Part shown: positions 1 to 64,000 of the stretch, piece after piece
How the letters are laid out: each line of letters opens with the position of its first letter
How positions within the stretch are numbered: the first letter of the stretch is position 1
Assembly: GCF_018977255.1 (NCBI RefSeq)
Contig: NW_024704742.1
Location: forward strand, 68,388,001 to 68,452,000
Direction of reading: 5' to 3'
Origin: Callorhinchus milii
Taxonomy: Eukaryota
Length of the DNA: 64,000 nucleotides
Notes under the pieces: model-generated
The model's input: only the letters and a program-made list of their open reading frames with translations
What the model was told of the DNA's origin: nothing
Databases searched by the model: none
Program-made: the position numbers and the translations under genes

Positions 1-2249
1 TCGACCTTCAGATTAGTTAGTAGCTTTTTGTCTAACAACTGTGACATTCACATTTTTTGCAAACACCGTGCTGGTAATTCAGATTCAACAGAAGAAGCTA
101 AACAGCCAGTTACATCTAATGCAAGCCCCGCTTAAAGAACAGAATACAAATAGCACAGTATGGAGTGGGAAGAGGAATAAAAGCACACAGCAGTAACTTT
201 ACCAGAGATGGGCAAAATGGAGTGGCCTCAAAGTGCTGAAACTGCTGAAGAAACTTGAAAATAGAATTTGTACAATTCCAAGAAAATAATTTCCACATAA
301 TAAGAGTAGACCTACACAAGTACATTTGTAAATTAAATTTTGAAAAACTGTTACATGCATCCCGATCATTGCAAAAACAAACTTTTGTTCTCCAAAATAA
401 ATGAACAGTTTTAGATCACACATCTTCAACTTTACGGCCTATTTGTACCTACTATTCCCTTTGATCAGTCAATGCATAGACCAAGTTAATGTATCTGAAT
501 ATCCTAATCCTTCCCATCAATGGGACACTGATGTGCGCAATTGGTTGCCGTGTTTCGCCCACAAAATACACAGTCAATTCATTTTATAGTATATTCTGTG
601 AAGAGCTTTGAGATGTCTCAATGAAGTGATAAGGTGCTACATCAAATAAAAGGATTATTATTATTATTATCCCCACCACAAACTGGAAAATACAATGTTA
701 ACTCTGCTTTGTACTGTGATGCATTTCTAGTGTACCTTAATGACACAGAATTGCTAATTGGATCAGGGAGTATTATGGCTAAAGAATTTCTGGGAACCTA
801 CTCTTGTCAAAAATAAATCTAATTCTTTCATTTGATGTAACATCTATGTCTAGAGGACTTCTCAAAGAGTTTCACAAGATTTAGTATAAAGCTTAGTGAC
901 TATATATTTTACAGGTTAATGCGGCAGACAACTTGCGCACAGCAATGCCCACAAATAGCCAAGAAGTGAATGATCAGTTCTAAATATAACTTTCTAAACA
1001 ATTATTCACTGGGTAAACCAGTGGGTATATTAAACCTTGATACAGGGCCAACTTGTTTTCCAGAGGAACCAGGTAATACCGTTTTCTCTATAAAACTACT
1101 GCTTTAATCTTTATGTAGGCTAACTTGTTGGCCAAATAAAATTGATCGTCATTGCACCACTGTTTTGGTAGTCTCCTCAGAATTTCTCTAATTTACACTC
1201 CACAGGCCTCTGCTTACGTAGCAGTAAGTAGGAACCCGGTTGTTAGTCAATTGGCAGATCGCTTTTCCGGGGGTAATAATTCCTTCAAAAAATATAATAG
1301 ATAATTTCAATCCACGACTGTTTGTGGGACACTGCTGTGTGCAATTAGCTGCCGTGTTTCGCCCACAGTCAATTCACTTTACAATATATTCTGTGAAGTG
1401 CTTTGAGACGTCTTAAGACGTAATAAGGCACTATATCAAATGCAAGGATTATTATTATTTTTGAAGTTGAAGAAATACTTAAGGCGGCGGCAATACTTTT
1501 TACAGACTGTATTTAGTTTTGATTATTAGAAATCAGACTGCAGCATGCCGATGAAAGCTTCACTTCAAACTTTCACTAACAACAAGTCAATGGACATATG
1601 GAAATCAATAGAGTGAACATAATGAACACAGAATGCTTAAGGAAGAAACCTATCACTTCCATGAGATATCATTTTGTATGACAAATGATTACATATTAGA
1701 ATAGAAAATCCAATCATACTTTGTTTTTACTGTTGAAATAGATTGGGCTTGAATGTACAGACCGAATATTAGCACTAAACTGGCAGTAAATGAAAAGTTG
1801 AACACTGACATGTATGGAAGCTTTGTCCTTTCAAGTACATAAACAAATTTATATTTGGAGGTAGTAAATTATTTCTAGGCTACAAATAGATGAGGGGTGA
1901 GTAACAAAGCAGGTTTCTGTTAATAGTTACGGAAATAAAAACTCAACAATGAAAGCAACAAAAGTATGTTTTAAAACATTGCATATTTACACAACAATCC
2001 AAAATACTCACTTACAAGCTTTCTATAATTGTGTTACCAGTGAGAGGCCTTAATAGATGGAACATTTTTGATGCCGTACAGATAGGTAAGTCCAATGTAC
2101 CCATGAACATCTAAAATAACCCTCTTCATCCATGACTCATTACACATCTCTCTGCATTGGCTTTGGTCTCCAGAAGCAGCATAACATTAATTTACAAATT
2201 TTCACACTCATATTTGAACAAAATCGTGACACTGTAGTTAGAATTTTGT

Positions 2250-2860
2250 ATCTAGAATTGGTTACCCACTTCAGGAAAGGCATGAAGGTGATAGATGGGG
2301 TACAAAGATGATTTACTGGAATAAATGGTTTGGCCTATGAGCGGAGACTGGAGGAACTTGGACATTTCCGCTGGAACCAAGTTTGAGGGTGACCTGATTG
2401 AAGTTTTTAAAATTATGAGGGGCTTTAATACAGTAATTAGGGGGAAATTCTTCCCATTGGTTGGTGAGTCAGTAACTAGAGGACATCAATTTATAAAAAG
2501 AATATTTGCATTTGATACAGAGCCGTATCAGGTCCTTGAGACGTCTCAAAGCGCTTCACAGAATATATTGTAAAGTGAATAGACTCTATATTTTGTGGGC
2601 TAACTAGTAAATAAACACATGGGAAGGTTAGGAGAATTTTCTTTCAAACACGGAGTAGTTATTTTGAAATCCCTGGCGTGGTGGTTGAGTCAGAATCCAT
2701 ATTGATCTTCAAGAAGGAACTAGACAAGTAGCTTAAAGAGTCAGCTACAGGGGTATGTGGGCAAACAGCAGGTAAATGGGACTGAAAGCATTGCTCTTAA
2801 AAGAGCCAGCACAAACACAATGAGCCGAATGGGCTTCTTCTGTGCTGTAAATTTCTATGG
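2250..2860 (+). mobile_element. Degenerate CR1 3' fragment interrupted by a SINE tail (~2500-2600, minus)
   Basis: GDLIEVFKIMRG and FFPLVGESVTRGH motifs; CR1 3' UTR. Confidence 0.8.
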
Positions 2861-4328
2861 CTCCACAATAATTTTTCATGAACGTAAGCAGTACCCACTA
2901 TTATCCTGTACTAGTGTCACTTAATTCAAATGTTGGCAATTAAAAAAAACTGCAAAGAACAGCCATTTGAATAAAGAACTGTAAATATGCAATGTTTTAA
3001 AAAATTAGTCACTCAATCCACGACTGTTTGTGAGACACTGCTGTGCCCAATTGGCTGCCGTGTTTTGCCCACAAAATATACAGTCAATTCACTTTACAGT
3101 ATAATCTGTGAAGCGCTTTGAAACATCTCAAAGACATGATAAAGCACTATATCAAATGCAAGGATTATTATTTCTCTACAGAAATTAAGCAAAATTAAAA
3201 ATCCAGACAAGTTCTTTAAAAATAGCCCAGACACATGATTTATTTTATTCCTCATTCATTTTGCATTCTCAATCTTTAAATAATTTGATATTGCACCTAT
3301 AATGTTTAAATGTCTCAAAGGACTTGATACGGAATTGCTGACAAGTCACTGTGCATTTTCAGGCAGTTATAGCAGCCAATTTGCACCTAGCAGATCTCAC
3401 GAACAGCCCTGACCAATTTATCTAGAGATTATGGCCAACACACCAAGAGAAATTCCCTTCTATGTTCAAATAGTGCTGCAGAATCTTTAACATTCACCTG
3501 AATAGTTGGGACTGGACCTCTTTTAATGTTTCATTCCAAGTATAGAACTAAAGCATAATCCAGCATTCCTGGTACTACACTGGAGTGTCAGCCTAGACTG
3601 TAAACTCAAGCCCCCATGTGGAAATTGAACCCACACACTTCTGACTCAGGCGTAATACTACCAATTAAACAAATCTGATACCCATTTTTATATGACATCA
3701 AAGATTAGTTGGAATTGAATACTTACACCCCTTAGGTGTTTTGAAATAGATTATAAGGAACTTTCCAGAAAAAGATCAAAGGACTCTCCTGTCTGTGTTT
3801 TGAGACACTTTCAGCGCTTTGGGACATCTTCCTGATGTGAAAGGTGCTATATAAATGTCAATTATATTATATTGTCTATATGAGAAGAGGGGAGAGAAAA
3901 AAGGGAGTTGTTCATCAACTGTGGAAGGACCACACCTGATGAACTTATTTTATCTTTTTCTGTTCTTGGATTTTTTATATTCTTGAAGTCAGAAGGATAA
4001 ATATGACACTTTCGACACAATAAAACAGGCTTTTTGGGGGGCTTTTCTAGGTTACAATTCTATTGGGTCATTCTTAGTACATGACAATCAAAGCAGTTTC
4101 TTCTCTTATCCTCCCCCAACTCAATACACATTTTCTTTCATGAGATCCAGTGAGCAGGAATATTCATTAGCAGAATACACAGCTGTATTGGCACTCTGAT
4201 TTCAGATCCAATTATAAACTGAATCGATTCATAGTATTTTGAGGTTATCAGCTGAGTTCATTTTCTGATTGTCTATTAAATTGCCATCCTGAAAAGATGA
4301 ACCACCATGTTCATGCTTTTAAACCTAC

Positions 4329-4402
4329 CTGTATCATCTGTTCTTCCATTGGATAATCTGAAGGAATTCGAATGACTTCCAGCCTGCTTGTATTTTTTAA
4401 AC
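4329..4402 (-). CDS. PTPRA: PTPRA juxtamembrane exon
   Basis: ccag|GTTTAAA...ACAG|gtaggt; 74 nt. Encodes (R)[24 protein letters not shown] versus human [25 protein letters not shown]. Confidence 0.97.
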
Positions 4403-4459
4403 CTGGTAGATAAAAACGTACACTTTGTTTAGAAGTATGTAAAACTAATAGATCTTCAA

Positions 4460-4890
4460 TAATAATAACTCTTGCATTTGATTAATCACTATGTCAGTGA
4501 GACAAATCAAAGCTTTTCACAGGATTTTATTGTGAATTGTGGGGACTGTGTGTTTGTAGGCAAACAGCCAATTTGCACAGAGCAATGTCCCACAAACAGT
4601 CACAAAGTGAATCACCATTTTTTATCCAGGGGATTGTTGACCAGGACACCAGGAGAAACTCCCTTCTCTTTTGGAATAGTACCATGGGATATTTAACATC
4701 CATCTGAACGGGCAGATAGAACCTCAGTTTAACATCTCATCTGAAGAACGGCACCCCTGATAATGCAGTACTCCCTCAGCACTGTATTGGAGTGTCAGTC
4801 TTGACCTTGTGTTCAAAGTCCTGACGTAGGGCTTGAACCTCACCCCCTTTCTTATTAAAAGCGTAAGTGCTACCAACTGAGCTAGTCTGA
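4460..4890 (-). mobile_element. Older Deu-domain SINE (SacSINE1/AmnSINE1-like)
   Basis: tRNA head (TAGCTCAGTTGGTAGCAC..GGTTCAAGCCC) followed by GTACTGCATTATCAGGGGTGCCGTTCTTCAGATGAGATGTTAAAC..GATGGATGTTAAATATCCCATGGTACTATT, resembling the Deu domain. Related copies at ~3280-3680, 29820-30070, 52100-52410. Confidence 0.75.
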
Positions 4891-5214
4891 CGTCTGCAAT
4901 AATAATCCTTGCATTTGATATAGCGCCTTATTTCATCTTCGAGATGTCTCAAAGCGCTTCACAGAATTAACATAATATAAAAATGTACTGAATGTAATTC
5001 ATCTTCCTGTACTTTAATGCATGGCATCAGGGCAACTCAACGTGCCCCGAAATTCCCTTCCCCATAAGCATCAAATTATTCGACAAACAACAACTGGCAT
5101 TTATACACCAATCCACCTTTGCCAGAAATGGCTCTTTCAATGTCAACCAAGTCTGTAACACAATCCAAAAGGGGGAATTGGATCATTCAGTTTTATTATT
5201 CTGCAGGCTTAAAT

Positions 5215-5650
5215 CAAAAGGACAAATTGCATTTATAAAGTACCTTTCACATCAAGAGGACATCCCAATGTACAGGACACTCGAGGGTTTGCAGTCGAGC
5301 TGGGGGTTATATTTGAGGAGTGGCGGCCAAGGATGTAGAGTAGCAAGATGATCAAAGGCACAGTCAAAGCGCATGGTCTTAAGACAGACTTTAAAAGAGG
5401 CAAGGGAAGGGGTGAGGGAAAGGGACTCCAGGGAGTTTCAGAGAATGGGGGTAGAAAGACTGAAGGCCTGACTGCCAAATGGTGGGGCGGGCAGGGCGAG
5501 GGGAATATGAAGCAGGCCTGTTGAGCGGAGCGAGCGAGCAGGTTGCTAAGGTTTTAGAAGGTCGCACAGTTAGTGAGGGGCAAAACTGTGGAGGGTTTAA
5601 AAGGTAAGTGTGAGATCTTGAACACAATCTTCTGGGGGGATGGGGAACAG
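5215..5650 (-). mobile_element. Degenerate L2 3' fragment
   Basis: 3' UTR and tail similar to the other L2 copies. Confidence 0.7.
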
Positions 5651-5983
5651 CTTTGCTGTTTGTCAGTTCATCTGCATCTATATCTGTCCTTTTCTGTAAT
5701 GATTTTCTTCATTTTGTCAAAGTAAACTCTTATATGAAATCAAACTGTGATCGTCTCTGTATATTTGTCATTACTTATTTAGTTTGTGCCTATTGTGCCT
5801 GTCTGATGTCTACTGGTTCATCCAGAATGTGTCCAGAGAACCCGATTTGTAAAACCAATTTTAGAAGTAGTAGTTCACAAGTAAGCATAGGTAACTATGC
5901 TACAGCTGAACTGTCAAGATTGCAATTGTATTGGGCTAATGAGCAAAAAGACTCTTGCAAATACACCAGCGTACACTGATAAC

Positions 5984-6686
5984 CTGGGCCAATAGAAAAA
6001 TGCAGGCAAACTTTCTCCGCGGAATCCCCACAAAACACCCCCTCCACTACAAACCCGCTATAAATGTAGTTTTTGGCCCGTGGGCCTCCCAGCTGTTTAC
6101 CTGTCTCCCTCGCCTATGTGTGTTTGTGGCTGTGCCTGTGTGTGTTTCTCTACTTGTTTGTGAGTGTCTCTATGTGAGTGTGCATCTCTCTCTGTGTCTG
6201 AGTGTGCGTTTCTCTCTGTGTCTCTGTCTGTGTGTCTGTGTGCGGTGCTGAGCCCGGTATGTGTGTGTCTGTCTGTGTCTCCCTCTCCTATGTGTGTTTG
6301 TGGCTGTTCCTGTGTGTGTCTCTCTATGTGTTTGTGAGTGTCTCTATGTGAGTGCATCTCTCTCTGTGTCTCTGAGTGTGTGTATCTCTGTGTGCCTGTG
6401 TCTCTGTGTGTCTGTGTGCAGTGCTGAGCCCTGAGAACTGCTGTAACTTCCCTGGTGTCCCCCAACCCCCAAAAAGGCCTCCCAGAAGTAATTAATTTTT
6501 TTTGCAACAATCTAATATATGTTATTGCCTCATGTTTAGTTTTTAATCAATAAAGTGAAAAAATGTAGGTTGGCAATAAAATTAACCTCAATAACACCAA
6601 TCAATTCCCCGACATTTTCTGCAAAAGGTGCCAAAACTTTCCCTGCAATTTTGGGCATATATTTCTACACTTTTCTATTGGCCCAG
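5984..6686. mobile_element. Non-autonomous DNA transposon (MITE-like) with 16-bp TIRs
   Basis: CTGGGCCAATAGAAAA at 5984-5999 and its exact reverse complement at 6671-6686; flanks ctgataac / ctgataaa (7/8 match, TSD-like). Confidence 0.7.
6101..6431 (+). repeat. Two tandem copies of a ~170-bp TG/TC-rich unit
   Basis: Both units contain CCTATGTGTGTTTGTGGCTGT and end in GTGCTGAGCCC. Confidence 0.85.
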
Positions 6687-6718
6687 CTGATAAATCAACA
6701 TTTTCAATTGTCACTTAC

Positions 6719-6803
6719 CTCAGCATATACAGTACTATAATAATAAATACAATGACCAACAGTGACGAGAGGGCCACCATTACTGCTATAATTGGCATCT
6801 CAT
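6719..6803 (-). CDS. PTPRA: PTPRA transmembrane exon
   Basis: ttgcag|ATGAGATG...CTGAG|gtaagt; 85 nt. Encodes (D)EMPIIAVMVALSSLLVIVFIIIVLYML(R), nearly identical to human DETPIIAVMVALSSLLVIVFIIIVLYMLR. Confidence 0.97.
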
Positions 6804-7400
6804 CTGCAATGAAAAACATAAGAATGCATTATTGCCAACACATTGGGTATGGAGAAAGGGCAGGTAAATGAGCCTGAAAGAATTGCTCTGAAAAGAGCCA
6901 GGCAGACACGATGGGCTGAATGCTGTAAAATTCTATTGTTCTATATGAAAAAAGTACACAATGTATTCGGTGAGAGATATTTCATCAGAACATGCAACTG
7001 TAAAGCTGTACAGTATCTTCTATAAGAATGTATATAAAGTTACAATTTAAAAAAAAGCCGTATTTGCCATTTAAAACGTTCATTTTAAGGACTGAAGATA
7101 CCACACATTTTCTTTTGATTATTATTTCCAGATATGGCAAAAAAAAGAAAATTATCAGTTTTCAAATATACAATTTAGAAGGAATAAAATGATACTGTAG
7201 CAAGTTAATAATTATCTTGGCTCCTCAGACACGGTTTGCAAGCAGACAGGGTAAACAGATCAAATCATAAATTAAAAAAAACCAGTATTTTATCTTAAAA
7301 TTATGCCTTCAAAGGCGACTTCCATAATTTATGTCATGTGTTTTAAAAAGCACAAGGTTGTTTGTTTACATTGGTTGTTTTTAAAATGTTGTTAGTAAAG

Positions 7401-7705
7401 TCTATAGTTCAGTGGTTAGAGCAAATGCCTCACAAGCGAGAGACCTGGGTTCAATTCCAGGCAGGGTGAAACCTTGGGCAAGTTTCTTTACCTCACACAC
7501 CTGATAATAATCCCTCAAGAAAAAAAACAATAATAAATTGGTCACTTCAATCCATAACTGCTTGGGGGACACTGCTGTGTGCAATTGGTTGCCACGTTTC
7601 GCCCACAAATATAGTCAATTCACTTTACAGTATATTCTGTGAAGCGCTTTGAGACATCTAGAAGAAGTGAAAAACACAATATCAAATGCAAGGATTATTT
7701 ATTAT
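7401..7705 (+). mobile_element. tRNA-derived SINE, short subfamily
   Basis: Same head, internal deletion junction and tail layout as 50393-50717. Confidence 0.85.
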
Positions 7706-8479
7706 AAAATCATAGAATCATACAGCACAGAAAGAGGCCATCTGGCCCATCGTTCCTGTCTGATATCTACTGGTTCACCTCCATTGACTAAACTGTGTTG
7801 TAGTTGCATTTGCTTAACCAAGGAAGCCATTACGCCCATTGTACAAGAGACGGTGCTATCTTTTCAGATAAAGCACAGCTGGTAGAATCAGTAGCAGTGC
7901 AGACAATAGGGCTTGTATTCATCTTTGTATTTAACTTAAGATATGAATGTTAGTCACACATAAGCACAGAGTCAGACATTTTAGAGTTGTTTTTTTAGCA
8001 AAGCAGATTAATCGATGCCACAAATCTGCCAGTATGCAGTGCCGAAGCTTTTATCTAACAAAAGTCCTAGCCTTGAAAGGATTAGAGCGCACTATGACAT
8101 AATAATTGCTCTCAACATCTCCATTATTGTAGAATGCAACTACCAGGATTGTAGAAGGCAAATCAGATGGACCTTGGTCTTTTTTAGTCCAGCGATTCCT
8201 CTGTTCCTATGACCCAGCTGTTCAATGCTTGTATATTTATTAAAAAAAACACGCTAGGATATAACTACTACAAACCACTCTATAATTTATACTGCTCTAA
8301 AAAATACTTATCATACTTTCCTCAAAAAGGATTAGTGTTCTTTCACAAATAGCAGCCAAATGCGTTGCATGAACATCACATGCTAGAACAATATATCAGA
8401 AACCCAGTATTGCAAGTATCATTGCAACAGTATTAAAAGTTTTGATAAACTGATTAAAACTCGAGTTAAAACCAATCCC

Positions 8480-9125
8480 AGCAAGATTACAGACTGCCTT
8501 TCACGTCAGGAGTGCATCCCAAGGCTCTGGACATTCAGGGATTTGGACCAGAGTTTGGGGCAGGGAGAGTAGCCAAAGGCTTGGTTGAAGAAGTGGGTTT
8601 TGAGACTGAAGGGAAGGGAAGGTGGAATGGAGTTCCATTGGGTGGGGGTAGAAAGCCCGGCCGCCGATAGTGGAGCAGGCCGAGCGAGTGATGTGGATCA
8701 GGCCAGAGACTACTTAGCGGAGGGAGTGGACAGGTTGATATGGGGTCAGTACGTCACAGAGGTAGGGAGGGGCAAGTCTGTGGAGGGCCTTGAAGGCAAG
8801 GATGAGGGGGTGGGGAGCCAGTGGAGCCAGGCCAGGGTGGGGGTAATGGGATCATGGAGCCTGGTGCGGGAGAGGACACGAGCTACAGAGTTCTGGATGA
8901 TCCCGGGAAGAGTTGGGGAGGCCGACAAGCAGGGAGATGGCGTATTCGAGGTGATAAATGTGTGGATGAGGGTTTTGGCAGCCTGAGGAATGAAGCAATG
9001 GCGGAGCCGGGCAATGTTGCGGAGGTGGGGAAGGCAGAGCGGGTCATGGCACGAATGTGGGGTAGAAAGGAAAGTTGAGGGTCAAACAAGATGCCAAGGT
9101 TCCAGACTGGCTCAGTGAGGTGGAG
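8480..9125 (-). mobile_element. L2 LINE 3' fragment
   Basis: NLGILFDPQLSFLPHI and IQNSVARVLSRTRLHDPITPTLAWLHWLP. Confidence 0.85.
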
Positions 9126-12100
9126 TGTGCATCCTTGGATTAGTTTTGAGTGGCACACATCAACACACAGAACACTCATCATCAATTACTGAGCCAACCA
9201 TATCTCCTCTCTTGTTTAGAACCCAAGAACTTGTTAGGCGAAAGAAGACAAAGGTCCATCTAGTTCACCTTTCACCATCCTGGCAGTCGCTTTACATGGG
9301 ATATGCTATGACAGCAAAGAAAACAAGTGAAATTTAATGGCAAGCTGCCAATTATTTCTGCAGTATTTGCTATAAAGGCTCAGAAGCAGAAAACACAGAA
9401 CACAAAGATGCTTACCCATTTGCAAACATTTTTAACATTGTTTGGGAGTCATTTTGTACAGTTTGTGTACAAATTGAAACTAAATCTTCAGAAGCTTCAC
9501 ACATGTGGATTTTGTAAACTTAGGTCTATTCAATGTACTTGGATTTGATTTAGTCAAGTCACATTATATCAAGAGTCGAATAGTTTCAATCGCATTTAAA
9601 AATTATGGAACTCAGTGCCTTGGTACAACCTCCCGATGTGAAAGGTGCCATATAAATGCAATTTGTTGTTGTTGAACTTTGAGCAAAACGTTCGAAAATA
9701 TTTTAAAATAATGACTGTTATTTAAGTGGTTCCATTTTTATTTCATTCAACTTATAAGGCTATGTTTTAATTATAAAATGACTTGAGGCTGGTTTCTTGG
9801 GCAAGATATTTGATGAAGAATCATGGGTTGGAGTTTATACCCAATTGGTCTGATTTTGACCACCAGGTGGAGATATTAAATATATTTCATAGACACTAAC
9901 TTGCCATCACTGTATTTTCTCAACACAATACAAAATTCACAGCCTTAAACAGCAATGTTTATGAAGCAATGTTGGACACAATGGGCTTGACAACTTAGTT
10001 CCATCAATGAACTTTCTTTGAGGTTTTTGCCAAAATCTTAATCAATGGGTAGCAAGAGATATGGGCAAAGGCAGGTAATTCAAGTTGAGATACAATTCAG
10101 CCATGATCTAATCAAAATGGCAGAACACTCTCGAGGGGCTGAATGGCCTACTTCTCTCTGTTCTCTGTTCCAAATGAATCACTTAATGAATGTTCAGTGC
10201 TTCCTACATGGTCTTCTCCATACTCTTTATGTTACTTGCCTGCATGACACAACCATAAAACATATATTGTTGTGGCAGAATCCATATTTGTTTTCAAAAG
10301 GAAACGAGATAGACAGCTAAAAAATACTAATTTGTACGGGTATGGGGAAAAAACACAAATAAATGAGACTGAATGGATTGTCCTTAGAAAGAACTAGCCG
10401 GACACAATGGGCTGAATGGCTGCTTCCTGTGTTGTAAATTTCTATGGTTTCATGTCATTGTTTAGAAATATTCTTCAAATGGCGTTACAATGATATAGAA
10501 CACAAAAGCCTACAGTCCCAAAATTGGCCATTTGGTCCATCAAGTCTCCAAATAGTCTCTAGCTAATGTCAAGAGTGCATTATAGTGCCTGATCATAAAC
10601 ACTGTGATCATGATCAAATATTACCTCTCTTGGAAATGGGGAAGATAATCATTATGGATTAAAACTCTTTTACCTCTGATACCAAATTTAAAGCCCATTT
10701 ATACTAATGGCTTAGAAGTCTTCCCTTGTTGCAAGGGTTGGTTGAGGGCCGTCAGAACCTAGATTCTTCCAGGGTGCAGGTCCAGAGGACAAAATAGCCA
10801 TAGTTCAGTATAAACGGCACATAATGAGTGTGGTGGTGAGAATTCATATGTAGTAGGCGTTCTTCCAATTAAATAGCTTGGACTTCATAAATGGCCCAAA
10901 ATACCTTAACTTTGAAATATTTATCCAATACAACCATGCATTCTTTTCCATTCTAAAATCTCAGGTTTCTTTGGCTAAACTACTGATCAGATTTATCATT
11001 ACATTCCACTGCTAATGTGCAAAAAGGATCTCTTAGTTATCTGACCTTCCAGCGTCCCTTTCCCTGCTCACACTTTATGAGAAATGGCAATGGAGTCAAA
11101 GTTAAGCAAACACATTTTACTTAACATTTAAGCAAACACATAAGTGCTCTGAGACACTATCCTGCGTGGAGGGTGCTATATAAATGCAAGTTGTTGTTGT
11201 ATTTTAGTACCTATCTGAGGTAGGAACTTGGCAAATGCATTCCTAATAATCAAGCCAGACAAAATATGTGACATAATTCTCTAACTTTGACAATATTTGG
11301 GTAGGTTAGTTTGGGCTCTTGTCCTACACCATTTCTGAGACTGCCCATTGAGCACTATAAAGAGTATTTGTTGAAAGCAAACCACAAAGGTTTGGCCAGA
11401 GAAAATAAACAGAAATGAGTAAAAACTAAATTTAGAGACACAAAGAGGATAATCTCTACTCAGACTGAAAAAATGTTGTGAGCAAACAGCTGGGCAACAC
11501 AATAAAGCAAAACTGTTAGAGCCAATCATAATAAAATGAGATACCATAAGAGGAAGGGAGGAGGGAATAGGTAATTCACTGGAAGAATGAGCTTCAGTGA
11601 AATGAATGGCCTTTTTTCTCTTCACTCGCTGCCTTTCCTTATGCACGCTCATTAATCACCTTGTAGTTAGTTTTACTGAACAGCAACATTAATTGACGAC
11701 TCACGTCCTACGTTTCCAATGAGGGAAAGGCTGCAGCGTTAAAAGCAGTGGGGAAGAATAGTCTAAAATTAAATTGATCAAAATGTGAATCTGTTGCACC
11801 AATTTATTTTCAGAAAGCTTCCCCAGTAAATTTAATCAGAATTAATGGGGTTAGTCAATTTAAAAATGCTGGACAATCTGTTAAATACCGAGGAAATAAT
11901 ACAATGGAGCCCAGTTACAAGGTGGTAAGTTGGGGATCCGTAAATCCCAACACAACCTACAAGTAGGACACTGTAGACAGTCAGTTCTTATTTGGATTCA
12001 CTGTGCATGCTTCTGCACTTACAAAAAAGTCTGACGTCTGGGACATTGCATTGCTCGCTGTGTCATTTCTTGCACACTGTGCAAGCGAAGTGACATCCGC

Positions 12101-14066
12101 GACCACATGATGACCCAAAGCTGGCTTTTTTTTAGCGCAAGAGCCAGGAGACCCATGGAAATGAGCCAGCCAGCTGCAGGCATATGCAGTAAATAGTGTT
12201 CACAATATATTATAAGCAAACTTGTGTTATGACAAAGCACATTATAACTGGGTTGCACTGTATTGTGGCTTCCTGAAATATGTTATCCAATGTGGCAAAA
12301 GAACAAAGCTATTCACTAAGTAAAAACAACTATCCCAGTGGACACGGTCACTAGAAGAACTATTAAAGACAGCTCATATCCATACAATTAAGATGTATTT
12401 TCTAGGACATTTCATGTTTTGTCATGTCAAATAATAAGAGAGCGCTAAATGGGGAAAAATAATGCAAAAAAAACTGAACAAGTAAATATAAGTCAGGATT
12501 TATTTTGGATCATAAAAAACTCAAGCGTTTTCTGTCCACGTCAAAGACAGTCAACTAAAGAATACCACAACATTTTTCACAACAAATCTTCTAAAAGCTC
12601 CTTCGCTCTCAAAGATTGATAGCAGGAAATGTAAACAAATCTGGCATCATATAATTACCTGGGTATCAAAAATGCAATCTGAAGAGGTTATGTGTTGAAT
12701 CACACTGAGTCAACTGTGCAACACTGCAGGGTATGGAAGTCATTTGAGTGCAGCATTGGTACGTAAATTTCCGCACTGCAATGGATGAGCATCTCAATGC
12801 TGATAAAAGTCCAAAACGATTCAGACAATGAGTTATTTTTTTGAGAAAATTTATTTTTAGCCATTGACTTTCACATACAAACAGGATATTTACAGTGGAA
12901 ATTAGTAATGCCTGACTTTAAATAGTCCCTAGCTTTAAGTAATAAAATAATCAACTTGTACTGTTCTCCCAAATGCCAAGTTTAAAGTTGTGTTATTGTA
13001 TTCTGTATAGGATCATAGGGCTGGAAAAGACGATATACTGGTCAAAGCCATATGAAAATCAACTGGTCATTTATAAACAATACCATATTGAATGCACACA
13101 CAATGCTGCACAATGACACAGACACAATAGCCAAGTGAGCAAGAGATGCTTTGGACAGATGGACGTTCACAGTTAGATGCCACAATAGACTGATTTTAGA
13201 ACAGGAAGAACTCAAAACTGCTCACCTTTTCCTCCCCCTGGGTCAGATCCGCCTGTACAACAACAGTGCACAATTAATTGTTACCTCGGAGGTGTGCAAT
13301 AAAACATGATGATGGCAATGGTATGAAATGCAACAGATGCCAGCACAAATCTAAGAAACTAACTCACTTACAGTTCTTGAAATGTATTCCTTAGATATTT
13401 CATGTATTTAGGATCTGTGATTGTTGATCTGATGCATGTACAGCCACAGATTTTCTCCTGTCCTCATCTTTAATAATTTCTACATAATTTTTTAAGAAAT
13501 ACAAATTTATTTATGGATCTGTCCAGACCTCTGCTCTTTTAAATACTGATGAAAATCAACACACACAGCATTGAGAGCACGAGATACTACTATAAACACA
13601 CCTTTCTCTATATCACTGCTTGAGTTTACAGCAATGCACAATTCACATAAGGATTCACAGTATAAGAAATACAATAAATCTGCCTGTCTTCTCAACATCT
13701 ACATACTTTAAAATCACCACTTTATCTGTTCTCTCCTCTTGTCAACCAAGGTGGTGCAATTCACTATTCACACAGGTCACTCAATAAAAATAGTCACATA
13801 ATCCCTCAAAATAGTGCTCAACAGAATGTACCAGCTCACAATGCATTTAGTATTTATTTTGTTCAGCATTTATTATCCAAAATCAATAAGGCCAGCTGAG
13901 TGAAAGAGGCCACCCTGCTCCAAACCATTCTCTAAAATCTTAAGAGCTTTGGCCAGCTGCAGCCAGGCTATTACACTAATCGCACTAACACAAGTGCTGC
14001 TCCACTTTCACCTCAATATTAATCCAAAAAGTCTGGATGGATTATTAATTGCCCGTGGAAACATCT

Positions 14067-14427
14067 ATATAATAATAATTCTTGCATTTGATATAGTACC
14101 TTATCCCTGTCTTCGAGACACCTTAAAGTGTTCACAGAACATACTGTTAAGTGAATTGACTGTATATTTTGTGGGCGAAATGCAGCAGCACACAGCAGTC
14201 CCACAAACAGTCATGGATTGAGTAAACAAACTATTAAAAAAAATTGAAGGGATTATTACCCCTGGAAAAGCTATCTGCCAATCAACTAACAACCATGTTC
14301 CTACTTACTGTAAGGTAAACAGGGCGTGTGGAGTAAGGAAACTTGCCCAACGTTTTGCCCTGCCGGGAATCGAAGCCAGGTACTCTCATTTGCGAGGCGA
14401 GCGCTCTAACCACAAAGCTACAGGTTT
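14067..14427 (-). mobile_element. tRNA-derived SINE, long subfamily
   Basis: Head, CORE-like segment, Deu-like 3' part and (ATT)n tail. Confidence 0.85.
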
Positions 14428-15081
14428 CTCAGACAGTGACATCATTTGGAACTTTACTCTATATATTGCACTGAATGTCTCCACACAAGAAACATGCATT
14501 ACACTGGGTATAAACTCTGTTGACTTTCCTGTGCTCATAGAGTCAAGTTGAAATAGTCATTCAACTTGATGCTTTATAATGTAAAAAAAAGTTAATGGCA
14601 TCAATCCAAAATTGCTTGTAACATTAATCTTATACTGCATCTTTCTCAATATTTGATCATAGGATTTATCTTGAGAGATTTGAGTGGTCTTATATGTGGG
14701 TGAAGGAAATTTCACTTCCCAAAATTCATACAGGTACATATTAATGCAATTTCTTATGTTCTTATAGGAAATAATATCGCGGGATACAGTATATAGATTG
14801 GGATGTGACATGTGCAGTCGAATGCCAGGATGGTCGGAGGCCAAAAGGATGGACCTTGGTCTTCTTTCGTCAAGCAAATCTTTTAAAATAAAATGTATTC
14901 TTATTTGTTTTTAAAAGTATTATTATAGTATAGATATTGAGATCCAATAGTTCCTGAATATTATTACTAAAGGGATTTTATCATTTTTCAAAAGGCAGCT
15001 TGACTTGTCTATCATTTTAAAACTCCTGTATGCAGGTAGTAAAATTCAAATGTAGGGGACTCACAGCATCATTGGCCATGA

Positions 15082-15445
15082 AGTCCTACAGGTTAGTGGT
15101 TAGAGCACTTGCCTCGCAAGCGTAAGGACTGGGATTTGATTCCTGGACAGGGCGAAATGTTGGGCAAGTTTCCTTACTCTACACGCCTTTGTTTACCTAG
15201 CAGTAAGTAAGAACCCGGTTGTCAGTCGATTGGCGGATCCCTTTTCCGGGGATAATAATGCCTTAAAAAAAGAATTTAGTCACTCAATCCACGATTGGTT
15301 GTGGGACACTGCTATGTGCAATTGGCTGCCATGTTTCGCCCACAAAATACACGTCAATTCACTCTACAGTATATTCTGTGAAGCACTTTGAAATGTCTCA
15401 AAGAAGTGATAAGGCACTATATCAAATGCAACTATTATTATTATA
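15082..15445 (+). mobile_element. tRNA-derived SINE, long subfamily
   Basis: Full-length copy, inverted relative to 14067-14427. Confidence 0.87.
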
Positions 15446-18400
15446 TACTGTATTTTGTGAACCTATCACAAAACCAGATAAACTCTCCAGTTTAGTGACT
15501 CATTAAAAACAAAGTCACTGTCATATAGCATTACTGGTAAGTTACTAATGGTGGCTTGCTCACAGCTTCAGTTTACTCATTCTGCTGATTTTAAAAGCAT
15601 TTTCTCTGACATTTACACCAGAGTGAGTCATGTAGCTAGAAGCTGAAAACTAACCAAATATATGATATTACAATTAATATCTACAATTTCCACTCCTTAT
15701 AAATCAGCATAATCAATTCATGTGGGTAAGATCATGTATTTAAAAGCTCCCTGGGCCTGACGTTACTTAGGAATCTGAAATTGGTAGCTTTCTTGTTCTA
15801 AGCTGCGCTTTTCCACATGCCAATCACTCCCTTACCAAAATAAATGCATTTCCTGTTCTGTTTTGTTGCCCTTTTGAATATAATGGTTTTATTATAAAAT
15901 ATTCTTTAAAATTTGAATATAAGATGTTTTAAAAAGTCAGGAATTTTTATATTTATTTTGATATAGCGATTCGCCCACAAAATAGAGTCAATTTACTTTA
16001 TAGTCTGTGAAGTGCTTTGAGACGTGTCGAAGACAGGATAAGGCGCTATATTAAAAGCAAGGATTATTATTATTAATAAAGAAGATTTTATGATAGGGCA
16101 GAGAACTGTCGAGCCTCACTTTGGAGGGGTCAGCAGTTCCATTAATTGAAGAAACTGAAATGTTGAGACCTTATTGTCAGGGTTAATGAGGTCATTGAAG
16201 GTAGAGCCTAGTTAAGAGAATAGGCGTCAGTACAGCAGGTGTGAGGGGAGCAACCACACTCAGGATACAGATAAATGCACTATATGGGAGTTCTGTTATT
16301 ATTCATTTGATGGCAGTTATTCATATGCATGTCTAAAAAGCTCAATTTAATTTGAAAAAACATTTTGTCTCGTTTATTGATATTAAATATGTGTAAATTT
16401 GTATTGTGTTATGTACTTGTTCATGGCCACAAGCACCATCATCTCTAACATACTTGTATTGGAAATTTCTACACAATTCAAAAATGTATCACTCCAAGCC
16501 CTGCATAATTTTAAACATGACTGTTCTCTTCCTTCTCCCATCCCCCCACCCCCACAGTATACTAGCTCTGCGGAATTAATCTAGCAACCCAATTTTAATG
16601 ATAAATAACTCTTGACTTCTAAGTCATCCCCTTAGCTAAACATCACAACAACGTATTTGCCTTCTTAACTCTATGAGCACACTGACCACTTCACCAAAAC
16701 TCAAAAGATCTTTCTTGTTCTGATATTTCAAGTGTATTTCCATTCTGCGTATTTTTCTGCCCAATCTCAAAGCTGCGTCCTCTAAATCATTCCTGAAGTA
16801 TATGAATAAATATCAAAAACCCGAAAATCTCTGTATAATTCCACTGGACACAGTTCCCAAGTCAGAGCTAATTCCATTTACAGTATCATCATTTGCTCCC
16901 GATTGCAAAGTCATAGATCAATCTAAAGAGCTAATTTGCAATCAATTCCATCAGTAATAACTTTGTTTAAGCCTTCACTCTTCAGTTATTAAATGAAACT
17001 CACCTTGCTTCTAATGGAATCCATAGACAGGAACACAAATTGAAGTTTGCTTTCGAACTAGAACACAAATTTTCAGCAGAGGAAACTAATCAACTCATCG
17101 TGACTCTACTTACTGCTGCTATTCAGTAAACAATTTTTTTTTGCCCCTTTCCTCTTCACAACACTGAGTTATTCCTATAGCTTTCCAAGACAGAACATTT
17201 CACATCTTAGAACATTTGATCCATTGGTCTTCTAATCCTATTACCCTCTTTTTATTGGACTTAATACTCTTACTTCCTATCTATATTCCTATCTATATCC
17301 CTCAAAGACTTAAAATTACTTTTGCACCTATGGGCTTCTATAGTCGTGCATTCCAAGCTTCTTGGTGTAAAGAAATATTTTCTGGACTCACATTGAGCTG
17401 GCTTTACTGTAACTAAGTTCATGCCCATCATTCCCAGGCAACGCTCAAGCCTACTAGTCCCACCATTGTGATTTGTAAGCATTCCTCAAATTCCTCATAA
17501 GGAGGCTACATTTTAATTGTACTTTTTATAATTTACAATTACAACCTCCTATAAAGCTCCGACAACCTCCTATAAAGTATTTGCACTTTTCTATGAGAAC
17601 AGAAAAGGCCGTCTAAAGGATTTAGGGAGGCCTATCGCATGTTGGACAGAATCTGAAGCACAGTATACTTACGCAATATTAAATGAGCTTTCTGTAGGAT
17701 GGGTTTAACTGTTAAAGAAATTTAGGGTCATAATGTCTGATTTACAAAGTGGAAGCATCTCTGCAAATGGTAATGATAATACATTTTTACTAAGGGTATA
17801 ATACTTTTTGGCATTTTGTTACAGCAATGGCACTCATTGGATACCCACACACAATCTTGTAGAGTACTGCACTCTCTTTAGAGAACTCAAAACATAAAAG
17901 AAAGGCCATTTTCTTTATTTTTAAAATATTTTAATAATAATTTATTTGGTGTACCATATAGAACATCTAAACATCTGCCAACCCTTCCCAGGTAATTATT
18001 GTCAGGTGTAGTGACTGTGTAGCCACTTTGCAAACAGCAAAATCTCATAAAATGGGGATAAAGTGAATGATGAATTTATTTGAAGGATCATTTATATCAT
18101 ACTTCAACTGAATGAATCAACAGCTCCAGAAAACTATACAACCAGCCCTGACAAGACATCACATTTTCGGTTAGCCAAATATCTGACATGTGGAAACTTA
18201 TTGCCATCCCTAAAATTATCCATACGAAGCAGAATTCCATGCATGCACCTACACATGGAAATTCCCATGTTTATAATGGAATGCACATTCTCTCTCTGGA
18301 GGGACACTCCTCCTTCTGGAGAGTATTAGGCACAGGATGGTAAGAGCTTAGGCTTGGGACACCACTGGGTACTGGTGTAGTTTAACCAGCTAACACTGCT

Positions 18401-18594
18401 TAGTTTGTCACTGAAATCATGGTCTTCTCAATTTTCCCACTGCTTATTTAGCTAGGACTACCATGTAAGTGTTTCACTTGCAGGGATAACAGGATTTGAA
18501 TGGGATTCAAACTAGTTACTTCAGAAGAATAAGATTCTACACAAAATCAAAAGACCAGTGATTATGGAGTTATCTTCCATTATAATCTTAAAGT

Positions 18595-19059
18595 AATAAC
18601 AATAATAATCCTTGCATTTGATATAGCGCCTTATTACTTTTTCGAGATGTCTCCAAGCGCTTCACAGGATACATTGTAAAGTGAATCGACTGTGTATTCT
18701 GTGGGCGAAACGCAGCATCCAATTGTGCACAGAAGTGTCCCACAAACAATTGTGGATTGAGTGAGTGTCCAAATTATTACTTCTTTTAAAAAAAAGGGAT
18801 TATACCCCCGGAAAAGCGATCTGTCAATCGACTAACAAACAGGTTCCTACTGGCTGCTAGGTAAACAGAGGTGTATATGTGTGTGGAGTAAGGAAACTAT
18901 CAAACAACTGAATTTGAATCGTGAACCTTGTTCACCTAAATTGTCCCATACGCACGAGTGTTTGTTTAGTAAGCCCAACGTTTCGCCCCGACCGGGAATC
19001 AAACCCGGGTCCTCTCGCATGTGAGGCGAGCGCTCTAAACACTATACTACAGGACTCCA
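18595..19059 (-). mobile_element. tRNA-derived SINE, long subfamily, with a 74-bp insertion (18899-18972)
   Basis: SINE sequence is continuous across the insert (AAGGAAACT|...|GCCCAACG). Confidence 0.87.
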
Positions 19060-19657
19060 GATTTGGACGCTTAAAAAGTATTCACACACGCGCGCACGCA
19101 TGGGACAATTTAGGTGAACAAGGTTCATGATTTATATTCAGTTGTTTGATACTAGGCGTTGCAGTCTCAAATTGTGAATATGTGTCTCAATCGGTAGGGA
19201 GAAGATGCTTGTGAGAGTAATTCTTCATATGATGAACTCCCATTCTCAACCTTGCCATCTATTTCCCAATAGAGAAAAACGGTTATTCAGGCTGCTTTTG
19301 GCTGCAACTCAACATAGGCAGACACTAACTACTGTGCTGTTCAGTCATCTTGAGAAGAGGTACATTGGGGTGTGGAAGGGAAAGAAGGATTTATCAAGAG
19401 GAGAAACTAAAAGTAAAATAAGCATAAAGTTGAATCAAGAGATTGAATACAATAAACGGTCCTGGCATCAGTACCCCACATCTCACTGTCATAACACTTC
19501 CCTTTGTTGAAGCTTTCTTGCAGCTTTGACAACAAAACTAGACCAAACAACAGCTTTAAATGATAATGGTAACTGTGTAATGGAAATAAATGAAGCCCAG
19601 TTCATGAGAAATGGAAGTAAGGGAAACTGTTACATTGCCTAATATACAAATTCTTAC

Positions 19658-19678
19658 CTGTGCCTGCAGTTTTGCCAT
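19658..19678 (-). CDS. PTPRA: Candidate 21-nt micro-exon of the PTPRA ectodomain, encoding (D)GKTAGT
   Basis: ctctttttttacag|ATGGCAAAACTGCAGGCACAG|gtaaga. Strong splice sites, frame-preserving (phase 1-1), in the same intron position as the known 27-nt alternative exon of mammalian PTPRA. Confidence 0.65.
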
Positions 19679-20501
19679 CTGTAAAAAAAGAGATGTTATT
19701 AATAATTGAAATACCTGCTGCCAGTACAAGAAAAGTTAGTTCATCTTTTCAATTAATAATCGCTGCATCCCAACCCTAATTATTTGTCTGAAATTGCCAA
19801 TTACAGCAATGACATAGCTGGATACAGAGGGAAGTTTACCAGATGGTGTGTTCAATGGTTAGCTCCATGGTTTTAGTTGGTCACACACACTCTGGGTCCC
19901 CAAGCCATAGTTCTTACCAAACCGTACTTGATATGTTTCGGGATTCGAGAAGCAGTATATGCCATTTCAGATAAAGGGAAATTTCCATGCATATGTGGAA
20001 TCCTGTCTGGTTTTGGTACTCTTAAGCATGACAATGGGTTTCTGCATAGATCAAATGTCCAACTGCCAAACACTTATATAGTGCCTTCCTCACTTAAACC
20101 TTATGTGCTTGACAAATATGGTGACAGACACTGAACAGAAAAATAAGGTTTAAAGATGTTGGTCATGAGATACATTTTTGGAAAACGAAATGGTTTTCAA
20201 AGAGATTTCCAGAAGGTAACAACAACAACAACTTGGATTTATATAGTGCCCTCCACGCCGGACGGCGTCTCAGAGTGCTTTACAGTGACGGATCCTGGGC
20301 CGAGTCAGGGGGAAGGGGAGGAAGGTGACCAAAGGCACGGTCGAAAAGAAAGGTCTTCAGCAGAGAAGATGTCTAAAGACTTGGGTGACTGATAGTGGAG
20401 CATAGAGAGGAACAATCAATAGACAAGAATCATAAGTGTGGAAAGTACTACAATACCTGGAAACTAATGTATATATAGGATGGTAAACAATGGAGGAATT
20501 T

Positions 20502-20830
20502 GAGTCCCATAGCACAGTGACTGGCAAGCGAGAGGAACCGGGTTTGATTCCCGGGCAGTGCAAAATCGTTCTCAAGCTTCCGTATTCCACACGCTTCTGC
20601 TTAACTAGCAGTAAGTAGGAACCCGGTTGTTAGTCGAAAGTCGGATCACTTTCTGGGGGTAATCTCTCCCCCAAAAAATAAATGAATAAAAATTGGTCAC
20701 TCAATTCACAACTGTTTGTGGAACACTTCTGTGGCCATTGGTTACCATACTTAGCCCATAAAAAATACAGTCAATTCACTTTACCAATATATTCTATGAA
20801 GTGCTGTATCAAATGCAAGGATGATTCTTA
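20502..20830 (+). mobile_element. tRNA-derived SINE, long subfamily, tail hairpin deleted
   Basis: Homology to 15082-15445. Confidence 0.8.
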
Positions 20831-21675
20831 TTAATTTTATCTTAAACTCAATCTTTTGGGGGGCTGTGGCCAACTTGGCAAGAAATGAGGCAATAGTGTG
20901 CAAAGAGAGAGGAAAGATTTGGGCTGCAGAATTCTGGAACGCTTCAAGCTTCTCGAGAATGGAACTTCTGAGCTTTGGATAAATGTCACGTGTGGCAACA
21001 AAGGCAATGAATCACTATTATTTTGCTACTTGCCTGCAAACTATTTTGATGTTTGGGTGCTGTGCAACATTACCTCCAAGTAACTAACATCTGTGCTCTA
21101 AATGTTTTGTCTAATTTATACAAGGTCAAGAACAATGAATTAATTTCTCTCAGGGGTTTACATATTTGTGAAATGCACATAGCAGATGCAAAGTAACAGA
21201 TTTTATTAGTGTATCGAAAGCAACTTATCTCTGCTATAATGCAAGAAAATCATTAGTTTACCTACTCAGTGGCTCTAATGCCCGTTCTAAAATGTGAAAT
21301 GTTCAAACCACACACATACTACAATGCAAGCTAACTCTTAAAAAAATATATAAATGAAATCTCCAGGTCCATTTCCTTATTATGGCCTTGACAATTTTTC
21401 AACTAATATTTGAATTTAAGCATTCCCATCTTTAAAGACCTTTGCATCTGTGCTTCTATAGTTCTCTGCTAAACCACTTCATTGAGAAAGTCACCCTTTT
21501 CCTTTTCCTTCCTCCCAAACGATAATAGTGAGCCACATACACCCAAATAATTCGAACCAGCACCTTTGCTAATTTGAAAACAATACAGATAGTAGGTCTT
21601 TGAGTGCGTGAGTGACAATGAGTGATTGAGAGTTTCTGCCTTTCCGTGAGCTTGGGTGCATCTCTCTCTCTATTC

Positions 21676-21920
21676 ACAACAACAACAAAGTTACATTTGT
21701 ATTGCGTCTTTCATATCGGGAGGACGTCCCAAGGCACTGGACAATCAGTGTTTCAGACCCGAGCTGGGGGTAGGGATTGCGGAGGGTGCGGGTAGAAGAG
21801 GGTGACCATAGGCACGGTCGAAGAGGAGGGTCTTGAGATGAGTCACGAAGGAGGCAAGGGATGGGGCGAGGCGTAGGGACTGCGTGATTGAGTTCCAGAA
21901 GGTGGGGACCTGTCCAGCAC
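21676..21920 (-). mobile_element. L2 3' end
   Basis: (AAC)n tail and TCGGGAGGACGTCCCAAGGC stem-loop; reverse complement of 23020-23239. Confidence 0.8.
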
Positions 21921-22109
21921 ATGCTGCTCTAGTAAAATTGTGAACCAGATTATCTCATACACACATGTAACTAAATAATTTTGTCAATATCGCAGCCAGA
22001 CTTTATTGATGAGGATGAGTGAGCAGTACTTCAGAATTCTCCAAGCTGAATTCCACCTGGCCACCCCATTCCACTAATCTGTCTTGTCTTCTGTAAGCTT
22101 CTGCTGCCT

Positions 22110-23239
22110 TCGACTATTTGATCTTTCTGTTGCCTTTGACACCGCTGACTACGCCATCCTCATCCATCACCTCTTCTCTCACCTCAACCTTCATGGCTCT
22201 GTCCTTGACTGGTTCAGATCGTACCTCTCACATTGCCTCCACTTCATCTCCACAAATGGCTTCTCCTCTAGCACCCGCACAGTCCTTAGGGATCTATCTT
22301 TGGTCCCCTCCACTTCAATATGTATATGCTCCCTCTTGGTGACATCATCCGCAGACATGGGGTCAACTTCCACATGTATGCAGATGACACCCAACCCTAT
22401 CTCTCTGCCTCCACCCTTGACTCCAGGACCGCTGCTGTCCTGATAGAATGTCTGTCAGACATCAAGTCCTGGATGAGAGCTAACTTTCTTCAGTTAAACG
22501 TCAACAAGACCGAGGCTCTCCTGATTTGCTCCCGTCAGCACCTCCTCACCTCAGGCGCTGACAGTATCATCATCATCTGTGCCATGACGTGCTCAGCCTT
22601 CCCCGACCTCAACAACATCGCCCGGCTCCGCCGCTATTTCACATCACAGGCCGCCGAAACCCTCATACGCAAATTCATTGCATTGAGGCTTGACTATGCA
22701 AACTCCTTGCTTATCGGCCTCCCCAACTCCTCCCTCCATACACTACAGATCATCCAGAACTCTGCAGCCCGAGTTCTCTCCCACACCAGGCTCTGTGACC
22801 CTATCACCCCCATCCTCGCCCGACTCCATTGGCTTCCCATCACACAGAGGATACAGTTCAAGATCCTGGTCCTCACCTTCAAAGCCCTGCATGGTCTTGC
22901 TCCCCCCTACCTCTGCGAACTCCTAACGCCTACCATCCTGCCCGCTCTCTCCTCTCAGCGGTCTCCAGCCTGCTTCACGTCCCACCAATGGCGGGAGGGC
23001 CTTCTGCTACTCTGCCCCCACCAACTCCATCCTACAGTCCCTCTGCCTCGCCACCTCCCTTGCCTCCTTCAAGACCCATCTCAAGACCCACCTTTTCGAC
23101 TGTGCTTTCGATCACCCTGCTTCCCCCCCGCCCTCCACCCTACCCAATCCCGATCCCCAGCTGAAACTCTTGACTGTACAGCGCCTTGCGACGTCCTCCC
23201 GATGTGAAAGGTGCTATACAAATGTAATTTTGTTGTTGT
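22110..23239 (+). mobile_element. 5'-truncated L2 LINE (RT C-terminal half and 3' tail)
   Basis: DLSVAFDT, FHMYADDTQ, RLDYANSLL, LHWLPI..RIQFKIL motifs (ORF 22320..23207); tail GACGTCCTCCCGATGTGAAAGGTGCTATA...(TTG)n. Confidence 0.92.
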
Positions 23240-23922
23240 GCTTTTGTCCATAACTTACCAATAGAAACAAGAAGAATTCAGAATCATTTTACTGCAGTAT
23301 AAATACCATAATTTTCTATCACCAACTGATTATAGATATCATGCTCCCAAAACCCAACTCCAATCACTGAACTTGACAATAATAATATAGTACAATATAT
23401 GGAGACATTTCAACATAAGATTCTATAAAATGTAAGTCCTTTCTTTGAAGAATGCGTGTGGAAACCAAAGAAAATGCACGGGCCTTAGAATGCCCTCCCA
23501 CATGAAAGTCGCTAATCCAATATAATTTTTTTGTTGTTGTAGTCCATGATAAGGAAAAAAGGGGGAAAAGAGCATCTATGAGCATCTATGATATTCTGTT
23601 CCATCTCACCCTTCAATTCATAAAAATCAGATGATATGCTTAAATTCAAATACTAGAAGATCCCGACAAGAAAAATGTTGTTAAGAGAAATGATATGCAA
23701 AAATATTTTATAATTTTATAATAAGCGATTTAATGAAGTTTTCAAATGACAGCTCATTTTTAAAATATCAATTTTCTGGTTTCTTAAATACGAATGCTAC
23801 AATTCCCACTTACCAAAATAGTCAGTTAATTAAAACACTGCATAGCCACAAGAGGATTTACTATTGAAAATCTCTATTGAAAAGTGACTCAAAAGAATGG
23901 GTCAGGGTGAAATTTTCTTTAC

Positions 23923-24198
23923 CTGTTGTGAGGATAGTCGTCTCAGCTGAGGAGTCATTTGCTTTGCCTTGTGCTGTTGTAAATGGCTTGACTGTTGTAT
24001 TAGAAATAATCACTTCTTGATGAGCTAGTGTTGTTCCTGTAGTTACAGCTGTAGTCGAAGTCCCATTGACTGCATTGGTTGTATTCGACATTTGTGAATC
24101 CTCTTCAGTTACATTCAAGGGCAGTCCTGGGCTGGTAGTTGTCTGGATTGTGGAGTTTTCTCCTTGTTTACTTGTGTTGGAGGGGACGGTGGCAAAAA
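23923..24198 (-). CDS. PTPRA: PTPRA Ser/Thr-rich mucin-like ectodomain exon
   Basis: ttttag|TTTTTGCC...ACAG|gtaaag; 276 nt, phase 1-1, in frame with the preceding exon. Encodes (V)FATVPSNTSKQGENST...SAETTILTT with 7 N-x-S/T sequons. Lies within ORF 23861..24220. Confidence 0.9.
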
Positions 24199-25040
24199 CT
24201 AAAATTGAAAAGTAAAGCACAAACTGAAACTACCTAAGTGGATGTGTAAAAAGTAAATTTTCACGTGAATGAAAAATGAGCAACAAATTAAATAAGAGTG
24301 CACAATAGAAAATGTTTTTCGTATCCCACACCTATTAACTATTGCAAACTAAGTTTAATTGTTCTACTATACCAGAGAGAACAAAGAAGACAAAACCATA
24401 ACATATTTTATAATCCACCCAATCTATTTCAAATAATGGAGCAGTTCATTCCATATTGGCATAACTAGGAACCCATTATGTTATTAGCAGTAAGTAGGAA
24501 CCTAGTTGTTAGTACTGGACACCAATTTCAGTGCTGATCAGTTATAACGCATTGCTTTACAGTATGATTTGGGTTTTTAAGATGATTGCAATATGAACCT
24601 TACTCAATACCCATGAGCGCAACTGGCCTGCTGGCTTTCTCACACCAGCCAGTCCTTGCACTAAAATGGGTTATTTGATCATCACCAATGTCACATCATG
24701 TCTGCTGCGTAAACGTAAGAAGCGACATTTGCAGAGATTTGATGACTGTGAAGTTGCCATTGCTTAGCATGGTAACTCAGAGGGCATGGGCAATGAGCCA
24801 GCTGGCTATGTTAATACAAGGGTTGGGATTTTATAGATCCTAACCACCACATCACTATTGTATAAAAATGAATTACACTCTTCTAATTCCCATCCCATAC
24901 TAAAAGGGACAGTGAGAGTAAGTGATATATGTCAAAACTTTTTTTATTATACACTGAATGTAGTAATTTGTAAAATTAATACAGGTGAATGAATTTAAGA
25001 TGATATTGGCTGGAAGCTCATATTAGCATCCTTCACTTAC

Positions 25041-25110
25041 CTGTTGCTTTGTTTGCTGTGAGACATATCAAACAACTGCTTACTAGTAAAAGCAGAAACC
25101 AGGTATCCAT
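25041..25110 (-). CDS. PTPRA: PTPRA first coding exon (signal peptide); whole exon is 25041-25117 including 7 nt of UTR
   Basis: Minus strand reads ttttcag|CATTGCC ATG...ACA G|gtaagt. Translation MDTWFLLLLVSSCLICLTANKAT closely resembles the human PTPRA N-terminus MDSWFILVLLGSGLICVSANNAT. Ends in phase 1. Confidence 0.93.
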
Positions 25111-26799
25111 GGCAATGCTGAAAATAAAAGTGGAAATTCATCACCTTTTCATACCGAAACATACTTTGCCATAATATCTATAACTACCATTCATCATTAA
25201 GAATAAACAGCAATACGCATATACAAGTATTGATATTAAGATTTTTCCTAAAATTAAGAGACTCAGTTCACATTGAATAAAAAAATTAATGAAAATCCCA
25301 GATGTAATGTTTCTTATGGAAATTATCAGCTCATGCAAGTGACTGAATTAAGAAGAGGCATTTTTTTGGGACATATCGTTTACATCAACAACTTGTATTT
25401 ATATAAAGCCCTTCACGAGGGGTGGCGTCTTGGAGCACTTAACGTTAATTGAGCTTGACACCGAGCCGGGGAAAGAGGTTAGGAAACTGTAGGCACGTTC
25501 GAAGAGGAAGATCTTTTAATGCATGACTGGTTTGCAATACAACACCAGTTTGCCTTTCCTACATATCTCCTTCTATCATTCAACTATTAAAAAGTGTGTT
25601 TTACTGCCACAGCTGATGGTCTCACTTTTAATGCTCTCTTTCTGTCCCACCTCCTCACTCGTTTCTCACCTCACAGCGCCTTGGGACGTCCTCCCGACTT
25701 GAAAGGCGCTCAATAAATGGAATCTTGTTGTTGTTGTTGTTGCTAACTCTAGAGATTGTGAGTGCTGTAATATATCTAGTCCTGGTGACAAAATACAGAA
25801 GCTCAAGTCTTGAAAGGCCAGAGGCGAGAGTGCTAACCACTGCACCAGGCTGACACACAGACCAGTTTATTTGCAGTATTGTTTATCATGATACTGAACT
25901 GTTCAATTTCAGCAACAAACTAACAGAAATTGTGCACCTATATCTGAAGGTTTTTAAAAATATAACCCAGTACTACAGGTAGCTTTCCTTGGCTTAAGAA
26001 AAACACTTCAGAAACTATTTAGATTCAATCTGGTATTGTACATTAGTCAATAAGGGTCCATTTTGAATAGTATAGTCGGTCGTACTCGTCTCCTTAACAT
26101 TAGAAAAAGACATATGTGCTGACAAGTAGAGCTTTGCTTAGTTGCTTAGTTGCTACTAAAAGCGAGGGTGAGCGGGCAAGTATAAATTATGTTTACCACT
26201 TCATAAAGCTCTATTCTCAGATAAAAAGTGACAAAGACAAATTAAAGGAAGGGGCAAAATATGTTCAGAAAGGCCACAATGACGTAAGATGGTCAAAGCT
26301 GACATCTTTAGCTACATATAATGTACTAGGTTACGCGTGGATTATGTAACTGATTGCTGTTCGGAACTTTCCACGTTCCTTATCCAAATATTGACAGAAG
26401 ATTAATTGAATTTGCCTAAGCAAATCTGGTCACACCAGACACCTGAGATCTGGGTTGATATGAAATTTTAATACTGCAGCCTGGTGGAAATTTTTACATT
26501 GAGAAAGCTAAATTTGCAAATAGATTGGTCATCCAAGATGTGATAAGGTGCTACATCAAATGCAAGGATTATTATTATTCACTTTTTGGCTGCTTGTAGG
26601 ACCTTGCTTTGCGCTAATGTGAAGCTCCTGTTAACCCTGCAAGCCAAAGCTCTAACAGGTAGGGTGGTCCTAATAGGACAAGTAGTGAGAAGCTTATCAG
26701 AAAGTGCTCCTAATGGCAAACTATACTGTTTCAGCTGGTTGAGCTCCAACACTCACTTTGGGGTCTCCAAACCTTGTTTCTTACCAACCCATGCTTAAT

Positions 26800-27000
26800 A
26801 CAACAACAACTTGGATTTACATAGCTTCCTCCATGCCGGACGGCGTCTCAGAGCACTTCAGTGACGGATCCCGGGGCCGAGCCAGGGGGAGGGGGAGGAA
26901 GGTGACCAAAGGCGCGGTTGAAAGAAAGGTCTTTAGCCGAGGCCTGAAAATAGGAAGAGAGGGGGCGAGGCAACGGGAGTGAGGAAGGGAGTCCCAGAGC
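26800..27000 (-). mobile_element. L2 3' end, same subfamily as 42912-46023 and 20219-20360
   Basis: Shared tail CAACAACAACTT.GATTTA.ATAG..CCTCCA.GCCGGAC.GCGTCTCAGAG. Confidence 0.8.
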
Positions 27001-27974
27001 TTCAGAGCAAAATGATTTTATACGCACTATACAGAAGGAATGATCCTACTAAAACAAACAGCAGCAACAAATGTACATCTATATAGCATCTTTCTCGTCG
27101 TGAGGCACTGCACGGTCCTGGCTTTGCTATAATTCCCAGGAAATTCTCTGAAACACAGGAGACCTTTCGAACAACTTGATAAACCGCTATATCAAATACA
27201 AGCATTATTATTCTACATGAGTATGGAGACACCCATTATCCCTCTATTGCAGGTCTCCAAGCTGTCAGACAAGTCACTTTCTACAGTATGTAGGTGGGCT
27301 GGGGGTAGGGAGTATCACAATAAGGTGCATATAACTTTTTAAATGTTTGCTATGCACGCTTTGAGATGTATTAAATCTTGTTTATAATGAACTGAATATA
27401 CTACAGTCAGCAAATTTAATGTTCAAATCTATTTGCTTCACAGCTGAACACAATACTTCCCTTATGATAAAATAAAATGACTACGTATAGATATTAAAAT
27501 ATCTGAACCTATTAATTAACGGAGTCACAACAGAACCATGGAGTTATCCTTGGAAGTAATTTATTACTGTTATAAATAACGGGATGGGTTGCAGTTGGAT
27601 TCTTGATATCTGTAACACTTCAATACTGGATTCTCTTTTGCTGCAGCTGCATTTTAGTGCTACTTAAAGAGCACAAAAGGTCTGAGTTGCTGATAGGTTA
27701 CAGCAGGAACAAATTAAATAAACAAATACATTAGTTGTACTTGTTAAAGCAATTTACCAATGCAAAATATCACAAAGTGTTTCATTCAAGGAGTTACTTT
27801 GAAGTGCTTCACAAACAGCATTGAGATGAATGACCAAAAGGTATAATTTTTTCTGTGAATTAGTCTGAGGTAAGAATATTAGTCTGCCGACGAGAAGCAC
27901 TCCCAAATCGTGCTACAAGGCCTTTAATGTTTGATAGAACTGGTAGATAAATCCGTGGTTTAAACAGCTAATAT

Positions 27975-28230
27975 ACAACAAAAAACAACTTACACTTGAC
28001 GTCGGGGGGATGTCCCAAGTTGATGAACAATCAAGGATTTGAACCCGAGCTGGGGGTTGGGAACAGGAGGGTGGGGGATGGTGTGACCGAAGGTTCGGTC
28101 AAAGAGAAGTCTTGAGACAGGCCTTGAAGGAGGCAAGGGAGGGGGCGAAGGGAAGGTTCTATGGGATGGGTTTCCAAAAGGTGGGGGTAGAAAGGCAGAT
28201 GGCCGACCGCCAACGGTGCGGCGGACAGGG
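27975..28230 (-). mobile_element. L2 3' end, lying within a degenerate Deu-type SINE (~27770-28330)
   Basis: L2 3' UTR homology; SINE body to the left and tRNA-head remnant (~28255-28330) to the right. Confidence 0.7.
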
Positions 28231-28619
28231 CAATAGGTATTAAAGATTAATACCTCCAATACATCACTCTCAATACTTGACCCTGGAATGTTTTGACCCA
28301 GAGGTGAAAGTGCTACCAAATGAGCGAAAATGACAGAACAGATGGTTGCAATAAGTGTGAGAGTGGATCAAACATACTGCCTTGCCGGTAATTGCAAATA
28401 GCAGATGCAATCCCCATGGAATGAATCTTTTTCACACGGTTACTTGTTTCCCCTTTGAGCTCTATGGAAAATTCCTTAACAGATTTTTAAGAACGAATTT
28501 GAGAAAAACATAATGAAGAAACCAAAAGATAACCACAATATTGACCGCTTTGGGCAAGTATTAATTAACCCAGAATAGTGTTTATTTATAAATGGCAGCT
28601 TATATTTGACTATTTTGTT

Positions 28620-28850
28620 TTACCCAGTGAGTTATTACAATCTGGAATGCACTGTCTGAAAGGGTGGTGGAAGCAGATTCAATAGTAGCTTTCAAAAGGG
28701 AATTTGATATGTATTTGAAAAGGAAAAAATTGCATGGCTACGGGGCAAGAGCATGGCAGCAGGACAAGTTAGATAGTTCTTTCAAAGAGCCAGCACAGGC
28801 AAAATAGGCAGAATGGCCTCCTTCTGTGCTGTAAGATTCTATGATTCTAT
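28620..28850 (+). mobile_element. CR1 3' end
   Basis: TGGAATGCACTG..GAAAGGGTGGTGGAAGCAGATTC and the CR1 3' UTR with (ATTCTATG)-type tail. Confidence 0.8.
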
Positions 28851-31800
28851 CATTTGGTTTAACTTTTGAGCAGTGTATGAAGCCAGGGAAATCCGATGGG
28901 ATTTCTAAACAGAAAGTAACAGAAATCAAGTACATTAAAAAAATTCAAAAACAACTTAATTTAAAACATTAGATTGTTGATATGGGCATAATACCAACAA
29001 GGATCTAATCTTGAGTTCTGGGAAATCAAACTAACAGCTGGGTGGGAACCACAACCCCAGACACAAGTGGAAAAGGCTATAGACAACAACAACTTGCCTT
29101 TGCAATGTCAAATCCCTTTTGCTTTCCCTTCCCCCCTTCCATAATGATTTAAACTTCCAGGCTAAAGCAGATTTTCCTTCAAACAGTTGATGAGGAAATT
29201 CTGAGGTTCAGCGTGACAGCTGCTGCGAGATGCTTCCTGGAATCCAAGTTCAGGAACACATGCTCATATATCCAAGGTATTATAACTGCAGACCACTTGA
29301 GGCAGACATACAATGGCACACATTGAGACAGGCTTGGTTCACTTCATTCACACAAATGGAAAATCTCAGAAGCCTACAGTCCAAACACTACCTCTAACAG
29401 TCCGGAAATATGCAAGCAGCTTGTTCATTGTTGCTTGAAGGAGTATGGGGTTAAGGTGGGGAAATAGGATTGAATGGACAGCTTGCTCCAAGTGTCGGGT
29501 ACAAACTCTGGGCCAAATGTGCTCCTCATGCTCTGTAAATTTCTGCACTTCTAATCGCTCTCACTCAAATAAGACCCCAGCATCATTCTGTGCATTCTCT
29601 ATAACAAAGAATACATACACATCAAAAACAATTTACATTCATATAATGCCTCTCATGCGGGGTAGTATCTCAAAGCGCTTAAACTGACACCAAAAGTACT
29701 TTATTCAAAAGTACTCACACTAATATATTTTTATAAATCATTGCTATCAACTGATAACAAAACATCTGCAGCATTATACAGGGAACAGAAACTGTGAATA
29801 AAAATACTGTCCAAACAATAAATTATTGCATTTCACATATAGTGCCTATAATGTCAAAACTTAAAGCACTACAAAGGTTTCTCGACTTCTCAAAGCACTT
29901 TCTGTGAAGTGACTGTGTAGACAAACACAGCAACCAATTTTTGCAAGTGCTTTCCAGTAATGCATTCAGAATGTCAGGCCAAAGTCAGCCCTGTGAACTC
30001 AATATCCCAATGAGGGCCTTGAACCCACAATCTTCTGATTCAGATGTAAGAGTTCTATTAGCTGAGTCCGGTTAACACAAAATAACACATAACCATACCA
30101 GATATGATGTATTCTCACACAGATATAACAAATAACAACATATGTTGTTTTCAATTGATATGGAATAATAACTCTTACATTTGATATAACGCCTTATCAC
30201 ATCGTTGAGACGTCTTGAAAGCTTCACAGAACATACTGTAAAGTGAATTGACTGTATATTTTGTGGGCAAAACTACTAAAAGAATTGCTGAATTGATTGA
30301 TTTACACTTTAAATAATACGACAAACCAAGATAAAGTTAGGAATGGGAGAGGAGTCTTTGAAGCTCTATTAGAAAGAGGAACCAAAGCAGTTGATACAAT
30401 AAGTGATCACAGATCACATTACCTCTTGTCCTCATTTGGTATTTTAAGGCTAACACTATATTCCAAGCCACATTGCCAAATGCAACATACTTTTAAGACA
30501 AAGCCATCCTATTCGGATAACCAACTGAAATAGTCTGGGTTAACAAAAAACATTACCTGGGAAAGTTATAGCTTGAAAGGCGACATTGATGAGAGGCAGA
30601 CATACAGTACAGAGCAAATTTATACAACATTTCACTTCACATAATTTTAGGTTTGGCAGATTTGCCAGAAGTGTATACTGTTTGGATTCCAGATTATAAC
30701 TATAGCAACAGGAGTATCATGTTTCAAAGTAGGAGTTAAGTGAGATCACACTAGAATGTTCCTTTTTCCAATCTAAGCTTTTAAGTTTTATACAGAAAAA
30801 ACACAAAAATTATTGACTGAAAGACAAAAATGTGTGTTGCCGAGATTGTAGTCCACAAGGTGTTCAATTGGACTTCAGTGCAACACTCTTATAACCCCCA
30901 CTGGTATACAGCAGCCTCACTTATACCCTATGGACCCACGCTAACCAGAAGTATGATACACCTGACTTCCAGCACTGAGTAGCCAACTTCCTTCAGTAAA
31001 ATAAAGGCCCACTTCATCACATCAGGTTACTGCTGATATCACTTTCTCAGTGTTACATAATTGCATCCTATATGCAGGAAGCATTTCTGATGTCATTTGA
31101 AAAGAAAGTAAACGCACATTGCATAGATATGTGACCGGTTGTTAGTTGATTGGCGGATTGTTTTCCAGGAGAAATAATCCCTCAAAAAAAAATTTGGTCA
31201 CTCAATTCTTGACTGTTTGTGGGACACTGCTGTGCGAAGTTGGCTGCCGCGTTTCACCCATAAAATACAGTCAATTCACTTTACAGTGTGTTCTGTGAAG
31301 CGCTTTGGGACGTCCTCCCGACGTGAAAAGCGCTATATCAAATGCAAGGATTATTATTATTATTATTATCTCGATGACGTAATAAGGTGCTATATCAAAT
31401 GCAAGGATTATTATTTTTATTATTATTAGCAGTGTTTTCTGTGCATAGAGTGCAGTGTTATGTCAGAGGTAACTTGGAATTTAATCATTTTTTTCCTTGC
31501 GTCGCTTATAACACAGCCTCAGACCCAGATATTGGAACAGAGTACTGCATTATAACGAGCCCTGAATGAATCAAGGTATCAATTAAAACAATCGAGACGA
31601 TTCCAAATTACAAGTCTTTGATAAATCTTGGGGCTGGATTGTAATGTTCCTTTTACTCTTGAAAAAGAGCACCTTCAAGTTACATATCCAATGCTTAGTG
31701 GTCACCTTTAAATCGTGCAGGCTGGCAGTTAATTATTATGATGGATAGTGTACTGCTTTGTTGCACAAAGTCGAAGAGCCTCCATTTTACTCTCTGCCTG

Positions 31801-31954
31801 TGGCAAATCTAGCAGTCACAAGAGTCAATAGAGCTCATTAAAGACTAATTTATACACTATCGAAGAGCAATACAGGAAAGAAATCCTGGTGCATCAAATT
31901 TCACTGCGATTAACTCTTACAAAATTCTTTCAAATTAGTCAAAAAAAAATTTGG

Positions 31955-32610
31955 AGGTGGTCAGCCGGGTGTTTGACACATGTGGAAACCCATCACTTTG
32001 CTTAAGAGTATCCAAACCAAGCTGATAATTCCATCCATCCCACCTCCCCTTGGAAATCCCAGGGATAGATTGTTGGAATGGAATGTGCACTCTCTCCCTG
32101 GAGGGACACATCCTGCTTAACTAATTCGGGAAAATATTAGGCGCAGATTGGTAAGAGCCAAGGCTTGGGGACCCAAGAGTATGTGTTGGGGTAACTGCTG
32201 GAGTCTAACCAGCTAAAACCACATAGCTTGCCACTGATATTGCTGTCTGGCAAGTTTTCCTGCTGCTTGTCCAGCTAGGATCACCCTACCTGTTACGGCT
32301 TTGGCTTGCAGGGTTAACAGGAGCTTGCAAGCCAAAGCCCCATTTGATTCCCTGCCTCCAATGACTGGTCTGCCCTTCCAGGTCCTGCCGATGGGCCAGG
32401 CTGGCCTTGCTATCATCAGCAGTGCCTTGGAATACTGCGGACCCGCCTGGCTCAGGAACTGGACTACCGAGACTGCCATAGAGGGCTGCCTCGATTCCAA
32501 TATTCCGTTGCCAAACATATCACATTGGAGCCAGTTCAGCTCCGAAGAGACCTCACTTACCTTCCCCCAGGAGGACAAGTCAGAAACTGTTTGATTACTT
32601 TTAAGCACAG
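31955..32610. repeat. Unclassified interspersed repeat, longest copy in the window
   Basis: Homologous segments at ~18168-18480 and 47050-47320 (same orientation) and ~19845-20070, 26585-26797, 42845-42911 + 46024-46265 (opposite orientation). Confidence 0.85.
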
Positions 32611-32790
32611 GATTTCAGCATGTGTCGGACACCCAGCTGATCAAAATAAAAATGGAATCAATTTAAGATTAATTATTATTATTGTAAGTGATCTCATAAA
32701 GACACTCAGATTCAAAAATCACAAAGATAGTGACTACCATCAGGCCAATTCAAAGATAACAATTTGCATTTATATAGCGCCCCTCACACT

Positions 32791-33215
32791 GTACCATTCG
32801 GCCCATCGAGTCTGTGCCGGCTCTTTGACAAGAGCAACTGACTTTTATTAACTCCACTCACCAGCTTTCTCCCCATAACCCTGCAAACCCATCTTCCCCA
32901 GATACCTATCCAGTTCTCTCTTAAAAGCTGTTATCGAATCGGACTTCACTGCCCTTTCAGGCGGATCATTCCAAATTCTAACAACTCGCTGAGTGAAAAC
33001 ATTTCTTCTTACCTCCAATCTGCTTCTTTTGGTAGATATCTTAAGACTGTGACCACGAGTCACAGACACACCTACCAGCGGAAACAGCTTTTCCCTATCA
33101 AGCCTGTCGAAACCTTTCATAATCTTGAAGACCTCTATCAGGTCCCCGCGTAACCTTCTCTGCTCTAATGGGAAAAGTCCTAACTTTTCCAGCCTGTCCT
33201 CATAGCTAAAGTTCC
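32791..33215 (-). mobile_element. CR1 LINE 3' fragment
   Basis: SYEDRLEKLGLFPLEQRRLRGDLIEVFKIMKG...FTQRVVRIWN, the CR1 ORF2 C-terminus, plus 3' UTR ATGGGCCGAATGG. Confidence 0.92.
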
Positions 33216-34009
33216 CCACAATGCACAATTTGCTTTCTGAAAAGGGCATGCAAGCCTCTGAATGGGGCTATGTGATTCTTACAAGCCTCCAAAACAGGTC
33301 CACTCTAGCGGCAGCTGGGTACTCAGGGTCATAGCGACTATGAGAGCAATCAAACCTGTGAGTCAGAGCGCATCAGTGATCATACCATCCTGGCCCTAAA
33401 TACTAAACATGGAATCCATAATATGCACATTCAACCAAAGCCATGTGTCACCCAACCAGAGCCATCAAATAGCTACTGGTCCTCTGTGTTCGTTTTGCCT
33501 GATGCCCATTCGTGCCAGCTTGCAATAGCTTGAAGCTTCTATTGCTACTTGTACCCAGTAAGCAGCTTCTCCATGTGCTTGCTGAAAAGGGTTTAGTTTC
33601 AAAAGGCATTTGCAAAAGCCTGATCTGCAATTTCTAATATCTCTTAATGGTATTAAACACATCTGAGAAAAAAAACATTAAAAAGGGATGGAATACCAAG
33701 AACAGAAAGACTGAAAATGGAACTGCATAATAATATAAAAATCTTCATTGCATTTGATATAGCACCTTATCACATCATTGAGACGTCTCAAAGCACTTCA
33801 CAGAATATACTATAAAGTGAATTGACTGTATATTTTGTGGAAGAAACGCAGCAGCCAATTGAGCACAACAGTGTCCCACAATCGAGCAAGAAGAAAATTG
33901 CGCACTTAAGCCTTTGTGCAGAGAACATGGTTAATTTATTTAAACTCAGGCTCAATAATGACAGTCCTAACAAGATAATTGACATTCAAACTAAAACCAA
34001 GAATTGTTC

Positions 34010-34041
<32 letters not shown>

Positions 34042-36069
34042 AGTATGTTCAAGCAAAGGAACCCAGGCCACAAGAGGTTTAGTCAAGTGAAAATATGAAT
34101 GCAAGGAATGTGGAGGGAGAGTCATGAAAACTGAGCAGTAAGAGGTCAAAGAATGTCCAAGAAAAAAATGATAACTAGGTTTCAAGTAACAATTATGGAT
34201 TTAGACGTTTCAAACCGCAATCAACCACAATCAACCCAGAACAAGCCACCAGAGAACAGCTGCACCAGGAAATCTGGTTAAACACAACGGTTGTACAGAT
34301 ACAAATCAGCCTGGTTAAGAAATCAGACAGGCAGCGGTGCACCGTAGATAAAATTAATAAGAAAACCCCAACTGAAATTATGCCCTTGCATGACGGCCAC
34401 AGCAAACTGCAACGAGTTGCAGCCACTAATCATGGAAGAGGGGAAGCATGACAGAGCCAGGAAACTACAGGGAAATAACTGACTTTGACAGCGAGGAGAA
34501 TGTGTGCAGCCAGATAGATCATTTTTTAAAAAAAAAGAACAAGTTTTATAAAGATTAAATAATAATCCCTGCATTTGATCTCCAATTATTATGAATTCCC
34601 TCCAGATTCTGATTTCACCCTTTTTTAAGGCAATACATTTTCAAAAAAGTGATACAATGTGTTTAGTTTTAAAAGCTGAATTGCGTTCAAAGTAGATTTA
34701 CTTGAGGCCACTGGAACTTAGTGTGACCTCTTGCCACAACAAATACAATATATTCAAGGTTACATTTTTCTTTCTGGATGTTTAAGAAATAGGATTTTTA
34801 ACATATAATAATCCCTCACAAACAAAATTTGGTCACTCAGTCCTCGACTGTTTGTGGGACAATTGGTTGTGCGTTTGGCCCACAAAATACAGCCAATTCA
34901 CTTTACAATGCATATGTCAAAGCTCTATATCAAATGCATAGATTATCATTATTATCTTAAACTCAATCTTTTGAAGGGCGGTGGCCAATTAAACTTGGCA
35001 AAAATTAAGGCAATAGTGTAACTCACTGGAGTGACCTTCACTTTAACAGCAGCTTTAATATGTCTCTTTGATAATAAAATAGGAAACAATCCTGTTATTT
35101 TGTTGGTATTCTACGATTGTTTGTGGGACACTGCTGTACATAATTGTCTGTCACGTTTCGCCCACAAAATATTGAGTATATTCTGTGAAGTGCTTTGAGA
35201 CGTCTCAACGATGTGTTAAGGTGCTATATCAAATGCGATTATTATTATTATTATTTTAGGTTGGGGTTAAAAATTAACAGAACAATGAATTGAGTGAATG
35301 AAGCTTTTTTAAATAAATGAGAATTTTGCTCTAATCTTTACTCCTCGAAATTTACTTTTGTTCAGTCCAAGCTTCTGCAGTCTCTTCTTTTTGGGGATTT
35401 CTTATACTCATTTCTGCCTTTTGGGTTGTATTTTCAAAATTACACATTTTGAAAATCATTCAACTAATTGCCAAACCAGGATTTATCTTGTCTTCTGCTT
35501 TTCTGTACTATGGCCTTGGCTATAAGTTCTCAATCATTAAGAAATTTACATTACTGTATACCAGTTCTACACTTTCTTGGGACGTCCTCCCGACGTGAAA
35601 GGTGTTATACAAATGTAATTTTGTTGTAACTTTTCTGTTGTACTCTGTACTCTTTGACCATGCTTCGTTCCTCTTCTCCCCTGAAAACTTTTCTCTTTGA
35701 CCGTACCTATGGTCAGCTCCCCTTTCTCATGGCTCGGCATCAAACTACGCCATTGTTGAGCCTCCAGATACACTACCCTAAGTGAAGGGCACAACATGAA
35801 TTCAAGTACTTGTTGAAATTGTATTTCAAAATTATAGGAAAAAAATGTTAACATTGATTGGGAAAAATGACAAATATGGATGTTTGCCGATTAAAATTGG
35901 AAACCCAAATACTATGCATGTATCTGGACTGCAATATTCATCAATTATATGCCCTTTACACATCTCAAAGCTTTATTTTAAGGATCAATTTCTAAACATT
36001 TGCACCATCTAGCCAAAGTGAATCACATCAATTAACAACTGAAAGTTCAAACCCTAATAACTAATAAGG

Positions 36070-36403
36070 TAATAATAATAATAATAATAATAATAATCCT
36101 TGCATTTGATATAGCGCTTTTCACGTCGGGAGGACGTCCCAAAGCGCTTCACAGAACACACTGTAAAGTGAATTGACTGTATATTTGTGGGTGAACGCGG
36201 CAGCCAATTGCGCACAGCAATGTCCCACAAACAGTCGTGGATTGAAAATGACCAATTTATTATTGTTTTTGGTTTTGGAGGGATTATTATTAGGCGTGTG
36301 CAGTAAGGAAACTTGCCCAAGGTTTCGCCCTCTGCCTGGAATTGAACTCAGGTCTCTCGCTTGCAAAGCGAGTGCTCTAACTACTGAGCTACAGGACTCC
36401 ACA
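36070..36403 (-). mobile_element. tRNA-derived SINE, short subfamily, full length
   Basis: Reverse complement of 50393-50717 with few differences; anticodon arm CTCGC-TTTGCAA-GCGAG. Confidence 0.9.
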
Positions 36404-36589
36404 TAATAACAATACTACTAATAATTACAAATAATCAGCTGCGGCCGAAGGCGACTTAAAATCGTTCGTTTAAAAAAATAAAATAAAATTCTCGCGCCAA
36501 GCTTAAGATTTGAACGAAATGGACTTAAGTCTCAACCCAAGTGGAATTTCAGCAATAGGATAGGAAAATGTGGGGCTTTTCCCTGTTTC

Positions 36590-36790
36590 CTCCCCACCCC
36601 CCTCCCACCCCCGTGCTCTGAGATGGGTGGGGATTGATTTGGGGGGGGCGGTGTGGGGGCGGGGGGGGGGGGGGGAGTGTGGGGGGGTGTGTGGGGGGTA
36701 AGGGTGATTGAGAGAGAAAGGAGGAGGCAAAAAAGTTTTCATGTCTTTGGATGGTGGTAGTGGGGTGGGGGGTGGGGGGTGGGGGGTTCA
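36590..36790 (+). repeat. G-rich low-complexity tract (potential G-quadruplex), preceded by a short C-rich tract
   Basis: More than ten runs of 3 or more G in 36624-36787. Confidence 0.75.
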
Positions 36791-38426
36791 GGTAACTGGC
36801 TGTAAGTAAATTCTTTGTAATTTATCTCTTCACCATTAGATCTATTAGATCAAAGTACTAGGAGTATCTGGTACTTTGGTATGAGCAGCTCTAAGTAGGT
36901 TGATCTCCATAGATCTACAGTAAATTGGTGAGTAAAGATTATGAGCAAACTAACCTCCTCACCAATTTTACCCATTCTAAGAAAATAGACGTTTTACTTT
37001 GTTTAATGGACAGTACTATTTTTAAAAAAAAGTATATTCCTGAGCCAGCTTTGTATCCACTATGTATTTACCAAAAAGTGATAAACCTCGAACCATCTAT
37101 AAATTTACCCAGTAATGAAAGAGTTAAAATATAAATTCAGATAGAAACTAAGTTCAGTGCTAAAAAACATGCGGTTTTGTATCTCAAAAGGGTTTTGTTT
37201 TTAAAACATAGGCAATGCTAGAGAATGAACAAAGTGATCACAGGATCTGAACTGCAGCAATACGTTTGTTCTCTGAGAATGTCTGTACTCTACGATTTAT
37301 ATCTGATTGGTTCAAAAGCATGTGATAGCCTGAACTCGGCAAAAGCACAGATTATTTGAGAGGAAGAGAAAAACCTACTAAATCAGTCTTTGTTACTGTT
37401 GAACTTAAAAAGTCAGAATGGAAATTTATTCTGAAACTTTTTAAAAAGAAGTCATTGTAAACCAGTCCCTTCAACCTGCTCCTTTTCGTTTCCGATTTTC
37501 ACAATGCTTGTTCAATATTTCATAAATGAAAGATTCTTTGTAAGTGAACATGAAACCGAAGTTATATTGTGTCCCAGAACCTTGGGACGTTCTCCTAACA
37601 AGAAAGGCACAATACAAATGTAGTTTGTTGTTATAGAGGTGAGATTACCTTTTTCTATGACTCATATACTTCCTTACCCTTCCTTTTGCTAAACATTTAT
37701 TTCTGCTTTCTTATACAACGCTAACTAAACACTACATATTCCCCGAATCTCTGGAACGCTTTGCCTCAGTCCCTCCAGCTTGCCCAATCTTTGCCCTTTT
37801 TAAATCACTGAATGGGCCTTCGATCACTTCCGATTCCTCTCTGGCTTGGCATCAAGCTGTTGCACTACCTGCATAGAGGACCCCATATAAATGCAAGTTG
37901 TTGGTGATGGTGTGGTTATTCGCCTTGATGATTGGCGAATAACGTTAGACCTTTCCAATGTTCTCACCTGCCTCCAACTCTCAAGAAGCTTCAACGGATC
38001 CAAAGCTCTGCATAAGGCTCCACTTTATCACCATCCTCACCAAGATACATTACCTGCAAGTACTTCAGTAGATTTAGTTACAATATTTATTATGGTCTTT
38101 AAATCCTTCCAATGATGTGTCCTGCCCCAACCAATGCAACCTACTGCAAAGTTACACTCCATTATCTTCCACTGTTGCTTTCTCCCCACTGCTTTGTTCC
38201 ACTGTTGGATTTTCCCATCGCCTTTAAAGGGCTTTGAGATACACTAAACTCCTACAGTTGCTTCAATAAACAAGACCCTGGCTTAACTAATCACTACCAC
38301 TTAAGTCACCATGCTGTTAATATCTCGGCCACTTCCCATGCAAAATGTTGATAAGGGTCTCCACTTTACTTGTCACTCCTCTTAACATGTAACGCGTCGC
38401 ATTCTAGAAAATCTTGTAACTACTTA

Positions 38427-38782
38427 CTTCTGATAACTCGTCCTATAATTTGGCATCCTCTAAGATGCCCAACGTTCACCAAAAGCCCACAGTGTGGTGT
38501 GGACGCTTGGTGATTTTGGGAGCATGTGCTCAGATGCAACACAGAGTCCTCTGCTCTATTGGAGGGCCATTCCTGTAACAGGATAAAGCAGGAGGCCACA
38601 GCATGGCGCTCCAATAGACCAGAGGCTGTGATCCATCTAACCCTATTTGGTATGCCCAACCTTCACAGAGTACCTGCACCAGTCACAGCGCCCATTGTGG
38701 ACCAGGAGGACCTATGCCCAACTAGCCACTCTGGATAACTAGTCCCTGAGTCAATTTCCCTTGCTATGACGAGTTATCAGAG
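38427..38782. mobile_element. TA-flanked MITE-like element (Tc1/mariner-type ends)
   Basis: TA|CTTCTGATAACTCGTC ... GACGAGTTATCAGAG|TA; 14-bp exact inverted core at 38429-38442 and 38768-38781. Confidence 0.65.
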
Positions 38783-38809
38783 TATGTACCTGATGTCAGA
38801 GAGCACTAA

Positions 38810-39158
38810 ATAATAATAATAATCCTTGCATTTGATATAGCGCCTTATCATGACTTTAAGAGATGTCTCAAAGCGCTTCACGGAATATTCTGTGAAGTTA
38901 ATTGACTGTATATTTTGTGGGCGAAACTCGACAGCCAATTGCACGCAGCAGTGTCCCACAGACAGTCGTGGACTGAGTGACCAAGTTATTATTTATTTAT
39001 TTTGAAGGAATTATTACCTCCGATAAAATGATCCGCCAATCGACTACTTACTGCTACGTAAACAGAGGCATGGAGTAAAGAAACTCGCCCTGCCAGGAAT
39101 CGAACCCATGTCTCTTGCTTGCAAGGCAAGTGCTCTAACCACTGAGCTACAGGACTCC
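38810..39158 (-). mobile_element. tRNA-derived SINE, long subfamily with small deletions
   Basis: Homology to the other copies; head ends GCTACAGGACTCC. Confidence 0.85.
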
Positions 39159-41784
39159 TTTATAAGTGAAATCTGTTGTCCTTAAATTAAATGTAAAATT
39201 ATTTAAAATGCAATGGATTTAGATTATCCACAATGCAATTTTGTTTTCCTTTCTTAAACTGAAGTAACACCTATAAATGACCTATTCTTTTGAATAAACC
39301 ATTTTGCATGTTTCTGTGTATGACTGCATTGCATGCATGGCTGACCATCATTTAATTCCCATTGTTTCTATAAATTTCACTTGAAAAATAGCAGTTATAA
39401 AGAAGGAAATGAGGAATGTGAATACAGTGGTTTGTGGATATAAATGAAAGCTATTTTACACTAGTTAAACATTACCTTTATTCAATGAACCCCAGAAACT
39501 TAACATTTATTTCATTATATGCAAAGTATAAGTATGCAAAGGTTGATATACGATCCCTTTTTTTTTCATATTCTCTTGCCCCTTCCTCTTCAACTGTGCC
39601 TATGGTCATATCCCACTGGCTCGTATCGTGCTCCACCACTGTCAAACCCTCTGGGATGCTTCCCTGCATGAAAGGGGCTATATAAAGCAAATTGCTGTTG
39701 TTGATTTGTTTTCAAAGATAGAGAAACACTACTTATTCTGGTAAATTCAACTAAAAAGCATTTCCTATTTCATACACTCAACAGTCTCTTTGCATCAAAC
39801 CTATTTATAGATATGCAGTTTGAAACTACCGAACAAATATTTCAAGAGTTTTGAATTTTCATTTATGAGTTGAATTTATCCGCCTGTAGCTTGGTGGTTA
39901 GAGCACTCGCCTCGCAAGTGAGAGGACCTGGGTTCGACTCCCAGGCAGCGCAAGTTTCATCACTCCATACGCCTGTTTACCTAGCAGTAAGTAGGAACCT
40001 GGTTGTTACTTGATTGGTGGATCACTTTTCCGGGGGTAATAATCCCTTCAAAAAAATAATAATAATTTAGTCACTCAATCCATGACTGATTGAACTCAAA
40101 TTTTCTTTGTTCGATCTTAAACCAAACTAATCTCCATTATATAATATATATTAGTGGAACTGATGTTTACACAAGAAAAAAGAAAAAAAGTTCTGTTTGC
40201 AGAACCTTGATATGGATTCCTTAACCTAATGTACCATATCATGAGAATCATACTTCTGTCTGCAACAGAGAGCAAATTATGAAGTAAAGTTTAAGGTTTG
40301 CTAGAATTGCCTTTTCTTTGAAAACTAAAGATCTGTGAATAGTAGGTTTGTAATCAATGGAAGCAATAACCCTCTGAGTAACCAAATATCAGATCTGGAT
40401 CAATGCTTCTACATCAGCAAAGCTTAAAAGGCCATATAGGCAGAATTAATTGGGATATTTACAAGGGAGATAATGATAAATACTTGGGACGTACATTTAT
40501 TAAGGAGAATGGAGAAAAGGCTGCAAAATAGTTCTGCAACGATCTTATAAACTAACAAGCAGAAACCAGCTGAATGATCTCTTGTCCCTATAGAACCAGC
40601 AAAATTGAAGGATATATTTAGCAATATACAAAGCTTTTATACACATTAACAACAATTGGGATGAGGGAATCTACAAGTGTACAGTATGTCATGAACAATA
40701 GCTCTGGTTAAATACAGTACTAGTGCACAACATTTCTATGACAACCAAGCCAAGAGTTTTAAATGCTCCTTTCCGGTCATGTCATCCACAGGATACATTT
40801 TGGAAACTGACAAACATTTTTTGACATGCTAGGCCTAGGCTGACTAAACAAACATATACTGTGTAACACAAAGTTTCCAAACACTCAATCTCTCTGACTG
40901 AGGCATGTGATACAGCTGACCAATTATAATCCTATAACAGGACAAGGTTTAAAAGCTATAACTGCCCAAATCCTACATATCATCTTCTCCAGAGCACTTT
41001 CAAAAAAGCCGTGAAGAACCTTCCACACTTTATCACAATACTGTACTGGAAAAGTAAAAGTTATTTCAGTACCATTAACTGGCCAGTCCCATTCAAAAAT
41101 AGATGGCTAAAAGTATTTTTTGCTTTTATTCTGGTTACTTTACAGTACTACCATCAGTGAGCATAAGAAATCCCAGAAAAGAAGAGTGCAGAAGCTTGGG
41201 CTGAACAAAAGAAAATTTAGAGGAGCAAATATTTATTTAAAAAAAGCTTCTTTCACTCAATTCATTGCTCTGTTAATTTTTAACACAACTTAAAATAATA
41301 ATAATGCAAATAATAATTGCATTTGATATAGCGTCTAATCATGTCGTTGAGACGTCTCACAGCGCTTCACAGAATATATTGTAAAGTGGATTAACTGTAT
41401 TTTGTGAGCAAAACGCGACAGCCAATTGAGCAATGCAATGTCCCACAAACAGTCGTGGATTGAATGACCAAATATTTTTGGTCAGATGTCATAAGTCTGC
41501 ATGGTACTATCCAATGGACAGGAGAGCTTCCAAATTACAATACTGTAGCAGTTGCTTTTTAATCACTCAACAATAAGATCTCCCTTCCAAAACAGATTGA
41601 GTGAAGAAACAGGCTTATTTGCCTAACATTTAAAACTTTTTAATAACAATACTAATGGTTGCATTTGATATAGCGCCTTATTATGTCTTCAAGACGTCTC
41701 AAAGCACTTCACAGAATATACTATAAAGTGAATTTACTGTATATTTTGTTGCAAATATGAAGGGTTTTTATACTGACTGCACCT

Positions 41785-42420
41785 CGGACCCGAGCTGAGG
41801 GGAGGGTGGAGGACAGGGGAAAAGGAGGGTGACCGACGACGCGGTCGAAGAAGAGGATCTTGAGATGGGTCTTCAAGGAGGCAAGGGAAGGTGCAAGGCG
41901 GAGGGATGGAGTTCCAGAGGGTGGGGGCAGAGTGGCTGAAGGCCCGCCCGGCAATGGTTTGATGGGCGAGGCGGGGGACGTGAAGCAGGCTGGAGCCCGC
42001 TGAGCGGAAGAAGCAGGCAGGTTGCGAGGGAGTTAGCAGGTCCAGAGGTAGGGGGGAGATAGGCCATGGAGGGCTTTGAAGGTGAGGTCCAGGATCTTGA
42101 ACTGTGTCCTCTGAGTAATGAGGAGTCAGTGGAGTTGATCGAGGATGGGGGGTGATAGGGTCACGGAGCTTGGTACGGGAGAGGACAGAGTTCTGGGTGA
42201 TCTGCAACCAATGGAGGGAGAAGTTGGAGAAGCCGACAAGTAGGGAGTTTGCGTAGTCAAGCCTGGATGTTATGAATGTGTGTATGAGGGTCTCACCGGC
42301 CTGCGGTGAGAGACAGTGGTAGAGCCGGGCAATGTTGTGGAGGTGGGGGAAGGCAGAGCGGGTCATGGCACGGATGTGTGGGTAGAAAGGACAGTTGAGG
42401 GTCAAACAAGACACCAAGGT
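41785..42420 (-). mobile_element. L2 LINE 3' fragment
   Basis: LGVLFDPQLSF and ITSRLDYANSLL motifs; 3' UTR homologous to 22110-23239. Confidence 0.88.
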
Positions 42421-42911
42421 ACACAAGATCTTTGAACCAAGTTATGCAAGGCAGAGTTTCAACTGATAGAAAGACTTTAAGAGAGAATTTTAAAAGCAGG
42501 AATGGTGTGTGCAGTTTCCCCGCTGAGATTTTAGTATGCAAACGTTCCCCACTGAGACTCTAAATTACTATAAAATATGAAGATGCAGCTTCAGCAGCTC
42601 ACATTCTTGGAATCGGGTCTGGCACAGTCCTATCAACTCTTGTGGTGCTGCTGTATATAATCTAAAGGTGGAATGACAACTCAGTATCTCCCAAAATGTT
42701 GCAAATAGTCGCTTCAAGCATGGAGTAAGTAATCCTCATCATATTCACATCAGCTTACAAGAATTTTAACCAAACCATCACTTGGAGCAAGAGATACATT
42801 TTCTCTTTCACTGTGCTATATTTCAACTCTGGATGGACAAGCAGTGGGAAAGCTTCCCAGATAGCGATATCAATGGTGAACTATACTGTTTTAGCTGTTT
42901 AGACGCCAGCA

Positions 42912-45900
42912 ACAACAACAACTTAGATTTATATAGTGCCCTCCACGCCGGACAGCGTCTCAGAGCGCTTCACAGTAACAGATCCCGGGACCGAGCCAAG
43001 GGGAGGGGGAGGAAGGTGACCAAAGGCGCGGCCGAAAAGAAAGGGAGGGGGGTGCAGAGGAGTGCAGGGACTTGAATACAAGGATGAGGATCTTGAAATC
43101 GATCCTCTCTGGGATAGGCAGCCAGTGCAGTCTGGCAAGGACTGGGGTGATCGGGCAGTGGAGTTTGGTGCGGGTGAGAATGTGGCCACAGAGTTTTGAA
43201 TGATTTGGACTTTATGGATGGTAGTGGATGGGAGACCGGCGAGGAGAGTGTTCGAGTAGTCCAGCCGAGAAGTGACAAAGGTGACCAGGGTTTCAGCAGC
43301 TTTTGGGGAGGGGTATTGGCGGAGACGGGCGATGCGTCGGAGGTGGAAGAAAGTGATGCTGGTGAGGGACCGGATGTGGGGGAGGAAGGATAATTGGGGG
43401 TTGAACCTGACGCCGAGGTTTCATATGGGTTCGGAGAGTTTTAGGTGGAGGTTGGGTAGGTAGAGGTGAGAGCCGTGAGATTTTAGACGTTGACGAGAGC
43501 CAAAGTATGGCTTCCATCTTGTCAACGTTCAGCTGAAGGAAATTTGCGTTCATCCAGCCCTGAGATCTGACAGGCAGGCTGACAGAACATCAGGGGACTG
43601 GGGGTCGCAAAGAGAGGTGGAAAAATAGAGTTGGGTGTCGTCCGCATACATGTGGAAGTGTACCCCATGTCTGCGGATGACATCCTCAAGAGGGAGCATA
43701 TAGATCAGAAAGAGGAGGGGGCCAAGGATGGATCCTTGGGGTAACCCGCAGGTAACCGGGTGAGAGCGGCAGGAGAAGCCGTTTGTGCAGATGTACTGCT
43801 GGTGGTTTGTGAGGTAGGACTCAAACCAGGCGAGTGCGGTCCCACTGAGGTGGATGACAGAGGAAAGGCGGCGGAGAGGTCCAGGAGGACAAGGAGGCAG
43901 AGGGAGCCCTGGTCACAGATAGAGAGGATGTCGTTTGTGACTTTCACAAGCGCAGTCTCTGTACTGTGGGCAGAGCAGAAACCGGACTGGAGGGGCTCGA
44001 AGAGGGAGTGGGAGGAGAGGTGAGCGCGGAGTTGATTGGCAACAACGCGTTCCAGAACTTTAGCGAGGAAGGGCAGGTTAGAAATAGGGTGGTAGTGGCT
44101 GGGGTTTGAGGGATCTAGGGAAGCTTTTTTCAGGAGGGGGGTGATGACAGCAGTCTTGAGGGAGGCAGGGACTGATCCAGAGGAGGGACTGGTTCATGAC
44201 GTCAGCCAGTAGTGGGCAGAGGAGGGGGAGCTGGTGACCAGCAAATTGTTGGGGAGGGGGTCGAGGCAGCAGGTGGTGGGTTTCATGGAGGTGATGGTGG
44301 GTGAGAGGGAGGAGGCAGAGATGGGGAGGAAGGAATGTAGAATGGGAGTGGTGATAGGAGCAGATGATGAGGAGGGTGAGGGGGACAGAGAGGTTTGTAA
44401 CAAGGGGCAGGTGGATGAGGCTGCCTGGCGGATGTTAAGTATTTTAGATGAAACGAAGTCCATGACCTCCTCGCACTTGGCCTTTGATACAAAGATTGAG
44501 GAGGCCTGAGGGGGGCACAGAGGAGGTAGTGGGTGGTGGAAAAAAGGATTTTAGGGTTGTGCTTAGCCTCCAAGATGATGTTGGAGTAGAAGGCCATTTT
44601 TGCACGTGTCAAAGAACGGCAGTAGCTGTGGAGATGCTCGAGCCACAGTTGGCGGTGAACTGTCAGGCCAGTTTTCCACCATCTGCACTCGAGCAGACCG
44701 GTTTGGTTTTTTTGGCGTCGGAGATGGTTGTTGTACCAGGGGCTCGGGTGGGTTTGGAGATGGTCCTGGATTTTAGGGGGACGAGGGAGTTGAAGATGGA
44801 GGAGAGGCGATCATGGAGCAGCTGGACGGCTGCTTCAGGATCTCTGCGGGTGGAAGGCCAGAGGGATAGGATGTTTGATGATGAGAGGGCCTTTGTGAGC
44901 GTCTCAGGGGTAGCCTTTTCCAAGGGTGGTAGAGGATGGTTGAGGGCTTGGTGGAGGAGACAGGGATGTGAGAGGAGAAGGAGATGAAAAAGGTCTGAGA
45001 TGGCCTTGTCCACTATGCTGAGGTTGGAAATGTCAATGCTGTGGGTAATGACGTGGTCAAGTGCATGACCACGGTTGTGGGTGGGTGAGTTTATATGAAG
45101 GGTAAAGTTTAGGGAGGAGGAGGGCAGTGAAATCGGCAGAATTGGTACTGGGGGAGTTTAGGTGGAGGTTGAAATCGCCCATTATGAGTAGGCGCTCAGA
45201 GCAGAGGGACAGGGAAGAGAGGAGAGTGGAGATGTCTGTGTGGAAGGAGCCGGGGGGCTTAGGGGGGCGGTAGACAAGGAGGGTTTTCAATGGGAGAGAG
45301 GGGTGGAAGAGGGTGAGGTGCTCGAAGGAGGAGAAGCAGCCAGAGGAGTAGGGGGTGAGACCAAGCGAGGCTTTGGAAATGAAGGCCACCCCGCCGCCAC
45401 GTTGGTTTGGAAGGGGGGGTGTGGTGGAAGGTGTAGCCTGAAGGGGAGGCTTCCACTAGGGGGATGGGATCATTGGGGCAGAGCCAGGTTTCGGTGAGCC
45501 CAAGAATGTCAAGGTGCTCGTCCAGGATGAGGTCGTGGATGGTGAGGCTTTATTTGAGAGAGAACGGACATTTTGGAGGGAAATGCGGGTGAGTCTGCTG
45601 GAGGGAGGGGAGGGAGGAGAGAGTGGTGTGGAGAGGATTTTGTGGTCTACAGGAGAGATGGTTGTGGAGAATGGTGTGAGTGGAGAGTTGGGGAGGGTAT
45701 GTATGAGGGAAGGGGAAGTTGGGTTTGCCTTAAGGAGGCGGTTTAGCAGAGGGAGTGAGTGATGGGACACGTGGGGTTGCTGCTCTGGGACAGCCAGTGC
45801 CGGGAGCCACGATGGGCCCGGTGGAGGATGCCCAGGCTGGAGCAGAGGGAAGTGGTGATGGAGTCAAGGAGAGAGAGAAGGCGGGGAGGGCGGTGGGAGA

Positions 45901-46023
45901 GAAGGACGGGGGGGAGTAGCGGATTGAGGGGGGTGGGAGGAGAGACATAGAGGGGGGTGGGAGGAGAGACATTTGGAGTGGAGCGGGAAGGGGAGGCTCG
46001 GGATGGGGTGGCAGCCAAAACGT
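42912..46023 (-). mobile_element. Near-full-length, frameshifted L2-clade LINE (APE endonuclease + reverse transcriptase)
   Basis: Motifs in order on the minus strand: LQNVRSLSNK, LGLTETW, SSFEHL, LVYRPPK, IMGDFNLH (APE); YHPISNLPFLAKVLE, QSGF..STETALVKVTNDIL, LLDLSAAF, PQGSILGP, HMYADDTQLY (RT). Ends in a 3' stem-loop and (GTT)n tail. Confidence 0.93.
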
Positions 46024-48959
46024 GCAGTACCCCAACGCACACTCTGGGGTCCCCAAGCCTTGGCTCTTGACAACCGGTGCCTAATACTTTCCGTAATTAG
46101 GAAGCAGGATGCGTCCCTCCAGGGAGAGAGTGTGCATTCCATTCCAAGAATCTATATCTGGGATTTCCACGTGGAGGTGGGATGGATGGAGTTCTCAGCT
46201 TGGTTTGGATTCTCTTAAGTATGGTGATGGCTTTCTGCATGTGCCAGACACCCGGGTGACCCCCCAAAAAATCAATTCAACTCAGATTGATATTGGCTAT
46301 TCTTTACTGTATGGGCACTTTAGGGGTTTGAGTTAGAATTATATGCAGCAGATAATGAAACAAAATGAGTTTGCTTTCCCATAGGAAGGAAATAAATCAG
46401 AGCGGTACTCACATACCTTCCTCACAGAAGCAGTTATAGAATAGAACTGGCTAACGCATAAAAAAGCTACACAGCTTAAACGTTGATACATCTTGCTTGC
46501 ACTTACATAGTCACGTTCACATGAAATAAAATTATGATTGGGACAATGAGAAGGAGAAAGAAGAATAATGAATTTTGACCAAAAGCACAGCATTACAAGA
46601 TATATTTTCAGGAAAGTTTTAAAGTCAGGAAGATGTAGCGAGACTAAGATGTTTGGATGAGATAGTGAATGCTTAGTCACCAAAAAACATGCAATAAGCC
46701 AGAACTGGCTGAGCACCAGCCAGGAGAATAGAGGAGGAAATTGCAGAGAAATGGATGAACTGCACAATGAAAGAATTCGAAAATCTAGAATAGATCTTAT
46801 ACTTGGAAAAGTTATATAGATTCAGAGCCTAGTGTGGGAGAGTTTTGGTGTTAATGGAGAATTCAGTATCAAAGAGGGTGAATCAAGTATATGGTTCAGA
46901 GATGGAAAATGGAGGTCTTAGCAAATGGATTGGATTTAACATTTATAGCAGGGATCATAAATAACATCAAGACTGTGCACTGGCTGATTAAATTGATGAA
47001 TCAAAGATAGTGCTGGGAGGCTATACCAAACCAAAAATTATTTTGTTTTGGTCAGCCAGGTGACTGAAACATGCTTCAAAGTATCCAAAACAAATTGAGA
47101 TTTCCATGCATCCCACTTACACATGGAAATTTCAGAGATAGTTTATTGGAATGCGCACTCTCTCCCTGGAGGGCCGCATCCTGCTTATCTAATTCGAGAA
47201 AGTATTAGTATAAGAACAAAGAAGGTTTGGGGACCCCAAAGTGTGCATTGGGGTACTGCTGGAGTCTAACCATCTAAAACCGCATAGCTTGTCATTGATA
47301 TTGCTGCCTGGCAAGCTTCATAAAAATTGACAAGTAAAATTCGAAGTTATGTTACTGTTCCCTATCTCAAGATACCATCACAACCTCATGTACATTTATT
47401 ATTTGATTGTTAGTCAAAGCAATGCTAATGGAAACAAAGGTTTGGGCTGTTCAGCTGGTTTCTGAAATCAGCTGTACTGCTCTGGTCTGAACTACATTAT
47501 AGTCCTCAAAGATTTTTTTTTGTTTGTCTCAAGATGTTGTCTCACCAAAGCACAGCCGGATACAGAACATACATAGGATGCTATTACAGCTTTCAATTTT
47601 AAACAGGATGCAAGTCCTGGAAATGCCCAGTCTAGATCTCAACATTTCACAATTATTTGCAGAAGCAACTGGTAAACAGTGTTAAGAGCGTACACCCGCA
47701 AAAAAGACTAAATAATAATAATAAAAATCCTTGCATTTGATATAGAACCTTATCACATCATTGAGAGTCTGAAAGTGCTTCACAAAATATACTGTAAAGT
47801 GAATTGACTGAATCAAAATTAAAAATAAATATTAAAATAACTATTAAAAGCAGATATGATAAAAAAATTCCTTGTGATATTAAGCATCAATGTTAAGGGC
47901 CATTAAACACTCATTCAATTTGAAAATGGCACTTTAAGGTTTTATAAAAAAATCTGCATTCTGCAGCCAAACAAATCTTAGATATGTGAAAAAGTTGCAC
48001 AAAGCATAGAATGAATTAACATTTCAGGGATGACAAGCTTGTTAAATGGTCATTTCTGTAGGACTGTGAATTATATTCAAAAAAATATTCGATTCTGAGT
48101 TGTCACAGTGTTATCAGGCTTTAGAGGTGCTTATCACTAATAAGCCATTTTGTGTGCTGTGCTAATATCAGGCAATATTGAATTCCTCAAAGTGAATCAG
48201 ACTATATAGGTGCTTGTTGCAAATGCAAAACAGAGGCCATGTGGAAGAATTTACTCCTGATATCAGGTTACGCAGAAATGAACAATGATAAAGTTAGAGA
48301 GGTGCATACTGCTAAACCAGGATACTAGATGTACTCTGCCATATTACACTTGGCTATATTTAGAAGTAATTTCTACTAAATCAGGCTATTTTACTGGTGC
48401 TCACAAGATTGCTGGTGCTTCAATGAAGAATTAGGCAAGATGCATGGGCCATTGATTCTCTGCAGTCTGAGCTCTAGGTCAAAGCTGGATCAAGTGTAAG
48501 GAATTGTGGTGGTGTAGTTGAGCAGAGCCAGAGTACAAGAAGGCAAATTTCCAAGTCAAATGAGTTTTTAAAGCAGATAGTAAGATCCATGTGGTGAAGA
48601 AAATAGTAATTTTAGTTCAAATATTCCAAACAAAATTGAAAGGATATTTTATATTTGGTATAGCTCCCTTCACTTCAGAAGGACATCCCAAATTGCTTCA
48701 CAGGATTTAATGTAAAGTTCAGTGACTGTGCTTTGTAGGCAAATGCGGAAGTCAATGTGTAATGTGTGTCAGCAGCCACTCAACTGTAGAGGTAGTCAAA
48801 CTCACTAGCCTCATTTCAACTACCCCTTGCTGTTTTCTATGCACACATAATAGAGGGACCCTGACCAGAAACTTTGGCTTATTGTCCCTTCCTTAAACCG
48901 AAGAAGCCAGGACCAATAGCCTCCCCTTACTCCATGGCTAAATCCAACAAACTGAATAT

Positions 48960-49080
48960 CGAATAACCACAGAAACGGCTGGGAACACGCAGCAGGTCAG
49001 GCAGCATCCATGGAGAGGAAAATGAGTTAACGTTTCAGGTCTACGACCTTTCGTCAGAACCTCCAGTTCATCAGAACTGA
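48960..49080 (-). mobile_element. Penelope-like element terminal-repeat relic
   Basis: The motif GCTGGGAACACGCAGCAGGTCAGGCAGCATCC...GTTAACGTTTCAGGTC..GACCTTTCGTCAG is recognisable as a common chondrichthyan repeat, and it carries the hammerhead core typical of PLE repeats. Confidence 0.6.
49024..49062 (-). ncRNA. Minimal type I hammerhead ribozyme motif (Penelope-associated type)
   Basis: Minus strand: GGTT CTGACGA A AGGTC-GTA-GACCT GAAAC GTT AACT. Contains the CUGANGA and GAAA boxes, a 5-bp stem II, a palindromic AACGTT stem III and a short stem I. Confidence 0.65.
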
Positions 49081-49444
49081 ATATGGACTCAGATTTGAAC
49101 AAGCAAACTCCCAATCCGCAAGCTACTGCTCTCTCCCACAAAATAAAACTTTTAAATACAAATAAATATTAGGCCACTATGTCTTTCTTTCTCTCTCTTC
49201 CCTGTTTTTTCTATTAGATTTATATGGGCAGTGCCTATGGTATAATGAGTAGTCGCCCAAATAAATCTAATATACAAAACTGGGAAAAGAGGGAAAGGTA
49301 CAGTGATCCAATGTATTTAAAAGTTTGATTGAAATATAATTTTGCTTGACAACCAAGCTATTTTAGTTCTGTAGTATTTAGGTTTCTTTCAGGAAAAACT
49401 GAAAACTTCAAAAATGGCTGATCTGGAAACTGAAATATCCTTTC

Positions 49445-49837
49445 ATTCCATGGCACCTCCCTACCTTTCTGACCTGCTTACTCCCCAACCCACTAACCGT
49501 CGCCTACGCTCGGCCTCCTGTTTGTCCCTTGTGCCCTCCGCTGGTGACTGCGCTTTCAGCCACTACGCCCCGAAACTCTGGAACACTCTCCCTCAATCCC
49601 TCTGCCTTGACCCTCCTTCCTCATCTTCAAGTCACACCTGAAGATCTCCCACTTCAACCGTTCCTATGGTCACCTCCCGCTCCCCCCGGCCCGGCGTCAA
49701 GCTTTGCCACTGTCAAGCGTTTTGAGACACTTCCCTGAGTGAGAGCTGCTATATAAAAGTTGTTGTTGTTCCAGCGCTTTGGGACGTCCTCCCGACATGA
49801 AAGGCGCTCTATAAATGTAATTTTGTTGTTGTTGTTG
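49445..49837 (+). mobile_element. L2 3' fragment followed by a second L2 tail
   Basis: APPYLSDLL...AFSHYAPKLWNTLP; two consecutive stem-loop/(TTG)n tails. Confidence 0.8.
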
Positions 49838-50392
49838 ACAAATTATGCGAATTGCCCCTAAACCACTTCCACAGCATCATTTCAATGAAAACTATTCAAG
49901 TCAAAAGCTTTTTGAATCAAATATACTAGTTGCACAGAAACAAAACAGTAACTAGATCAGAAAACAAGCCAGTTCATTAGAATAGTCTTACTCTTTAACA
50001 TACATCTGATTTTTGACATTACCGTGTTGTAGCTTCATACTAGGAAATGAGGGAGAAAAATAAAATCACTATTCTGAGTATAAAGCACTATTTAAACGAA
50101 GCTATTCTTTGTCAAATTAAGTTTGTATAAACAGAATGCAAAGGAAGCTATCAAGGTCACATCAAGAACAAATATAAGGAGGTCACAAAAAGGCAATTCA
50201 GTTTATTGCAGTGTTTATGATGAACACTTTAAACAAACAAAAATGCAATTGAGTACGATGCTCAAGTATGAGTACGATACGTTTCACCCACAAAAAGTCA
50301 ATTCACTTTACAGTATATTCTGTGAAGCGCTTGGAGACGTCTCAAAGACGTGAAAAGTGCTATATCAAATGCAAGGATTATTATTATTATAA

Positions 50393-50717
50393 TGTGGAGT
50401 CCTGTAGTTCAGTGGTTAGAGAATTTGGCTTGCAAGCGAGAGACCTGGGTTCAATTCCAGGCAGAGGGCGAAACCTTGGGCAAGTTTCCTTACTCCACAC
50501 GCCTCATAATAATCCCTCCAAAACCCCCAAAAAATAATAAATTGGTCATTTTCAATCTATGACTGTTTGTGGGACATTGCTGTGCGCAATTGGCTGCCGC
50601 GTTCGCCCACAAATATACAGTCAATTCACTTCACAGTGTGTTCTGTGAAGCGCTTTGGGACGTCCTCCCGACATGAAAAGCGCTGTATCAAATGCAAGGA
50701 TTATTATTATTATTATT
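50393..50717 (+). mobile_element. tRNA-derived SINE, short (internally deleted) young subfamily, full length
   Basis: A-box TAGTTCAGTGG, B-box GGTTCAATTCC, ACCTTGGGCAAGTT, Deu-like 3' part, L2-type stem-loop, (ATT)n tail. Closely similar to 36070-36403. Confidence 0.9.
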
Positions 50718-51359
50718 AAATAGTCTGTGGGTAGTTACAAAGCAACACTTTTTATTGAACGTGTGTCAAATTGCCATCTGAAGACAACATGTGACTTGTT
50801 AAATAGAATGACATGTGAAGATGAATTAAAAAGCTATTTACCACGTGACAATACATTTTATTTAGGCATTGAATTAAGAGGGAGAAGAAATAGATGTACA
50901 ACAATTACATATACATGCATCACATGAATGATCAAAATGTGCATCAATTACTGCAGTACAAACTTTGGCCCAAGATTGTAAGGAGAAAGTCTGTGTGAGA
51001 AAGCAAGCCAGAACTGCTCTGGCAGGTTCATATGAAAATATTTCCTTGATTACTCAATGGAATAGCACATAGCTGCGCCAACTGTGTAAAATATTCTGTT
51101 GCCTGTAACTGTGAGTTTCCGATCACAACCCAAGGAAAGATAAACCAAGGTAAGGGAATGAATTGTTCACTTTCAGGTTAACAATTACACCCAGGGAATT
51201 ATGTACAGAAAACAATGAAAATTATGCAAGCATACATAATTATATGTCCAATTAAATAATTAATTATGTATAATTAATAACGCATATTAAATTATATAAT
51301 TTATATCATTAAATATAAAATAATATATAAATATATTCTCTATTTATTTGCAGGCTTAA

Positions 51360-51677
51360 TGCCATAGCGTAATGGTTAGGGTGCTCGCTTCGCTAGCAAG
51401 ATGACCTGGGGCAAGTTTCCTTACTCCACATGCCTCTGTTTACCTAGCAGTAAGTAGGAACCCAGTTGTTAGTCGATTGGTGGATCACTTTGCTGGATTA
51501 ATAACTTCTCCAAAAAAAATTAAAAATAAAATTTAGTCCTTGCTATGTGCAATTAGCTGCCTCATTTCGCTTACAGAATATACAGTCAATCCACTTTACA
51601 ATGTATTCTGTTAAGTATTTTGAGACGTCTCATCAACGCGATAATGCGCTCTATCAAATGCAAGGATTATTATTATT
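51360..51677 (+). mobile_element. tRNA-derived SINE, long subfamily, degenerate
   Basis: CORE-like segment and tail present. Confidence 0.8.
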
Positions 51678-54124
51678 TAAAAAATAATTTCTGGAAAGAT
51701 TGTTCTGATGTTTCTATACAATTTAAATAAATTATTTCCATTCTCAGTTATTCAAGAAAAGTAGACTGACATTTGAGATGCAGGGGAACCTCGTAACTCC
51801 CAGAAGCCAAGTTATAATTGAAGCGTGAAAAAAGACCACACGGAGAGGTCGCTGCTGACTTAATTTCCTGTGTGCGTGTGCAAGTCGCAGGACAAAATAT
51901 AAGTGAACTCTTCCTGCACAGAATGTAACGTGACTTCAGTGTGACAATTCAGAAGTTGGATCCAGGAAGCTAGTCTGCAGGAGTCAGGTGTACTTTGGTT
52001 GGCACAAATACTATAAGCGAGCTGGGGGTGAATACACATGATTCCCCTATCCGTATTGAACTCCCTTAAAACAATTTTAGATGCAGTGTTCATTTTAATT
52101 GACTTTGAATCCCTTGGATCCATGTTTTGGTCCCTCCTTCAGACAATATGTTAAACAAGGATGCCGGCTGCCTGTCCAGGTGGATGACAAAGATCCCATT
52201 ACACTATTCGAAAAGGGAAGGGAATTTCTCCTTGGGTTCTGGATAAGAATCCCCCAAATAAAATCGGTCATTCATTTCACAGCTGTTTGCAGGCCTTTGA
52301 GATGTATGAAGTGGTTACTGCATTTGCCTACAAACTTTATAGTCACTACACTTTACAGTATATTCTGTGATGTGCCTTGAGTCACTATATCAATTGCAAG
52401 GATTATTATTTTATACAAAGTGGAAATCAGTGAGGAAGACCGGTTTTAAGTCATTGCATGTCTTTGTTTACATTAGAAATAATTGCACATCTAGGGCCCT
52501 TAGGGTTTTGCTTTGCTTGGGTGAAACATGTCTGCATCTGCAAGTATGTGTTGAAATCCTCAAACCTGTCCAGCTTTGCCTTGTGCATCTCCTTACTCAA
52601 TTCAACCTCAGGGAGACTTAGCTTTCCCTCCCCCCCCTCACACACCACCACCACATACACACATCACACACAAAGTGCCTTTAAAAGGGTGAAACCCCAG
52701 TCAATCCACCTTTTGGTCTGTCTAAGATATCTTGGATGACAAATTATTGACCTGAATTGTAACTTTCTCATATCAACAGGTTTTGCAGGTTTCTAAAGAA
52801 CAGTGGAATTGGGAAGATGTATGTTGGCATGGAATTGGCATGATGTATGTTGGTGTGGTGTTGGAAGGATGAGGCTTCAAAAAGTGACGATGAAGTTGGC
52901 AAATGTAAATAGAGGGTGGAGAGAGTTCCAAGGTCCTGTGTACCATTTCAGGTGGACAATAAAGATAAAACTGCTCGACAAGAGAAGGGTGTACTGGCCA
53001 CCAATCCTCCAGATAAAAATTGGTTATTCAATCCTTGCATGTATGTGGAGCACTGCTGTGCACAAATTGGTTGCTACATTCACCTGCAAAGAGTCATTGC
53101 GCTTTACAGAGAAAACCTGAAGTGCTTTGAGAGGTTTCAATGTGATAAGACGATCAATAATAATAATAATCCTTGCATTTGATATAGTGCCTTATCACAT
53201 CTTCGAGATATCTCAAAGTGCTTCACAGAATATACTGTAAAGTGAATTGACTATCTTTTATGAGTGAAATTTAATGATTATTATTAAATATGCCTTATTA
53301 AATTATTAAATTATTAAATATGCCTGTAGTTGTTAAATACAAGTCCATAACAGCATTTAAAGGAGAACTGGATAATATTACAAAAAGATATGAAGAAAGC
53401 AGTCAAAAGGGAATGGGATTAAGAGTATATAGCTCCAGTAGAAAAGCTACCATCAATAGAGATATAGTGGGCCAAACATCTTTCTTTACTATAAACATTG
53501 TATGAAACTTGTCGAAGCAAGAAATAAAAAAATAAACTATGATGAAGCCTGTATATACATTTAAAAAGCCATATAACCTGACATCTCAAGACAGTGGTTC
53601 TCCAGACCTGAAACTTTGTCATCTCAAGGAAAGTGAACGACAAATGTAAATGTAGCCTGAGCACTTCATAATGGGGTATATGCTAACAGGTTTTAAAACT
53701 GCATTATAAGGTCCATCACCATTTTAATTTCAAGTCGATCATAAAAATACTGTGTCAATGCACCCAGGTCTAATAATACTGCATTTGATTTTAATGCTCT
53801 CAATTTTTTAGCTTCAAATACGGCTTTTGTACAAAATTGACTTTGCTCCTGAGGCAATAAACAAGACACCAACAGAACCTCGCCCACAACTAGAATAATT
53901 TGCTTTCTGCCAGCTATAAAATCTCCACTGCACTAAACCTTAAAAGTAGACGTACACATGGCTTTTTTTAAAAAAAGGGCATCAAAATTCCTGTAAATCT
54001 GAAATAACCCTTTCAGTCACAAAATCCCTTTGCTTGTTCCCTGCAGGTTAGGGAATTGTTCAGTGTGCTAATAATTTAGATTGGAAGGTTACAGGAGAAA
54101 GCTTTCAGTTGATCCTCAATATTG

Positions 54125-54515
54125 GAGATGACAGGATTGTTTTCCTTAGAGCAGAGAAGGTTGAGGAGCGATCTAACAGAGGTGTTCAAAATTATGAGGG
54201 TTTTTGATAGAGTAGATATGAAAAAAAATGTTTCCTCTGGCTGGGGTGGGGGATGGGGAACAGAGGCCACAGATTTAAGATAATTTGCAAAAGAACCAGA
54301 AGGGAGTAGAGAATTTGTTTTACCCAGAGTTTTTACGATTGGAATACAATGCCTGTAGCTTTCAAAAGGGAATTGAATACATACTTGAAAAGGGAAAGTT
54401 TGCAAGGCTATGGTGAAAAAGCAGGGAGGTGGGACTAGTTTGAAAAGCTCTTTCAAAGAGCTGGCACAGGCATGATAGGCCAAATGGCCTCCTTCTGTGC
54501 GGTAACATTCTACGA
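54125..54515 (+). mobile_element. CR1 LINE 3' fragment
   Basis: GLFSLEQRRLRSDLTEVFKIMR; 3' end GGCCAAATGGCCTCCTTCTGTGC. Confidence 0.88.
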
Positions 54516-55259
54516 TATTCTTTAAAGGGGGAGTGGTAGAGGAATTTTCTTTAGACTACTGACCATTCACATTCATATGTTCAAAGTTGAACTGTATTAA
54601 GTAAAAGCACTTTAATATCAACATCATTATGTAACATGAAACAATTGACCTGATATTTACTGAACATTCAATTTTTAAAGTGTGACATGCTGCAGAATTG
54701 TCAAATTGTTGTTGATAATCTGTACCACAGTTGCAAATCAAGACAGGAAAGAGACTAACAAAACATTGTTTAATGGTACCTGGTACATGGACGAACTGCA
54801 CAACAGAGCTTTAATTTATTGGGCATTTTGAAACTGAATGGAACAAAGCACAAGTTATTCACATGCCAAGCATGCTAATCCTATGCTTTAGACAATTTTA
54901 TCAACTCTAGTCAATAATTGAACAGGATGTTTTATGATCACAATGTTAATATTCCAATTACAGAATTTATTGATTCAGCACAGGATGCATCAGTAAAGGA
55001 ATCAATTTGTTCATTTTTTAGGCTCCACCTCTGGTAAGCACTCTGAGACAATTCCCCACATGAAGGGCACCATATAAATGCACGTTGTTTCATATCATAT
55101 TCTAAATCAATGCAATTCATGTGATAAATTACTCCACTGCGTTCTCTGATTCACAGGCAGTGACAAGTGGTGTCCCCCACTTGTCAGCATTAAAACGTGC
55201 TCAATAACCTGAATACAGGAACAAAGTGGGCTATTTCCAAAATTGCATGTGACGTTAAA

Positions 55260-55800
55260 ATAGGTGTTGTAAAGCGTGAAGAGAATAGGTGAATAATACA
55301 AAGACAGATTAAACAAGTAGGCAAAACCTTGGCAGATGGGAGTTTCACTTTGTTGTGTGAGGAAGTCCAATTAAGACAAAAAAATAGCAGTTGGGAATAT
55401 GTTCTAAATTGGCAAGTGAGCGCAGAAATCTAGGGGTACTTCATATATCATTAAAATCTAATTTGTAAAAAGAGAAAGCAATCTATAAGGCAAACTGGGT
55501 GCTGGTATATATTACAAGAGATCTGGAAGATAAAAGGAGGTGTTCACCAGTTATATAGAATACTGGTTAAACTTCATTTGGAGCATAGTGTTCAGTTTTG
55601 GATACCCAAACAGATGTAGAATAGACACACTAGCTAAGGAACCGGTGCTGTGATGGTTCACTAGATTAATACTGTTCTTGGGATAAAGGGGTTTAGCTAT
55701 GATGAAAGACTGGATAGACTTGGGTTGTAACCCTCAGAGCAGAGGAAGTGAGTTGATTGAGACATTTAAAATAATGAAACAATTTGACAAGTTGGATTGT
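55260..55800 (+). mobile_element. Old degenerate CR1 RT fragment
   Basis: Residual similarity to CR1 ORF2 (TGGCAGATG..GTTT; CTGGTTA..C..CATTTGGAG.A..GTGTTCAGTTTTGG). Confidence 0.6.
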
Positions 55801-56907
55801 GGCAAACTCCTCCCTTCAGTAGATGGATGCATTACAAGGCTGTGCAATATCTAATAGATGTCGATACTCTTGTTAACACAAAGCAAAATAGATTAAATCA
55901 AAAGCCAAGTCCGTATTTTTGCTTGAACCTCCATGCTAAAATTAAGAAAGAGACCATCTATGCAGTCAAGGTACAGGTATGGAGGGATTTCACGATTAAA
56001 ACATTTAAGTCTCACTTGGATTAGGAAGCATAACCATGCAAAAGCAAACGCCAAGAATTGGGAGTTCTGCCACAGGAAGAGGATGGGTGGAGAGCTATCC
56101 GATAATTTTTCAATTATCGAAATGTCTCTTTTAAACTCAAGCCAATATATAATCTCAGACAATATATTCTGTGAAGTGCTTTGAGAAGCCTCAACGACGT
56201 GATAAGGCACTATATATAATGCAAGGTTTATTAGTATTATTAAGACACAATCTTAACTTCTATCCAGAAGAAGTTTTATGCCAAAAATACATCTGAAGTA
56301 AAATGTAATTTTAAAATTGGTAGCTCCATCCTGATGGTCCATCACAGATTTTTCTATAAAAAATATTGATTTCTTCAACTCTTTCTTTTCAACAATATGA
56401 CCAACAGAAATAAAAAAAAAGGCCTTGCAGTGTTAAGTAGACTTCATTCCATTTTGGGACCAATCTGTACAAATACCAGAGATTCACATAATTCTAGAAA
56501 TGACAGAATAGTTTTGTAGTGGAAAAGACATCTCTCTCATCTTTTCTTGAAGACTGTAATTTCAGTTTAGGATACAGCTCCATAGTGTCAGCTGCCTCTA
56601 GTACCTCACTCATTCTTCATAGTCAACCTAATGCAAGTCTCAGCAGGCGATTCAAATACAAGTGGCCTAATAGCCAAGTTCAACATCCAGCACCATTCAA
56701 CATCTACAGTAAATACTTGCATGTTGCAACAGGGAGAAAATGAGAAGGCAGGTTGGCCTAGAATTATGGAAATTTTTGTCAACATATTGTAAAGTATTAC
56801 ACATTAGTTTTATGCTGCATTTATCTCCATGACTTTACCATAATTTAGAGTAGGATACAATGTCAAGCCACCATGCTGTTTCCAGTTCTCACAAAACTAT
56901 TCCTTAC

Positions 56908-56978
56908 CTTAATCACTGCAACTGCATGTACCATTAAGGGTTAGTTCATCTGGGATCCATAAAATTATCCGAGGATAT
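56908..56978 (-). other. PTPRA: Candidate non-coding 5'-leader exon of PTPRA containing four upstream ATGs
   Basis: tttctgtttatgatttcag|ATATCCTC...GATTAAG|gtaagg. 71 nt of non-repeat sequence with strong splice sites, upstream of the ATG exon on the same strand. Resembles the human PTPRA leader exon as recalled; not aligned computationally. Confidence 0.7.
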
Positions 56979-59540
56979 CTGAAATCATAAACAGAAATAA
57001 TTTGATCATTTTAATTTCCAAAATCTGCAGATAAAAGTAAACTCAAATATAGTAAAGTAACATCCAAAATAAACTTAAATAAATGGTGATTTATCATTAG
57101 ATAAATGATGGAGATGGACAGTCCTACAGAAGTGCGGGAAAGCTGGGCCGTGCAATTTATTGTTGTTGATGTTATTTACGTTAACCTCTCAGTCCCTCTG
57201 ATCTTTCACTCCTTATAAAATGTTACCACCTAACATATACTTGATCTCTTTATTCTTCCTCCCATAACCTTATATTTGTCTACATTAAATTTCAATTGCC
57301 ATTTCTCAACCCAATCCACTAATCTGTCAATTTCTCCCTGAAATTTCTTACAGTCTTCTTCACTGGTAACTTCTCCCTATTTTTGTCTCAACTGTACATT
57401 TAGAAATTATGTCCTTTATACACATGGAACATATGGGCACCTACAAAAGAGCAGATGGGTTTCAGCTAGATGACGTCAAACTCAAAGTTAATGTCAACAG
57501 TATTTCACAAAAAGACATTTAAAAATGAGAAAGGAGCCTTGGATGGATATATTTGTATATAAAAAGACATTGTCTATACCTCATGCTTATCCAAAGAACA
57601 TATATTAAATCTGGCATATAATGAATTTCTTAACAATATACATATAAAACGTGTTGGTTTTGAATAATCTGGAAGTGGATAGATCAGTGGCTTCCTGTGC
57701 GTATTGATTAGAGCACTTGCCTTGCAAACGAATGGGGGTATTGGGTTTGATTCCTGGACGGGGCAAAACCTTAGGCAGGTTTCCTTACGCTACACGCCTC
57801 TGTTTGCCTATACTAAGTAGGAACCTGGTGGTCACTCGATTGGCAGATAGCTTTCCGGAATTAATAATAACTTCAAAATAAATAAACAGGTTACTCAATT
57901 CATGACTGTTTACAGGACACTGTTTATACAGTTGTCCTCAGTTAGTTGCAAATCTTTGTGAAATGAGTTAGGGCAGTGCCAATCCAGGACGAATGGACAT
58001 TGTTCCCAGCACAAATGGTCTTCTAATGGCATTTTCACACATTGTCTGGGACTGTGAAGTGGAGAGAAACAGACAAAGGGGTTGGTGGACCACGTAGTTG
58101 CATCTCTGGCAAGTTAATTTGTTAGACGGTGGATAAATTTATCACATGCATCAAGTTGTTGAGGGGGTCAAATTGCAAAATAAATTTTTTATTATCAACA
58201 TCACTAACCCTCAGATTTTGTTTAAACAAAGGTATTGAATACTGCAAAAATGAAATGGAACAAAATTCCAGAAACACAGCAGGTAACATAATACAGTTAG
58301 ATCACTCTTTCCCAGGCAACAAGTATAGCGCCCTTTAAGCAGGGTTGCGTTTGGAGCACAGAGGCACATCAGCAAGACCCCATTTATCTTCTCTTTCTCC
58401 CACTTCCATCTTGTTTTTTTAATGGAATGATTAGCTTTTACTCTGAAACACTATATATGAAGGATTTAGTATTGAGAAGAAATGGAACATGTCCAACAAT
58501 GATCTCATAGTTGTATTTCATACTTGTAGACCTTTAGTCTACTTAATTGATATCTAATCAATATCATTAAATAACATCTTTGGAGTGGTATACATTAAAA
58601 TCTTTCTTCAGTACATTAATGAACTGATGGGCACACTTTTTACACTTGTTGAATTTAACTCAGTTATCCTTTTGGCCCAGAATCCCTCGATTTTACACTG
58701 TATAACATAAGATTGTCATATCAATCTTGGAATCTGCTTAAATTAACATGCCTCTACATGCTTGTCCCTCGTGCCCTCCTGCTTTTTAAGAGGCAGCGGA
58801 TAGTGGGTTGGGGTGTAAGCAGGTCGGAGCGGTAAGGAGGTGTGAAGGCATGAAGGCATTTGAAGACAAAATGAACAAGTAAAACCCACATATGATATAC
58901 CTAAAAATGTAAAGGATAATGATTCATAAGGAGACAGTCCAGTGAAAGCTGTAAGTTCCAGCCTTCTACATTTTTAATACCTACTTTTCCAAAATGTAAA
59001 CATTCAATTCTTATTTTCTTTTGTGGTGGGGGAGGGGAAAGCAACCACATTACATTTTTTTTCCCGTGGGAAGAGGATTCATTTAATAGTTAGAATAAAC
59101 TTTCAATATTTCGGACTAGCTCTATTCCTTGAAGTTCAAAATCCGTGAACAAATAATTTAATTCCCGGAAGCAATAAATGGCTGTCATTTGGAATGTCTT
59201 CAGACACAGAATTACCCTAAACGTATTTCAAACAGGAGAAACGCTGACCTTTTGTAGATGTAAAATAACCAGAGGTTTATATAATTGTGCACAAATGCCC
59301 TGCATTTGAATTGATCTCATTAGATCAGGCTGGTTGGTTTAAAGGCTCAGTGGTTTATACCTACCACTTCACAAACCAACCACAGAAACAGCGGAAGGTA
59401 TTCATCTCTTCCAATCCGTAACGGTTTCTTTTATCAAATGGGAGTGGCTCAAAATCTCTACTGTGTAACTGCAGTGATAATACCTATATTTCCTTTTCAA
59501 TATTTATTCTAGTAATTTCAAGCACACAAGCAAGATTGAA

Positions 59541-59909
59541 ATAATAATTCTTGCATTTGATATAGAGCCTTATCACGTCTTTGAGACGTCTCATATACTG
59601 TAAAGTGAATTAACTGTATATTTTGCGGATGAAACACAAGGCAGCCAATTGTGCACAGCAGTGTCCCACAAACAGTTGTGGATTGAAGTGACTAATGTAT
59701 TATTATTTTTTTTGAAGGAATTATTACCCCCCAGAATAGCAGGGTGTAATAATTCCCAATCGACTAACAATCAGGTTCCTACTTACTGCTAGGTAAACAG
59801 AGGCGTGTAGAGTAAGGAAACTTGCCCAACATTTCGCCATGTCGGGAATCAAATCTAGGTCTCTCGCTTGGGATGAGAGTAGTCTAACCACTGAGCCATA
59901 GAACTCCAT
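59541..59909 (-). mobile_element. tRNA-derived SINE, long subfamily
   Basis: Full-length homology. Further partial copies or tails at about 520-670, 1190-1460, 3005-3172, 15970-16075, 30165-30270, 31135-31427, 33744-33880, 34805-34950, 35110-35255, 39883-40090, 41297-41478, 41650-41755, 47712-47810, 50280-50390, 53155-53270, 56160-56240, 57690-57925. Confidence 0.85.
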
Positions 59910-61699
59910 GAAATTAAACAACATTCCAGGAATCGAGCTAATCAAAAATAATGAAGGTCGATTTGCATTACTAGATTGATTTCCCCCTCCCTCACAGTGT
60001 GAGAAATGTGACTGCTCCACCTCAAAACAAATTAATTGAATCTTTAAATACTGTAAAAAGTCAGGAACAACATTTGGGTAGCAGAAATCCCCCAAATAAT
60101 TTTTATGCCATGTGGTACACATGTAAACATCATCATAATACTTTCACAACATCAATATCTGACACTGTTCATTAGCAATCTCTAGCCTCACGGGATGGCT
60201 TACAAACCATGGTGTTGTTACATGATCCAGCGATTATGCACCTCAATTAGTATGGTATACCACCATATAACACATGAGTTCTTAATCGAGTGAATTACTT
60301 AAATATTTTGCTCCTGATCTAGTTTGTACCAGTTTTTTTCAAAATGTCTATTGACAAAATTATAAAAATAAACTAAGTTCAATCCTGTAATATACAGAAC
60401 ATTTGTGGCAATGATTAATTGGACCTTCAACATACAGCAAAATCATGCTGTGTGATAAGATTGGAGATATTCACCTCACCAGTACAGAGTCTTGGTGTCT
60501 TGATCCTCAATTGTCTTTCAAACCCCACATCGTAACATGACCCGTTCTACCTTTCCCCACCCGCACAACATTGTCTGTCACCAGCATTACCTCTCCCCTC
60601 AGGCTGCCGAAACCCTCACCCACCACTTTAAGAACAAAACTTTTTTAAAAGTCACATATTGGAAGGAAATCAAAGTTGAGGTGAGAAGTATTGTATCATT
60701 TACAGATTCTTTGCAGAAATCAGCTGCAGAGTTATCCCAATGGGAGTAACTCGAGTGAGATCTTTCGCCCTTCTTTCATAACTGACACTTCAGTTAGAAT
60801 TAGGTCTTGTGGAATTTATTGTGGATGCAGCAGATTAGGCGAGTGAAGGCAGCTGTGGTGGGTTGATCTTCTATAATTAAACATTTCTGAAGGAAAGCCA
60901 TCTGGTCCAGGATCCTTGATGACAATAAACTTCATCTCGGATGGATAATTGCCTGCTCATGCACAGTTGGATGCTCTGATGTAGACTGATCTATACAGAA
61001 TTAATCGCTATCAACATCTCCATAGTTATAGCATGCGACTACCAGGTAGAAAGTGAAATAGATGGACATTGGTCTTTTTTCATCTAGCAATTCGTATATT
61101 CCTGTGCAATAATGTTCATTGCCTGCGCATTCACAGTTGATGTCAAGGGAGCACTGAGGTCTTCAAATACATTATTGTCAAATGAAGATCTTAACCTGTA
61201 ATCAATGCACTGGATTCATTTTCTAACTGGACAAGCCAATTGGTGTTTGTTCGATAGCAGGAACTGATTTCCTGGTAGGAGTGTTTGCTATGTGTTGGCC
61301 CTAGAGTCTCTCTAAATCACCCTCTCCCTCCCCGCTCAAGACTCATCTCTTTGACCATGCTTTCGGTCATCTTTCTCCTCCCACCCTAGACACATTCCTT
61401 TGGATGAGATACTCTTCTAGGTGCTATACTTAGTGTTGCCATGATAATTTTGCACTTGAACTGGGACTACACTAAGAGAGCTGATTACCTAGGAACAGGC
61501 CCAAATGTGGATAAGTAAACAGTGCTGATAATTGGCGGGAAGATAACTAGCATTCTTACCTACAAAATACAGTTACTACACTTTACAGGAAAATCCTGTG
61601 AAGCAATTTGACATCTCCAAATGCAAAAGGCACTATATTAAATGAAAGGATTATTATTTTTAACCTATTCTCATAGCGTAACACTGTTAACAGTATTAA

Positions 61700-62330
61700 C
61701 TTATATTGTACAGCACCCTTAACACAGAGCAGTGCCTCAGATTTTATCAGTGGCAGAGTTCGACGCTGAGCTGGGAGGGGGGCAGGTGACTGAAGGTATG
61801 GTCGAAGAGGAAAGTCTTCAGGTGCGATCTGAAGACTGGTAAAGTGGAGGTATTGAGACAATGTGGCAGAGATAGGCAATATGCTCTTGGTCAGGGAACA
61901 GATGTGGTGTCGGAAGAATAACTGGAGAGCAAACTCGATGTCCAGATTGCGCACAGGAGTCAGTGAATCTGAGGGTTAGGCTGGTGAGGTTAAGGAGACT
62001 GGAGCCGCAAGCGAGAAGACACTGATGGGAGCCAAGAAGGCTTTCATCTTGTCAACAGTCACCTGCAGAAAGTTGGTGGTCATCCAGGCCTTGATGTCTG
62101 AAAATCAAGAGGACAGAACATTGGTGGACCTGGGGTTGCGACTGGAGATGGAGAAATAGATTTGGCTACAGTCTGTAGGTGAAAGTTGATCCCATGTCTG
62201 TGGGTCACATCACTGAGAGAGAGCAGATAAATGAGAAAAAGGGGGTCAAAGTTGGAGTCTTGGGGTCTGCCACAGATGAACCGGCAGAGGCGGGAGAACC
62301 CATTTGCAGAGATCTAGTGATGGTGGTGGG
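61700..62330 (-). mobile_element. Degenerate L2 fragment(s)
   Basis: Nucleotide similarity to the RT region (43500-43810) and 3' UTR of the L2 at 42912-46023. Confidence 0.7.
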
Positions 62331-63514
62331 ACAACAACAACTTGCATTTATATAGCTCCTTTGGGTAGCGTCCCGGAGGATTCAAACCAGTAGAGTACAG
62401 CCCCATTGAAGTGGATGAGGGATTGAACTGACCCTCAATATTTTAGCGTCTCCTCTTATCTCATCCAATGACAAAAAATTAAACTTAAGAACCACATGCT
62501 AGAATCAGACTCATTTTCTGAACTCTCTTCATCCTATCAATGTCTGAAAGCTGAGTGCCCAATTTGCAATAATATTCCAAGTGCAAATTTACAAACAAAT
62601 TATACAGGGTTAACCTCTGCTTGAATATACAATAAAACTTCAGTTCAAAATTCCTTTTTTTTGGCCTCAATTTTCTTCCTCGAGTATTTTTGGGTGCAGC
62701 TTATTAATATGCTAGTTTTTTTGCCAGCAAACAGGGGTCCTGGCACTGGCCTTGAAGACTTCTACAATGAAGTTTGGCTAAAGATCTGAAAACAAAATCT
62801 TTACCTTTCATTTGATTTTGTCATCTATGAAATCTTTCATTAATCTCCCAACCAAGGAGGAAACTGCTGCTTTTGTTCCACAATGCACAGAGCAGGCAGC
62901 AATCTTATAAATACTTTGGTCTCAACAACTGATTGCACTACAGCAATGCTAGCCAGCCAACTTCAGTTGTTTGTAACTGAATATGCAGCGCACACAATGT
63001 TTATTCCCATTTCCTTTAAATGGGTAAATCAATCAGGTTTGGACATCATGGCTGCAGTTTACCGGAAGATCACTGAGTGAAAGGATACTGTTTCTCACCC
63101 TTCAATTTGTTCACTAAAGAAGCACTGAATGAAAGGACGCAGGTGCTATCTACACAGGTGCTTTCGCTCCACATAAATTATAAAGCCCATCAACATTTAA
63201 AAAGGGATAAAAACAATTCTCCTAAAGACTGAGTAGCTTAAAACACTTTAAAAAAGATACATTGCTAGTAAAATACATTAGCTCATTGTTTGTTGCACAC
63301 TGCTAAATTAAAAACAATGCATTTTATCATGACGACAAGTAGTATACTAAAAGTGGTAGGTTCAGGGTGAGGAGGGGAAGAAGGACTAACAATTAGCAAG
63401 TTGTAAAAGATTCAGGCTTCAAGTAAAACTCAGATGTCCTGATGTGAAAGATGCTATATAAATGTAAACTGTACTATGTTAAACACAATTGTGTGGCAGT
63501 TTTAGTGTTGCTAT

Positions 63515-63779
63515 CGGCAGTCGGGCCTTCAGCCTTTCTGCCCCGACCTTTTGGAACTCCATCCCACAGTATCGTCGCTCCCTCCCATGCCTCCTGAAAG
63601 GCCCATCTCAAGACCCTCCTCTTCCACCGTGCCTTCAGTCACTCTCCCACCCCAATCCTCCCTGCCCTTCATCCTTCCTGATTCCACGCCCCAGCTCGGA
63701 TCCAAATCCTGATTGTCCAGCGCCTTGGGATGTCCTCCAGATGTGAAAGGCGCTGTACAAATCTAATTTGTTGTTGTTG
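63515..63779 (+). mobile_element. L2 3' end
   Basis: RAFSLSAPTFWNSIP followed by a (TTG)n tail. Confidence 0.8.
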
Positions 63780-64000
63780 CAAATGGATCTTAAGAACAAA
63801 ACAAACGCATCAAATACAGAAAGAGATTACTACAATCTGCTTGTAAAAAAAGGTTTATTTATGTGGCCAGGTAACGTACGAAAATATTTTTGGTTCTATA
63901 GCTTTCTGCTCAAAGAAATGTTTCAGCTCAGGGTATTAAGTCACACAGGGTTTAGGAAAATAACATCTTCTCCAGCTGAAGTCAATGGGAGTGTACATGT

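Follow-up and report, generated by a model that had tools for sequence, protein, structure and literature searches.

What a 71-nt exon carrying four ATGs does upstream of the PTPRA start codon in Callorhinchus milii is the question raised by this locus, and since PTPRA activates Src-family kinases, its dose matters. A sequence-only reading had proposed that the exon is a uORF-dense translational-control cassette, deeply and possibly from cartilaginous fish to human conserved. We followed up this proposal within the window (the whole 64,000-nt stretch of DNA that was analysed), in contigs of sequencing runs, in annotated proteins and in published catalogues. A human ORF that starts at the matching AUG is already known from a catalogue; new here are its counterpart in a cartilaginous fish, the dependence of the frame outcome on lineage, and a possible circle. 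In the literature searched, which lies outside subscription papers, 491 papers name PTPRA, and no main text among them mentions it together with uORFs or with ribosome profiling of translation. Nor is PTPRA found in the supplements of PMC7484617 or PMC11719525, or in the main text of bioRxiv 2020.06.29.165878 on hyperconserved leaders.

Results

The exons downstream of the leader (Table 1) encode PTPRA, which gives the identity of the gene. The juxtamembrane piece retrieved 263 proteins, and the named ones among the 120 listed are PTPRA, the rest being unnamed models; the transmembrane exon is identical to its counterpart in two shark proteins. A protein search with the mucin-like exon found no match among 299 candidates. 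The minus-strand segment and its four ATGs are present as the sequence-only reading described them, with tttcag before the acceptor and gtaagg after the donor. Both splice sites are good, but they are not outstanding, as the word "strong" had implied: the pair ranks 19th of 342 candidate pairs under a rough scoring matrix. Acceptors at 57024 and 57123 outscore 56978 with the same donor, and RNA-like contigs use 56978. A coding role for the leader exon in Callorhinchus milii was rejected because all three frames contain stops.

Table 1. PTPRA features in the window; on the minus strand each ATG lies at the higher coordinate (56960, 56949, 56934 and 56927 in the leader exon)
Feature	Positions	Strand	Description
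PTPRA leader exon, non-coding	56908..56978	minus	71 nt, directly 5' of the ATG exon; transcript-like contigs
uORF1 (ATG1)	56946..56960	minus	4 codons, main frame, context tttATGg; stop 11 nt before ATG3, 45 nt before main ATG
uORF2 (ATG2)	56941..56949	minus	2 codons, context cagATGa; stop 6 nt before ATG3
Overlapping uORF start (ATG3)	56908..56934	minus	first 9 codons (MVHAVAVIK) of 44; context ttaATGg; 27 nt before donor
uORF4 (ATG4)	56913..56927	minus	4 codons, main frame, context tacATGc; stop 12 nt before main ATG
PTPRA ATG exon	25041..25117	minus	7-nt leader, main ATG 25110, strong context gccATGg, signal peptide; overlapping uORF runs across
Mucin-like ectodomain exon	23923..24198	minus	276 nt; contains overlapping-uORF stop at 24168
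Ectodomain exon, 21 nt	19658..19678	minus	donor joined back to acceptor 56978 in one contig
Transmembrane-helix exon	6719..6803	minus	downstream PTPRA coding exon
Juxtamembrane exon	4329..4402	minus	downstream PTPRA coding exon

Evidence on junctions came from contigs of four runs (X2, X3, X6 and X7), two from each of two studies, over the region 53500-59400. No run is on record as RNA; the four were treated as RNA because their contigs show splice joins. In all four runs, and hence in both studies, contigs leave the window at 56908 and continue with 30 letters that equal 25088-25117. The leader exon is spliced into PTPRA RNA and joined directly to the ATG exon (56908 to 25117), a junction that the earlier reading had named among the checks on its proposal. 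Contigs of runs X2 and X3 span 56908-56979 with zero differences, the extra base being common to the acceptor. One X2 contig extends 14 letters beyond the leader exon, presumably into an upstream exon; these letters have no exact match in the window and one match with two mismatches, which is at chance level. In run X6, a contig of depth 9 (56197-56937) reads through the donor unspliced and could be pre-mRNA or DNA. The mucin exon is present in 14 of the 15 listed runs. Short contigs with loose ends at 58790-58829 and 55654-55756 (runs X2 and X7) could reflect repeats or unannotated exons.

Given the direct join, ATG3 opens a 44-codon, out-of-frame ORF over the PTPRA start. This ORF was computed exactly as the sequence-only reading had stated it, including the 7 nt that precede the start codon in the ATG exon. 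It starts upstream of the main AUG in another frame and stops past it, as overlapping uORFs by definition do, sharing 101 nt with the main ORF. The length of this overlap is no sign of selection, since an open overlap of 33 codons or so arises in 17% of synonymous recodings. Position -3 is T or C at all four upstream ATGs, and the main ATG has G at both -3 and +4. The description "uORF-dense" is right in that the exon holds four ATGs in 71 nt, but this is only mildly above chance: of all 71-nt window positions, 4.5% contain at least four ATGs, and shuffling the exon 20,000 times gives such a number in 3.5% of cases.

The age of the exon was judged from annotated proteins, mostly predicted models, that read through it, and hence at the protein level rather than by DNA alignment. 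Amniote proteins, human NP_001372242.1 included, share a piece at the end of the exon that features Met, Ala/Val and Ile/Thr-Lys over 9 residues. A pattern search of 394 proteins revealed 9+2 residues before the signal Met in 76 of them (20 distinct 9-mers), carried by placentals, marsupials, turtles, lizards and birds; 15 of the 20 types start with Met and five bird types with Val. The pattern fixed positions 1-3 and admitted only M or V at the start, so these positions cannot count as separate evidence. Species with a different spacing (rabbits and hares, crocodilians, sheep and deer) fall outside the pattern. Placental, marsupial, turtle and lizard models have the start Met 9 codons from the exon end, where birds have Val. 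Marsupial models begin a further 7 codons upstream, with a Met whose position fits ATG1 and which is fused in frame. In 19 of the 20 9-mers, residues 7-8 are compatible with a stop in the frame of ATG4, and the Met-Ile pair of turtles forces one. A profile was built from 12 amniote 9-mers, including one entered manually, and against it MVHAVAVIK takes 16th place among 127,948 windows. When only positions 1-8 are scored, an equally high value is reached by 11 of 6,837 GT-anchored 27-mers. Three open-frame 7-mers from sauropsid models with a start further upstream (turtle, chicken and worm lizard) place the 5' half of the exon 4th of 127,960 windows, with five windows reaching this score.

Electric-ray models P0199 and P0206 (Narcine bancroftii, RefSeq) begin at an upstream Met and read the whole exon in frame, which gives them 30 extra residues. 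The 16-residue core of this extension scores 47 at 56977, against 28 for the runner-up (rank 1 of 127,906 windows), and the end of the extension is consistent with a leader of 7 nt. Given its Lys-Gly and Arg-Asp pairs, neither ATG3 nor ATG4 can be accommodated where they would align, and both ATGs have apparently been lost in the electric ray. The 38 cartilaginous-fish proteins comprise two that lack a signal peptide, 31 that begin at the main Met and five with other extensions; none of the 36 with a signal peptide has the extension of the amniote type. This type was also absent from the frog models examined. Teleost models have a different 9-residue in-frame extension, and in gar the main ATG is preceded by 6 nt. 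The electric-ray N-terminus, searched against protein representatives, matched two, both of them unrelated repeat proteins, and a pattern scan of metagenome contigs gave three loci, none of which resembles the PTPRA locus beyond the pattern.

These comparisons with electric-ray, amniote, marsupial and teleost proteins suggest that the leader exon is homologous to the exon at the same place in reptiles, birds and mammals, and that the exon and its cluster of AUGs near the donor likely date from the jawed-vertebrate ancestor. The proposal that the exon is shared from cartilaginous fish to human is therefore supported by protein-level matches. The picture of a fixed cassette is not: frames and ATGs turn over in birds, electric ray, rabbits, marsupials and crocodilians. 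The leader exon is likely an old, loosely kept brake and not a fixed cassette, because the reading frame that it feeds differs between lineages. Assignment as a conserved-peptide uORF (CPuORF) was rejected, since only the first 9 codons are common, frame and continuation depend on the lineage, and the human PhyloCSF score is listed as -38.74.

Several models depart from these patterns. Many teleost PTPRA models (P0052, P0053, P0058, P0121, P0170 and others) share the 9-residue in-frame extension, which may derive from ATG4. Rabbit and hare models (P0342-P0355) have a 14-residue extension from a new Met, and its residues would fit a one-base deletion that left the old ATG3 out of frame. In fence lizard P0151 and macaque P0275, frame-keeping extra exons between the leader and ATG exons give extensions of 35 and 36 residues, respectively. 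P0183 and P0184, cattle and buffalo models in the PTPRA cluster, are named VPS16 and begin with VPS16 sequence; they are probably fused models of neighbouring genes.

The human counterpart of the fish ORF is c20riboseqorf7, a 60-aa overlapping uORF of PTPRA that is catalogued as translated in the GENCODE Ribo-seq set (PMC10032668, supplementary file 2). From its start 27 nt before the donor it continues into a 43-nt exon, crosses the 79-nt ATG exon and takes in 34 nt of the exon that follows. The human and fish ORFs both begin 27 nt before the donor of the homologous exon, use the same frame and end early in the mucin exon; the offset from start to main ATG is 76 nt in human versus 34 nt here, both leaving 1 modulo 3, and the overlaps are 107 and 101 nt. 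They differ in how this frame is reached, which involves the 43-nt exon plus a 6-nt leader in human but the 7-nt leader alone in Callorhinchus milii. The catalogue has a second human ORF, the 34-aa c20norep9, whose start likewise lies 27 nt ahead of this donor; it includes a further exon and terminates short of the main ATG (PMC10032668). The in-frame isoforms NP_001372242.1 and NP_001372233.1 result when the 43-nt exon is skipped, and their extension parallels that of turtle, lizard and marsupial models. Extended isoforms, both these human ones and the RefSeq models of turtle, lizard, bird and marsupial, share the exon end and 9 matching residues with Callorhinchus milii, but they are in frame with the main ORF whereas the fish ORF is not.

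Going by these annotated paths, one human AUG has three outcomes set by splicing, one each for inclusion of the 43-nt exon, use of the further exon and skipping. The two short human uORFs cited in the sequence-only reading are either smaller than the sizes that the catalogue covers or not among its entries. The sequence-only reading had also given a 6-nt human spacing that would yield an in-frame N-terminal extension; such an extension does arise when the 43-nt exon is skipped, but the 43-nt exon, which had been overlooked, restores the overlapping frame. Among the contigs listed for 53500-59400, from which rare forms drop out, none leads to an exon of this type, and the nine weak AG-GT segments of 38-49 nt in the intron include none of 43 nt. 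Minor cassette exons could escape detection among the loose ends listed.

Both human ORFs are labelled "primatomorpha - young" (PMC10032668). The label describes whole-peptide homology to a depth of primates plus colugos; because it stops there, it does not date the start codon, and the present result extends the label rather than contradicting it. The catalogue-"young" human uORF starts at an AUG, and in an exon, that are apparently common with cartilaginous fish. It illustrates how an old start codon can feed a reading frame that is young and specific to a lineage.

The acceptor of the leader exon is also used in a second way. In run X7, one contig leaves the leader exon at 56981, and the next 27 letters equal 19661-19678 followed by 23923-23931. 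With three shared bases, the order is mucin exon, 21-nt exon and acceptor 56978, joined at exact splice sites on the minus strand, so that in this one contig a downstream donor is connected to an upstream acceptor as in exonic circles. The simplest reading of this contig, found among the loose ends listed in one of the four runs, is a predicted 445-nt circle of four PTPRA exons. The main-ATG frame of the predicted circle comprises 126 residues, with signal peptide and ectodomain but without the transmembrane helix. Inverted repeats that flank the predicted circle (57746-57922 and 18601-18898) were rejected as support, because this short interspersed repeat matches 35 times, in both orientations, across the window. 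A human circPTPRA, hsa_circ_0006117 (421 nt), is well described (PMC10242365, PMC6604667, PMC8045402). Both circles come from the 5' part of PTPRA, and the coordinates and length of the human one imply that it contains the ATG and mucin exons. Their ends differ: here, in the one contig, the 71-nt leader exon provides the acceptor and the 21-nt exon the donor of a 445-nt circle.

Discussion

We lean towards a reading in which the leader exon acts as a leaky-scanning brake, where four upstream AUGs in weak contexts lower PTPRA synthesis by catching some of the scanning ribosomes. Most ribosomes would leak through to the main AUG, since all four contexts have a pyrimidine at -3 and the main AUG is strong. 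Initiation at ATG3 would carry ribosomes through 44 codons of another frame and beyond the main AUG, yielding no PTPRA. Initiation at ATG4 would lead to a stop just 12 nt ahead of the main AUG, which is too close. Ribosomes that initiate at ATG1 or ATG2 would stop too near ATG3 to restart there; they could restart at the main AUG 40-45 nt further on, and these short uORFs may let some ribosomes bypass ATG3. The frame outcome would be set in each lineage by the 7-nt leader here, the 6-nt leader in bony vertebrates and the 43-nt cassette exon in human. According to PMC10275272, uORFs that overlap the main ORF out of frame are typically repressive, and by analogy repression of PTPRA is likely. 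Translation of the fish ATG3 ORF is likewise predicted, its human counterpart being catalogued as ribosome-translated. Several observations speak against a brake. Most amniote models make a productive in-frame protein from ATG3, which amounts to no brake; birds have Val at ATG3, the spacing differs in rabbits, crocodilians, sheep and deer, and marsupials fuse ATG1 in frame. The electric-ray model has no place for ATG3 and ATG4, the 33-codon open overlap is of an ordinary length, and the number of ATGs exceeds chance only mildly.

The productive amniote models raise the alternative that ATG3 is an old in-frame start, which adds 11 residues to the signal peptide and was kept in amniotes, and that a one-base shift in cartilaginous fish left a tolerated, weak out-of-frame start. 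The 76 proteins with 20 distinct 9-mers that carry the extension, the curated human NP_001372242.1 and NP_001372233.1 among them, are consistent with this, as is the 9-residue in-frame extension of teleost models; mammalian models that show the preceding residue have Val, Ile or Glu there, which means a purine at -3. We nevertheless consider this alternative unlikely. The extension would be lost with the signal peptide, which blurs any gain at the protein level, none of the 36 cartilaginous-fish proteins with a signal peptide is extended in this way although ATG3 is present in Callorhinchus milii, and the human catalogue, as far as its PTPRA entries go, gives out-of-frame forms as translated. 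The exon could instead be kept for splicing or other RNA-level signals, such as exon definition, protein-binding sites or back-splicing, with the ATGs as by-products of AT-rich conserved sequence. Turnover of ATGs and frame changes among lineages would fit, as would the 4.5% chance rate of four ATGs, the use of the acceptor for back-splicing in one contig and the circular PTPRA RNA described in human. The best-kept letters, however, are those at the ATGs: residue 3 changes to Asn (worm lizard), His (Callorhinchus milii) or Tyr (rabbit and hare), all codons able to keep ATG4. These are three events and only suggestive, and shrew, bird and crocodilian models break the pattern. Folding of the exon is no better than that of shuffles (z +0.89), and human ribosomes are catalogued as translating from the matching AUG, so that maintenance for RNA signals seems improbable too.

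The order of elements, short uORFs followed by an overlapping inhibitory one, matches the delayed-reinitiation leaders of ATF4 and GCN4, and an ATF4-type switch would raise PTPRA translation under eIF2 phosphorylation. We regard this as very improbable. The spacing is very short, with the short uORFs only 6-11 nt from ATG3, the contexts are weak, and human PTPRA shows no stress resistance: in arsenite-treated human cells, its translation efficiency fell to 0.08 (Z -2.25; 18 reads under stress in one cell system), whereas the value for ATF4 was 1.3 (Z 8.16), as tabulated in PMC4383229. Because human PTPRA is not arsenite-resistant, assignment as an ATF4-type stress-induced leader was rejected, on human data only.

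The leaky-scanning brake can be extended to a more ambitious scheme, which we hold to be distinctly unlikely. Here, an AUG as old as the jawed vertebrates would be a splice-controlled frame switch between an in-frame start and an overlapping repressor, with the repressive register reached twice, through the 7-nt leader in cartilaginous fish and the 43-nt cassette in primates, and the back-splice circle would yield a secreted 126-residue ectodomain fragment. If the switch is real, inclusion of the 43-nt exon in human should flip one AUG from productive to repressive.

Two further features of the PTPRA introns were observed. Broken reverse-transcriptase remnants, which we take to be LINE-like from their family likeness, lie at 42900-46100, 22078-23253, 32848-33267 and 54076-54555. 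A contig of run X6 over the intronic stretch 54650-56187 carries 12 differences from the window, mostly in 55015-55415, which suggests a divergent intronic haplotype.
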